Of a stretch of 64,000 nucleotides of DNA, positions 1 to 64,000 are shown piece by piece. Source of the DNA: Vermamoeba vermiformis (lineage: Eukaryota); the NCBI GenBank assembly GCA_045837725.1, contig JBEWZL010000096.1, forward strand, positions 1-64,000. The letters run 5' to 3'. Position 1 is the first letter of the stretch. Each line of letters opens with the position of its first letter. The translations under genes and the position numbers were made by a program. The notes below the pieces were generated by a model. It saw nothing but the letters and a program-made list of their open reading frames with translations, did not search any database and was not told the origin of the DNA.

Positions 1-264
1 TCAAGTGACATTTTCCAGGCTTTAGGCCTATAAGCCTTAAATTAGCTAAGCCTAACTATATATATAATTTTAATTATGACGGGGTGTGTTGTGGTCACCA
101 TGATGAAGTATGATAGTGCTTATTTATACTACTTGTCTGAAGGATTTTCCCCAAATCTTTATTACACATTTCTACAGGAGGCCCTTGACCTGTTTCTACA
201 TACATATCTTTAAAACTACTCTTGAATTGGTGAAGGACTATCCATCCACCAGCAAATGGTGGTT

Positions 265-2969
265 TTATTTATCTTTTAGAGATTGTAAATAATATTGTAA
301 ATTCTTTCTATATGTCTTTTTCTCCAGTCTGGCACAATACAACTTGGCATTTGGTTGACCAACCTCTTTTCTCCAATCAAATAGAATTACTTTCAATGCT
401 GCATTAACTGAAGCCATCTACAACAGGTTAGTGTAAATTTTGCAAGCAAACAGTTTACCTTTTTGGCAAATTCCTGTTGGGTCTCAATGTTTCTGTATGG
501 GGCAAAAGCTTTGTCAAGAAAATTGCAAAAATCTTCATGCTGTACTGCGAGCTCATCAATTATATGCTTCCACTTGGCAAAATATAGTAAAAACTTTCTG
601 GCTTTGCCAAGCCGAACCACCTCAAGCAAGCAGTCACGCTCAAAGTGATCACCACCAAGCTTTAAAAAAAAAGTCAGACTAATTGTATGATTACTTACAG
701 AACTTACATTGAAGGGATTTAATTTGTTCATAAATCCCTGCGAAGTTTGCGCTGCTAAGTACTCCAAATTTTTGAACTTGATGCGATTCCAGTTAGCATC
801 AACAGCCACAATACCAATCTACAATACATTTGAGTGCGAAAATAGTACTGGACATTTACTTACTTGCTTGAAAGGGTCTAACTGAGTGACAAATTTTTTG
901 GCGTCTGCCGCGGTTTTGATGGCAGGGAAGATCTTTACAGTTTGCCAGTGGTACTTTGCAACAAAAGGTTCTGCATCCAATTCCGCGAGTGATTCCAGAT
1001 CACGAGCTCCCAATAATACGATCTGCTCTGGATCGTGTAGAGCAACTCTTCTGAAATGCGGCGACAACAACTCGAAAATAAAGCACCTGAAATTGGTCAA
1101 TACTTGCAAAAGGTTGGAAACTACTGGATCATACTTATTCTTATCGTCGTCGCTAGGTAGCACCATTTTGTTAGCGTTCCAAATGCTCCAGAACACTTGA
1201 GAGAATTCTTGTTTTGGTTTGACAGCACCATCACTTGTCAACCAGCAAACTGCCTCCAGACCATCGGGAATACCTAAACACATAGTCAGAGAATCAATGG
1301 CATTAACAATTCCTTACGCCGAGAAGCGACGTGCCACTTTCCGTCGTAAAAATACACGACTGCACAGCTTCCATCAACCTTGAGCTGCACTTTAGCGGTG
1401 GACCAATCAAAATTATCTGCGCGATCTGTTTCGACGTCGTCGTAGAATTTTTTGAATGGATAAGCAATGACTTGGAAATTGTTGGAGCAGTCCACGATTA
1501 ATCCGTTGCATTCGCGGGTGATGTCACTGTACATAAATTAATCCACGTACGGGTATCAATAGTGGCAACGCACTCGATAGGCTCTACACCAGGTGCGTAC
1601 GACAGCTGCACCAAGTTGGGATATTTTGAGTGGCGACACGTCATTATAGCGTGCTCACGACGCAAGGACTCAAGACCTTTGACTCGCAAATATTTAACGA
1701 CTGCAATCTCCTACATCATGTCAATAAAGATCATCATAAACCGAAAGACTCACCGATTGATTAGGCATGGGCTCCGCTAATGATTTGGTATTGTTTTTGT
1801 CCTCAACAGGATGCTGCTTTAGGGAAGTAATAGCGGCGATATCAATGTCCTCATTCGTGTAAAACTTTGTGTAAGCTTGGAACGATCTGAGCTTCTTCTC
1901 TAGCTCAACGTACATTGGCCAAAACTCCGACTCGAATTCATCCCAAGTTGTCGCCGGTGAATTCTTGATTTCTAGGAGACATTTTAAACACGTTTTAATG
2001 CGACACCACTTACGTTCCCAGTAGTTGTTAGCACCGCGGAAGTCGTCAATTCTGTTCCTATCGAGCAACTGAATTGTGAAGTGCAGATAACGAAGGGATA
2101 AAAATACCAGCTACGACACGTTAGCAACTACAAAACCGTACACTGAAAGTTACCTTCTTCGCTTTGTATAGCTTTCCTTCTGCAAGGCGACGTTTCGCTG
2201 TGCTGAACTTTAAATTCGCTGCCCAGCCGTTGGTACTAATGAATAGTTAGTAATTAACTCGTAATACCAAAGACTTACATCTTAAGCACTGCAGAATCAA
2301 TGTGAATGTCAAAGTCGTACGGTTTCAAGACCTTCGGATTAAAATAAGTTCGTGTGTGGAATGCAATCCGATATACTCACAAATGGCTTGGGTGTGAAAG
2401 GGATTTCTAAAATGGCAACATGATGTTCGTGCAGCTAATCAATTGCAAATTAGTACGGCTAAAAACAAATCAAATGCGACGCACTAAAATCGTGAAGTAT
2501 TCCAAATCGTAGAACGTAATATTTAGATTGGCTGGAGAATATTCAAAGACGTCTATCTCGTGGATATCGAACGCAAACTCAAGCTTCGATTGAACTTTTC
2601 GCGGATCAGGCGGGAGAGGAGTCACTGACGGTTGAGAAAAATTAAAAATGCAATTAATTTAAAAATACTTACAAATATTTTTAGTAGGTTCCTTGACCAC
2701 GCAAATATAGTCCCAATCACTCTCTTCATTAAAAGTTCCGTAGACGCTGTAAAATAAATATTGAAAAATTAATCTCAATAATTTCTCAACTAAATGAACA
2801 TAGACTTCTATATTTTTATAACGCACATTCGTTCTTACCGAGAGCCTGTCATAAACAAACCAAGAATTTTCTGCTCGATCTGCGGATCGTACAAAGTTGT
2901 CAGGCATTTAAGTAAGTCTTCGTAATTATGCACGCCATTTTCATCTATTTTGTTTAAATTGAACTCCAT
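265..2969 (-). CDS. Multi-exon fusion protein: N-terminal Pol-beta-superfamily nucleotidyltransferase plus C-terminal T4 Rnl1-like RNA ligase
   Basis: Spliced translation MEFNLNKIDE...LFMTGSR|VYGTFNEESDWDYICV (GS..DxD NTase motif), then HSKYPNLVQLSY, RECNGLIVD, AYPFKKFY, QLKVDGS (motif I KxDG), FIFELLSP and NRIKFKN. The exon junctions checked join in frame through GT-AG introns. Stop TAA at 265-267. Confidence 0.8.
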
Positions 2970-3109
2970 GTATATGCGATTACAAATTAAATATGGTGTT
3001 GTGTCTAGAGGTTTACAAAAACGTTTTACCCAAAAGTACCGAAGAAATTAACAAAGGTATTTAGATAAAAAGCAGAACGAAACACGTTTCGGAGAGCGAT
3101 ATCTTTATT

Positions 3110-6100
3110 TCAAAAGAAGAATGTGGACAAGTCTATTTCCATCAAGTGATCTACTATTAATTCGGGCGTCGTGCCAATTAATTGGGCTATCTCGAATTGT
3201 TTAGATTTTTCGAGTTGCGTAAACCTGCACGAAAAACCGGTTAATCCAAAAGGCCACGATTCAAATGCTTTGCTACGTACTTCCAAAGTAACTCGCCATC
3301 AAGCACATGACGCAAGTGATTGTGCGACATCTTGTTGAATGGCTTGGACAGTCTAAAAGCCTTTGGGTTCAATCCCGCATAATGGTTGATCACGGTAATC
3401 AATCTCATTTCGAGCTTTCCAAGAACCTTGAAACGATCTTCGGACAACGGTGCTAAGTAGCCCATGGTGCCATTGATGCCGCCGTACATAATGCAACTTC
3501 GTTTGTAGTTCGGCTTTTGGGTCTGATGAGTATGCGTTGTTTTAAGAATGTTCAAATTGAGCCGTAAGAACTTGTGCACACGGGTGCCCAGGTGGAAATT
3601 TCCCACCGGAAGCAATCGCGAACCTCCTCGACTTTCCTTATCTGAGCATCCAGTTAGTTTTATGGTCAGTAGTAAAGTAAAGCGAGTACGTACGCAGAGG
3701 AATATATTGATACATGTGCAAGTTAGAAGTGTAATCGGCAAATAACATCGTTAATTGCGCGTCATCGATCAAAAACTCCGTGGATTCAACGTTGAAGTGA
3801 TCGACGTCCTTAGCCAGTAGCGTCAACGTGCGGGAATTTTCCTGTGATTATCTAATTAAGTCATGCACAGCTGATGAGCTTAAACATACCTTCCAGCGCA
3901 AGAAGTAGATTGACTTGTACATATCACCAATCATGATGTAGTTCTTGATCGTCTGACAGCTAGTGATGAAGATTTGTGCGTCAAAGAAGGCAACACCAAC
4001 CAAGTCGTTCATATTCTGCAATTGATACATGTAGAGCGTGTGCCACGGTCAGTACCACTCGGAAGAATAACCACTACGTTACCTTAGGACCAATAGCCAA
4101 CAACAGATATCCTTCAATCGAAGCCACTACAGACATGACACCTTTGTCCTCTTTCTCGTACAACAGCTTGAGCTTGAACACGCTTTGACCGGTCGCGTCA
4201 TCGTGCACTTGAATGATGTCAAAGAGCAAGATCTGAAAGAGGGGTTACTCCAGGCTGCATTTTTATGTGAGCGTTAAACTTACACGTCCCATGCCAACAG
4301 CATTCTCACCGCGTACGTAAGCAGTGCCGCACACGAGAATAGGTCTTTTGATCGTGTCAACAGCATCATCGTCAGTATTTTTGTTCTTCAAATAACAAAC
4401 TTTCATTGTTAAGACGACTTCTTTTTCATCGTCTTTCAAGGGAAATCTAGCCAACAGTTAGCAGCAAGCACAATACCGAATAAAAAGCAACTCACTTGTC
4501 CAGCACTTCTTTTGTATCAGCTGAGACTAATCGCACTTCATAGCGGTCTTCAAAAGCAAGAGGCATTCGCGGATCCACTATTAAAACAGTCAGTAAACCG
4601 TACAAACTTGCAGCAGCTCGCTTACAATTTTGGAAGTCATGCTCCATTTGAGCCTTCATTTCTTGTTCGCGAATGCTTGGATCACCTTCTTCGGTGTCCT
4701 CTTCGTCGCCTAACTTGGTTTTTCTGACATAAAGGCGTTGATCGTTTACTCGTTCTGACACAACCAAAACGTCGAGTTTGCGTTGTGATTGATAGACCTG
4801 AGGAGGGTTAAGACATAAGATAAATATAATAAATTTGTATGCAATCAAAACAACGAATAAAAGATGGAACAAGGGAAACGTGTCGTTTGCTTTTTTCGAT
4901 GCCAATGACTGCCGATTGTTGTTGCCTGTCTTTGAAGCGACTCGATATTTTCATTAAAATCAAATACCGAGCTAGGAGACGGCAATAAAGATACTGCTTG
5001 TAACTTACAATATTATGAACCGTAGTCTTGTTTGTCATTTTGTAATGAGGGACCGGCAACTCGTAAGAAAACAATTGACTCAACGAGCTAACGTGAATTT
5101 TTTGCTGAATCGTTTGGTTAGTGCATGCACAATCTATTTTCGCCTCTTACCTTGTAATTGTAGTAAATAAATCCTCGATCGCAATTGACATTGTGAAACG
5201 CCGTAAAGCACTCTACGCTGCCACCAGCGACCATTGGATGGTACCGCAAGTAGTTTCGCTCGCTTAAAATAAACACAGGTCGTGCACCAGTCAAGAAAAT
5301 GCCTTTCTTGCCACAAATGTCATCAAACTTGTGAATGCGCAGAAGTGACGATGTGTACAACTTCTCGCGTGCGAGCAACAGCAAGCGATCATCTGGAGCT
5401 AGAAATGAAGCAGTTAGCACTAGCTCTACTATATTCTTAGTGTCGACTTACCTCTATCAAAGGTGGCCTTCAGATTTCTGAACAGCGTTTGATTTTCAAC
5501 TTTTTTGAACCTCAACGGCAGTGACTCTTCAGGCGTATGCTTCTTCTTTTTCTTCGAACCAGCTGGGTGTTGTAACGAGTAGTAGAACCCTTTGTACACG
5601 TACAGATCACCATCGTCAAGTAGCGCCAGTAAATACGGCGAGCCTTCTTCGCCGAAAGAATGTAGTGCAATTTCAACAATGGAAGGCAACTTAAATTTTG
5701 CAACGTTGAATTGTCCATTAGCATTGCTTCCATCAGTCCGCGTGTCCTGTTCCATTGCATCACCATCAGCCTCTGCTTCGGTAATCTCTTGAATTTCTGC
5801 TTTGTTGTGATGCGTCAATAATTGCGAGCCATTGGCCAAGTTGGGACACAAGAACACAAGCTCAAATTTGGGTAGCCGATAGAACTAAATACACGTTAGG
5901 AAGTTGTGTAGCTCAGAAGACATAGACGTACCTCGACACTTCCATTATCCCGAGATAATACAAGATAAGTGGGCCGTAATATTTTTTCTTTGCTAATGGT
6001 AGTGAATGCATCGTGGTCGGCGTCAGCATTGGATTTGGTTGCAAAAATGTCTCCATAAACCTCCAAGAACTCAGTATCGTGTATCATCTCGTTATATACA

Positions 6101-9100
6101 TCGTCCACGATATCATCGTCCTGCTTTGACTTGCGCGTTTTGCTACTGTGCAAATCCTTTTCAGGTGAAACGAGTTCTGTGTTGGTTTCTACGCACGCGT
6201 TAGCACAGCTGCTTAGAGCTTAATTTCTACTTACGATTGAAAATATTGTTGAAACTCATGTCTTTGTACAAACTGACAGCACTGACATTGCCTTTATTTA
6301 CCTGCGTAAAAGTTAGGATAATCTGGTACCGTCGAACATCAACTTACATCGGGTTGAAGCACGTCTAGCGCCTTTAATTGGCCTTGTTCGTGTTGGAAAA
6401 TTTGAATGGTCTTGTTGTCCAGCAAAACGACCACCATAGGATCGCAAATATAGGATTGAATAATCGAATGGTCGTTAGTCATTGGAACGTCTTGCACAAC
6501 TTTGCCTAAGAGCGAATGTTAGATTAATCGGTTTGCTAACGCTAGCCAACGTACTGCTGTCAACTAAATGCAATCCGGATCTTAGAACTTGCAATGCATG
6601 ACGACCGTTGCCAAGAGTTCCAACGTTAATTGTTTGTTCGTTAGTTTTAAATGCTGTTGTCTTTGTAATGTCATCCAGTGCTTCACCAAAGAAAACCTTT
6701 TTGGATATAATTAAACGGAGTCGAAAGAAACATTTAACTTACAGTTGTTTCATTCGTCTTGCTAATAACTAAGTGAGTGTGGTACGTGTCAGTGGCGCCT
6801 GCTGTCGCGATCTTAATAGACCACATGCCAAGGCAATTTGGAAGCTCGTACGACATGATCACTTCGGGCCTTAATCCTTGCTGCAACGAAATATTAGATC
6901 AAAAGAGAAGATCGAAATAGCCAATAATACTCACGTGAACAACGCCCAAAGCTCCGTTCTTGTTCTTGCCTGAACACGTGACCATTTCAAATAAACTCTG
7001 ATGGGCGATTAGACCAAGGCACCATACTCACTACTACGCCAAATACTCACGTGGTTATTAGGGTCCTCCAGCAAACTGAGCGAAGCAGGGTCCCAACTGT
7101 GGTGCACGGTCATATCGGCGATTGGTCCAATATTGGGCAAGGTATCGCACACTGCCATTTTGTATCGCGCCGTACGCGATCGCTTGCCTTTGGTCTTCTT
7201 CTTAGCTCGTCCTGCAGCTGTGTCGTCATCGTGAACAACAATGCGCGAATTCTTCATTAACTTCATCAGCTCTTCTTCGTCTGCGTCGTCACTCGACTCA
7301 GCGGTACCATTTGTTTGCGCACCGTTGCTCCCTTGTGTCTCGTTCTCTTGGATTTCTTCGTCCGCTACAAAATCACCGTTTTCAGTGGTCTTCCTTCGCT
7401 TCGCAGGCCTGCCTTCATCCGATTTCTCTTTGGGCTAAAAACATTGTTAGTCATTTGCTACGTCTTACTTGACAAGTGATGAACACACCTCAGTAGTGCC
7501 TGCTGCTGGCTGGTCTTCAAACGGTAACTCTTTCGAGTAGGCAATGAGCAAGGAATCTCCGAGACGAGAACCAATGAACAAATATTCATTCGCCAACGTG
7601 CACATCTAAAGCAATTTAGTAAGCAAGGAGAAGTAATTCCGTGAGTTCAAGATTAGTACATACATCCGAGGCCAAGACACTAGCACCAATCTTCATAACT
7701 TCAATGTTCTGCACGCTTCGATTATCAAACACCAAATGGAATATGTACAAGTCACCGAGCTTGTCGGATACCAACAAATCCTCGGCGCTCAGAAAGACAA
7801 ACTTGGCGGTGTCGAGCGTGAGTAAAATCTTTGCTTTTTCTGTACGTAACAGGTTAGATCTGCTACAGCTAAACACGCGTTACGTACCATAAAGGAACGG
7901 TGCTGCAGGGTCGTCTCCAAAGTGATTCAACGACAGTCCATATTGTGCACTCTGATTGAAGTAGAGCACGTGATTGGGTGAGAACACGAGTGCACCACCA
8001 GGAGGCTCAGCAACAGGCAGGACACTAAAACAATCGTACGGCAATTTCTTCACCGTCCAAATGATCGGATGTGTCGTTGGTGAGGTCAAATCAAGCGACA
8101 AGGCCACCAAATTGCACGTGTACTTCTTCATGGAAGTGCGACTAATAACGCATTAGTACTATTTTCACTCTCAATGGCATTGCTAATAGGCGCGTACCCA
8201 GTCCAAGTGAGTTCAGATTCATAAAGAATGACGAGGGTTGGATCGTGATATCCATTCAAAAACTGAATGTCGAGCACGTTGATGATGCCCAACTCGCGCA
8301 AATTGATCACGTAGGACGAGGGATAAAGCCGCTTTGCTTCTTCTCTGCAAGTAAAGGATCAGAATGGTTATTGTACGCGTGACAGTGTTTGGCTCTTACC
8401 CGTCAGGCAGTGGTGCACTAGGATCGATTGCTTCACGTCTCAAAGGCAATACAACGAGTTGTCTATCGTATATAATGGTTGCTGCACACTTATTGAGCGG
8501 ATCCACACGAATACGAGGATGACTGGAGAATCGGATGTGTCCCTCCTACGAACGAATCGTCAGGGAATTAAAACCACGATGTACCTCGCGATAATTACCT
8601 TTAGTTTATCGTCGTTCTCGTAAAAGTGCAACGATACCAGCTTTAAATCGTGGTGAGCTTGATCCCACTCGACCAACGATATTTTGGCATCCAAGAATGA
8701 TAATAAGAGTGAATCTGTCTTTGAGCGCGGATATCTAACGGCTTTGAGTGACTCAATGTTGCCAAATAAAGAGTATTCCGCAACTAGTTGCAATTTTATC
8801 GTCTTTTTCGGTTCTTCGTCATTCTAAAATTTCAATAAAATTAGAATAAATAGCACTTAGATAGTAAGAACAAATATTGATAAAATTTTCGTTTTCTGAA
8901 GGATAGAAAATTTTTGTATGATATTTAATTGATCCAGCGCGCAATTTGGTTAGCCATATCCATTAAAAATTAAATACAATACATGTGGATTTGTCGATAT
9001 AATATATACCTTTTGCAACGGAAGTTTGAATATCTGTAATAAAGACGACTTGGCAACGATCAGATTGACATCTCGTTCGCCAGTGAAGTTAGCTGAAATA

Positions 9101-9153
9101 CAAACTTCAACCCCAGTGGGTGGATTGATCGTCTTGTGTATTGCGTGGGACAT
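3110..9153 (-). CDS. CPSF1: Cleavage and polyadenylation specificity factor 160 kDa subunit (multi-exon)
   Basis: MSHAIHKTINPPTGVE...NLIVAK; LFGNIESL; LLLSFLDAKISLVEWD; LPNIGPIADM; HYAGLNPKAFR; VLDGELLWK. This is the DDB1/CPSF160 propeller layout. Confidence 0.93.
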
Positions 9154-9222
9154 CGGTGAGCAGGTCAAATGAAAATTCGACAACAAATCTTTTTTGTCAA
9201 ATCCAACTTTGTAGAGTAACAC

Positions 9223-10932
9223 ATGGCTTCGTGGGTAGAATATAGTGCTGATACCGAGTTTCCTATTCAAAACTTGCCTTATGGCATCTTTCATTTGAAA
9301 CCTGAAAGCGCAGCGGCTGCTAGAGCTGGTGTTGCGATTGGTGAATGGATCCTCGATCTCTGCGTCATTCAAAAAGCTGGCTTGTTCTCTGGAAAGGTCG
9401 GACAATCCGATTGCTTCTCAAAGGTACATTAAGAAAGCTACACAAATGCTTTAAATCGCGGATCAGGATAGCAATGTTAACATGGACTTGAAATTTTTTC
9501 CGAATTGTCCTGCAATTTTATCAAAAAGGTATTGATGTTGGATACACCATAATTAATATGAATTTTAGCCGTATTTAAATGATTTTATGGCGATGGGCAA
9601 AGACAGCTGGAAGGAAGTTCGATCAACTTTAACCAATCTGCTCGCAAAAGACACAGCTACTCTTAGAGACAATGCCGAACTCAAATCAAAGGCTCTTGTA
9701 AAGCAAAGCGATGCGTAAGTACGCTTAAAAAGCATTGTAAAGGTCGAAATTAGAAAAACATTTCAGAATCCGCGTCTGTTCATGAAACTAACCGTATATT
9801 AGTTTCAAATACTAACTAACATGATTGCTACAGCCAAATGTGCTTGCCCTCTAAGATTGGCGATTACACAGATTTTTATTCATCACGAGATCACGCCACA
9901 AATGTAGGCAAAATGTTCAGACCCGACCAAGCCCCATTGTTGCCCAACTGGTATGAACTGCTAACATATTAATGACATATTTAGTTTGGACCTTATTAGC
10001 ACGCTCACGTATTATTTGTAAATTTCAGGCTTTGGATCCCCATCGGTTATCACGGCCGTGCCTCCTCAGTGGTCGTCAGCGGCACACCAGTGGTGCGTCC
10101 TCACGGTCAATTGAAGCCACCCACAGCTGATAAGCCTTCATTTGGTCCTTCAAAACGATTGGACTTTGAACTCGAAATGGCAACACTCGTTGGTCCGGGC
10201 AACAAATTGGGTCAACCTATTCGCATCGGTGAAGCTGAAGATCACATCTTTGGTGTGGTGCTCATGAACGATTGGAGCGGTAAGCGAATATGACATCTAA
10301 GTCAAAAAGATTTGGGCTAAGGATTGATTGCAGCCCGCGACATTCAGGCCTGGGAGTACGTGCCACTCGGTCCCTTCAACGGCAAGAACTTTGCCACCAC
10401 TATCTCCCCTTGGGTCGTCACTTTGGACGCACTCGAGTGCGTGCGTATTACAAAGGTGGAGCAGGATCCCAAGCCCCTCGATTACTTAGTGGTACGTTCT
10501 CGCTATGTGGGTCGAATGATGCTGATCAAATGAACGCAGGACCCTCGTCCCTGCCACTTTGACGTCGTTTTGGATGTGTTGTTGCAGACTCCTAAGATGA
10601 ATGAACCTCATTTGATCGCGAAATCCAACTTCAAATACTTGCACTGGTCAATCAAACAACAGCTCACTCACCACGCCTCTGGTGGTTGCAACATGCAGCC
10701 CGGTGATTTGCTCGGTACTGGCACGATCAGCGGTCCTGACGCCAGCGAGTTCGGCTCCTTGTTAGAATTGAGCTGGAACAACACCAAGCCCATCAACTTG
10801 CCTTCTGGCGAAACGCGCACTTTCTTGGAAGACAACGACACATTGATCATGCGCGGCTATGCTCAAGGCCCGGGTTACCGCATTGGATTCGGCGAATGCT
10901 CTGGCCAAGTTCTGCCCGCCGTACAATACTAA
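9223..10932 (+). CDS. FAH: Fumarylacetoacetase (multi-exon)
   Basis: [82 protein letters not shown]. Confidence 0.96.
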
Positions 10933-10971
10933 GTGTTTCAGAACCTAACCTGTACACGTTTATTTAAAAGG

Positions 10972-13134
10972 CTACAAAGGATCTTTGGCTACCTCTTCTA
11001 TGACTGCCGTTTGCTCTCGTGCCTCTTCTTTCTTGTCCTTAATTGCCATCACCTCCGCGTACTTGCGTTTTACCCAACGCATCAGCTCACGAGCTGTTGG
11101 TCTCTCTGCTGGATCTTCTTTCAAACAAAGGTCGATTAAGCTGCGAATTGCCTTGTGATGCTTGTTCTGCAGTCGTATTAGAATGAAAAGATCTATTCAA
11201 TAGATACCTGTGCTTTCCGGCACATGTAGCGAAGAACCAGCCCAAAGCTATAGATGTCCGCTTTAAAGTCGTAGCCAACTATCAGGATCAACTTCAATGA
11301 CTTCCGGCGCTTGCCAACCTTCGGTTCCTACTCCCTCAGAAAAAGATTTATACCCTTGTTCTGGCTTCAGACGTGTTGCTGTGTTGAAATCAAAGAGTAT
11401 CCAGTCTCTATTATTTGCAAGACCAATATTACTCGGTTTGAGGTCGCGATGTACAACATTGTGGCTGTGAATGTGGTTTAAGGCACAAAGTATATCGAAG
11501 GCAAACTTGAGATGATTTCCAACACCACGGGGCACAAAGTCAAACTCTTCCAATAACGGAAGTACCATTGTATACGTAACAGAATCTAGTTATTAACCGT
11601 TAGTAGACCCAGTGGTGTTATTGTAATTACCTTCAGCAGTGCGGTTGATATCATAGTGCAGAAGTTTGAGAACGCAACGGTGATCAAAGGCCTTTCAAGA
11701 ATTCAACTTCACGTACATCACGTGCTGTTTTCGTGACAATAAATACGGGAAGCTTTTCTTTGCCGTGCTGAAATTGTGCGATGTATTGATTTTCTTCATC
11801 CAAACTGCGCACAAAGGACAGGGAATCTCGGAACCCACGCATCATATCCGAGGGCAAGTCTTCTTTAGCTTGGCTTTCATTTGTCTTAATTGATTTCTTT
11901 TTCTCTTCTGAACTTGATTTCTTGGCCTCTTTAGATTTCTTACCGTCCTTACGGCTTGGAGTTGATGATGAGGCGGACGATATTCCTGGTTCAAAATCTT
12001 CTGGCCTCGCCGGAAAAACGTGATTAACTTCTTCTGGGCTAATTGCCTTTGAGAGGCGAATGGCAAACGCTTCCAAAGATGCCATGAATTGCATAAACTC
12101 TACCAAACCAGATGGCTTCAGAAGACTTATATCGCTAACAGTATTAACAATAAATGCCCAACAGTTCGCGTGGTCCCTCTGAGCGTTCATGAAAATGATA
12201 CGCAAATTGAATTTGCCTGGGCAAGAGTCGATTAGTTTTCGTAAGATCGTTGCCATCTCAAACATACCCATTAAAATTCCAAATACGCCTGAGTTTCTCG
12301 TCTGAACTCTTTTCAACTGTGCTTCGAGTTGAGTTCGCATACTCGTTGGCAGCTTCATCGAACCTTTGTGACATTTTGTGAATTCCACTGAGAAATCCAA
12401 TTCCTCCAACGCCACTTCACAAAGCAAAATTCGGAACGGATGCGCTCCTCGCAATGAAATCTTCAAGTCTGGGCGTATTTTTCCTTTGTGTTCCACTTTA
12501 TCATACTGCACTCGCCATAGTGATCTGCAACAAGATACGGTGTACTTTTCAACCAACAAGCTGATTGTTTGGTTGATAAGGGTCCATTCGTTGAAGCTTT
12601 CACTATCATTGATCAGATCCTTGATTCTCAAATGCACCTCGAAAGCTTCAGCAACTAAGTGTGTGTTTAGAACCAACTCTTGCTTGCTGAGTGGGAAAGT
12701 TGCAACTGCTTCGTGCTCTGGATCTTCGACAAATTGTTTGACAACTTGCTCGCCTTGGTTGGAACCACTCGGAAGTGCCAAAAGTGCTTTGTCCATATTT
12801 GAGGACATGAATATGTTACGTTAACTAGCAAAACAAGTGGATATTTTCCAACTTAAGAGCAATACACCAGGACCGTGCCAAACGGTGATGACGCGATCGG
12901 ACAGGGTAGACGTTCTTCACTTGGTCAATTATTGAATGATATTTAGAGAGAGCAACGACGCTTCGCTCTCCTTTAGTTAGTTGCTCATCGGATTTTTCTT
13001 CAGAACAGGACGATAGCGAGCTCGGTTCAACATAGTGTAATTTAGGATCCGTTTCCTCTAAATTCACTAACAAAATTATAATAAATTCCATGTCACAACG
13101 AATATAATTATTCAAGGCACTTACACGCGTCCAT
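10972..13134 (-). pseudogene. Frameshifted gene encoding a PD-(D/E)xK-like domain and a Ser/Thr protein kinase (Crinkler-effector-like architecture)
   Basis: RPDLKISL...LLCEVA; kinase IVTK, REVEFL, HRDLKPSN, DFN, GTEGWQAPE, KADIYSFG, DPAERPTA. +1 frameshifts near 11686-11688 and 11277. All three frames have a stop around 12815-12855. Confidence 0.65.
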
Positions 13135-13462
13135 GTTTTAAGTATCAGATCAGATTCAACCAGGTTTCAACAATTATTAACCAGCATTGAGGAAATTCTG
13201 CGCAAAAAACTATAATTACACCTTGTTGTTCATAATGTTAAATTAGAATGAGTTGTGCTCTTGTTGTTTATTTGAAAATAATTTGACAAAAAAAACGCGG
13301 CAAAAACTTGCCTTTGCGGAATTCGAGATTTCGTAGTAGTAGTGTTCGCTGTGCAAGATCGATCGAAAATGAGCAAGTTCAGCACCTTTGAATGACACCC
13401 ACGCTACCGTTACACGTGCGACAAATGGTGCACAAAATTTGAATATCGTTTATTTATGATAC

Positions 13463-13552
13463 TGTGGTGCGTCAGAGCACCTGCTATAGCGATCTTAATA
13501 GACCGTGCCAAGGCAATTTGAAAGCTCGAAAGACATGATCGCCTCGGACCTT
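13463..13552 (+). repeat. Degraded ~90 bp copy of a CPSF160 exon segment (source 6778-6872), same orientation
   Basis: gcgatcttaatagacc..tgccaaggcaatttg(g/a)aagctcg(t/a)a(c/a)gacatgatc..tcgg(g/a)cctt occurs at both places, with small indels. Confidence 0.9.
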
Positions 13553-13615
13553 CCATAAATAACCGACGGAGGGAGTCGATCGACTGATGTTGTTCCGTCT
13601 AACATAGCCTGTGGT

Positions 13616-14963
13616 TTAAGGAAGTTGTGGACGCTTTTTCGATTTTCGCGCCTTTGAGGGGAACTTTAAATCACCAACACTAATATTAGCAAGCTTCTGT
13701 TGCATGATTTGCACATCGTCGATCTGTCCAACTTCTGAATAAAGTCCAATCAGTCGTTCCATGGCTGCTTTCTCGTGCTGCTTGATCCACAGCACATACT
13801 CGTATTCTTTTATTGCCGCACGAATGTCGCCAGTGGATTCGAACAATTGACCTTTGAGAGATGCGGACGAGCTCTGACTACGCTGACTGGCACACCTTTT
13901 AACATTTCGATAGCCGTGTCATAACACTCCAATGGGTCCTTATTGGATCCATCTTTAAACTCCTCTAAATATTGTCGTTAGTTAGCTAGCCGCAACTAGT
14001 AGGGACCAACGAACCTGCGGTAGTTAAAATAATTCCCATGGCTAGCGGCCACAGATGATTGTCGTGGTCCATATGAGACTCGCAAACATCGATTGCTTCT
14101 TTAACGAGTCCTCGCTCTAACAGCAGCTGGACCTTGGTGAAGTACAGTCTCTGGCGCCACGAGGTATCTTCCATCTCCATCTGCGGATTTTCAAGCATTC
14201 TGGTTACGAAATTAAACGCCTCTTCTGATTTACCCTGCATTATATTAATAATGTGATTATGCAAGAAAACCTCGCCCTTACTGTGTGAAGAAGTGCCTGT
14301 GCATACTCATCGTACAAGTTTGGCGGAATTTCTTCTTGACGCAAGTGCGAAAGTAACATCAATACGCGTTTATGATTGTGACTATTTGGCGATCGTTAAT
14401 AACTTTTAGCGATTTGAAAATGTTTGACAGCGTGCTCACTCTAGATTTGCTTTGTGAACTTTGTCAGCGAGGCTGTTTTTCTTCTGCGCAAAATAGCAAA
14501 TCATCATATACAAAGCTTGATATTCTTTGTCATATTGTTCTTTGTTGGCATACCGTGCAGCTCGCACAAGCCATTTTGATTCGAGTTTTGAAAGTTCTTT
14601 CTTTTTTTGGACCGTCTGATCTAAAACAATAATATTATTATTAGACATGCAACCACTATTACTTGCATACCATAAGTCTCAGCCAATTTTTGGAAAGCTT
14701 TTACAAATTTTCCGTGCAGGTGTGAAGAGTATTGCCCTAAACTAAGAATTAAAAATCTTTCACGTATTTTATGTTTGCCTACTTTGCCCTCCAAGCTCTT
14801 TAAATGAACTTCTTAGCGTCAAATTAATATTGTTTATATTTTTTTGTGCACTTGATTGTTTTTTGAACATGGATGTGTAATGATCTTGGAGCAATCCAGT
14901 TTGACCAGTGCATGAAGCTCTGCTGACCGCTGTACGCTCAAAAAACCGCAGAAACCGATTCAT
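13616..14963 (-). CDS. TPR-like helical repeat protein, possibly mitochondrial (start uncertain: 14978, 14963 or 14870)
   Basis: KGQLFESTGDIRAAIKEYEYVL and ERLIGLYSEVGQIDD resemble TPR motifs. The N-terminus MNRFLRFFERTAVSRAS is Arg/Ser-rich. One apparent frameshift near 13856-13862. Confidence 0.55.
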
Positions 14964-15012
14964 TGTTGTCGATTTCATGACTGAATAAATAATTCGCGTT
15001 TATTTACATGTT

Positions 15013-19864
<4,852 letters not shown>

Positions 19865-20530
19865 TGTTACACCTTATTGGACCTAAGCAACTGCCGTGCT
19901 CATTCTAATTTATAGGTGCTCCTATGCTGTTTTTTGGTTGAAATCACTTCTCTTTTCGTTCTCGGAGCGCGGTGAAATACAAAACAGACGTTTGTCGGCG
20001 ATTTCTAGAAGGTCAAGCACAAACGAAAACAAGCACGCAACATATTTAATTAGTAACAAGTAGATACTCAGTTCGTAGCTACACAATAAGACGCCCAGGC
20101 TTGAGTTGCTTTCAATGGAATTGATCTGATTTTTCTACTGTTAAAACGTTTGGTTACCCGATTTCGAATGGCCAATTTTGTTGCAGTAAATATTAGATAT
20201 GTTCGGTTGTGAATGTATCGTCTAATAACCACGCTTTCTTTGCGGCTGATCTAGAAGCTTCCAAAATAACGGCGAAGAAATTACAGCACATCTTTATATA
20301 CTGGAAATGTTGTTAAGATCTATGCAGCTAGCTATATAGTTGCACGTCGTAGTGGAGAGAAAACCCCTTAATCATCTTCGGAATTCCGAACACGTGCTCC
20401 TCCAAACCTCACCCTAAAAATTCGTTATTAGCATCTTCTACCACCAACAGTTACCACACTTCTTTGATAGATATAATTGCATGCAAAGCTAATTGAGGTT
20501 CATACTTAGCAATTGAACTTGAAGACCAGC

Positions 20531-22810
20531 ATGGCAGAAATTTTAGTAACGAATGATAATAAGATTAGACCAAAAGGTGCGTATATAATAATATTCCCTT
20601 TATTTTAAAATTATTGTGACTCAATAGAAAAATAGACGAAAGGTAAAGTTCTCGATCTAATCTGTTTACCCATTAGAAAAACGGAAGAAAGCAAAGAAAG
20701 TCATAGTGGTTTATCGCAATCAAGAACACACATTTATCTTGTCAAAGGATCAATCATTTGAAAAGTTACTCACGGACAGTGCCCGGCATTGGAGCCTGAA
20801 TCCGGACGACTTTGAGCTGCAAGACGAAGACTCGTGCACATTACCACTATCAGGTACTTTGAAAAGACTAGCTGATCCGTCGGTCGCCCGCTCATCCGTT
20901 CCGTCGCGAGGAGGAAAATTGGACTAAATTTGAGATACTTATTTATTTACTTAGCAATTACGCACCCGTCCTAATATTCGATACTTTAGGACATGTTTTA
21001 GAGACGCTCGATTTTTCTAGCGATGAAGAGTTGGATGATTTTGAATATGAGACACGATCCACGCACCACAAACAAAGAATATACCTGCGTCCAATCGACG
21101 GATACCACCCGTTGCCTCCAGGATCGCCCTCTTCTCCTCGAACGCGAGCAATTTCGATGGTGCACAGCAAGTCCGAGCCATTGTCACCAATGTTTGAACA
21201 TCCAAATCCGCTCCTTACACAATTGAAAGATCAGCATTTTTCAATCAGCTCACCAACTAACGGAACAACCACTCGTGCACTAGAGCGTAAGAAAACCGTT
21301 ACTGTGGAGAAGAGTCCTCTGTCAATGTCTGGCGAAAGGTCACTGAGCTCTCCAAACACAAACGCTAAACAACCAAGCCCCGAAGAAATAGCAAGTGCTG
21401 TACAGTCATCACAAAGCACACCACTGCCTACTCGACCTCAATCACCGAACGATGATGATACACCCGATCACCAATTCAATTCCAAAATTAAGTTCATCAA
21501 GTGCGATATTGAGTGTCACGAAGTCGTGCAACACTTTTCAGAGCTTAGAATCAAACCCGCAACTTCTAAAAACGTAAGAAATCGTCATTGCAATTAATTA
21601 TCTTACGAAGTATTTCCGTAGGTATTATTGAAATTTGAAGCACCTCCCCAAGTAGTTCTTATAGTAATCAAAAAAGATGACCCTGAAGTTACAGAATGCT
21701 TCAAACAAGTTGCAAGATGGCTAAAAGAAGAAAAGAAAGTTCAGGTGGTTGTTGAACCGCACTTGATTAAACAAGTTCACGAGGCTGAGGATCTGAGCCT
21801 GATGCCCTATACAAAGTGTAAGCCAGAAATTCATTCTCACAGTCGCACTAACTCATTTGCAGTTGACACCAATGACCTCGATTTTGTAATTACTATGGGT
21901 GGAGATGGCACTGTCTTATACACGAACTCTTTATTCAAAAAGCACACCCCACCGATATTTGCGATGCACTTGGGCTCACTAGGCTTTTTATCACCATTTA
22001 GTAAGTACTTTACGACCGTGGAAGATTTGCTGACTAATAGCCTTCTAGAATTTCGGAATTTCAAAAAGAGTCTACTTTCAGTATTCCAAAGCGAAAGCTT
22101 ATTGACACTACGGTCACGTCTGCATTGCGTGCTCGTCAGTGGTGGTCAAAACCGCGTTGAAACAGAATTCACAGTCTTAAACGAAGTTGTGATTGATCGC
22201 GGATCCTCTCCGTACTTGTGCGACTTGGAGTGTTATTGTGATGGTCACAAAGTCACTAATGTTCTGGCCGATGGGTATGTGGTAATAAGAACGCGTAGTT
22301 ATTTGTAACTAACCACGTGCAGTATAATTATCTCTTCAGCCACGGGTTCAACAGCCTATTCGTTATCTGCAGGTGGCAGCATTGTTCATCCACAGGTAAC
22401 ATACACTCAACTGTTTAATTGCATGAACTAATGTCTTCACTAGGTTCCTGCCATTCTGTTTACACCTATTTGTCCACACTCGCTATCGTTCAGACCTTTG
22501 CTGTTCCCTGATGCGGTCGAGTTACGAATTCAGGTACGTGACAGTAATCAAGTTTTTGAGGTTGTTGCGCGATACTAATAGCCTGCAGCTTCCTCGACGA
22601 AGTCGTGCCACAGCTTGGGCCTCTTTTGACGGTCGAACACGAACAGAAATCAAGCACGAGGACTACCTGATTATCAAGATATCGAAGTATCCCTTCGTTT
22701 GTATAAACTCAATTGATACTGTCGGCGATTGGTTCAAGAGTCTTGGAGACTGCCTGCACTGGAATGACCGACAGAAACAAAAAGCATTTGTACAGACTAC
22801 TATCAATTAA
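20531..22810 (+). CDS. NAD(+) kinase with N-terminal ubiquitin/PB1-like region and Ser/Pro-rich linker
   Basis: [58 protein letters not shown]. Confidence 0.92.
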
Positions 22811-22859
22811 ATCCTGCGGCGATGTTTATTTTACGATCCTAGAATTTTTGTGCAACACA

Positions 22860-24207
22860 ATGCAGGGTGCCGAACCTGTATTGACTCGGAGGAAGCCACC
22901 TTCTACCAGTGATGGAAGCGATAGCTCTAGTAGCAGCGAGGAGCCCTCTCCACAGGTCGCGAAGAGGCTCGCTGCTAATCCAGTTCGCCCTGTGGTGCAA
23001 CCTCAAGATAATACAACACTTCTTTTGTCAATAATAGTGGCATTATTAATTTCTGCAACCCTGTTCACCTATTTTTATATGAATTTAAAACAAGCCGGAT
23101 TCATAAGAGACACTTTTACACGTAAGCAATTTTTTAAATTACCCAAAAATTCAAATAATTCGAATTTATTGATAATCGCACACCTCACATGTAGAGAAAT
23201 ATCGAGATATAAATGCAGAATTACAAGTCGAACTTGCCGCGATAATGAAGGGATCCGATGTTTCAGTAAGTTTACTCTGATGTTGTAGCCTTATAATAAT
23301 ATTGGTATAGTTCAATATTAAAAGACAAGCGATATGCACGAAATGTCAGGGCACTGGTGCAAGATCTACGGATGACATAATCGTTTGCTCGCACTGCCGA
23401 GGACGAGGCTCTCGCACTGTGCAACAACGAATGGGACCAATGACATGGGAAGTAGAGCAAAGGTACGCCAGTCATAAGCTCCTAAAATTGGTTTTTAACG
23501 TGTCCTCAGATGTCCTTATTGTGGAGGTGCTGGCAAGCAAATTAAACACAAATGCGATGTTGTAAGTCACGAATAACATGCATTGCATTTAGTAACTGTA
23601 GCCTACTTTAGTGCCACGGCCAAACGGTACTTCAAGTCGAGAATAAAATTGACATCAAGCTGCCCAAAGGAGCCCCGGAAGGATACATTATGGTGAGGAA
23701 CTAAGATCACCACATAACGACTCTGACCAAGTTAGGTTGTGGAAGGAAAAGGAGACGAAGCACCGGGCTATGCACCAGGAAATCTCAATATCAAATTAAC
23801 TACGGCCGAAAACTCGCATTTTAAAAGAAGACGTAAGCGGAGACATCGGGGTAGTCCTAACAATATCTAACTAACGACTTTAGCGAACAATATTGATCTG
23901 GAGTATCATATGGTACTATCTCTATTGGAGGCACTGACTGGATTTGAGAGAGAAATTGACCTGCCCACGGGAGAAGTGTACAACCTCAAACGAACAACGG
24001 TGACGCAACACGGTGAACAGATTGTTGTGAGCGGAAAAGGCGTGCCAAAATACTCGGGCTACGGCTCAGGTGATTTGATTGTTCACGTGTCAGTAAGTTT
24101 TCCGGATGCGCTGTCAGAAGACGATAAAAAACGTACGTACCACCACGAAACTAAATCAATGCTCAAGCTAACCCGTTAATCCAGTCGTGGAAAGACTACT
24201 CAAGTAA
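22860..24207 (+). CDS. DnaJ type-I-like protein (zinc finger plus C-terminal domains) with an N-terminal TM helix and no J domain
   Basis: CTKCQGTG, CSHCRGRG, CPYCGGAG, CDVCHG; GKGDEAPGYAPGNL; LSLLEALTGFE; GKGVP..GDLIVHVSVSFP. TM segment LLLSIIVALLISATLFTYFYM. No HPD motif. Confidence 0.8.
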
Positions 24208-24328
24208 ATAAAGATGCATTGTGTACCAGCAAAGGACAACTTCTCTAGGAGAACACTTTCCCAAGAATTTCTCGGTTCGCGGCTGCAAAAAGTGGGTTCG
24301 TTTGCGCGAAGCAATTTATCTTTCTCCT

Positions 24329-26712
24329 ATGTGGGATCCACAACACAAGAATGATAGCATCCAGCTGAACGGCACCGATGTAGCCTATATGAGCAAAGAA
24401 AGCTCAGATGAGCTCGTTGGTACCGTGATCGGTCTGCCTGCTGTAAAAAAATATGCTAAATATTTTGAAATAACCATAGAAAAAAACAGAGGCGCAGTAT
24501 TCGTCGGTAGGATTGATTCGTAACGAAAGCGAATTTAAATTAATTTTCGATCGAAGGTTGGATGGATGCAACCGCCACTCTGATGTTTCCAGAAAAAGAT
24601 CCTATGTTGAGTGGTATTGGCAATAGCATAAGTAAGTTTTTTTAAAACAAGCATAAATTGAGAAAATAACCGGATCTGTCAAAACATGATTAATGTTGGG
24701 ATTAACCATTAATTTAAAAGAATCATGGGCTATGGATTCTTATACAGGCTCGATAGGTATGGATGCTTTAATTTTTTTCATGTAATTTAAAATTTACGAA
24801 ATTCTGTGTGAATATCAGGCCACAATAACAAATGGAAGAAGGATTACGGAACAAAATTGAAAGGAGGAGACGTGATTGGCAGTGGTTACGATCCTGAAAC
24901 AGGCGTTATATTCTTCGTAGTCAATGGTATCAATCTCGGCGTCGCTTTCGATAACGTACCCAAAGGTCTGAAGCTGCACCCCGCGGTATCCATGCGCTAC
25001 AATGAAACTCGTGTTAGAGCTAATTTCGGTGCTCATCACAAGCCCTTCAAATACGATTTAACCAAACTGAGCGAGCAGTTAACTCACTTGGGTCGAAACA
25101 TTCAACGATCGAGCACGGTCTCTGCAGTTCTAAACGGTGAAAAATACGCTCCACTGGCACTGACAAATCCTGAACAATTGCAAAGAGAGCGCGAAGTTGC
25201 TGCATTAAGCGAGCGCGCCAATCTCAACCATTCTCAATTCTGTTCGTTGCCCGAGGAAGTTATTTCGGTAAGGCTCTTCATGTGCGGTAGAACTCTTCTT
25301 GTTGCTAACATCGATTTTCAGAACATCTTTTCGAATTTCAAAGCCATAGACTTGGTCCAAACATTCCGAGTTAGCAGACTGTGGTACCGACTTGCTTGCG
25401 ACAACAAAGTCTGGCGAGCTGTGCTGCAGAAGCAATTCAACATTCAAACTAGCATCCCCGAGGAGGAAAACGACTCCGAGGAAGAACCTAAGAAGGCCTC
25501 GCTTCCCCTGACTTACCATGAGGAGCACCACGAGCTCATGGGCATATTCAAAACACGTTATAATTGGCTGCGTGGACAGTACGTGCACGAGCGTTCGTAC
25601 AAAGTAGGAGCAGGAGTCAACTGCTTGCAATTTGACGATCGCTATTTGGTGTGCGGCATTGACCAAGAGATCCTCGTTTACGACATCAACTCCGGAGAAC
25701 TGCTGAACCCAACGATATTCCAAGACGCCAATGTCTTAGCACTTCAATTCAAAGATGATAACTTGGTCTGGTATGTTAGCTCTCAGCCTTTCTGCAAATC
25801 TAATTATAACTTAAACAGTGGAAGCTCAGACGGCTTCGTGAAAGTGATTGATTTGAGCTGCGGAATTACGAAGTGGCAGAAAAAAGCGCACAACGGTCAA
25901 ACTGACACATTGCACTTCTTGAACAACGGTATGCTCGATGCTTAACTTAACCCACAGGCGAGTAAACTAACGTTGTGCTAGAAATCCTCACTGGTGGTTG
26001 GGACGGTCACTTGAAAGTTTGGGACTTGGAAAGCGGCAAGCTGCGCAACAACATTCCCGTGCACACCGATACCGTGCTGTGTGCTCGCTTCGCGGACTCT
26101 GCTGGCTCCAGCACCATATCTTCAGGCAACGACAAGGCCTTGGCTTTGTGGAGCTTGAACAGCAACAGCATAATCACCAAGTTCTCGTCGGAGAACTACG
26201 CGGGCACCGTCAACTGTATTCACACCAACCTCGATGACGTAAGCATAGATAACGCTAAATTGACCTGTTGCTAACCTGAATGCTCAGCACACTATCGTGA
26301 TCGGAGACGAGAACACCGTTCGAATGTATGACGCGCGTAACACAAGTGCTCCATGGACCTCGTTGAAGGGGCCAAAGAGCGCTGTGCTTGCACTTCAATA
26401 TGATCCTAAGAGCGGCAAGATTGTTACCGGCGGTACTAACAATCGTGTGACTGTGTGGCACGCGAAGACTGGAGGCGATCTGTACTCAATTAAAATGCCG
26501 GGGGTTGGTAAGTCCTACCAGAATATCACCATTTAAGCATCTACTAACGGTTGTGTGCAGTGAAAGGCCTGCAATTCGACGACAAGAAGTTGGTTATTGG
26601 TGGCGACTACACCCACCGCGTGAAGCAGTTCAATTTTGAGCAGGGCACACGTGTGCTAGACGAAGACGAGCTGAACGACATGCGTGATTATTGGTTGTCG
26701 CGTGAGAACTAA
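24329..26712 (+). CDS. SPRY-F-box-WD40 protein
   Basis: SPRY: YFEITI, GDVIGSGYD..G.IFFVVNG.NLGVAF..LHPAVSM. F-box: LPEEVIS|NIFSNF..DLVQTFRVSRLWYRLACDNKVWR. WD40: TGGWDGHLKVWDL, SSGNDKALALWSL, TGGTNNRVTVW. Confidence 0.85.
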
Positions 26713-26823
26713 GCGAACACAATACATTGTAAATAGATCGATTTTATTAAACAAAACAACACTTATATACAATAACGCAATCTTTGTCGGATGCGGAGGT
26801 GATCCCAAGATACGCAATAGAAA

Positions 26824-27932
26824 ATGGTAATCTCAAAATAATTTGCGCTGAATATGAATTAAACAAGAATCCGTACATAGGCCGCCATTAAATATTACAA
26901 CGCAAAGACACGTAAGTAATGGATTTCCTCGGCTGAAAATTTATTTGATACGTTGCCAACGATTACAAGCCAGAATAATTACTAATTAATCCAATTTTAT
27001 TAGGTCTATTAACAAAATTTATTTTTGTTTTCGTGCATCTGGCTGTTGGAGGAGGTCTTGCAATTTATTCAGCGTGGAGAGAAGTACCAATAGTTACGGC
27101 AGGATTTTTTTTCACTGCTTTCATTACATTTATTCTTCATCACCTTGCTTCGGTCGATCCTGGATTCCTTGAGGTGAACGAGTCAGGTCAGGCTTCTTCG
27201 TCGTTTTTTCTCGTAGCAACAGTACAGCATATGCTAACATGTGACTAGACCAACATAGTCTGTTAAATAATCGGAATGGAGATGGAGCACCGGCACGGCA
27301 CTGTGACATCTGTAACTTGGATCAGCCCGTGCGAACCAAGCATTGCTCGACGTGTAATCGGTGTATTGATCGCTATGGTACATACTAGTGAGATATTTAT
27401 ATCTTATGATACTTGTTTTAATCGTAACATCGCCCTCAGATCATCACTGCACCTTCATTGGAGTTTGCGTTGGATCGAAGAACCACACCATGTTTTGGCT
27501 TTATCTCTTCGTGCAAACAATATGCGTCATATTTGTACAGATGATGGTACGTACCCCCAGCATAAGCACTGCTACTGTGATACTTAAGGACTAAATCAAC
27601 AGAATATTCCAAACATTCAACGACCACCGCCCGAGTCAACAAAGAACTGGTTCTGGTACAACTTGCCATTCCTCTACATCAGCTTTATTCTCTTTGGTAT
27701 CTTCCTACTGCCGTCTCTAATGTTGTTCTACCATACTTTCTTGATGCTAACTAATATGACGACGTGGGAACAAACGCGAAGAAAGAAGATCACGTACTTG
27801 AAAGATCTGCCGCGTGACTTGAACCCGTTTGACCTTGGCTGGGTAAATAACATGAAACAGTTTTTCACCGTGCTGCCATTTCAACGGATAAACTGGAGTG
27901 CCGAAGCGAGTGCAGCAGCGAAAGAGCAATGA
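26824..27932 (+). CDS. DHHC palmitoyltransferase
   Basis: DPG motif; HCDICNLDQPVRTKHCSTCNRCIDRY|DHHCTFIGVCVGSKNH; NMTTWE; NPFDLG. The first coding exon appears to be the ATG alone. Confidence 0.92.
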
Positions 27933-28148
27933 CAATTAGCGACTTCTACGCAGGCCAATTCCAATGCGCTAGAAGTCTAAAACTTGCACAAGGTCCTTGC
28001 CATAATTAGTTTGGCGTTGTAAATTGTGGATAATAGGACAAAAACCCGGCGGAAAGTTTCGTGAATAAATTTGAACGCGGGTGTCAAAATCTGTCTTGCG
28101 CCCAACATTTTTTAATTTTATTTATTGGCAGCTAGTGGACACATAACA

Positions 28149-30970
28149 ATGAGTGACTATAAGAACGCAATTGCAGTGATTGAGGCTCGCGCTGAAGAAG
28201 CAGAGAGATCTCTCCGTGCCACTCGCCAAACGTTGGCAGCGACCGAGGCAAAAGTCGAAGATCTTCAAGCTCAATTGAAAAAGAAGCAAGCTTCCTTCGA
28301 TGACTTGGAGAACAGAACTTTGTCTGCTGAAAGACGTGCTAAAGCTGCCGAGGGCTCCGTGTCTAATCTGGAAAGCCAGATTGGCAGTTTGAAGGCCCAA
28401 ATTGCCCCCTTGAATGCCAAAATTGAAGAAGGCGAGAGACTGACGCGCAAATTGAAGGTAAATATTATTTCGGAAATTAATTTGTAAATTTGATATTGTG
28501 ATCTGCTAGATGAGATATTTTCGAATTTTGCTGCTTAAGCACTTGCGATACTTGAATATTGAGCGATAAATATTTAAAATAGCACCGAATCCACTCTTTT
28601 GGATATTGCAATGTTTCAATTAGATTTTTGATCTAGATCCGCTGTTTTCCTTCGAAACTCGTCAACTTATATATTTCCTTTAGTCCGACCTCAACGCCGC
28701 CAACTTAGCCGTGGAGAAGGAAATAGAAAAGACAAAGCAAGCAAATGCAGACCGCGAGAAAGCTAATGCTCAAGTCTCTAACTTGGAGCGTCAAGTACGT
28801 TTATAAATATAATAGTTATATTTATTTATTATTAATCCAATACGAAAGATGTCAACGTTGAAACAACAAGTTCAAATTCAATCAGACCGTGCAGATTCAG
28901 CCGCTTCCAAAGCTGTCCAGGTGGAATCAAAGAACAGTGAATTGCAAACAAAGTACGTGATAAAATTATACCGGTGTTTTACGACAATTACTAATGCGTC
29001 CAAAGATTGACAGCTGTCGAAGGCAAAGTCAAGGAACTGAACTTGAAACTGGAGGAAATTGAAGAAAAATACAGAAAGGCTCAAGCTGACGTCCTTAACG
29101 CTCAAAAAGAGGGCGAGGAGTTAAACAGAAAATTGACCCAAGCAAAGTAGGTTCCCAATCGCTTTATAAATGTTTGAGTTTCCTAACAACGAACTAGATC
29201 CGAGTTGAACAAGACCGTTGGCAGCACTGAAGGAACTTCCTTGAGAGTACGTGAGCTTGAGGCTCAACTGACCCGCGCAGAAGGCGAAGCCAATGCACTG
29301 AGAGGCCGCGTCAAAGTCGCTGAAGAGCGTCTTCAAGCTTTGGCCGAGGAGAAGAGTCTCAGTCGCAAAGACGAGGTTGCCGTTGGCACTAAAGAAGAGG
29401 CCTACAGACGTGACATTCAACACTTGAAGGAGCAGTTGAAGAACGCTGAAACCTTGGCCATCGAGAAGGCTGAACGTGCTAACGAGTCCTCCAAACAAGT
29501 TTTGGAGCTCGAAAAGCAATTGATGCAAGCTCGTGCCGTTATTGAGGAAAGCAAGAAGGGCCTTGGCGGTGACGAGGTACGACGGGCTGAACTTCAATCT
29601 CAAGCCCACTCTGCCAGTCAACTGGCTGAGAAATACAGAATTGAAGCCGAGGCCAACAAGGAACGCGTTAAAATTGTTGAAGCCCGTGCTGATCAAGCCG
29701 AGGAGCGTGCCAGAGAACTTGAAGCCAAGTTGCGTGGTGTTGAAGCTGATTTGCTTGGCACTAAGAACAAGCTCAGTGAGGCCAACAGCCGTATTTCAAT
29801 GCTCGAAGAGTCCACTGGCGAAAGCAAGGCCAAGTATAGCAGCGTTGAATCTCAAACGACTCACTTGCAACAAGAAGTTGCTGGCTGGAAGTTGAAGACT
29901 CAACAGGCCCAACAAAGAGCCGAGCAACTCGAACAAGACGTAGCTGGTTTGAAGGCGCTCAGCAATCAACACCAGCAACAAGTCGAGGACTACGACAGAC
30001 AGTCCCGTGCTTTGAAGAACGAGAAGAGCAAGCTCGAAGGAATGCTCACGGAACGCGACGAACGTATCAGCCAACTCGAGAAGTCATTGCAAACTGTAAG
30101 TTATATTCACTTCTGTATTCGCACCATTACTGACCGTTGCACCAGACTGAGAACTTGTTGGCCCAAGTCAAAGCTGTTGCTGAGGCTGAGAAGAAGGGCA
30201 TTGGTCAATCCGAACTCCGCAGCGAAGAGCTGAACTCTCAATACGCCTTGGCCAACCAACGCGCTGAGCAATACAGGTAAGAATTACTTGTTTGGACCAA
30301 TAATGCTTGATGCTAAACCTCGTGTTTAGAATTGAAGTCGAAGCCTTGAAGTTGAGAGCCAAAAACTTGGAAGAGAGAATCGAAGTCTTGGAAGAGGAGA
30401 AACGTGACGCTAGAGCTGCTCACCAAACCCTCGAGAACGAGCTCTTGTCGACCAAGGTACGCGACTTTCAGACTAGAGTGAACATTGTGTTTACTGTAAT
30501 TACAGAACAAACTCATCGAAGCCAATGCTCGTGTCAATGTTTTGGAGGAAACACACGGCTCAACAAACGCCAAGTACAGCTCAGTCGAGTCTCAAACTAG
30601 TCAATTGGCGGTATGTCTCGTGCTGGATGAGCATTGTTGTACGTACTAACGTCTATACCAGAACGAATTAACCTCCGCCAAGCTGCGTTACCAAACAGCT
30701 GAAAGCAAGGTTATTGAGATGGAGCAGCTATTGGCCGAGGCTCGTGCTATCAAAAACAAGGCTGAGCACCAAGCTGAAGAGTTGGACCGTCAACTCCGCG
30801 CGACTAAGCAAGAAGTGTCCAAGGTGGAGTTGATTGTTGAGTCTCGCGAAGCCCGCATTCTGGAACTCGAAGAGGAGATGAAAATGGTATGTAGCATAGC
30901 AAGATGCTTAATAGACGTAGCTAACGTCCCTCTGCAGCTCAAAAACCGCTTGGCTTCTCCGATCCACTAA
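28149..30970 (+). CDS. Long coiled-coil protein (tropomyosin/myosin-tail-like) with an internal repeat
   Basis: E/K/A/Q-rich heptad pattern throughout, no globular domain seen, multiple GT-AG introns. KYSSVESQT occurs twice. Confidence 0.8.
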
Positions 30971-31056
30971 ATAGAACTAGCAACTGTCACGAACGCTTGC
31001 AAGTGAATGAGGAAGTACTCGACCAGAAAGACTTGTACATAAACACAATATTTAAT

Positions 31057-31926
31057 TTATTTGCGAGGGACCTTCGTTAAATTATTTACAGCGTCCTCTA
31101 AGAACCCAAGCAGTTTTTTAGTCTCTTTAACTTGCTGGTGCAACATTTCAACCCCGCGCAACTCCTCGTTCAATTGCTGCGCCTTAGTGACTAACTGGTG
31201 AACAGAAACCACGTTCTGGTTAATCGTGTCGTGGATTTGTTCAGTGGCTAACTTGTACGCCTTCACGTATTCCAATGTGGTGCGTGAAGCTTCGTGCAAA
31301 TTGTCGTGCAGATGTCGAACTGTCCTTGACAAGTTCTGTGACCAATTGCCTGTGTTTGTATATACATTTTGGTTGAATTTTTCTCCTACGTTGGCATTTG
31401 AAACGGTGGAAGTATTTAATGGGCTATTGAACTGCGAGGAGATAGAAGATGAGGAAGACGACCGAGAGCTTAGGGTGTCGGGGTGACTTTGTGTTGTAGT
31501 GTTATCTGATTGTTGTTCCGTATTTTCGTGGGGTGTGTTGTTACTGTCTTCCATTTGCAAAGGTGCATTGTTCTCGGTTGATTGTGTTTCTGCTTGATCT
31601 TTCGCCTCGATCGATTCTTTTGGCTGATCCTCTTCTTCTTTTTCTTGCTCTTCGTCGTCTTCTAATTTATATTTATTGATGTCTATCGAGTCTAAATCAA
31701 CGTCATCGATATCTTCATTATCTAAATCGAATTGTTGTAATTGATCTTCTAATTTTTTTTCTTGACTGTAATAAATTAACTAACAAGTTAGTGGATAGCA
31801 CCATATACAATTAAATTTGGCAATTTGATAATTTTAAAAATAAGAGGATATTCGATTGACAATTCCAACCGGTTTGTTCCCTTGAAGATCTAAGCATCGC
31901 ACGTACTTCTCTTGTGTCTCCGTCAT
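31057..31926 (-). CDS. BORC subunit 6 (lyspersin)-like protein
   Basis: Acidic low-complexity N-terminus. The C-terminal helical region LHDNLHEASRTTLEYVKAYKLATEQIHDTINQNVVSVHQLVTKAQQLNEELRGVEMLHQQVKETKKLLGFLE resembles the BORCS6 domain. Confidence 0.6.
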
Positions 31927-32139
31927 ATTATACAATATATTAAAACCTTTAATTAATCATGTATGGTTCTCTTCTCCGAAATTCGGACGCTAATGCAAAC
32001 AAAAAGATTGTTATTGACTATCACCGCCAAACTGAAGAGGACTACCACAATATCAATAAATGAAGATTAATTTACGGTGGATTTCGACCCTAGAGCGATA
32101 GATTGAACAACAAGCGAAGATTGTTACGGATCGATCGCA

Positions 32140-35100
32140 ATGGCAGATAACGAGGTGAGCAATAATAATTGAAATAAATTATATAAATATTAGCACAATA
32201 TTATTGAGCGTTTAGCCGTAAATTCTAATACGTGGATCTATTGGCTAATATTTTATTTTTTTTATTATTTCGCAGAATGATTTCGAAGACGTAACACCAA
32301 GGCCTCCCAAGTCTAAAAAGAGAAAGGCAGATCGCTCTAATGGCAAATCGGACAACATAATCGAGCCAGCACCGAAAAAAGTCAAATTATCTAAAAAGGA
32401 TTCCGACCTGCGCACACAAGATAGCAAAGTGAAAGAGAAGGACCCACAAGATAATAACGACAAATCGATGGTACAGCAAAAGATTACGAAGGCCTACAAA
32501 AAGAAGTCCCCGAAGAAAAACGAAAAGACACCAGCGAAGAAACCAAAGACAAAGATAATTATAGATGACGATGACGAGACCAAGCAATCTGATAACGAAT
32601 CCACAAAAGGAAGCCAAAGTAAGCGCAAGCAGAAGAGCGGTGAAGACTTATCGGACAAAGCAACTCCTCCCACGCTAAAAAATAATTTGCTGAAAGCTAC
32701 ACCTCGAAAGAGCTCTCGCTCACCATCAAGAGGGTCCGCAAGTTCAGAAGTATCATTCGAAGAGCACGAAGGTAAGCGCACAAATTGTAGATTGTATGAA
32801 TTAATGTTGTGCAATGAAATGTAGACGACGCTGCGGTAGAATGGAATTTCAACGCGCAAATTGGAGATGAATTTGGCAAGGATGACAATGCTTTAAGCTC
32901 CTTCTTTGAGTAATTTATTGATCCCATCATAATACAAGTTACTAATAGTTCATAGTATTCAAGATGAGGAACCAGATGGACAAAGGCCCGTCTTTCTTCA
33001 ACTTGCCGACCAAAGCAAACCGAAGAAAGAAACAAAAAAGCGACAAAAGAAGAGCAAATCGTCAAAGATGGCCATTATTAGCGAGCTTACTTCCGATCTG
33101 ACACAACTTAACGAAGGAGCTGAAAGCAGTGGCTCCACGAAGACACAGAAGGATGAGCCAGTATCGGATTTGACTGATTTTTCGCAGTACGATGAAATTG
33201 AGCTCACCGAAGAAGACTTGGCAAAGATCACAGAGCTTGAGATACTGGTATGTTAATCTTAATCCTATTGTTAGACTAATGACGCTGGCACAGAGTCAGT
33301 CGCAGTCCATCAAGCCCCCAGCCCCCTCTCCTCCTAAAGTGATCGCACCGTTAAATATACAACCCGTTCCCGTAATAAGACCCATCGACTTACCGTTGCG
33401 CGATGTTCCTCAACCAACCGCCAAAAATCCAGTACTTCCCGCCTCTCAGCCAGTTACTGCAAAGCCCAAGATTCCAGCCCCCGTTACTGACTTAATACCG
33501 CCCATTTCATCACGAACAGAACAACCGGACGTTATAAAGCCTTTGTCGTTATCACAGAAACCATTACCAAAATCACCCACAAGACTGACAGCGTCAAGGA
33601 CTCCTCAAAGTACTCGTAACAACAATATTAATCAGAGTAGAGGGTTCAACCAATTGCCTCTAGCGACAGTCCCTGCGGCCAATAATAACAATAATACGAA
33701 CGCCAACAACAATTCTAACTCAAGTACTGACTCCGCGGACTTGGCGACACAGTCTTCACTTATCAAGTCCAAAGGATCAAACAACAACAGTCTACTGGCT
33801 AGCAACCAGCCAAGCAGAAATCAAAGCTTGGACAACAGTGTTAATTTGGGATCACTTCAAAGTCCACTGAGTTCTCAAAGCTCACAGGTCATCAAAGATC
33901 GTTACTTGAAGCTGCGCATCTTGTATATCTGTCCTCCCGCCAAGACACAGTATTACAAAGAAAAGGTATGAAAATTCAAGACTTGTCACGATAGTAATCA
34001 CAATTTTAGAAATTCTACGCTCAAAACGACAAAGGTGACGAGTATCATATTGTTCTAAAAGATGATTGGGAAGATACGCCGTTGAAGCCAGGTGATTACA
34101 TCAATGTTGTTGGAAAGCCCGAGCCGAACAATCCAATGACGTACATCATTCACAAGACGAGGAATTGCCTAATATTGCACCCTGACCAACTGATTACTGG
34201 TACTTTGATTTCTGAATCGATCAAGTGTCAGCGCCTGCCTGTACTGGATATCAAAACCAAGGTACGTGCAGGATATTCAGGCATATCAATTCTAATGCCA
34301 TTTTTAGAGCTCTGGCGAATCCAAGTTTACAATCGTCGGAAAAATTATGCACGAAGTGTTTCAGAAAGCTCTTGATAACAATGACTTTTCCGAGGCTAGT
34401 CTAAAACAGCACATTGAAATATTGATTCTGCTGTTTCTGGAGAACCTGTAAGTTAACAACATCAAGAATAGTCGCGTGTGCTAACTCTTTGTCAGATATT
34501 CAGTGGACTGTCAAGAAAGCGAGGCAAAGAAGACTCTCGAAGGTTACATTCCGGCAATCATGGAATGGGCCAAAAAATATTGCGTTAAAGTCAATGCAAA
34601 TGAAAACGAGAAGAATCGAGGAGGATCATTTTCGGCTGGAAGTCGACAGAAGAAATACAAAGTACAGATTTGCAAAGTACTCGAGATTGAAGAAAACATT
34701 CTCTCGTTGATGTACGGTTTGAAGGGTATGAATATTTAATCTGAAGTCACAACCACTGTCTGACCTTGAGCTAGGAAATATCGATTTGTCTGTCGAAGCG
34801 TTGATTCAAAATGAAAAAGGAATTGAAGAACGGTGCACTGTTCCTCTAGAATTAAAGACGGGCAACAAGCAAGTTCAGCACGAGGCACAAGTTGTGCTCT
34901 ATGGATTATTGATGGGCGACAGATATAGTACGTTTGTTCGTTACCTTTGAACGATGATGTTAACATTCAAATCAGATGCTGAGATCAAAGCCGGATTGTT
35001 GTATTCGATGAAAGAGCGAGAGATGAACACGATCAATATTACTCGTGACACAGTCGTAGGTTTGCTTCGCAAGCGCAATGAGTTAGTGTCGTACATTGTA

Positions 35101-37854
35101 TCGAACAAACTGCCGCCAATGATTCGTTCAGAAAACACGTGCAAGCGATGCTTTTCGGCCGACAAATGCACCATATACGGCAAGGTAAGTTAAGGAACTC
35201 AACTTTGAAACGTCAGTCGCTAATGGCTTGTCATAACAAGTTGGAGGGAATAACTGAAGAGATGAGTGGCATGGGCTCGTTTTACACGGAGAAGACCAAA
35301 CATTTGAAGGCCTCACACTTAGCTTTTCTAGCACGCTACGAGCGACTGCTTTATCTAGAAGAACAGGAGTTAGTAAAGCTCAACAAGCAGATATGGCAAA
35401 TGGACATCAGTTCGCGTGAAAAGAACGGTCGATGCTTATCTGGAATGTTTTTAGAGGAAGAGGCTAAAGTGGACGAATATTGGACTTACCGATTTAGGAA
35501 AGAAAATGAGAACGAGTCCATCAACATCTTTGACTTGCAGATCAACGAAGGAGATCACGTGTTTCTGACGATGGAAGGGCAAGAGATTGGCAGTGACAAA
35601 GGCACGGTCATTGAACTCACACCGAAGAACATAGTGGTTGAGCTGCGTGCACCCGTCAAAGTAATACTCGTGCTATATGCTAATAATAGACGCGTTATAT
35701 TGACTTTGTGTTCAGACCCCAGCCAATGTAGAACAGTTCGCGAGCAGTCAGCGGTTCGGTGGCTTGATGCTGGACATTGACGACATCGGTCAAAACACGA
35801 GGAAGAGCTCCAAAAAGATGTCCAGTCTCGTTGTGAAGCACACGGATCGGATGATCTTGAAAGACTTAAAGTGGCGTATAGACAAAGAAGAAATGGTCTC
35901 ATCGCAAACGGCTAGAGTAAGTGATGTGTTTTACTTTGTTATAGCAACTAACGTATAGTAGACCAACTTAATGAAACTGTTCATGGCTAATGACGTCAAT
36001 GCACAAAGAAAAAGAGAATTGATAGTGGATTTGGATCCGCCACAGTTCGGGAACGAAATAACGGATGAGTCCATCAAGTAAGTTACGAACTTTACGTAGT
36101 AATATCAGCGACTAATTGATATTAGCAATATTATGTCTCAGCACAGTGGCTCAGCTGGCTCAAAGAACGGCATTGGTTTGAACTTTGATCAAAACAAAGC
36201 AGCGCGCAAAGCTCTCGCAGCACGCGACTATTTGTTGATCTCGGGCAAGCCAGGCACGGGCAAGACTACAGCAATAGTCGTGTTGATTCACATGTTGATC
36301 AAATCTGGCAAGACGGTGCTCGTTACGGCCTACACGCACTCGGCTGTCGACAACATTTGCTTGAAATTGAAAGAGCGTGGCATTGATTTTTTGCGCGTTG
36401 GTGGAAAGCATCAAGTACACCCTGACATTCATTCGTACATTCCAAACTACGAAAAGAATGTGAAGACTTTTGCCGATATTGAACGTAAGTCAATCATGAT
36501 TGAAATTTCGGGCCGCGCAACTAATGTTCACTAGAATCGTACGGAAACAAATCTATCGTGGCTTTAACGTGCATGAGTGCCTCGACAGCACCGCTGATCA
36601 GAAAACGAACGTTTGATTATTGTATTCTCGATGAGGCTTCACAGCTCACATTACCAATTAGTCTCGGGCCAATATTCTTCGCGAGCACGTTCATATTAGT
36701 TGGTGATCCTTACCAAGTAAGAGAGAGTGGTTTATCGATGCGCACCTACTAATGCCAATTGTTCAGTTGCCTCCTTTAGTGAAAAGTCCTGAAGCCAAGC
36801 AAGAGGGTCTCGATGTCAGCTCTGTTCTTTTATTTGAGTCAAACACACCCTGAAGCCGTCGTCGAACTCGATCATCAATATCGTATGAATGCTGACATCA
36901 TGATGCTCAGCAACAGATTGATTTACGATGGAAAGCTACGTGTTGGATCTGCGGAGGTTGCACAGGCAAGTCAATCTATAATGTTCAAAAAGTACGCGTC
37001 TGACTTGCTGTATTTCCAGAGTTGCCTACAAATCCCACGATGGAATTTGCCACAACTAGTTTCGCCCCACACTCAAGATTGGCTGCGCGAGATACTTCAG
37101 CCACAGTAAGTTTGTCGAATGCTACTTATTGCGCTGTCATTAACTCTTTGGTCCAAAGGCGGAAAGTAATCTTTTTGAACACGGACAACGTTCCTGCTCC
37201 TGAAATACAACACGAAGACAATATTGTAAGAAATGATGTCGAGGCCTCGCTCGTGTCGTTGGTACGTTTCAAAGGCATATTTATTATGGAACTAACGCTG
37301 TAGATCGCTGATACAATGGTTTGGTGCGGCATCAAGCAGCAGAAGATCGGAGTTATCTCGCCGTGGAGATCGCAGTTGAAAGCGATTCACTATCAGCTCA
37401 GTCAGGTCAATTTATCCAATCTCGAAGTCCACACCGTAGACAAGTACCAAGGCCGAGACAAAGACTGCATCATCGTCTCCTTGGTTCGAAACAACCCACA
37501 ACAAAATGTAAGTTGCAATGAATTCTTGAGAGCTCAACTAACTCAATTGTATTTTAGTTGGGAAATTTGTTGCGAGAGTGGCGACGATTAAACGTGGCGT
37601 TAACGCGTGCCAAAACGAAGTTGATTTTGATTGGCTCAAGGTCAACTTTCTTTGGACAAACGCTGTTCACCTCTTTGCTCGAGCTCGTGGATGAAAAGAA
37701 ATGGATATCCTTTTATACTATTGATTGATTATGATCTGCCATTTACAGTGAATTTTTCCCTAACTGATCTTACCAGGTCGATCTGCCTCTGAACGCGCAT
37801 CAGTTGTACATACCAAGAAAGCGTCAATCTGGTTCAGCAAGCACACAAATGTAA
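32140..37854 (+). CDS. DNA2: DNA2 nuclease/helicase with a long disordered N-terminus
   Basis: [46 protein letters not shown]; Fe-S motif [10 protein letters not shown]; helicase [49 protein letters not shown]. Apparent +1 frameshift at ~36820. Confidence 0.93.
37705..37773 (+). other. U12-type (minor spliceosome) AT-AC intron in DNA2
   Basis: 5' end ATATCCTTTT, branch TTCCCTAAC at 37756-37764, 3' end TAC. Removal gives ...DEKKW|QVDLPL... in frame. Read-through hits TGA. Confidence 0.85.
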
Positions 37855-37987
37855 TTAATGTACATAGGAATCACACTGTAAAGTCTAGACTTACCATTTA
37901 GCTCGTTTCGGAACTTTTATCCGGTGGAATTTCTTCGAGTGTCAAAAAATTCAGCTAAATCTTTCAGTTTACAATTTCAAACAAAAC

Positions 37988-39493
37988 ATGAACGACATTC
38001 CTTACTGCGCGGCGAGTCAGTTTACGTATCTCGACCCTTGCACAGTTTGGCCGTTTGAAACAGCGGAGTTTACAGAACATGGCTTTACATCCGCTTTTGT
38101 TTTTCTGTTGGTTGTAATTATCGTTCTCTTCCTGGTCATTATAACCTACACTTGCTTAGTAAATACGTCAACACTCGCCATGGTGAACGCATTCAAAAAT
38201 ACATTGGAACGGTTGGATGTTGGAGATTCAGGCGTCACAACACACGAAGACCAAGGCAAGACATTTGTCATAGAAAAACCAAAAAATGTGGAAGGTGGAA
38301 CTGCTGTATTTGTTTTGGTTATGGTTTGTGCGGTAATGATTTCCTATGTGGTCGCCACAGAAATCGATCTGCCAGCTGAGGTCCTAACCCAACGCAAATA
38401 TTTTTTGGACCCATCAATTAAAATCCCATCCTTTGCAGTGGATGCTAAACGATTTGAATTAAATTCAACCAATATTTTGCATCAAGCAGATCTTGGCGTA
38501 ATTTTGACAGACAGTCTAAAATCGAGCGGGCTTTACTTTGAAAATAATCAGCAACGAAAATGCAAAGGAGAAACTGGCTCATGCTTAAACAGTCGACAAT
38601 TTATCTCTTACAGCATTAGCTTTTGGATTGAAAGAACCATAAATGAAGCCATCACATTATGCAGCAACCAACCAGTTACAGATGAATCAATATCATTTTT
38701 TACTAGAGCAGGAAACCTTCCTAATAGCACGAAAGACATCAATCTCCCAATGATTTATTTCAATGAAGAAGTCATGCAATACGTAATGCCCCGAGCAAAT
38801 GGCACGACTCCCGCCGTCTCAATCGCTATTACTGCAACCTCTAGCGTGACGCATTCGATATTTTCATCATTTACTCGAGGTACCGGAATTCATGCCATAC
38901 GAGTGGACAGCGTGAGACCAACATCATTTTTGGCATCAAGCTGCAACCACCCAGTCATTCAATTTCAAGTCACTGGTACGAATAATCTGTCCCGTTAAAT
39001 ATGCTAGTCGTCATTTACTAAGGGTTCATTGATTTCAGGCGAAAGTTGGGAGTTAATGGGCATCGAAAAGTCGGGCGCTTTAGCAGTCATTTTGTCAGTG
39101 TTTGGTGCAGTCGGAACTGTCCTCGGCTCGCGAGCCTTGCTGAAAGAAGCCATTGAATGGATCACCAAACAGTGGCGTTCATCGCCCAAGAAGAGATTTG
39201 CACTGGCTATATTGGCGTACGTCATTCAGACCCTCATTGGCTTGGCGGGCCTGGCTGGCTTAGTAGGAATATTTAAAGCGACCAACGAACTGCAAGCGTT
39301 ATTTGGAGCAGCAAGACTGCCAGCGGAGCTAATCGGAGTTATAGTTTTAACTACGGTGTTTTTTTCGAACGCAATTTTCTGCTGGATCGGGGCAACTGTA
39401 GTATTCACTAAAAACTGGCGAAGACACATGAAAGCTGCAAAGACAAAATCCGAAGCTGGAGAATACGTCTTATTGTCCGATAAGCATGTTTAA
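37988..39493 (+). CDS. Uncharacterised multi-pass membrane protein
   Basis: A 336-codon ORF and a 154-codon ORF joined by one predicted intron (~38974-39037). About five hydrophobic segments. Confidence 0.6.
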
Positions 39494-39629
39494 TAAAGTT
39501 AAGTAAAGCTATATCAACTAGGCCTTAGTGATGAAAGTTTATCATTTAACGCAGGTAAATACCACCTCACATAATATCAAATATCTGTACCAGCTTTCCT
39601 CGTATGACGGTCCTGCAATGGGACTTTCC

Positions 39630-39667
39630 TGTCATGATGACGTCAGGTACCTGACGTCGAGATGACA
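39630..39667. repeat. Intergenic inverted repeat with a perfect 20-bp palindromic core containing CRE-like sites
   Basis: GACGTCAGGTACCTGACGTC (39639-39658) flanked by TGTCAT and ATGACA. Confidence 0.7.
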
Positions 39668-39720
39668 TTCCAGGGCTTAAAAAGGTAAAAAAAAAGCCCT
39701 GTTCACCAATCTAATTTGCG

Positions 39721-40685
39721 ATGTCAGAATCAACGAGCGTTGTAATCGAGCGTGGTGCGGTGGATCATAGATTCTCGTGGGAGGAATTGGCCAATGCGAT
39801 TGCAAAGGATGTCACTTTGCTGGGCAGACTTGTTCCGGATCTGCAGGTACATTTTACTTTTTAAATTAATCTTTATAAGTACCATTATTAATCAATCGAC
39901 ATATTTACAAAGGTGTTATAGCTGCAGCAAAATCGAGTCTAGATTAAATTTTTGTCATTTTATTAGGTATACAAAGCTCGCATCGCCGAAATAAAATCAG
40001 AATACGCTACTATGGGCGACTACATCTTTTACAAAAAATTCAATATGCCAGTAAGTCCGACTAGTAAAAAATCAATAAAAGTTTTTTGCTGACGCCTCCA
40101 ACTACTCAGCATCAAACAATCTACAACGGAATGATTGCATTATAATCTTAAATACATTACTATTAAGTTTTTTTAGAAAATAATAGGCACGGATAATAAG
40201 AAAGTTGCTGATCTATCAAAGAAGATGGATGCGCAACAGATCCTGTTTGAAAAAAACGACTTTCCGTACGCGTTAGAGGAACATATAGAGCATGTACGTC
40301 ATATTCGCACTAACATTTGCTAAATGTAGAACGCTAAATCGAGTTTCTATCCTGTAGTATCTGCTCTGGAGTCTGACACCCCTTTCTACCGATGACATTG
40401 TAGCAATAGCCAAGAAAAACCTACCGAATCATGAAGTAAGTGTGGTGTTAGCGTAGACCCTATTTAAGCCCGAAACAAAAGTTTGTAAGGTTTCAGCTAA
40501 ATTGTTCATCATGAAGTTGATTAGCCGATGCATTCGTGCTCGCTGATAGACTCATTCATGTTTTATTAATTGCAATACAGTTCCTGTGGTCCATCAATCC
40601 TCCGTCAGTACAAAGCGTCAAAGAAATTTTTCATGCTCACATTTATTCTCGCCCGAAGCAAGGCATTAAAAGGACAGATAGCTGA
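39721..40685 (+). CDS. DUF3605 (Gig1-like) family protein
   Basis: FSWEELANAI...LLGR; KNDFPYALEEHIEH|YLLWS; FLWSINPPSVQSVKEIFHAHIY. Confidence 0.7.
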
Positions 40686-40762
40686 GCACAAAATCAGAAG
40701 CAAGAGAATACATCTTATTGTCCGATAAACGTGTTTAATAAAGTTTAATACAGCGTTATTAA

Positions 40763-41552
40763 TTAGGCCTTGATAATCTTCAAGTCCACGCATTGGTAGA
40801 AAATAGCGTTGGGGTTGTTCTTCACGGCCTCATCAGGATTGTTCGAGACATATCGCACACGCAACACGCAGTGATCGCAAGTTACTTGAGGAACAATTGC
40901 CTTATTAGGAAATATAAGAGATCCGCTTCGATATGTGTTCTATTGGGTGCAATAGACTAATGAAATTCATACCTCAATAGTGAAGTTGGTCTGAGTGATC
41001 ATAGTGTTGGCATTAAAGTCAGGAATAACATTGCCCCATGGAACGAAATCGGAATTGGTCAAGTTGTCGTACTTTTTGAAGGAGAGGGCAGCGTCGAGCC
41101 AGCCTGAGAGGGCATTTAATAATTAGGAATATTACGAATCGTTCTATTTACCAGGTCGTTGAGGGTACCAGTGGTTCAAAGCTTGTTGGAAAAGGATTCG
41201 TTGTTTGGATCTAGAATAGTTTGTTAGCATAATTCGTTGTAATTACAGCTATAAATAATAATAAGTAAGGCCGAATAGATATAACAACAAATTTGTTTTA
41301 TTAAAGATAAAAATTGTGCGATCGTGCAGTTTTAGTAATTATTTTTTCAGCGGCTTACCCAGCAATCCAAGTAACTTTCGGAGATTCGGACGGTTGATTA
41401 CCACATTCACCGTAGGGTCTATAGCAGTGGTGATCTCCCGGCTCGTTAATGCTCAAAGGACCACGTTGAGGCGGATCGAGCAAACAGATGTGCGCAGCAA
41501 TTACTTGCAGTAGCGCTGCAGTAACGATAATTGCAAGTGTTTTGTGTTGCAT
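40763..41552 (-). CDS. Secreted LPMO-like / histidine-brace copper protein
   Basis: Signal peptide followed by H (IAA|HICLLDPPQRG); second His in QQALNHWY; CDHCVLRVRY; C-terminal FYQCVDL. Confidence 0.65.
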
Positions 41553-41720
41553 TATTGGTTTGAGTTTACAAGATATTTTGTTTAAAACAAGACGACTTTC
41601 TTTTCTGGACGATACTGGAATCTTCTTCGGAAACAAAAATGTCCAGCGACAATTCGGAGCCCGATAAGAAACACAAAAAAAATCGCAATATTGTCGATTT
41701 TAGTAAGCAACCCCACAACA

Positions 41721-42798
41721 ATGCAACGCTATTTAATTGCTTCATTAGTTTTGTTCAGCATCCTTGCTGTTGCACTTTGCGATCTGCCAAACGGTTGCTG
41801 CACTCCCAGCCAAGTAAGTCTCTTAAAAATTAAAATTATTAATAAAAATATTGTATACTAATACTAACCCCTCGCTGTAGTGGTCTGCTACCGCAACAGA
41901 GTTTAATAGCAACGGAGTCATCACCCATTCGATCTATTACGATGCTGTAAGTGCTAGATGTATTAATAAGAGCACAATTTTTATGTGCTAAGGGTGCGGC
42001 GATCAATTTGGCGATATTTTTCTGGATCGGATTTGTGAATAAAAAGGTACTTTTGACTAAAATCACTTTAGGATTCAAAATGGGTGCGCTGGGATCGCGT
42101 TGGCAATCTCGAGTCCTCCAAACAACAAGTATTGCAAACTTGGCTTGATTACAACACTGTAAGTAGATCCTCCTGTTAACTACGCGCAATTCACAACTCC
42201 GACCGGTGCTTACCTAATGTTGCTCTATTGCAGTTATACGAGTATATTTACTTCGTAAGTGAAGGCAAGTGCGAGCTATACGGTGGTGATGCCATGAACT
42301 TGTGGTGCTTTGGCCCTGATGCTGTCGGCCAAGACTTCGGTGGATTCGTTCCTTTCCAAGGTAAGATTTCCATTTCAATTACCTAGCAAGACATTACTTA
42401 ACCTTCTCTATTATAGGCGCCAATGCTACTCGCTGGTACAACACTGCCAACGACTTCGTGTGGTTGTCTGACGCCGACACTTGCTTGCCCGTCATGACCA
42501 AGCACGCCGATGACGTTACTGTCTACAACGCTCAACCTGGCATCGCTGTAAGTATTGAATAGATAGCTCCGCACACTGTTAGAACTGTCAGACTAATAAT
42601 TCAAAAGGACAAATCCGTCTTCAACGTCCCTGAGATCTGCAAGCAACACGCAATGCAACTCTACGCCATTCATGGAGCCAACTTGCACGTAAGTTATTCG
42701 AATAACTAATTATAGTCTTTGGTTTTGAGATCAACGATTCTAACGCTTAATTTTAGAGCTTCTTGAAGGCGAATGGTTGTCACGCTGCCAAGCATTAA
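41721..42798 (+). CDS. Ependymin-related secreted/lysosomal protein
   Basis: Signal peptide; GCCTPSQ|WSAT; IYYD; DTCLPV; C-terminal PGIADKSVFNVPEIC (FxxPxxC). Confidence 0.65.
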
Positions 42799-42929
42799 AG
42801 CATTGTTCAATACAAATAAAAGAACATAGTAGCATAATAGAGTCTCACGTACTAATCAAAATTATCCTTCGTGTTTCGTTTTTGCTGGATGTAGATCCGG
42901 AGAATACAACAAATTGTCAAATTTTATTA

Positions 42930-45900
42930 TTAATCTAACAATAACTCAGTGTACACCGCGCCTATGATCGAAAAAATATCAACAGCTCGATCATAATGCT
43001 GCAATCGTTCTTGCACGACATTAACATTTTCTTTCATGCTCGCACTCGTTTTGCCGAGTCTGTAGTGTGCCAATGCCTCTTCATATAACATTCCCAACTT
43101 GATAGCTGTTTGCACGGACCGTTCCCATTGTTTAATCGCACGGTCTTGTCGTCCTTGTACTAACTCTTGCAATCCTTGAAGTGAAGAAAGTCGAGGTTCC
43201 ATAAAAGGGAAAATTTCCGCGAACTTAGCCAAGTGCGTGATAGCTTTGTTGATCTTCATCGACATTTTTGAGGGCGATAATCGTCTCGCTGTATCGGCAT
43301 TAGGTCCGCTAGTAGGTCTGTTCTTCTGCATCTCCAGCATGAAAGTCAGGTACACCTCTGCTGGGGAGAAATATCCGGGGAACGTGAAGTACGCCGTCGG
43401 CTCGCATTTGTCCAACAGTGCGACTACGGTGTCAGCTGTGCGCACTGCCATTTCAAAGTCTCGTTTGTACAAGTAGCACAGTGCCATCAAGCCGTGGAAG
43501 TTTATCTCTGAAGCCATGTCTAACCGATAGTCCCGATTGTTGCCTATTAAAGAACACATCGTTAGCACTGGAACAAAGCTAATATAATATTAACATTTCT
43601 ACGTACCAATCAACCCTTCAATCTCCTGCAAGATCGACATTGCTTTGTCGGATTGACCAAGAGCCAAGCGTGTGCGTGCCAGAGTGGTCAAGCCCAACAC
43701 AAACGACTGCGTGTCACCACGCTTTCTCGCACTCTCGACTGCATCGTCCATCAACTCCAAGCAGGAGTAGATCTTGCCTTGCAAGAACAAACAAGTGGAC
43801 TGGAAGTACGTGCACTCCTCGACAAGTCTGCAGTCTCCGAGGTTGTTGCCGAGTTCGATGGCTTGTTTGAATGCATCGATGGCTTTGTCCCAATTGCAGA
43901 CACCGCTGTAGTACATGCCAGTCATTTGCAGGACGTTGGCAAGCGGGGCGGAGTCGGTCGAAGAGTACTGCTTTGAGAAGAACATGCCCATGTCGATAAA
44001 GTTCTCCGCCAGCTGATTCTTCTTGTGAATACTCAGCGTTAATATACAGTTGCCATAGGCTTCGCAGAGTGCTTTAGAAATGCCAATCTCTTCGGCTTGT
44101 TTCAACGCCATCAAGTTGCAGTATGTAATGACGTTCTTGTTGCACGCGTAGTAGTTGACTTTGCCCATACCAAGCAAGATCAAAATGTATTCTTTCACTT
44201 CTTCTGACACTTGAACTAACGTGCGGATTCTCTTCGAGCTCTTCTTTTTATCTTTGACATCTAAAAACGAGCGTTAGAGAAATCTCACGAGGATTGGCGT
44301 GACACGTACTTTCAGGGGCATTCAAGTCACCCTTGGACGAGACACTTTTGATGGACTTTGGATCGATGTGAGGCGTGGTAACTGACTTGAGCTTCGACAA
44401 AAGTTGTTGCGCTGTCGTTGTTTTCAACGGTTTGTTCATCAAGTTGAGGGCTGTTTCCAAGTGTTCTGACGCTTTGTCCATCAAACCTTGGTTATAAAAC
44501 GCTTGACCCAGCTGTCTCTGCCATCGGATCAAGGTCCAGACTTCGGGGTCATCTTGATTTTTGTTCTCTTCGCCAATAACTTTAGCTTTGCTAGGTCGTG
44601 ATGAAACAGCTGAATCGGTTGTTTGAGTCGCAGGCTTCGCCTTATTTCTAAGAAAGTATCATTAGAATCGGTTTGTTACTCAGCGAGCGAATGTATGGTA
44701 CGTACTTTAGTTCAATGGCTTCGTTCAAGAAGTTCACCGCTTCACGATTGGCAAAGCTGTCCAGCGCGTGCTCACCAGCCTTTGCTAACCAAACAACGGC
44801 CAGGTCCCACCGTTCAGCTTGCTTGTAATGATGGGCCAACAAACTGTACGACGGCGTTTGATCTTGCTTCGAGTTGACGTACCATTCAGCAACTTTTTCG
44901 TGCACTTGTCGTCGTTGAGCATACAACATTTGTGCGTAAATAACTTCTTGCATCATAATCTGCTTGAATAGGTACGTCAAAGGCTTTTCGGAACGCAGCG
45001 AGATGAAGTCAAGCGAGTCGAGTTGTTCCAGATCTGCTTTGATGCTTTGAACGTCTGCCTTTGTGGTGTATGCAGGCATGATATCTTTCAGCAAATCGAA
45101 GGGGAAGGCACGGCCAATGACCGCCGCGACCTTCAAGATCATTTGTTGACTTTGTGGCAGCCTGTCGACCTTGCTAGTGATCAAGGCGCGCAAGTTACTT
45201 GGGAACACCGTGGAATCGCTGCGAACGAGTTTTCGGTTCATGATAATCTCGCCCTGCGGAGATACTTCGAATCGACCAGAGGCTCTGAGGGCATCGATCA
45301 ACTCGATTGAAAGTAACGGCTCACCGCCACCACGTTCAATAACTTGTTGCGCAATGTCTACGGGCAGTGTCTTGCACCCGAGCCTGAAAGCAGCAATGGC
45401 TTTGATCGACTCAGCATCGAGGTTCTTGAGCGTGATCTTCTTGGCTGTAGGCAGCTTGCCAATCTTTTCGAAGTCCAGTGGAGGTTCAGTCTCGAACGGT
45501 CGATAGGCCACCAAAAACAATGAGCCCTTCAGTGTTTGTGCGGCAGCTAGAGTCAACGACCAGCTCTGTGAGTCCAACCATTGAGCGTTCTCCAAAGTGA
45601 ACATGGTGAAGTCGCTCGCTTGCAGTAATCGCAGCAACAAAACTTGCAAGTTCTCGGCCTTGACTTGACCAGACATTTGCTCGGTCTTTTCGTTTTCAGG
45701 CAGATCCCAGCCAAGCACGGGGTTCAACAACGGAGCCAATTCATTCACGTCTGAAATTCCGAGTTCGTCGAGGGTCTTGTTGACGTGCTCGGCCTTCTCT
45801 TGCGGTGTCAACAAGAACATATCTTCGGCGTTCAAAATCACCGTAAAAATTTCGTGCCAAGCGTAGTAAGGCGTGCTGGCTTCGATAGCGAGACCAGATC

Positions 45901-48900
45901 CGACGACAGACTTGATTTTCTTGTCGTTTGCTGTGTTCAAGAATTCTTGGAGCAGTCTTGTCTTGCCAATACCAGCTTGACCTTCGATTAAAATGACGTG
46001 CGGATCTTCGATATTATCTTCGTTATCTTCCTCCTTCGAGTTTTCCTTCTCGCGCTCGACACGAACCAGCCATTCGATCTCTTTGTTCAATTGTTTGAGC
46101 TCTTCAACACGACCAAAGATGGGCATATTTGATCGGTCCAGTCGACCCATGTTCGATAAAGACCGGCCAGATCGAGGTGTGATTCCCTTTCGCTTAGTGA
46201 ATCTTAAACTGCCGCGCAAAGTTGTCGTGCGGCCGCTAATGCTGCGCTTTTCAGCCTCTTTGACCGGCGAGTAGATCTCGATTGGCATGTTCTTGCCCTT
46301 CACCATGATCGGTGCCAAGGTGTTGAATCGCAATTGGCTCTTGCTGGCAGTGAAGGTTGGATTGTCGACCAAGACCTTTCCGTCAGCCTTGGCCATGAGT
46401 CGAGCGGACAAGTTGACGATATCTCCGACCATGGCATATTCACGACGTTCTTCACTACCCACTGCACCACAGAAGGCCTTGCCCGTTGTAACACCGATCG
46501 AGGACTTGATCTCGATTTGTTGCAGCTTCTTTTGAATCAAAAGTGCTGTTTTGACAGCACGTGACGGGTCATCTTCGTGACTGAGAGGTGGCAAACCAAA
46601 AGCAGCAATAAAGACTGAGCCCTTGTCGTCAACAATGAACTAGCCACCAAGATTAGTATATTACTATATTTGGAAATATTGATGAACATACCTGTCTGAC
46701 GGTGCCTTCATAGTGATACACAGCAGATTGCATCGCTTTCATGGCCTCTTGAATCTTCGGAATAGCCTCCGTTGAGAAGGTCAAACCAATGTTAACAAAA
46801 ATGACTGAAATGCTGCGCAACTCGGCCAAGAAATGTTCCGGTGAGCCAGAGCTCAAGTGACCGAGCACGGCGGGCTGCACGTACGGCGAGATCATGTTCT
46901 TTGTTTGTTCTGCGTGCGGCAATGGCAGTGTGGGTGGCAGTTCGACGGGATTGGTAACTTTTTCCAATCTGAAGCACGTGCTGTCATCTAACTTCGACAA
47001 CATTTTCTTCTTTGGCGGACCTTTCCTGTCTTTAGGCTGGTCCTTGGCGTCCACTGAGACTTGAATGCTGTCAAAGATGGCCTTGGCTGCTTGTTGTGAT
47101 ATGTACACTTCGCCAGGCTGTGCAGTGTGCTCGCACTCAGCTACTTGTTCGAGCGGATCTCCAGCGATGAAGAACTCGGTGTGATCAGGAACACCCACGT
47201 GGATGCCTGAGACCATGCCCGCACCAATACCCACGTGTAATGTCAACGTGCACTCGTCGGCTTTGAACTCGTGCAAATGTTCTTGCATTGCCAAAGAGCA
47301 CTGTGTGGCCAACATAATCGCATAACGCAAGTTTTGTTCTAATTCATATCGTTAGTATTATAGTAACAGTAAAATAAGTAACGAAGCACGTACCATTGTT
47401 AGTGGGCCAAATGGCCAATAAAGCGTCACCGGCAAACTTGACAATGTCACCGCCGTGGTTGTGAATCAAGTTGATCATTTGTCCAAAATATTCGTTCAAA
47501 TAAGCTGTCAGTTGTTCCACTCCTCGCGATCCTAATTTGGCAAGTTTTTCAGCCAATGGTGTGAAGCCCGAAATATCAGCAAACAACACGCAAGCGTGGT
47601 ATTGCTCGTTCTCTGGCGGCTCTAACGCGACGTGTTTTCGAATGAACCTTCGAAGCACGAGCTTGGGGACGTAAGAAGACAGTGCTTGAATTAACATGGT
47701 CTGTTGCAGATCTGGTCTTTTGTCGCTCATATTCGGATCTTGTTGGTCAACCCAGAACGCAGAATAGTAAAAGGCTTGATCGGGCTTGGGAGACAATGAA
47801 TTCGCTGCTTCGTCTTCTTCGATTTTCTTCAAGTTGTTCAAGTTCAGCTTCATCGCGTGTTCGCCAGATCCACGTTGAATTTTTTTGTAATCGCGAATTT
47901 CGTCTTCGGCGAAACGGAATAATTGTCCGTCATCGTCAAAATTGTGACTTAAAGTCACGTGACTGATAAAACCTTCTTTTTCAAGCTCGCGGCCGAGAGC
48001 AATAGCTTCAGACTTTGTATTTTTAAGATTCTCCTCGATCCACTTAACGAGTTCAGAAGCTTTAAATGAATGCGTTAATATACCTCTACGCTATAATAAT
48101 AACCGTTATACTAATGCTTACCGACAAAACATTTGTTAAACAAACGCAATTTGACTCTTCTATTTTTAATTGAAACACCGCTCGTTTTGTGTCTCATTCT
48201 TGCCACTATATCGGACAAGCGCTTTCGTTGCTGTAAATAATGATTAATAACTATAATACTGCTATTACTTAATCTCGCCGTACATCTGAGCGCCGAGGTG
48301 ATGGCGTGACTTCGCTGCTATCGAGCAAAATGCCTGCACGCGTTAACGAGCCTAATGTATCGAGCGACAGCAACGTAGGAATCGTTGGATTGCTGCCTGA
48401 GACCTTTAGCGCGGGCAATATCGTCTCTGGACTGCCGTCTGTTTAAAAATTATTAGCGTTGCGTAAAAGACCTGGAAAAATGAAAAGTATCGCTAGAAAG
48501 ATTTTTATCGTAATAAAGTAGTTTCCACCGTAAATGCCCGTATTTACAAAATAATTTCAGTGTAAATTAATTTAATTAAACTATAATGTCCATAAAAGGG
48601 CAAAAAGCGAATTTGGCTGGTGTCGATTACTATTCTATTATTTTGGTCATATTTATTTTTTCGTGCGTGCAAAATTACTGTATTTATTCGAGCGAGGCAA
48701 ATTTGAGCTTATTCTTTTTATCGAAAGCGATCTGATAAAAGATTTTCCATTTCAAAAATAGTATCAATTTTAAATCAAGCGCCTTCTAGCAGTCTTAATA
48801 TGCATTTGCGCAATGTACGTATGCATGCCATATTATCATCTTAAAATAACTCGAGTAACTTACCTCGTTTTGCGTTGAAACTGAATTCGGTCAATCCGAT

Positions 48901-49521
48901 CTCCCCGAGTGTTTTGGTGATATCAATCTCGTTACCAGCCATATCTTTTGGTACATATTTGTCAAGGTTAAGATCTTCTCGTAATTCACACAATTTCTCC
49001 AACACATCTTTGACTGTTCGCTCGGGTCTGATGAGCGTGCTATGCACTTGCCCTTTAGGCAAATAAATCTTCAATATTCGGCCGCTATTAACGCCGTCTT
49101 CTTTGCCTGACATTGAAGCGTGTTCGTTAGAGGACCAGGAGCAACGAAGAAAAAAAAATAACGATCACCCTTCAAGTCATCATTTTGAAGAGAATTTAAC
49201 TAAAAAAATTTAGAATATATTTAAGATAGTATTATATATGCGAATTGCGCCATTAAAATTATAGTTTATAGATGTGAAAAAGCGTTAGTACTCACTGGCT
49301 TCCTTATGGTCCCCAGACTTGGAACTGAACGAAGGTCTTCGTTTCGATCTACTACTGTTATCACTTAATCTCTTTAATTGCTTCGGAGACGTTTTGGCTG
49401 AGAGATGAGTAAGATTTAGGTTGAGATTTCCAGACCCCGGAGGAGTACCCGGCGGGTCTGATGATCGCTTTGATGATAAATTATTCGTGCTATGAACCTT
49501 CTTTATAACTGGTGAAGACAT
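42930..49521 (-). CDS. Soluble adenylyl cyclase type-10-like protein: RBD-DEP-cyclase C1-C2-STAND NTPase-TPR
   Basis: RBD-like LKIYLPKGQVHSTLIRPERTVKDVLEKLC; DEP GVSIKNRRVKLRLFNKCFVASELVKW..EAIALGREL..GFISHV..HNFDDDGQLFRF; C1 FADISGFT, DIVKFAGDAL; C2 VDDKG, EYAMVGDIVNLSARLM; P-loop GQAGIGKT; TPR-like C-terminus. Confidence 0.88.
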
Positions 49522-49874
49522 TGCTACTCTTTCTTTTGAAGTTGAAATTTACAGATTCGACAATATATAATACAAGGAGGCGATAATACTAATATAACAT
49601 CGCCAAGTATATGGTATTGTACACACGCTAATGATAAAAAGTAGCGGAGCTTCGGGCAGATTTTTCTTCGGTGGAACAAGGTTTTTTCGCGTGCGCTAAA
49701 TTTTTAGTTGTTAATTAACCGTACATAACGTGGCATCGCATGAATTGAGCTTTTAACGGCGAATTTATAGCCTCTTTGCCTGAGCTTTTCCCATCATAAT
49801 CAGATCTCACACTAACGCATTTCAGTTTACTATGTACAAATTTGATACAAATATTTACAAGAGCAAATGAGTAA

Positions 49875-52734
49875 TTACTCTTTGCGCAGCACAATGTCTC
49901 CGCGCGATTTGGAAGACTTTTTCTTTTCTTCCTTCTTCATAAGCTTGATCAGCTTGTCTTTCTTCACATCCTCCTTCGAGATGTTCAAACTCATGCGCTT
50001 CATTTTAGCTAAAGATATCATCATTAGTAAGTAGTCGAGACCTCGACAATATTCCACGAGTCCTTACCATCAAGAGATTCAGACGAAGTTGAGCTCGTGA
50101 GGGTGAAATCGTCGTTCGACTTATGTCTCGAGCTGTCCTTGGGACTCAGTAATGAATCAGGACTGAGCGTGCCAGCTGCAGGTGATGTGACCCCGGAGTC
50201 ACCTAAGCGTGTGTATAAGTAAAAGTTGAATCGAAGGTGTTTGTACGGCGTGCTACCCGCGGCAAGTAGCCACCTAGCCGTTACAATATTTGTTGGAGAC
50301 TTACTTCCTTCGCTCGAAGACTTAGCTCGACTTCTTCGTGTCGAGGGCAGTGACATTGTCTTGTAAATGGAATTGTCTTTCAAGGCACCTTTCATGCCAG
50401 CACGTGCTGCGTCAAAATTGATCGAGCTAGGCTCGTTAGCCATTGACAACGCATCCAGCTCCTCGACCGAAATATCCGGTCGAATAGCATCCAGATAATC
50501 GCGTAGTGCCTGATAGGGCGCAAAAATATAGGACTTGAGTTGCGCTTGGCGGATGTACTCCAACAGTTGACCCCTACAAGATCCAAATTAGGCTTTGATT
50601 GTACATTCGCTTAAATTTAGTCTGAAAGTAACGTACATTTGATCCAGCTTCTTAGTATCGATGACGCCTTGCGCAATAAAGTCCTCGGTACCCTCTTCGT
50701 GGTACAGAAGATCCTTCAAGTAAATCTCTTGGCACGGGATCAGAGGCATCTGACGAGTCTCAATGAACTTTCTGTAGTTCTTGAAGTTATTCTTCGGGGA
50801 CATTAAGCTGCACAACTTCTTCCAAATAACAAAGTACTTGTTGGGGATATTCTATATTTAGTTGAAAGATTTTAGCGCAACGGTAACATTTAAACCGAAT
50901 CTTGGCTTACCTTCCATGTCTGAGTCATTCGAACGACGCCAGGGAAGTTCAGTGCAAGGTAGAATGCCATTAAGGCGTTGAAGTTGTTCATGTCAAGCAA
51001 GAACTAGATTTGCAAAAAGTTAGTCGTGTACCGGAAATAATTACTGAAACGTATCAAAAAATCCGCAGTTGCGATCATACAAACACAAAACTATATTATA
51101 TCGGTAGGTGGCAATGGTATGATGAGCACAGATCAAGGCGTAGATAAAAAAAATTTATGTGGATGCAGTTGACTTACCCTCGCGATCTTGATAATGTGCG
51201 TCAAGATTGCCGCTCGTTTCTTAGGAGTGTTGGGACTAATTGCTTGATAGGCGATCCAATACGCGAGCTGATTAACTTTCTTGCCTGCAGCTTCGATTGT
51301 CGGGCTTTGTTTTTTAATCCAACGAGTTTTCAACATTTCGCTTAGTTTGATGTTCTTAAGCATTTCGTGGTCAATCAACGTGAGTTGACGAGCGATTTCT
51401 TCGGGCTCGAAGTCAGTCTATTGCAACAAAGGTTCGGTTAGACCAGATTTGTAAAGGAATTGTACTCCGCCGTTAAGTTTTTGCAAAGTAACCGAAACCA
51501 AAATTATTCAATAATCTACGATGACACGAAATAATATAGGCTATTTTCATTTAATTTTGGGCAATGGAGTACTTACGAGTTCCCAATCCTCTTTTTTCGA
51601 TTTTTTCTTCTTTGTTTTCATGATGCTCGGTCTCTCGCTAGGTTTAGGTGCAGACAGCGCAACAGATAGGGGATCTCGAATAGCCTATAATAACGAGATT
51701 AGCATGAGCATTTTGACCATAAATGGAAATAGTGGATTGGATTCTCGTTCCAGTGGCCAGAGGGCACTTACCGAGATTGCCTTATCGATGTATGTAGACA
51801 AGCTATTATTGTTAGCCTTGAGGAACGTCAAAAATTCGTCTAAGCAGTCTCGTAGCTTTTTGTCAGATTCGAAGCTTGCAAAATTGACTTCAATCCATTT
51901 CTTGAAGATATTGACGATTCTACGCGCACGTTAGCCCTTGCTATGCTATATTATGATATTCATATTTGACATACCTGAACTGAACTACTTGGGCATTAGC
52001 GGCTTCTTCCGGATTTTTGAAGCTGTTGTCGGTCAAGGAAATGGTATTGGCAGGTAATTAATATTGTGAATCGGTAGTTACATTAATTGTATAAAGGATA
52101 CTGATGAACAAAGCGATTGAATAGGGCAACTGATGAAACAAAATGTTCGTGAGCGAGAATAAGGTGGTTGATCGCAACGAGATCTAAACAAAATATTATC
52201 GTTAGTTCAATTGAAATATCGGTAGTACAATGTATAATATCTTTTATAGGTTCATAATTTCTGCTCGGAAGTCACGGAAACCGAAGCGGATCATCATTAA
52301 TAAAAATTATTTAATTAATTACCTTGAGTTTCCTCAGCAAACACTTTAACGAGCTGGTCAAGCGTTGCTGCATCAATAATTTTACGACCTTCTTTAGTTG
52401 TCACGTAATTGACTGTCGGTGAAGCTGGTTCGGGTTTTTTGATGGGTGATTTGCCTCGTCGAGGAGATTTGGTCTCCACATCATCTTCATCGAGGTCTAG
52501 ATTTAAATCTCCTTCATCCGAGCTTGCGTCTAACATTAAATCAGAGTGACTTTCGGTGAACGTCTCTCTGGAGCCAGGATCGGACGAGTCATCCCGCGTT
52601 AGTTTGAACTCGTCGCCTGCAAGTTCCTCAACAATTGTTTCGTGGCATCCTCCTTTGACTGAATCCCAAGAGTTGACAAATATGTGCGTCTCGCTAACAC
52701 TGCGACGAGGTCGTCCATACATAACGGAAGCCAT
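49875..52734 (-). CDS. Ras guanine nucleotide exchange factor (REM plus CDC25 domain)
   Basis: IDAATLDQLV; VQFRIVNIFKKWIEVNF; FEPEEIARQLTLID; MNNFNALMAFYLAL; LMSPKNNFKNYR; PLIPCQEIYLKDL. Confidence 0.9.
52023..52101 (-). other. U12-type GT-AG intron in the RasGEF
   Basis: On the minus strand: 5' GTATCCTTTA, branch TTCCTTGAC, then CGACAACAG. Splicing gives NRFVH-H-FKNPEE in frame. Confidence 0.85.
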
Positions 52735-53451
52735 CTATAACGGTCAGATTCGTTAAACAAATCGAAATACTTCGTTTATCACTCGAACCGTATTATATAT
52801 AGAGAAAATAATGACGGCTTGTGTATTTCGAGTTGTCGTCGGAAAATGGAAATGAGTGTTTGCGAAAAAAAACTTGTGCCTTTGCAAATCACCGTGGGAG
52901 CTCCCAAAAAATAAAAATGTAGTTGACTTGCCTTATAAGGCTTTAAATAAAGAATCACGATGTAATCCACGAGGTTGTTCTAAGGATTGCCTTCCGAGTG
53001 ACGGAATTGACGTGGCGAATTTTCCTCAGCTTGGCTACATGAAGCAAACTAATTCCCGTATCCAATTATAGGGCAGATCCGCGAAGCATCAAATATTATT
53101 AGTATTTATTATTCGTTGCTGATTGATACGATCCAACTGGCTCTTCATTCATGAAAATAGATCGAGGTTCAATATCTCACCACTATTTTCCCGCGTTACA
53201 CAAAATGGGTTCAGTAATCTGACCGCACCTAGTTCTTATTCTACGTGATTTATAAAATTTAATACTCGAGTGGCTCGATAATTGTTCTTGGTTTTGGTTT
53301 CAATCGGGATGTGAACGAAAACTGATCGAAAATGGCGAGTAATTGAAATGATTTTCGGTATTTTGTCTCCCGATTGTTGAAGCTAGAGTTATAAAAATTG
53401 GAACACGGCTCATTTTATACTCAAACTTAATTAAAACACATCCACAACAAT

Positions 53452-54849
53452 ATGACTTTCCCGCTAGAGCCATTGCAAATAGTCAACATTGGCGCATATG
53501 TCCTGTACATAGTAATCCATATAGTCGGTCTCGTAGTACCAATAGGAGAAGCGAACTACGTGTAAGTGTCAAACATCAAGTCTGATTAAATTACGACTCC
53601 GATTTTAGTCTAATTCAGATAAATCACAATTTTACGTAACGAAAAAAGACTCGATAATTAATGGTATATTAGGGTTACTCGACTAGCATATTGGAATTGG
53701 TTTACGACCGCAGCTTTCGTGCCTGGCATGTGGGCGATCCTCGCAGCTTTATTAGGCGCCTTTACTGTTTGGCAAGCCCTGCCTAGAAATAGACACGTAA
53801 GTTTAACTAAATATTTGTTGAATTGAAGGCATCGAAAGCCTTCTCTAGTTCCGAAATTTCTCACGATCCATTTTTAGGACAAATTGATTACCACTGGAGT
53901 CTGGTACTTCTTCTTGGTCAGCTGCCTGTTGGTATTTGGATGGATTTTCGCCTTTCAAGTAAGGTCTTATTCGCTTAATTTTCGCGCTGTCACAATCGAC
54001 TTTTTTTGCCTCTTTAATCAATCAATTGTCGGAACAATGGCACATTGGATCGTAATCCCTTGGCAAAAATCATTGTGTTGCTAATATCCTTATTTAGTAC
54101 CAAAATATGGCCCTTGCATTCTCGATTATGGGTCTACTAGTCATTACTCAAGCATTGATCTACTTCCGCATCTATCGTGCTCGCCCTGGTCAACATCATC
54201 GATACAACAGATTGCGCTACTGGCTTGTTAAAGTGCCTTTCAGCGTCTTCTTTGCTTGGTCAATGTAAGTTAAAAGCTAGACCCTAATATCGATTGGTTA
54301 GTAACCTTTCGTGCTAGGTTCAATTTCGTGTCAGATCTGCACAATCTTGGTGCACAAGAGGGTTGGATGGTAAGTAGTATAGTCAACATATCAAGCGCGT
54401 ACTTACCGTTGAGCAGTTGGCAGAATCGATGATTTCTACCATCGTCTTCTCAGTGTTCCTTGCGTGCGTTTCCCTTGCTTTGATGCTGATCTACAGTGAC
54501 CCGTTCATCGCTATTGCCATGGGCTACTGCATCATCGGTATCTACGCTGACAAAATTATGATGATGCACGGACCTGTTGCACTGACAAGTAAGTCTACGG
54601 AGGATTCGGTGTTGTTTTCATCAATGCTTACCCTTGTTTTCAGCACTCGTTCTCTCGATTGTATTGCTGGGTGTCGGTGGCTTGTACTTGGCAATGCTGT
54701 GTGTTCTCTACGCATACAAGGTTGTGCACAAAAAGATGAAGCGTACTGCTCGTCAACAAGACGATATGAACGTGCAACTTGACGACTCGAAGGACAAAGA
54801 AAAGCTTAAAGACGTTATGGGCCCGACTCAATACCACCAAGAAGCCTAA
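53452..54849 (+). CDS. Multi-pass membrane protein resembling the TspO-related/tryptophan-rich sensory family
   Basis: LQIVNIGAYV; FTTAAFVPGMWAIL; WYFFLVSCLLVFGWIFAF; YWLVKVPFSVFFAW; DPFIAIAMGY. About eight TM segments. Confidence 0.55.
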
Positions 54850-55089
54850 ATAATATAGTTAAATGGAGCTTGATCACGATTAAAGCTACTATGAATATTT
54901 TTGTACATAAACAGCGAATCCAATAAAATAATTAGGTAATTTATGCTAAATAACGAGCAAATTTCTATAATTTTCAAGTGGGTCAATGGGATATTTAAGC
55001 AAGAGGTGGTGGAATGGTATTCTCAAACATTAGTTCATTACCACACAAGAATTTAATTCTGAATTGACGATTGGCAAACTGCACCGTAG

Positions 55090-56114
55090 ATGTCTCAACT
55101 TGTCGAAAAAGAAGTAAAAATAGCTTTACCTGACGCCACCATCGAAGGCAACCTAAGAATACCATCTGATGCATTTGGCATTGTTCTCTTCGCTCATGGA
55201 AGTGGCAGCAGCAGATTCAGGCAAGTTTAAGAAATTTCCAGTCCTTATTGATTATCTGGCCTGATAATGTGATTAATGGATGCGAACAATAGTATCTTTT
55301 GATTGGTATTTAAGAATTACGCGTACCGATCAATTTACGCTGATCGATCGGTGAGGTGATCCCCGCTTCTGACATTTTGCTTTCTAGCCCTAGAAATCAG
55401 CACGTCGCTAAACTCTTAGAGCAGTATGGCGTCGCTACACTCCTCATTGACTTATTGACACGAGACGAAGAGCGGATCGACGAAGTGACACGACACTTGC
55501 GCTTCGATGTGGGAATGTTATCTAATAGACTAATCGAAGTCAGTGATTGGTTGAAGCAAAATTCGCTCACTAAAGACTTGCCTATTGGTTATTTTGGAGC
55601 CAGTACTGGAGCTGCAGCTGGTATGTACCAAACAAACGAGATGAAGCTTGATCTTACTTACTTTTTTGCTAGCACTTCTGGCAGCTGCTAAAGACCATTC
55701 AATAAGAGCAGTTGTATCACGAGGCGGTCGTCCGGATCTGGCTGGTAAAGTCTCAAATTAAGATCTGCCATTAAATGTGAGCTGATCGGATGCGTCTTCC
55801 ACACAGGCCACCTTTTAAGTCATGTAATCGCGCCGACGTTATTGATTGTCGGTGGCAACGATGATATTGTTATTGGACTCAACCAGATCGCGCTCAGTTC
55901 GCTGGGCTCAAAAGGTACGCGAAGTTGGATTGAGACCAAATGCCTAAAAATTGAATATTAACCACCAAAAATTATAGAAAAAAAGATGAAAATTATTCCC
56001 GGCGCTACTCACCTGTTTGAAGAGCATGGAAAGCTGGATGCAGTTGCTAAATTGGCAGGTGAATGGTTCTCGACCTATTTGGCAATAGAACCTGAGAAAA
56101 AGGCGCAGGCATAA
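55090..56114 (+). CDS. Dienelactone hydrolase-family alpha/beta hydrolase (bacterial-like)
   Basis: GIVLFAHGSGSSRFS|PRN, LIDLLT, GYFGASTGAAA, AVVSRGGRPDLAG, PTLLIVGGND, IIPGATHLFEE. Confidence 0.88.
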
Positions 56115-56499
56115 CAGTGTCTATATTCAAACAATTTTGCATGTATTTGCTTTGAATAAATCCGCTTAGGATCATTTTTAAAACGGTATGCTGCCTATCG
56201 ATTTGGTTTGTTTGTTGCTTTTGATTTATATTAATGGCATAGTACTAAGGCATATATTTAAGAGTGCAAGATTTGACGGTTGGTGTTCGACATCTGTTTC
56301 GGGGCGAAATAACAAACGTCGATCGAGCTCCTTCTAGATTCTTCGAAGCCCGATTTCAAGTTCGTTGCTTTGCTTTGTCTTTAAAACGCAGACGCACGAG
56401 ACTGAGCGTTCACAAATGGAAAGTTCTAGACGAATCGATGACAGCTTCGTTTTCATTTCGAATTCCAAAAAGGCAAAATTTTTATTGGCTTTATTTTCA

Positions 56500-57759
56500 A
56501 TGGAATCGAAAGCGATTAAGAAGTCAGTAATAATCATTGGTGCCGGATGGAGCGGTGTTGGAGTCGCTGGATCCTTGGAATTCCACGGCGTTGATGATTA
56601 TCTTATTCTGGAGCAGAAAGAATGTTACGGTGGATTTTGGAAAGACTCTACGTACGATTCAGTCAGAATGCACGACTTGAGTCGGTTGTATCAAACACCG
56701 AGCGAGATCGCTGAAAAATACAAAGACCAATTTTTAAATCGCAACCAAGTAACACAATATTTACGAGAATACGCAGAACATTACAGTATGCCATCCAAAA
56801 CAGTCTTTAATTTTCAAGTAACCAAGGTGCGTCAAAACGAAGACTCAAGCTGGGTCATCGATGGTGTTAATACGCGCAACAAAACGAATCACTCGTACAC
56901 GTGCACTTACCTCTGCATTGCGACATCATATTGCAGAGTACCATTCATCCCAAACATCTTGAAAGAGTCCATGCAGGGCTACGAAGGCCAAATTATGCAT
57001 TCGGCACATTACAAAAACCCGCAGAGCTTTAACAAGTTGAGCAGCGGCAGCAAGATTCTCATCATTGGTGGCGGACATTCAGCGTCTGAAATTGGCACAG
57101 AACTCGCCGACAAAGGCTTCAAGGTCGTCATTTCTTACCGCAGTGGCCAGTACTTCATGCGACAGGCAGACTGGACTGCGTACATGAGTCAACAAACGAT
57201 TGACAAGGCAATGCAAAGCTGGAACTGTTGCATGGCTGACGCTCAGTTCAATGAACTGCTGGACCAGTACAACGCGCGTTTCAGTGCCCTGATCTACGAC
57301 ATCAACAATGACATCAACTGGCCCAAGCCGGAACTGCCTCCAGCTTCGTTCCTCGTGCTGCACAAGAAGACATTCATCGACGATCCGCACTTCTTTGAGC
57401 AACTTCAGCTCGGGAACATAACAGCCACGGGACCAGTTGAACGCATCACTACAACTGGCGTGAAGTTCGTGGACGGAAGGTGCTTGGATTTTGACGGCAT
57501 TGTGCTGTGCACTGGATTTCGGCCAGGACTGGACGAGTTCTTGGAAAACGCAGATGCCTACACTAGTTTGCGCAGATATCCGAACATGCCGCCTGAGAAA
57601 TTTCCTCTTCCACTGACCGATGGCAGGTGCAAATCAGTCGTCAAACCAAATTTATTCTTCCCTGGTTTTGATTATGGAATCAATCAGCGAGTAGATTTTG
57701 CGGTCTATTCGTGGCATGTTGGAGAACAGATAGCGAAAGAACTGAAAGCGTCACCTTAA
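56500..57759 (+). CDS. Flavin-containing monooxygenase (FMO/YUCCA-like), intronless
   Basis: GAGWSG (FAD), GGFW, IMHSAHYK (FMO fingerprint), GGGHSA (NADPH), DGIVLCTGF. Single uninterrupted ORF. Confidence 0.9.
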   Translation: MESKAIKKSVIIIGAGWSGVGVAGSLEFHGVDDYLILEQKECYGGFWKDSTYDSVRMHDLSRLYQTPSEIAEKYKDQFLNRNQVTQYLREYAEHYSMPSKTVFNFQVTKVRQNEDSSWVIDGVNTRNKTNHSYTCTYLCIATSYCRVPFIPNILKESMQGYEGQIMHSAHYKNPQSFNKLSSGSKILIIGGGHSASEIGTELADKGFKVVISYRSGQYFMRQADWTAYMSQQTIDKAMQSWNCCMADAQFNELLDQYNARFSALIYDINNDINWPKPELPPASFLVLHKKTFIDDPHFFEQLQLGNITATGPVERITTTGVKFVDGRCLDFDGIVLCTGFRPGLDEFLENADAYTSLRRYPNMPPEKFPLPLTDGRCKSVVKPNLFFPGFDYGINQRVDFAVYSWHVGEQIAKELKASP

Positions 57760-57909
57760 CAATAAACTAGCGTGAAATACATTTATCCTTGCAAAGCAAA
57801 CTCGTTTCGCAGCAAACGTATGCCAAACTGAAGCAACCCAAGGGAAAAAAACTTGCAACCTTGTTCTACCGGTACACTGTTAGTAAAAGTATATCGCACA
57901 GTACTTCAC

Positions 57910-59950
57910 TTACCGAGATAAATTTGCTGGAGGACCAAAGCGTTGGTCGCCCGATGTTGCAAGTGTAATGTGGGCGAGCTCTATTCGAAGGAGTAACAAC
58001 AGTAGCAATGAACGACGAGCGCATCCTGTGAAGGCATTCCATCCTTTTGTTGAGCTCTTGGTCTGGGCGCTGATATGGGTTGCATTGCTAAGCAGCGGGT
58101 ACCTAAACGGCAATTCTAATTATAACGAATTTTCTTTAAAGAACAAAGAAATTTAATTTTCAACTTACGCGTAACGGGTTTGCCTTTATAAGAATCGAAC
58201 TGATCCTTAGCAAAGGACAAAGACGAGACCCTTATCAACAGCTTCTTTAGTGCTCATATTTTTATCGTTGAGCTCTTCGAACTTTGTGTCGTTTTTTTGA
58301 GTTTGCTGTTGATCGCTTGTTTCAGGCCCTGAATTTCAACCGCAAATTCTTGTGCAGCGTTGCTTGAGGGTTTCTGAAAAGAAAATAATCCATGGTTAGT
58401 ATTGCTTCAACTATTGTACACGTACAGCCTTTGTGAATCAGAAGCACACTTACTCCAGTATTTGTGACTGCCAAGGCTTAAGCGCTCTGAACTTTCTTCT
58501 CTCCATCAGATCCTGATCGGTAACGGCCAGAAAACTGAATGTCAAAGCCCAAAATGGCTGCTGCATCCAACAGAGGAAGATTAGCCGCCAAGTACATATT
58601 GCTGTAGATTTGCGCGTTTGTCTGCGCCAAGCTAATAAGCGATTCGGCTTTAGTGAGTAAGCCCTACGATTGGTTAGAGACGAACAGTAATCGAACAAAT
58701 AACATACCCAATCGGCTTGTCAAGCAAAGGAAGCACGATTTTTTCGCAGACAGTTTGTGGTTGACAATCCAAGCAGCAGCTTACAATGTCTAGAAATTCT
58801 GTGCATGTGCTAATGTTGTGAATACGGAACTGTTTGTGTTCGTACTCTTCCATAGTGTTGTTGTAGAATATGGGGGGGGGGGGTCCAGCGAGATTGTCAC
58901 TACGGGCACAATAGCGAAGTTAGCGTCTTTTATCGGCATACCTTCCGATCCACACGATGGTTTCACTTCCTAAGTATTTCGTTGGTTTGCGTTTCCGCGT
59001 GACCATATTCTTGGAGCACCGCGGTCTTCGAAAGCTTGCTGAACTTTGACACCGGGTGTTTTTCTTTTAAAAACACCACAGAGCGGTCTCTTTAAATTCT
59101 TCAAAGTAGGATATCGTGGTCATGGTAGCAGGAACTCACCATTGCTTCAGTCAACCGTCGCTGAATTCTGGCGGCTTCCACTACTGTCGGAGACGTTGTT
59201 TAGGCTTCTTTCGCTCCACTACCATAGCTTTGCCTTTCGCGCCAGTAGTGCACTACGAGCAGTTCTACCGCCGCTGCTCTGCGATTCCGATGTCGCTCTA
59301 GCGATTGACTGCCTGAGGCGATTCTTTAGGCATTATTAGCTGTTTTTTTGCCATGGAGGATGAAGGTCTGATAAGGAACGATTAGAATTCGAAATAATTG
59401 GGAGTTAGATGTGGATCTCAGACTTACTCCTTCTGTTTGAACTCTAAGTTCGCGATTAGCAAGTATTCCTCGAGCAAGAAGAAGCTTGAAGAGATAGAAA
59501 AGCGAGCCAAGCTGTTAGAAGACCGAATTTGGAAAGAGCAACACCGTGGCAATCATCAACACGGGGTTGGCAAAGAACATTTCGGGTGGCTCACGTACAC
59601 TTCAATTGAATGTAGCGACACCCATCAGTGCATAAAGATCTGGTTTGAAAGACAGGCTGTACGGTCAACGGATCTTACAACTGATGGCGCTTTGGAAAAA
59701 TCCGGAAAAACATTAAGGCTTAAAAGCATATAGTTCGTCAGATAATACAGTGTATCATATATATGGTTAGCAGAGAAAGAGGACAATTGATCTAGTCCTA
59801 TAAGAGCGAGAGATCGAGTTCGACGGCATGCGATCAGATTTGGAATGGTGTTCCCTCTCATGCGATTTAAAAGGCGAAGCGAAGTGTACCAATGATTATG
59901 GTTCAAAAGATTCATGGCAAAAGATAGAACGACAATTTCGAAGTCTTGAA
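57910..59950 (-). pseudogene. Possible decayed multi-exon gene of unknown family
   Basis: Minus-strand GTAAG/GTATG donors and coding-like stretches (e.g. EFAVEIQGLKQAINSKLKKNDTKFEEL) interrupted by several in-frame stops. A 12-G run at 58872-58883. Confidence 0.3.
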
Positions 59951-60458
59951 ATCCGGTACGATGAAACAAAAAAATGAAAATTAAGGCACCAGTAATTTTA
60001 AATATCGCAATTCTCTTTAAAGACGCATATATAGGTTAAATTTTATCTAAGGATTGTTTTAGTTTAATTATTAAAATACTTACTCGCAAGTTTGGTTTTG
60101 AGCGCGAAACGTAGCGGCCAAGATCTCGCTTCCTTTTGTTTCAATCGGAAAGGCAACCCTACGAGTGATCAATAGTCAGTATATATACTATATTACGGTC
60201 ATGATTTGATTAACAGCAACGAACTTGCAACCTCCGAGCGGATTAGCATTGGATTCGTTGCGCAACTTGCTGCAGGCAAAACAACTTACACTACAAGAGG
60301 TTCTTTTCTTAGTACTACTTCGTCGACATATGTTGTTGTTGTTGCTTGCGAGTTAAGAATGATTGAAAGAAAGCTCGGTGGTTACAAGACAAAAATTAAT
60401 GTTTGGATGAGTTCCCAGGCAAAAATCTTTCTTGAAGAGCTGCCATGAAGAACAACTA

Positions 60459-62638
60459 ATGCGTACATACAATATTTTTATTTCTTTATTAGTGTTAACG
60501 ACGGCGTTACTATTGTGCAGTGCGCAACAGACGGAAGTGATCCAAATAGCGGATGGATCTTTAAGAGGTCTTGTCCAAACCGGTTTCCGAGTATTTTTTG
60601 GAATTCCTTATGCTGTAAGATACCGTAATAGTTTGGAAATGGCTTAGATATTCTTATTATTAATTTTAAAAATTATCATACAAAATTTAAGCGATACGAA
60701 ATTCCTATTCACAGTATTGAATGCTGTTTAATAGTATGCATAGTAATAACAGTATGAATGATCATATTTTAATAGGAGCCTCCCGTTGGTAATCTTCGTT
60801 GGAAACCTCCTGTACCAAAATCCCCGTGGAGCCCGAATACTCTGGATGCAACTGCTCCTGGGTACGGTTATTATTAAATATATAATAGTAATGCAGAATT
60901 ATTATTATTGGTAGCTATTCTGTCGGTTAACTCTGATATATTTTTTAGCAACTGTTGCCCTCAGATCAGTTCAATGACCAACGCACAAGATGAAGACTGC
61001 TTATTTTTGAACGTATTTACTCCTACTAATGCCTCGCCGACCAATTTAAAGCCAGTAATGGTTTGGATCCACGGAGGTGCGATCTGATCGTTCGATCGAA
61101 AAAATGTTTTCGGTTCTCATTTTGCAATTTCTATTTATAGGCGCATGGTGGGCAGGATGCAGCACTCAAAATATATACTACGGCGACTATTTAACGAACA
61201 CTAGTGATGTTGTCGTAGTGTCGATGAATTATCGATTGGGCGCACTAGGCTTTTTGTACAATGGCAATGGAATTGAAGGAAATTACGGATTTATGGATCA
61301 AGTGCTCGCTTTGCAGTGGGTGCAGAATAATATTAGACATTTTGGAGGCGATCCTAATCAGGTGACCTTATTTGGTCAAAGGTAAGATAAAATCAGCGGA
61401 TCCGATCCAAAAAAATTCATCATTAATTAATTTTTAATCTATAGCGCTGGAGCTATTTCCGTGGGCCTTCATTTGACTCAACCTTATAGCTACTTAAACA
61501 ATTACTTCCATAAGGCTATTATGCAGAGCAATCCGTGGACCTTGAAAATGCGCAATCCAAAGCAAACAATTCCATTCGCAAACACCTTTTCGATCTTTTT
61601 AGGATGCATCATTAATGATACGAATTGTTTATTACGACAGCCACTGAAGGATATTTTGAGCGCACAAATGAAATCTGTCGTAATTCCTTGGCCTCCATCG
61701 TTTGCCATTTATGGTAATATTAATATTGAAATATTTGAAATAATAACTTAATTTCTTAGAATTGCCATTCGAGCCTACGATTGACAACAAATACGTCGTG
61801 GATCAGCCAATCAAATTAGCGCTGGAAGGAAATTTCTACAAAGTTCCTATCCTGATGGGCACCGTGCAAAACGAGTCATTAGTTTTCTTGGAAAAAGCAA
61901 TGGGTGCCGTGGGCGTAAATCAAGTCACGGACACTGAATACGGTGCGCTCTTGCTTGGCGTATTTGGTTCTCATGGCTTGGATGTGTTCTTCCAATATCC
62001 CCCAGGTACGTTTCGCCACAGAATAATTACTCACAATGCTAATATTAAACAAACTTGTTGCTGCTTTCCATAAAAGGAAATATTTTATTAATGTTATTTT
62101 TGGTTTTTTGTAGTGGGCAATAACGCGACTGTGGGAGCATCAGGAATGGGTACTGATTATTTATTCATGTGTCCTACGCGAGCTGCTGTGCGTTCAATGA
62201 CTAAGAGTGGCGTACCAGTCTATTACTATCATTTCTTGCATTCACCATCGACCGATCCGTCAGATCCTTGGCCCTATTGCCAGGTAAATATTATATATAT
62301 GATTAAGTATTATTATTAATCACATTTAAAAATTATAGAACTCGTTCGTATGCCATACAGCAGATGTACCGTTTTCGATGAACACATCCAGCATCATTTG
62401 GCCGAACTACAAATTGACGACAGCGGAACAATTATTAGCGGACAAAATGGCGAGATATTGGACCGCTTTCGCGAAGTCTAAGACAGCTGAAGTCAAGTGG
62501 CCAAGCGATTTATTATCGTGGCCTAAGTACGATCCGCAACGACAGCTTTCGATGTCCTTTAACTTGAACATTTCTATTAGTATTAATTATAATGGTGCTA
62601 ATTGCGATTTTTGGGACAACTACGGATATTTAAATTGA
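60459..62638 (+). CDS. Secreted type-B carboxylesterase (cholinesterase-like)
   Basis: Signal peptide; FFGIPYA|EPPVGNLRW; EDCLFLNVF; PVMVWIHGG; NYRLGALGFL; FGGDPNQVTLFGQSAG; GTVQNE; CH catalytic His. Confidence 0.92.
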
Positions 62639-62721
62639 AGCAATGTAATTTCCAAGTAAAATAAAACAAGTTTGTAAAGAGATCTGGTAATTTACAAAAA
62701 ATTCTGCGGTGAGTTTAGTAC

Positions 62722-64000
62722 TTAGTTATCAGATACAGGGTTGCTGGTGTTATTAACAATAATTTGATTAGCATCAGGTTTCTTTTGTTGCGGCTGTGGC
62801 GGTAACTCGATCTCGTTCTTTTGTTTTCGGATCGGCTTGGGACTGTTCTTCTTTTGTTTCTTCGGCTTTTCTTCTTTCTTTTCAACTACTGGCTGCTTTT
62901 TTTCTTTGGTATTCGCTGTCTTTTTCTTCGGCTCTTTCTCTTGCACGTTTGTTTTACCACCGGATCCATCGCCGGAAAGGTCTCTTTCTCCAAATGCGAT
63001 TTCATATACGTCCTTATAGTAGTCGACGAAATGCGGTGTAATTCCTCTCGTAATATTTTCTTCTAATTCTTCCCAATCAACCCTGAAGGAAATTTTGTGT
63101 TAGATCCGGATCTAGCTGCCATAAAAGTTCCTTTTAAGGAGATGCCAAGAAATATATGCTTACTTGTTATCAATAGGCAAGATCACGTGCTTGATATTTG
63201 CACGACTGGCAGCAATAATCTTTTCTTTGATAGCACCGACTGGCAAGATCTTTCCTGAAAGCGTAATTTCGCCAGAAATAGCCATATCATCGATAACAGA
63301 TCTACAATGAGAATAAAATTAATAAAATATCGATCGATCACGATGCTGCTTATGACGTACTTGTTGAGAGCTAATGACAGCAATGAAGTCACCATCGGGA
63401 CACCAGCACTAGGACCGTCTTTGCTGGTGGCACCTTCGGGCAAGTGCATATGCACGGAGTACTATAAAATTAACAATAAGACTTAGGCTCAGAAAGAATT
63501 TTTAAAGCAGATCCAGATCCGATCCAAAAATTTGCAGCAGCAGACGTACCTGTTCGAAGAATCTATTCTCCGGTGCCACGCTGTACAAGAAATTTCGTGC
63601 GTAAGTGAAAGCAATGTTGCTGCTCTCTTTCATCACTTCGCCCATTTGACCAGTCGTCTTCAAGCCCTCATCATGGTCACGTGTGCCTTCAATCACGGTC
63701 TCTACGTACAGCGCAGAGCCGCCCATTGGAGTCCAGCTGAGACCCATGACGACACCCGGGGGACATGTTTCGTAGTGTCTATATTTGGAAATTAGAAAAT
63801 ATTCGCAAAGTTACGTTCCAACGCAGATCTAGATCCATTTCGGCGGTACTAGCTTGAGTTGCTAATTTCTATCACATTTAAACGTACCTATCAGTGGTAT
63901 ATTTAGGCTTGCCAACATATTCCTCCAAATTGTCGTGGTTGACTGTGATCGGAGTTTCAGTGCCTTTCGTCTGCTTTTCTTTTTGGAGCTAAAAATAGAC
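62722..64000 (-). CDS. Lon protease, 3' part (runs off the window end)
   Basis: [40 protein letters not shown] (catalytic Ser), [18 protein letters not shown] (catalytic Lys), then a Lys/Glu-rich tail. Confidence 0.9.

Follow-up and report, generated by a model that had tools for sequence, protein, structure and literature searches.

Can a single eukaryotic protein extend the end of a broken RNA and then seal it? The question is raised by one gene in the window, i.e., the whole 64,000-nt stretch of DNA that was analysed. In this gene, a first-pass annotation had recognized an N-terminal nucleotidyltransferase (NTase), followed by an RNA ligase half of the T4 Rnl1 type, and had claimed that both belong to a single polypeptide. 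Nucleases that cut and then trim RNA are believed to be countered jointly by RlaP NTases and 5'-phosphate RNA ligases. To our knowledge, the coupling of RlaP and ligase has so far been deduced solely from the proximity of the genes, along with a single preprint that deals with the NTase in isolation. On balance, the locus is probably a eukaryotic nuclear gene, spliced and expressed, whose product would combine two enzymes of RNA end repair, with sealing following nucleotide addition.

Gene structure and transcripts

The coding region starts with an ATG at 2969 and ends with a stop codon at 267-265 of the minus strand (Table 1). The frame is open without a stop through all 15 exons and encodes a protein of 673 aa; the 14 introns range in size from 41 to 92 nt. 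All motifs quoted in the first-pass annotation were found in this one minus-strand gene. In the window protein, GSRVYGT lies at residue 42, SDWD at 53, ECNGLIVD at 334, KVDGS at 378, FIFELLSP at 447 and RIKFK at 531. The KAKK/LVFLSL junction proved to be a genuine splice (intron 2153..2111). The exon boundaries needed some revision. Two stretches that had been read as one exon each contain an extra in-frame intron, of 42 nt in 2110-1754 (2013..1972) and of 48 nt in 1273-864 (1134..1087), and the intron preceding DITRECNG has its donor at 1573.

Table 1 Features of the fusion gene and their positions in the window
Feature	Position	Strand	Basis or remark
Whole coding region	265..2969	minus	model built from sequence: 15 exons, 673 codons and stop
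Exons 1-5	2969-2839, 2746-2673, 2624-2485, 2434-2381, 2331-2279	minus	
Exons 6-10	2235-2154, 2110-2014, 1971-1754, 1710-1574, 1526-1318	minus	
Exons 11-15	1273-1135, 1086-864, 818-708, 659-459, 417-265	minus	
Minimum transcript extent	225..3007	minus	X1 record 3 up to 3007, X2 record 4 from 225
Pol-beta-type NTase core, residues ~27-135	2326..2891	minus	PF01909, phrog_388, hhalign
Helical domain of NTase module, residues ~136-260	1823..2325	minus	includes KAKK/LVFLSLRYLHFTIQLL
Variable linker, residues ~261-283	1754..1822	minus	poor conservation
Rnl1-type N-terminal sub-domain, residues ~284-370	1403..1710	minus	alignment with phage PF09511 ligases
Ligase adenylyltransferase core, residues ~371-545	741..1402	minus	hhalign, phrog_562, tblastn
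C-terminal helical domain of ligase, residues ~546-673	268..740	minus	hhalign, structure search
NTase site, G42-S43	2846-2841	minus	
NTase site, D54	2718-2716	minus	
NTase site, D56	2712-2710	minus	
E96, candidate third carboxylate	2544-2542	minus	invariant
N336, at the T4 Rnl1 Arg54 position	1507-1505	minus	alignment to 2c5u_A
K355, T4 Rnl1 Lys75 counterpart	1450-1448	minus	alignment to 2c5u_A
Ligase motif I, K378-V-D380-G381	1381-1370	minus	
Ligase motif III, E450	1073-1071	minus	
Ligase motif IV position, Q519-I520-G	866-864 and 818-813	minus	
Ligase motif V, K533 and K535	779-771	minus	

Evidence of splicing came from the contigs of two runs, X1 and X2. Both are labelled 'RNA?', which is the tool's guess, and the intron-less form favours cDNA. 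All 14 predicted introns are absent from the X1 contigs and 10 of the 14 from the X2 contigs, with zero X2 depth across 1170-1750. A single spliced contig of 1347 nt covers 1160-3007 and leads from the 5' UTR through the NTase into the ligase. Because this contig bridges the two halves, they belong to one transcript, and the claim of a single polypeptide stands. The splice joints match the GT..AG boundaries of the model exactly in 13 of 14 cases. The 14th was given as 2430/2481 ('GC..AC', with three ambiguous letters), where the model has 2434/2485; the shift could be accounted for by a putative G>C difference at 2434 in these contigs (Leu116 to Val). The 5' UTR reaches at least to 3007 and the 3' UTR at least to 225. 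Two raw RNA-seq runs carrying the 'same species label' were uninformative on expression, with only three partial reads in X15 and six in X17 (90-95% identity).

The same contigs give information on selection. Nine of the 11 coding differences in X1 and X2 are synonymous. In the ligase half, the differences at codons 413 and 593 are synonymous, and purifying selection acts on this half as on the remainder of the protein.

The genes next to the fusion are ordinary eukaryotic ones (CPSF_A, FAA hydrolase, ABC transporter and NAD kinase). No gene for a Pnkp-type end-healing enzyme or for Thg1 was found within the 64,000-nt window.

Relatives, origin and age of the fusion

The same fused architecture occurs in P0001, a database protein, in P0004, an automatic gene model, and in the modelled homologue L001; one relative is from Balamuthia mandrillaris. 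P0001 has the same length as the window protein and is 83.2% identical to it, with zero gaps over 673 aa. The L001 homologue is about 30% identical, and 8 of the 14 introns are placed at the same codon and phase, a count that leaves out the uncertain L001 intron near 2080-2145 and region 1606-1664. Because these 8 intron positions are common to a homologue of about 30% identity, the gene structure indicates that the fusion is old in eukaryotes.

Word-indexed protein searches returned P0001 as the sole match, and an exhaustive protein search with the middle exon returned three proteins. The scan of genome contigs yielded one 28-residue match only, and the viral contigs scanned with P0001 and P0004 as queries contained no close relative. 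A search with a single ligase query found one locus. By tblastn, the nearest non-eukaryotic relatives of both halves are phage genes. The first-pass annotation had suggested a virus- or bacteria-derived, intron-bearing system. The phage relatives and the 14 introns agree with this, but the gene is no recent viral or bacterial import, as 8 of its introns are shared with L001.

With phage genes as nearest relatives outside eukaryotes, and with the RNA nature of X1 and X2 only guessed, the fusion could be suspected of being an artefact, due to mis-joined neighbouring genes, to a recent viral or bacterial insertion or to assembly contamination. Such an origin is nevertheless very hard to believe. 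One frame stays open over the 15 exons, and the spliced contig bridges the halves. The fusion recurs in P0001, P0004 and L001, its 14 introns are spliceosomal, with 8 of them common to L001, the neighbours are ordinary eukaryotic genes, and the viral contigs scanned with P0001 and P0004 lack a close relative.

The nucleotidyltransferase half

The window's own exons are too short for Pfam scoring, and exon-by-exon scans of the window gave no usable match; the family scores come from P0001 and P0004. PF01909 matched P0001 with 21.5 bits (cut-off 21), and phrog_388 matched both P0001 (3.1e-9) and P0004 (3.9e-12). Together with hhalign, these matches bear out the N-terminal NTase of the first-pass annotation and place it in the Pol-beta type. 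The GS and DxD residues of the site are invariant in the four eukaryotic members, i.e., the window protein, P0001, P0004 and L001, and the invariant E96 is a candidate for the third carboxylate.

The position of this NTase among known families was approached by profile comparison. Aligned by hhalign to seven PF10127-positive phage RlaPs, the fusion proteins matched in the core only (97.4%, E 1.1e-11, 94 columns). The RlaP family PF10127 itself (gathering cut-off 23 bits) gave no match to P0001 at E up to 1 and a match below the cut-off to P0004 (13.1 bits, E 0.078). With four short phage NTases (about 200 aa each), the alignment was far more extensive and far beyond chance (99.7%, E 3.1e-25, 179 columns), with query residues 27-241 set against columns 14-194 of 202. 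Likewise, tblastn of the NTase half in jumbo phages gave matches over residues 30-240 at 25-29% identity. The helical region, previously treated as a distinct element, is by the hhalign alignment to phage NTases part of the NTase module and not a separate linker. In RlaP, a C-terminal helical domain forms the cleft with the NTase core. The helical part of the fusion aligns with the short phage subgroup, and PF10127 RlaPs and short NTases all fall in phrog_388. The linker that follows the module differs in length among P0001, P0004 (where it is Ser/Pro-rich) and L001.

The short NTases are ORF208 of Xanthomonas phage XacN1, gp142 of Bacillus phage MrDarsey, gene 42 of Lysinibacillus phage LC76P1 and a protein of viral contig L024. 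A further tblastn match to the NTase half is gp109 of Bacillus phage G. Pfam scans of the short NTases returned only PF01909 and Polbeta for two of the three phage proteins scanned and for L024, and no match for the third phage protein. In the stretch examined around the annotated phage loci, a ligase gene lies near the short NTase in one of three cases (MrDarsey gp146, 'tRNA ligase'). In L024, tblastn with ligase queries found no ligase within 3 kb of the short NTase.

The ligase half

The T4 Rnl1-type nature of the second half was supported by several methods. Against five phage Rnl1-like ligases, hhalign aligned 326 columns, far beyond chance (99.7%, E 8.5e-27), and reached template column 329 of 367, into the phage C-terminal domain. 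The T4 gp63 family, phrog_562, matched residues 302-544 of P0001 (1.7e-16) and also P0004 (6.3e-9), and tblastn of the ligase found an uncultured huge phage with 6e-27. A profile including the fusion proteins matched T4 Rnl1 (2c5u) with 2.8e-31 over chain residues 33-307 of 375, and Trl1-LIG chains were its weaker PDB matches (about 5e-4). In a structure search with the predicted Atlas model of P0001, residues ~280-660 aligned with Rnl1-family clusters, with a TM by row of 0.61-0.72 in five of six rows. Other searches gave less. PF09511 (RNA_lig_T4_1, cut-off 28.3 bits), a cut-off passed by all four further phage ligases scanned, matched neither P0001 (E up to 1) nor P0004, and PF20819 did not match either protein. 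Searches of PDB sequences by phmmer with P0001 and with a two-sequence profile yielded chance-level matches only. AlphaFold2 on the two-sequence alignment of P0001 and P0004 reached a mean pLDDT of 37.

The window protein and P0001 both keep the motif I residues K378, D380 and G381, K355, the motif III residue E450 and the motif V lysines K533 and K535. Motif I reads KYDG in P0001, KLDG in the L001 model and RLDG in P0004, where the nucleophile Lys is replaced by Arg. The two motif V positions are Gln and Phe in P0004 and Lys and Leu in L001, and the counterpart of K355 is absent from L001. Because P0004 and L001 have thus lost motif I, motif V or Lys75-counterpart residues, classical ligase chemistry is not conserved across the fusion family.

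Two positions of importance in T4 Rnl1 are changed, a point left unremarked in the first-pass annotation. T4 numbering follows the alignment to 2c5u_A, in which, by our own count, the chain number equals the native number plus one. In T4 Rnl1, Arg54 and Lys75 hold the ATP gamma-phosphate. Where the five phage ligases invariably have Arg at the Arg54 position, L001 has Lys and the three other eukaryotic members have Asn. At the motif IV position, where T4 Rnl1 and all five phage ligases have the Glu of EGxV, the window protein, P0001, P0004 and L001 have Ile, Ile, Ile and Ala, respectively, each after an invariant Gln. According to PMC6379707, Arg54 and Lys75 of T4 Rnl1 are essential (Arg54 in vitro), and the catalytic metal is held, through water, by the Glu of motif IV.

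These changes invite an explanation in which the NTase is the sole working enzyme. The ligase half would have decayed to a pseudo-ligase for RNA binding or targeting, and the protein would tail or tag particular RNA 3' ends without sealing breaks. In line with this idea, none of the four eukaryotic members deviates in the GS and DxD of the NTase, and the counterparts of Arg54 and of the motif IV Glu are missing in all four (with Lys at the Arg54 position in one). Of the lysines, P0004 has lost the motif I nucleophile and the motif V pair, and L001 has lost one of motif V and the Lys75 counterpart. We consider the explanation rather unlikely, as K378, D380, G381, K355, E450, K533 and K535 are retained in the window protein and P0001 and the ligase half is under purifying selection, with codons 413 and 593 synonymous. 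Moreover, the invariant Gln beside the motif IV position could partly replace the Glu, and the evidence from P0004 is that of an automatic gene model.

A further reading is that a phage-derived add-then-seal enzyme has been kept in an old amoeba-type lineage, its ligase turning, or in some species having turned, into a non-catalytic RNA-recognition module that would steer the conserved NTase to broken tRNAs or rRNAs. It is put forward as a speculation, with doubts outweighing its appeal. If true, it would reveal a eukaryotic RNA-damage tagging or repair pathway without a described counterpart.

NTase and ligase partners in phages

The first-pass annotation had started from the premise that Rnl1 ligases do not usually have NTases as partners. 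This does not hold. [quoted passage not shown] The same papers propose that RlaP restores nucleotides ahead of ligation. PMC12776372 describes the addition of one or two NMPs to an RNA 3'-OH, for PfRlaP and PaRlaP only.

The gene neighbourhoods tell the same. On the phage contig L002, genes for RlaP, an Rnl1-like ligase, Pnkp and Thg1 lie side by side in that order. P0001 matched the RlaP of this cluster by BLASTP with 7e-11 and its ligase with 8e-7. A second viral contig, L003, again carries an NTase-ligase pair. Phage ligases of PF09511 adjoin genes for Pnkp or an HD-kinase. Bacterial and phage RNA-repair operons already show the NTase-ligase partnership; what is new is its fused, intron-rich eukaryotic form.

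Proposed function

In the favoured reading, a two-enzyme repair protein, an RNA that had been cut and then trimmed (e.g., a tRNA) would first be extended at its 3'-OH by the N-terminal RlaP-kind NTase, by one or two nucleotides. The C-terminal Rnl1-type ATP-dependent ligase, adenylylated on K378, would then join the extended 3'-OH to a 5'-phosphate end, and the fusion would hold both steps on one substrate. What the two halves catalyse and in which order, on which RNA, and to what biological end (the repair of ribotoxin or nuclease damage) is deduced by analogy with RlaP and Rnl1. A possible role against ribotoxins or viruses had been raised in the first-pass annotation.

Pol-beta NTases and lysine-adenylyltransferases act on many kinds of substrate. 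Thus, either domain might work on something other than broken RNA, such as DNA ends, or nucleotidylate proteins or small molecules. Weak NCBIfam matches link the NTase core to aminoglycoside NTases and to MntA, at E values of 0.007-0.07 that lie far under the cut-offs, and Arg54, a contact to the ATP gamma-phosphate, is altered in the ligase. However, the best relatives of both halves are members of RNA-repair families (phrog_562, PF09511 phage ligases and RlaP-type NTases), which makes a substrate of another kind improbable.

The two-enzyme reading has several consequences. The view that both activities act on the same substrate gains support when nature provides the two in one chain, in a fusion that is both expressed and conserved and has a long history in eukaryotes. 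The fusion would also be a convenient protein for testing the coupled add-and-seal reaction. Furthermore, the repair logic of bacteria and phages would be extended to free-living protists. From the changed ligase residues one may learn, as in an experiment made by nature, which active-site contacts are dispensable for an Rnl1-type enzyme.

Comparison with known systems

The protein resembles RlaP in the Pol-beta core with GS...DxD, perhaps in the helical domain that follows, in the physical link to an RNA ligase and in its membership of PHROG 388. By analogy, the expected chemistry would be the addition of one or two NMPs to an RNA 3'-OH, as PMC12776372 describes for RlaP. In contrast to RlaP, the fusion remains below the Pfam cut-off, its PF10127 alignment is limited to 94 columns of the core, and the NTase is fused to the ligase instead of being encoded by an adjacent gene, in a eukaryotic and intron-bearing gene. 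No other group matches the N-terminal module over its whole length as well as the short jumbo-phage NTases (about 200 aa), which are stand-alone proteins.

With T4 RNA ligase 1 (gp63, PF09511; PDB 2C5U and 5TT6), the second half shares the N-terminal sub-domain, the motif I KxDG, the motif III Glu, the KxK of motif V and, probably, a C-terminal domain made of helices. It differs in having Asn for Arg54 and Ile, preceded by Gln, for the motif IV Glu. The alignment ends at residue 307 of 375 and covers the first part of the C-terminal region only, and upstream there is the fused NTase module. Ligase families take their definition from the domains appended to them (PMC6379707). Rnl1-family ligases abound in free-living amoeboid protists, for instance in Naegleria, for which PMC4408790 reports many.

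The phage cluster on L002 has the same two families in the same order, NTase then ligase, but as separate genes, with Pnkp (end-healing) and Thg1 (5'-end repair) alongside. Fungal and plant Trl1 combines ligase, kinase and CPD domains, and phage and viral Pnkp-ligase fusions are known. Like the protein described here, these enzymes join an Rnl1-like adenylyltransferase domain to another RNA end-processing activity. The partner in the window protein is a nucleotide-adding NTase, whereas theirs is an end-healing kinase or phosphoesterase.

Gene structure and transcript evidence

The reading frame of the fusion gene extends from an ATG at 2969 to a TAA at 267-265 on the minus strand, across GT..AG introns of 41-92 nt. 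The final model has 15 exons and encodes 673 aa, with 83.2% identity, full length and gap-free, to P0001, a 673-aa database protein whose source label is "predicted nucleotidyltransferase". A 14-exon, 689-aa model was rejected, as the comparison with P0001 exposed an extra in-frame intron of 48 nt (1134..1087). All motifs quoted in the first-pass annotation are found in the final model. Its reading of the gene as one spliced open reading frame was also correct, apart from a 42-nt in-frame intron (2013..1972) which had been read through as exon. These two introns, out of 14, are multiples of three and stop-free, and their retention would add 14 (42-nt intron) or 16 residues (48-nt intron) with the frame intact; neither is retained in contigs of the public sequencing runs X1 and X2. 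Two further database proteins, P0002 and P0003, resemble open reading frames predicted from the unspliced DNA of members of this family.

Coordinates of the fusion gene, of its introns common to L001, and of other genes discussed
Feature	Position	Strand	Phase or model
Fusion gene, exons 1-8	2969-2839, 2746-2673, 2624-2485, 2434-2381, 2331-2279, 2235-2154, 2110-2014, 1971-1754	minus	final model
Fusion gene, exons 9-15	1710-1574, 1526-1318, 1273-1135, 1086-864, 818-708, 659-459, 417-265	minus	final model
Common intron	in R44		2
Common intron	after L115		0
Common intron	after F133		0
Common intron	after K178		0
Common intron	in codon 211		1
Common intron	in R399		1
Common intron	in codon 445		2
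Common intron	after Q519		0
Upstream gene, CPSF_A	3241-9417	minus	
DEP-cyclase-AAA_16 gene	44648-48090	minus	
Phage ligase, L007	5748-6740		
Phage ligase, L010	2532-4972		

Four of the 17 public runs listed for the stretch were compared with the gene model. The contigs of X1 lack the intron at all 14 predicted sites and those of X2 at 10, with zero depth over 1170-1750. Thirteen of the 14 splice joints coincide exactly with the model boundaries and have plus-strand ends CT..AC. The remaining joint is given as 2430/2481, its ends reading "GC..AC" and three letters being ambiguous, where the GT..AG model has 2434/2485. If X1 and X2 had C for G at 2434 (Leu116 to Val), exactly this listing would result; the corresponding residue is Val in P0004, the fusion protein of Balamuthia mandrillaris. 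A single spliced X1 contig, 1347 nt in length, extends from 3007, in the 5' UTR, to 1160 and takes in the nucleotidyltransferase (NTase) and helical domain, the domain junction and motif I of the ligase. The objection that the two halves might be separate transcripts is thereby removed. The absence of introns argues for the X1 and X2 contigs being cDNA, the RNA origin of the runs being only guessed by the run listing. Two raw RNA-seq runs were uninformative: their partial reads numbered 3 and 6, with 90-95% identity. The contigs differ from the window at 11 coding positions, nine of them synonymous, which indicates purifying selection on the fusion gene.

The N-terminal nucleotidyltransferase

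P0001 passes the PF01909 cut-off narrowly (21.5 bits against 21). The Pfam scan gave no match to PF10127 on P0001, and P0004 reached 13.1 bits, below the cut-off of 23. The family phrog_388 ("nucleotidyltransferase"), which takes in both the PF10127-positive phage NTases and those of ~200 aa, was matched by P0001 (3.1e-9) and P0004 (3.9e-12). A tblastn search against phage records returned 90 records; among the matches listed, most were jumbo-phage NTases over residues 30-240. In hhalign, the P0001+P0004 profile aligned with seven viral NTases, all above the PF10127 cut-off, over the core only (97.4%, E 1.1e-11, 94 columns), and with four short phage NTases (~200 aa) over nearly the whole template (99.7%, E 3.1e-25, 179 columns). 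Since the short NTases align nearly end to end, the "helical region" of the first-pass annotation is better assigned to the NTase module itself, as its helical domain. By these scores, the N-terminal module is RlaP-like, yet outside PF10127.

G42-S43 and D54-x-D56 are invariant in all four eukaryotic sequences. E96, an invariant acidic residue at the expected site of the third carboxylate, is a candidate for that role. In the jumbo phage XacN1 of Xanthomonas, the short RlaP-like NTase sits amid NAD-salvage/ADP-ribose genes (L012, ORF204-216), namely NMNAT/ADP-ribose pyrophosphatase, nicotinate phosphoribosyltransferase and DUF1768, and no ligase is adjacent. Given this setting, the short subgroup may have another or wider role.

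The C-terminal ligase

Pfam ligase families gave no direct match on P0001 and P0004. The family phrog_562 ("RNA ligase and tail fiber protein attachment catalyst", the T4 gp63 family) was matched by P0001 over residues 302-544 (1.7e-16) and by P0004 (6.3e-9). A tblastn search matched a 383-aa open reading frame of an uncultured huge phage (6e-27); this protein and three other phage ligases all lie above the PF09511 cut-off, as does the ligase of the viral contig L002. The fusion profile aligned with these five phage ligases over 326 columns, to column 329 of 367 (hhalign, 99.7%, E 8.5e-27). A profile of these five ligases and two fusion proteins matched T4 Rnl1 (2c5u_A) at 2.8e-31 and fungal Trl1 ligase domains at only ~5e-4. 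In a structure search with the Atlas model of P0001 (pLDDT 0.69), residues ~280-660 aligned to six clusters. PF09511 was present on 74-95% of members in five of them (rows 1-5), and TM was 0.61-0.72 in five, the exception being a 694-aa Pnkp-ligase cluster (0.37). An AlphaFold model from the two-sequence alignment was too poor for use (mean pLDDT 37).

Ligase active-site residues, with T4 numbering from the 2c5u alignment
T4 Rnl1 site	Window and P0001	P0004	L001
Lys75	K355, kept	kept	lost
Motif I Lys	K378, kept	Arg	kept
Motif I Asp, Gly	D380, G381, kept	kept	kept
Motif III Glu	E450, kept	kept	kept
Motif V KxK	K533, K535, kept	Gln, Phe	Lys, Leu
Arg54	Asn336	Asn	Lys
Motif IV Glu	Ile520	Ile	Ala

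According to excerpts of one paper, Arg54 and Lys75 are essential to T4 Rnl1 in vitro and touch the gamma-phosphate of ATP, and the motif IV Glu has a part in holding the catalytic metal via water (PMC6379707). The five phage ligases all have Arg at the Arg54 position and Glu at the motif IV position; in every eukaryotic sequence an invariant Gln immediately precedes the motif IV position. Within the family, the window ligase is preserved best; even so, it departs from a textbook Rnl1, and the aligned fusion proteins evidently do not all keep classical ligase chemistry. For these reasons, the main rival reading is a pseudo-ligase steering the NTase. The changed counterparts of Arg54 and the motif IV Glu speak for it, as do the further catalytic residues lost in P0004 and L001; we nonetheless consider it rather unlikely.

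Stand-alone phage Rnl1-like ligases lie beside genes for end healing at the huge-phage locus L007, where the neighbour resembles an HD-domain and P-loop kinase protein (judged by eye), and in Vibrio phage vB_CoeS_P1 (L010), where a metal-dependent phosphohydrolase and a polynucleotide kinase are annotated.

Distribution, age and genomic setting

The fused architecture also occurs in P0001 (83% identical), in P0004 (KAL6056841.1, 750 aa, 36% identical) and in L001, a GC-rich, intron-bearing metagenome contig. P0002, a 96-aa fragment with 78% identity, points to one more close relative. The record name of P0004, "Npa1 domain-containing protein", looks like a mis-annotation; the Pfam scan gave only weak NTase matches.

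Introns of the window protein and L001 were compared by a spliced-alignment script, and three junctions were checked by eye. Eight of the 14 share codon and phase, four are near but non-identical or uncertain, and two are missing from L001. As the two proteins are only ~30% identical, the fusion and many of its introns are, by this comparison, older than the split of the two lineages. Hence, the gene is not a recent import but an old eukaryotic one.

No description of a eukaryotic RlaP-like/Rnl1 fusion was found in the literature searched on RlaP, PF10127, eukaryotic RNA_lig_T4_1, Acanthamoeba, RNA ligases and RNA repair; the 2016 RlaP-defining paper and the supplementary figures of PMC12776372, outside this search, may list such fusions. 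According to excerpts, Naegleria encodes seven Rnl1-family ligases (PMC4408790), and bdelloid rotifers up-regulate horizontally acquired RNA ligases, including PF09511, on fungal attack (bioRxiv 10.1101/2021.09.04.458992).

Around the fusion gene lie genes of ordinary eukaryotic kinds (CPSF_A, FAA hydrolase, ABC transporter, NAD kinase, SPRY/F-box, FMO), and no paralogue, Pnkp or Thg1 gene was found in the 64,000-nt window. The adjacent upstream gene carries a CPSF_A domain at its end (8.5e-21), which makes its predicted product a member of the CPSF160/DDB1/SF3b130 family. A gap of only ~230 nt separates the 3' end of this gene from the fusion gene's 5' UTR, showing the compactness of the genome. 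Elsewhere in the window, a large gene encodes a DEP domain, an adenylate/guanylate cyclase domain, a STAND-type ATPase (AAA_16) and then helical repeats. For its cyclase-AAA_16 part, the closest Atlas clusters are 93-100% bacterial, and the gene product could be a bacterial-type signalling ATPase with an added eukaryotic DEP domain.

Relation to phage RNA repair

RlaP stands for "RNA ligase-associating Pol-beta", a name that reportedly originates with Burroughs and Aravind in 2016. The view of NTases as unusual Rnl1 partners, taken in the first-pass annotation, was mistaken, as RlaP is named for this very association and the pair is adjacent on the viral contigs L002 and L003. Among 17 viral loci screened, a ligase adjoins the NTase on two contigs, one being L003 and the other shared by L002 and L015. 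In excerpts of a 2025 preprint, RlaPs from Pseudomonas are reported to extend RNA 3'-OH ends by one or two NMP; the authors propose that, prior to ligation, these enzymes restore nucleotides taken by "smart" ribotoxins, and state that the product suits 5'-phosphate ligases (PMC12776372). Phage RlaPs are described likewise in parts of a jumbo-phage review (PMC7824862).

On L002, consecutive genes encode an RlaP (PF10127, 1.5e-19), an Rnl1-like ligase (PF09511, 1.2e-15), Pnkp and a Thg1-like enzyme, and P0001 matches this RlaP at 7e-11 and this ligase at 8e-7. Gene order and matches together identify the eukaryotic protein, at the level of sequence, as a fusion of two genes found side by side in phages: NTase and ligase are separate on L002, whereas the eukaryotic protein carries both in one chain, in the same order.
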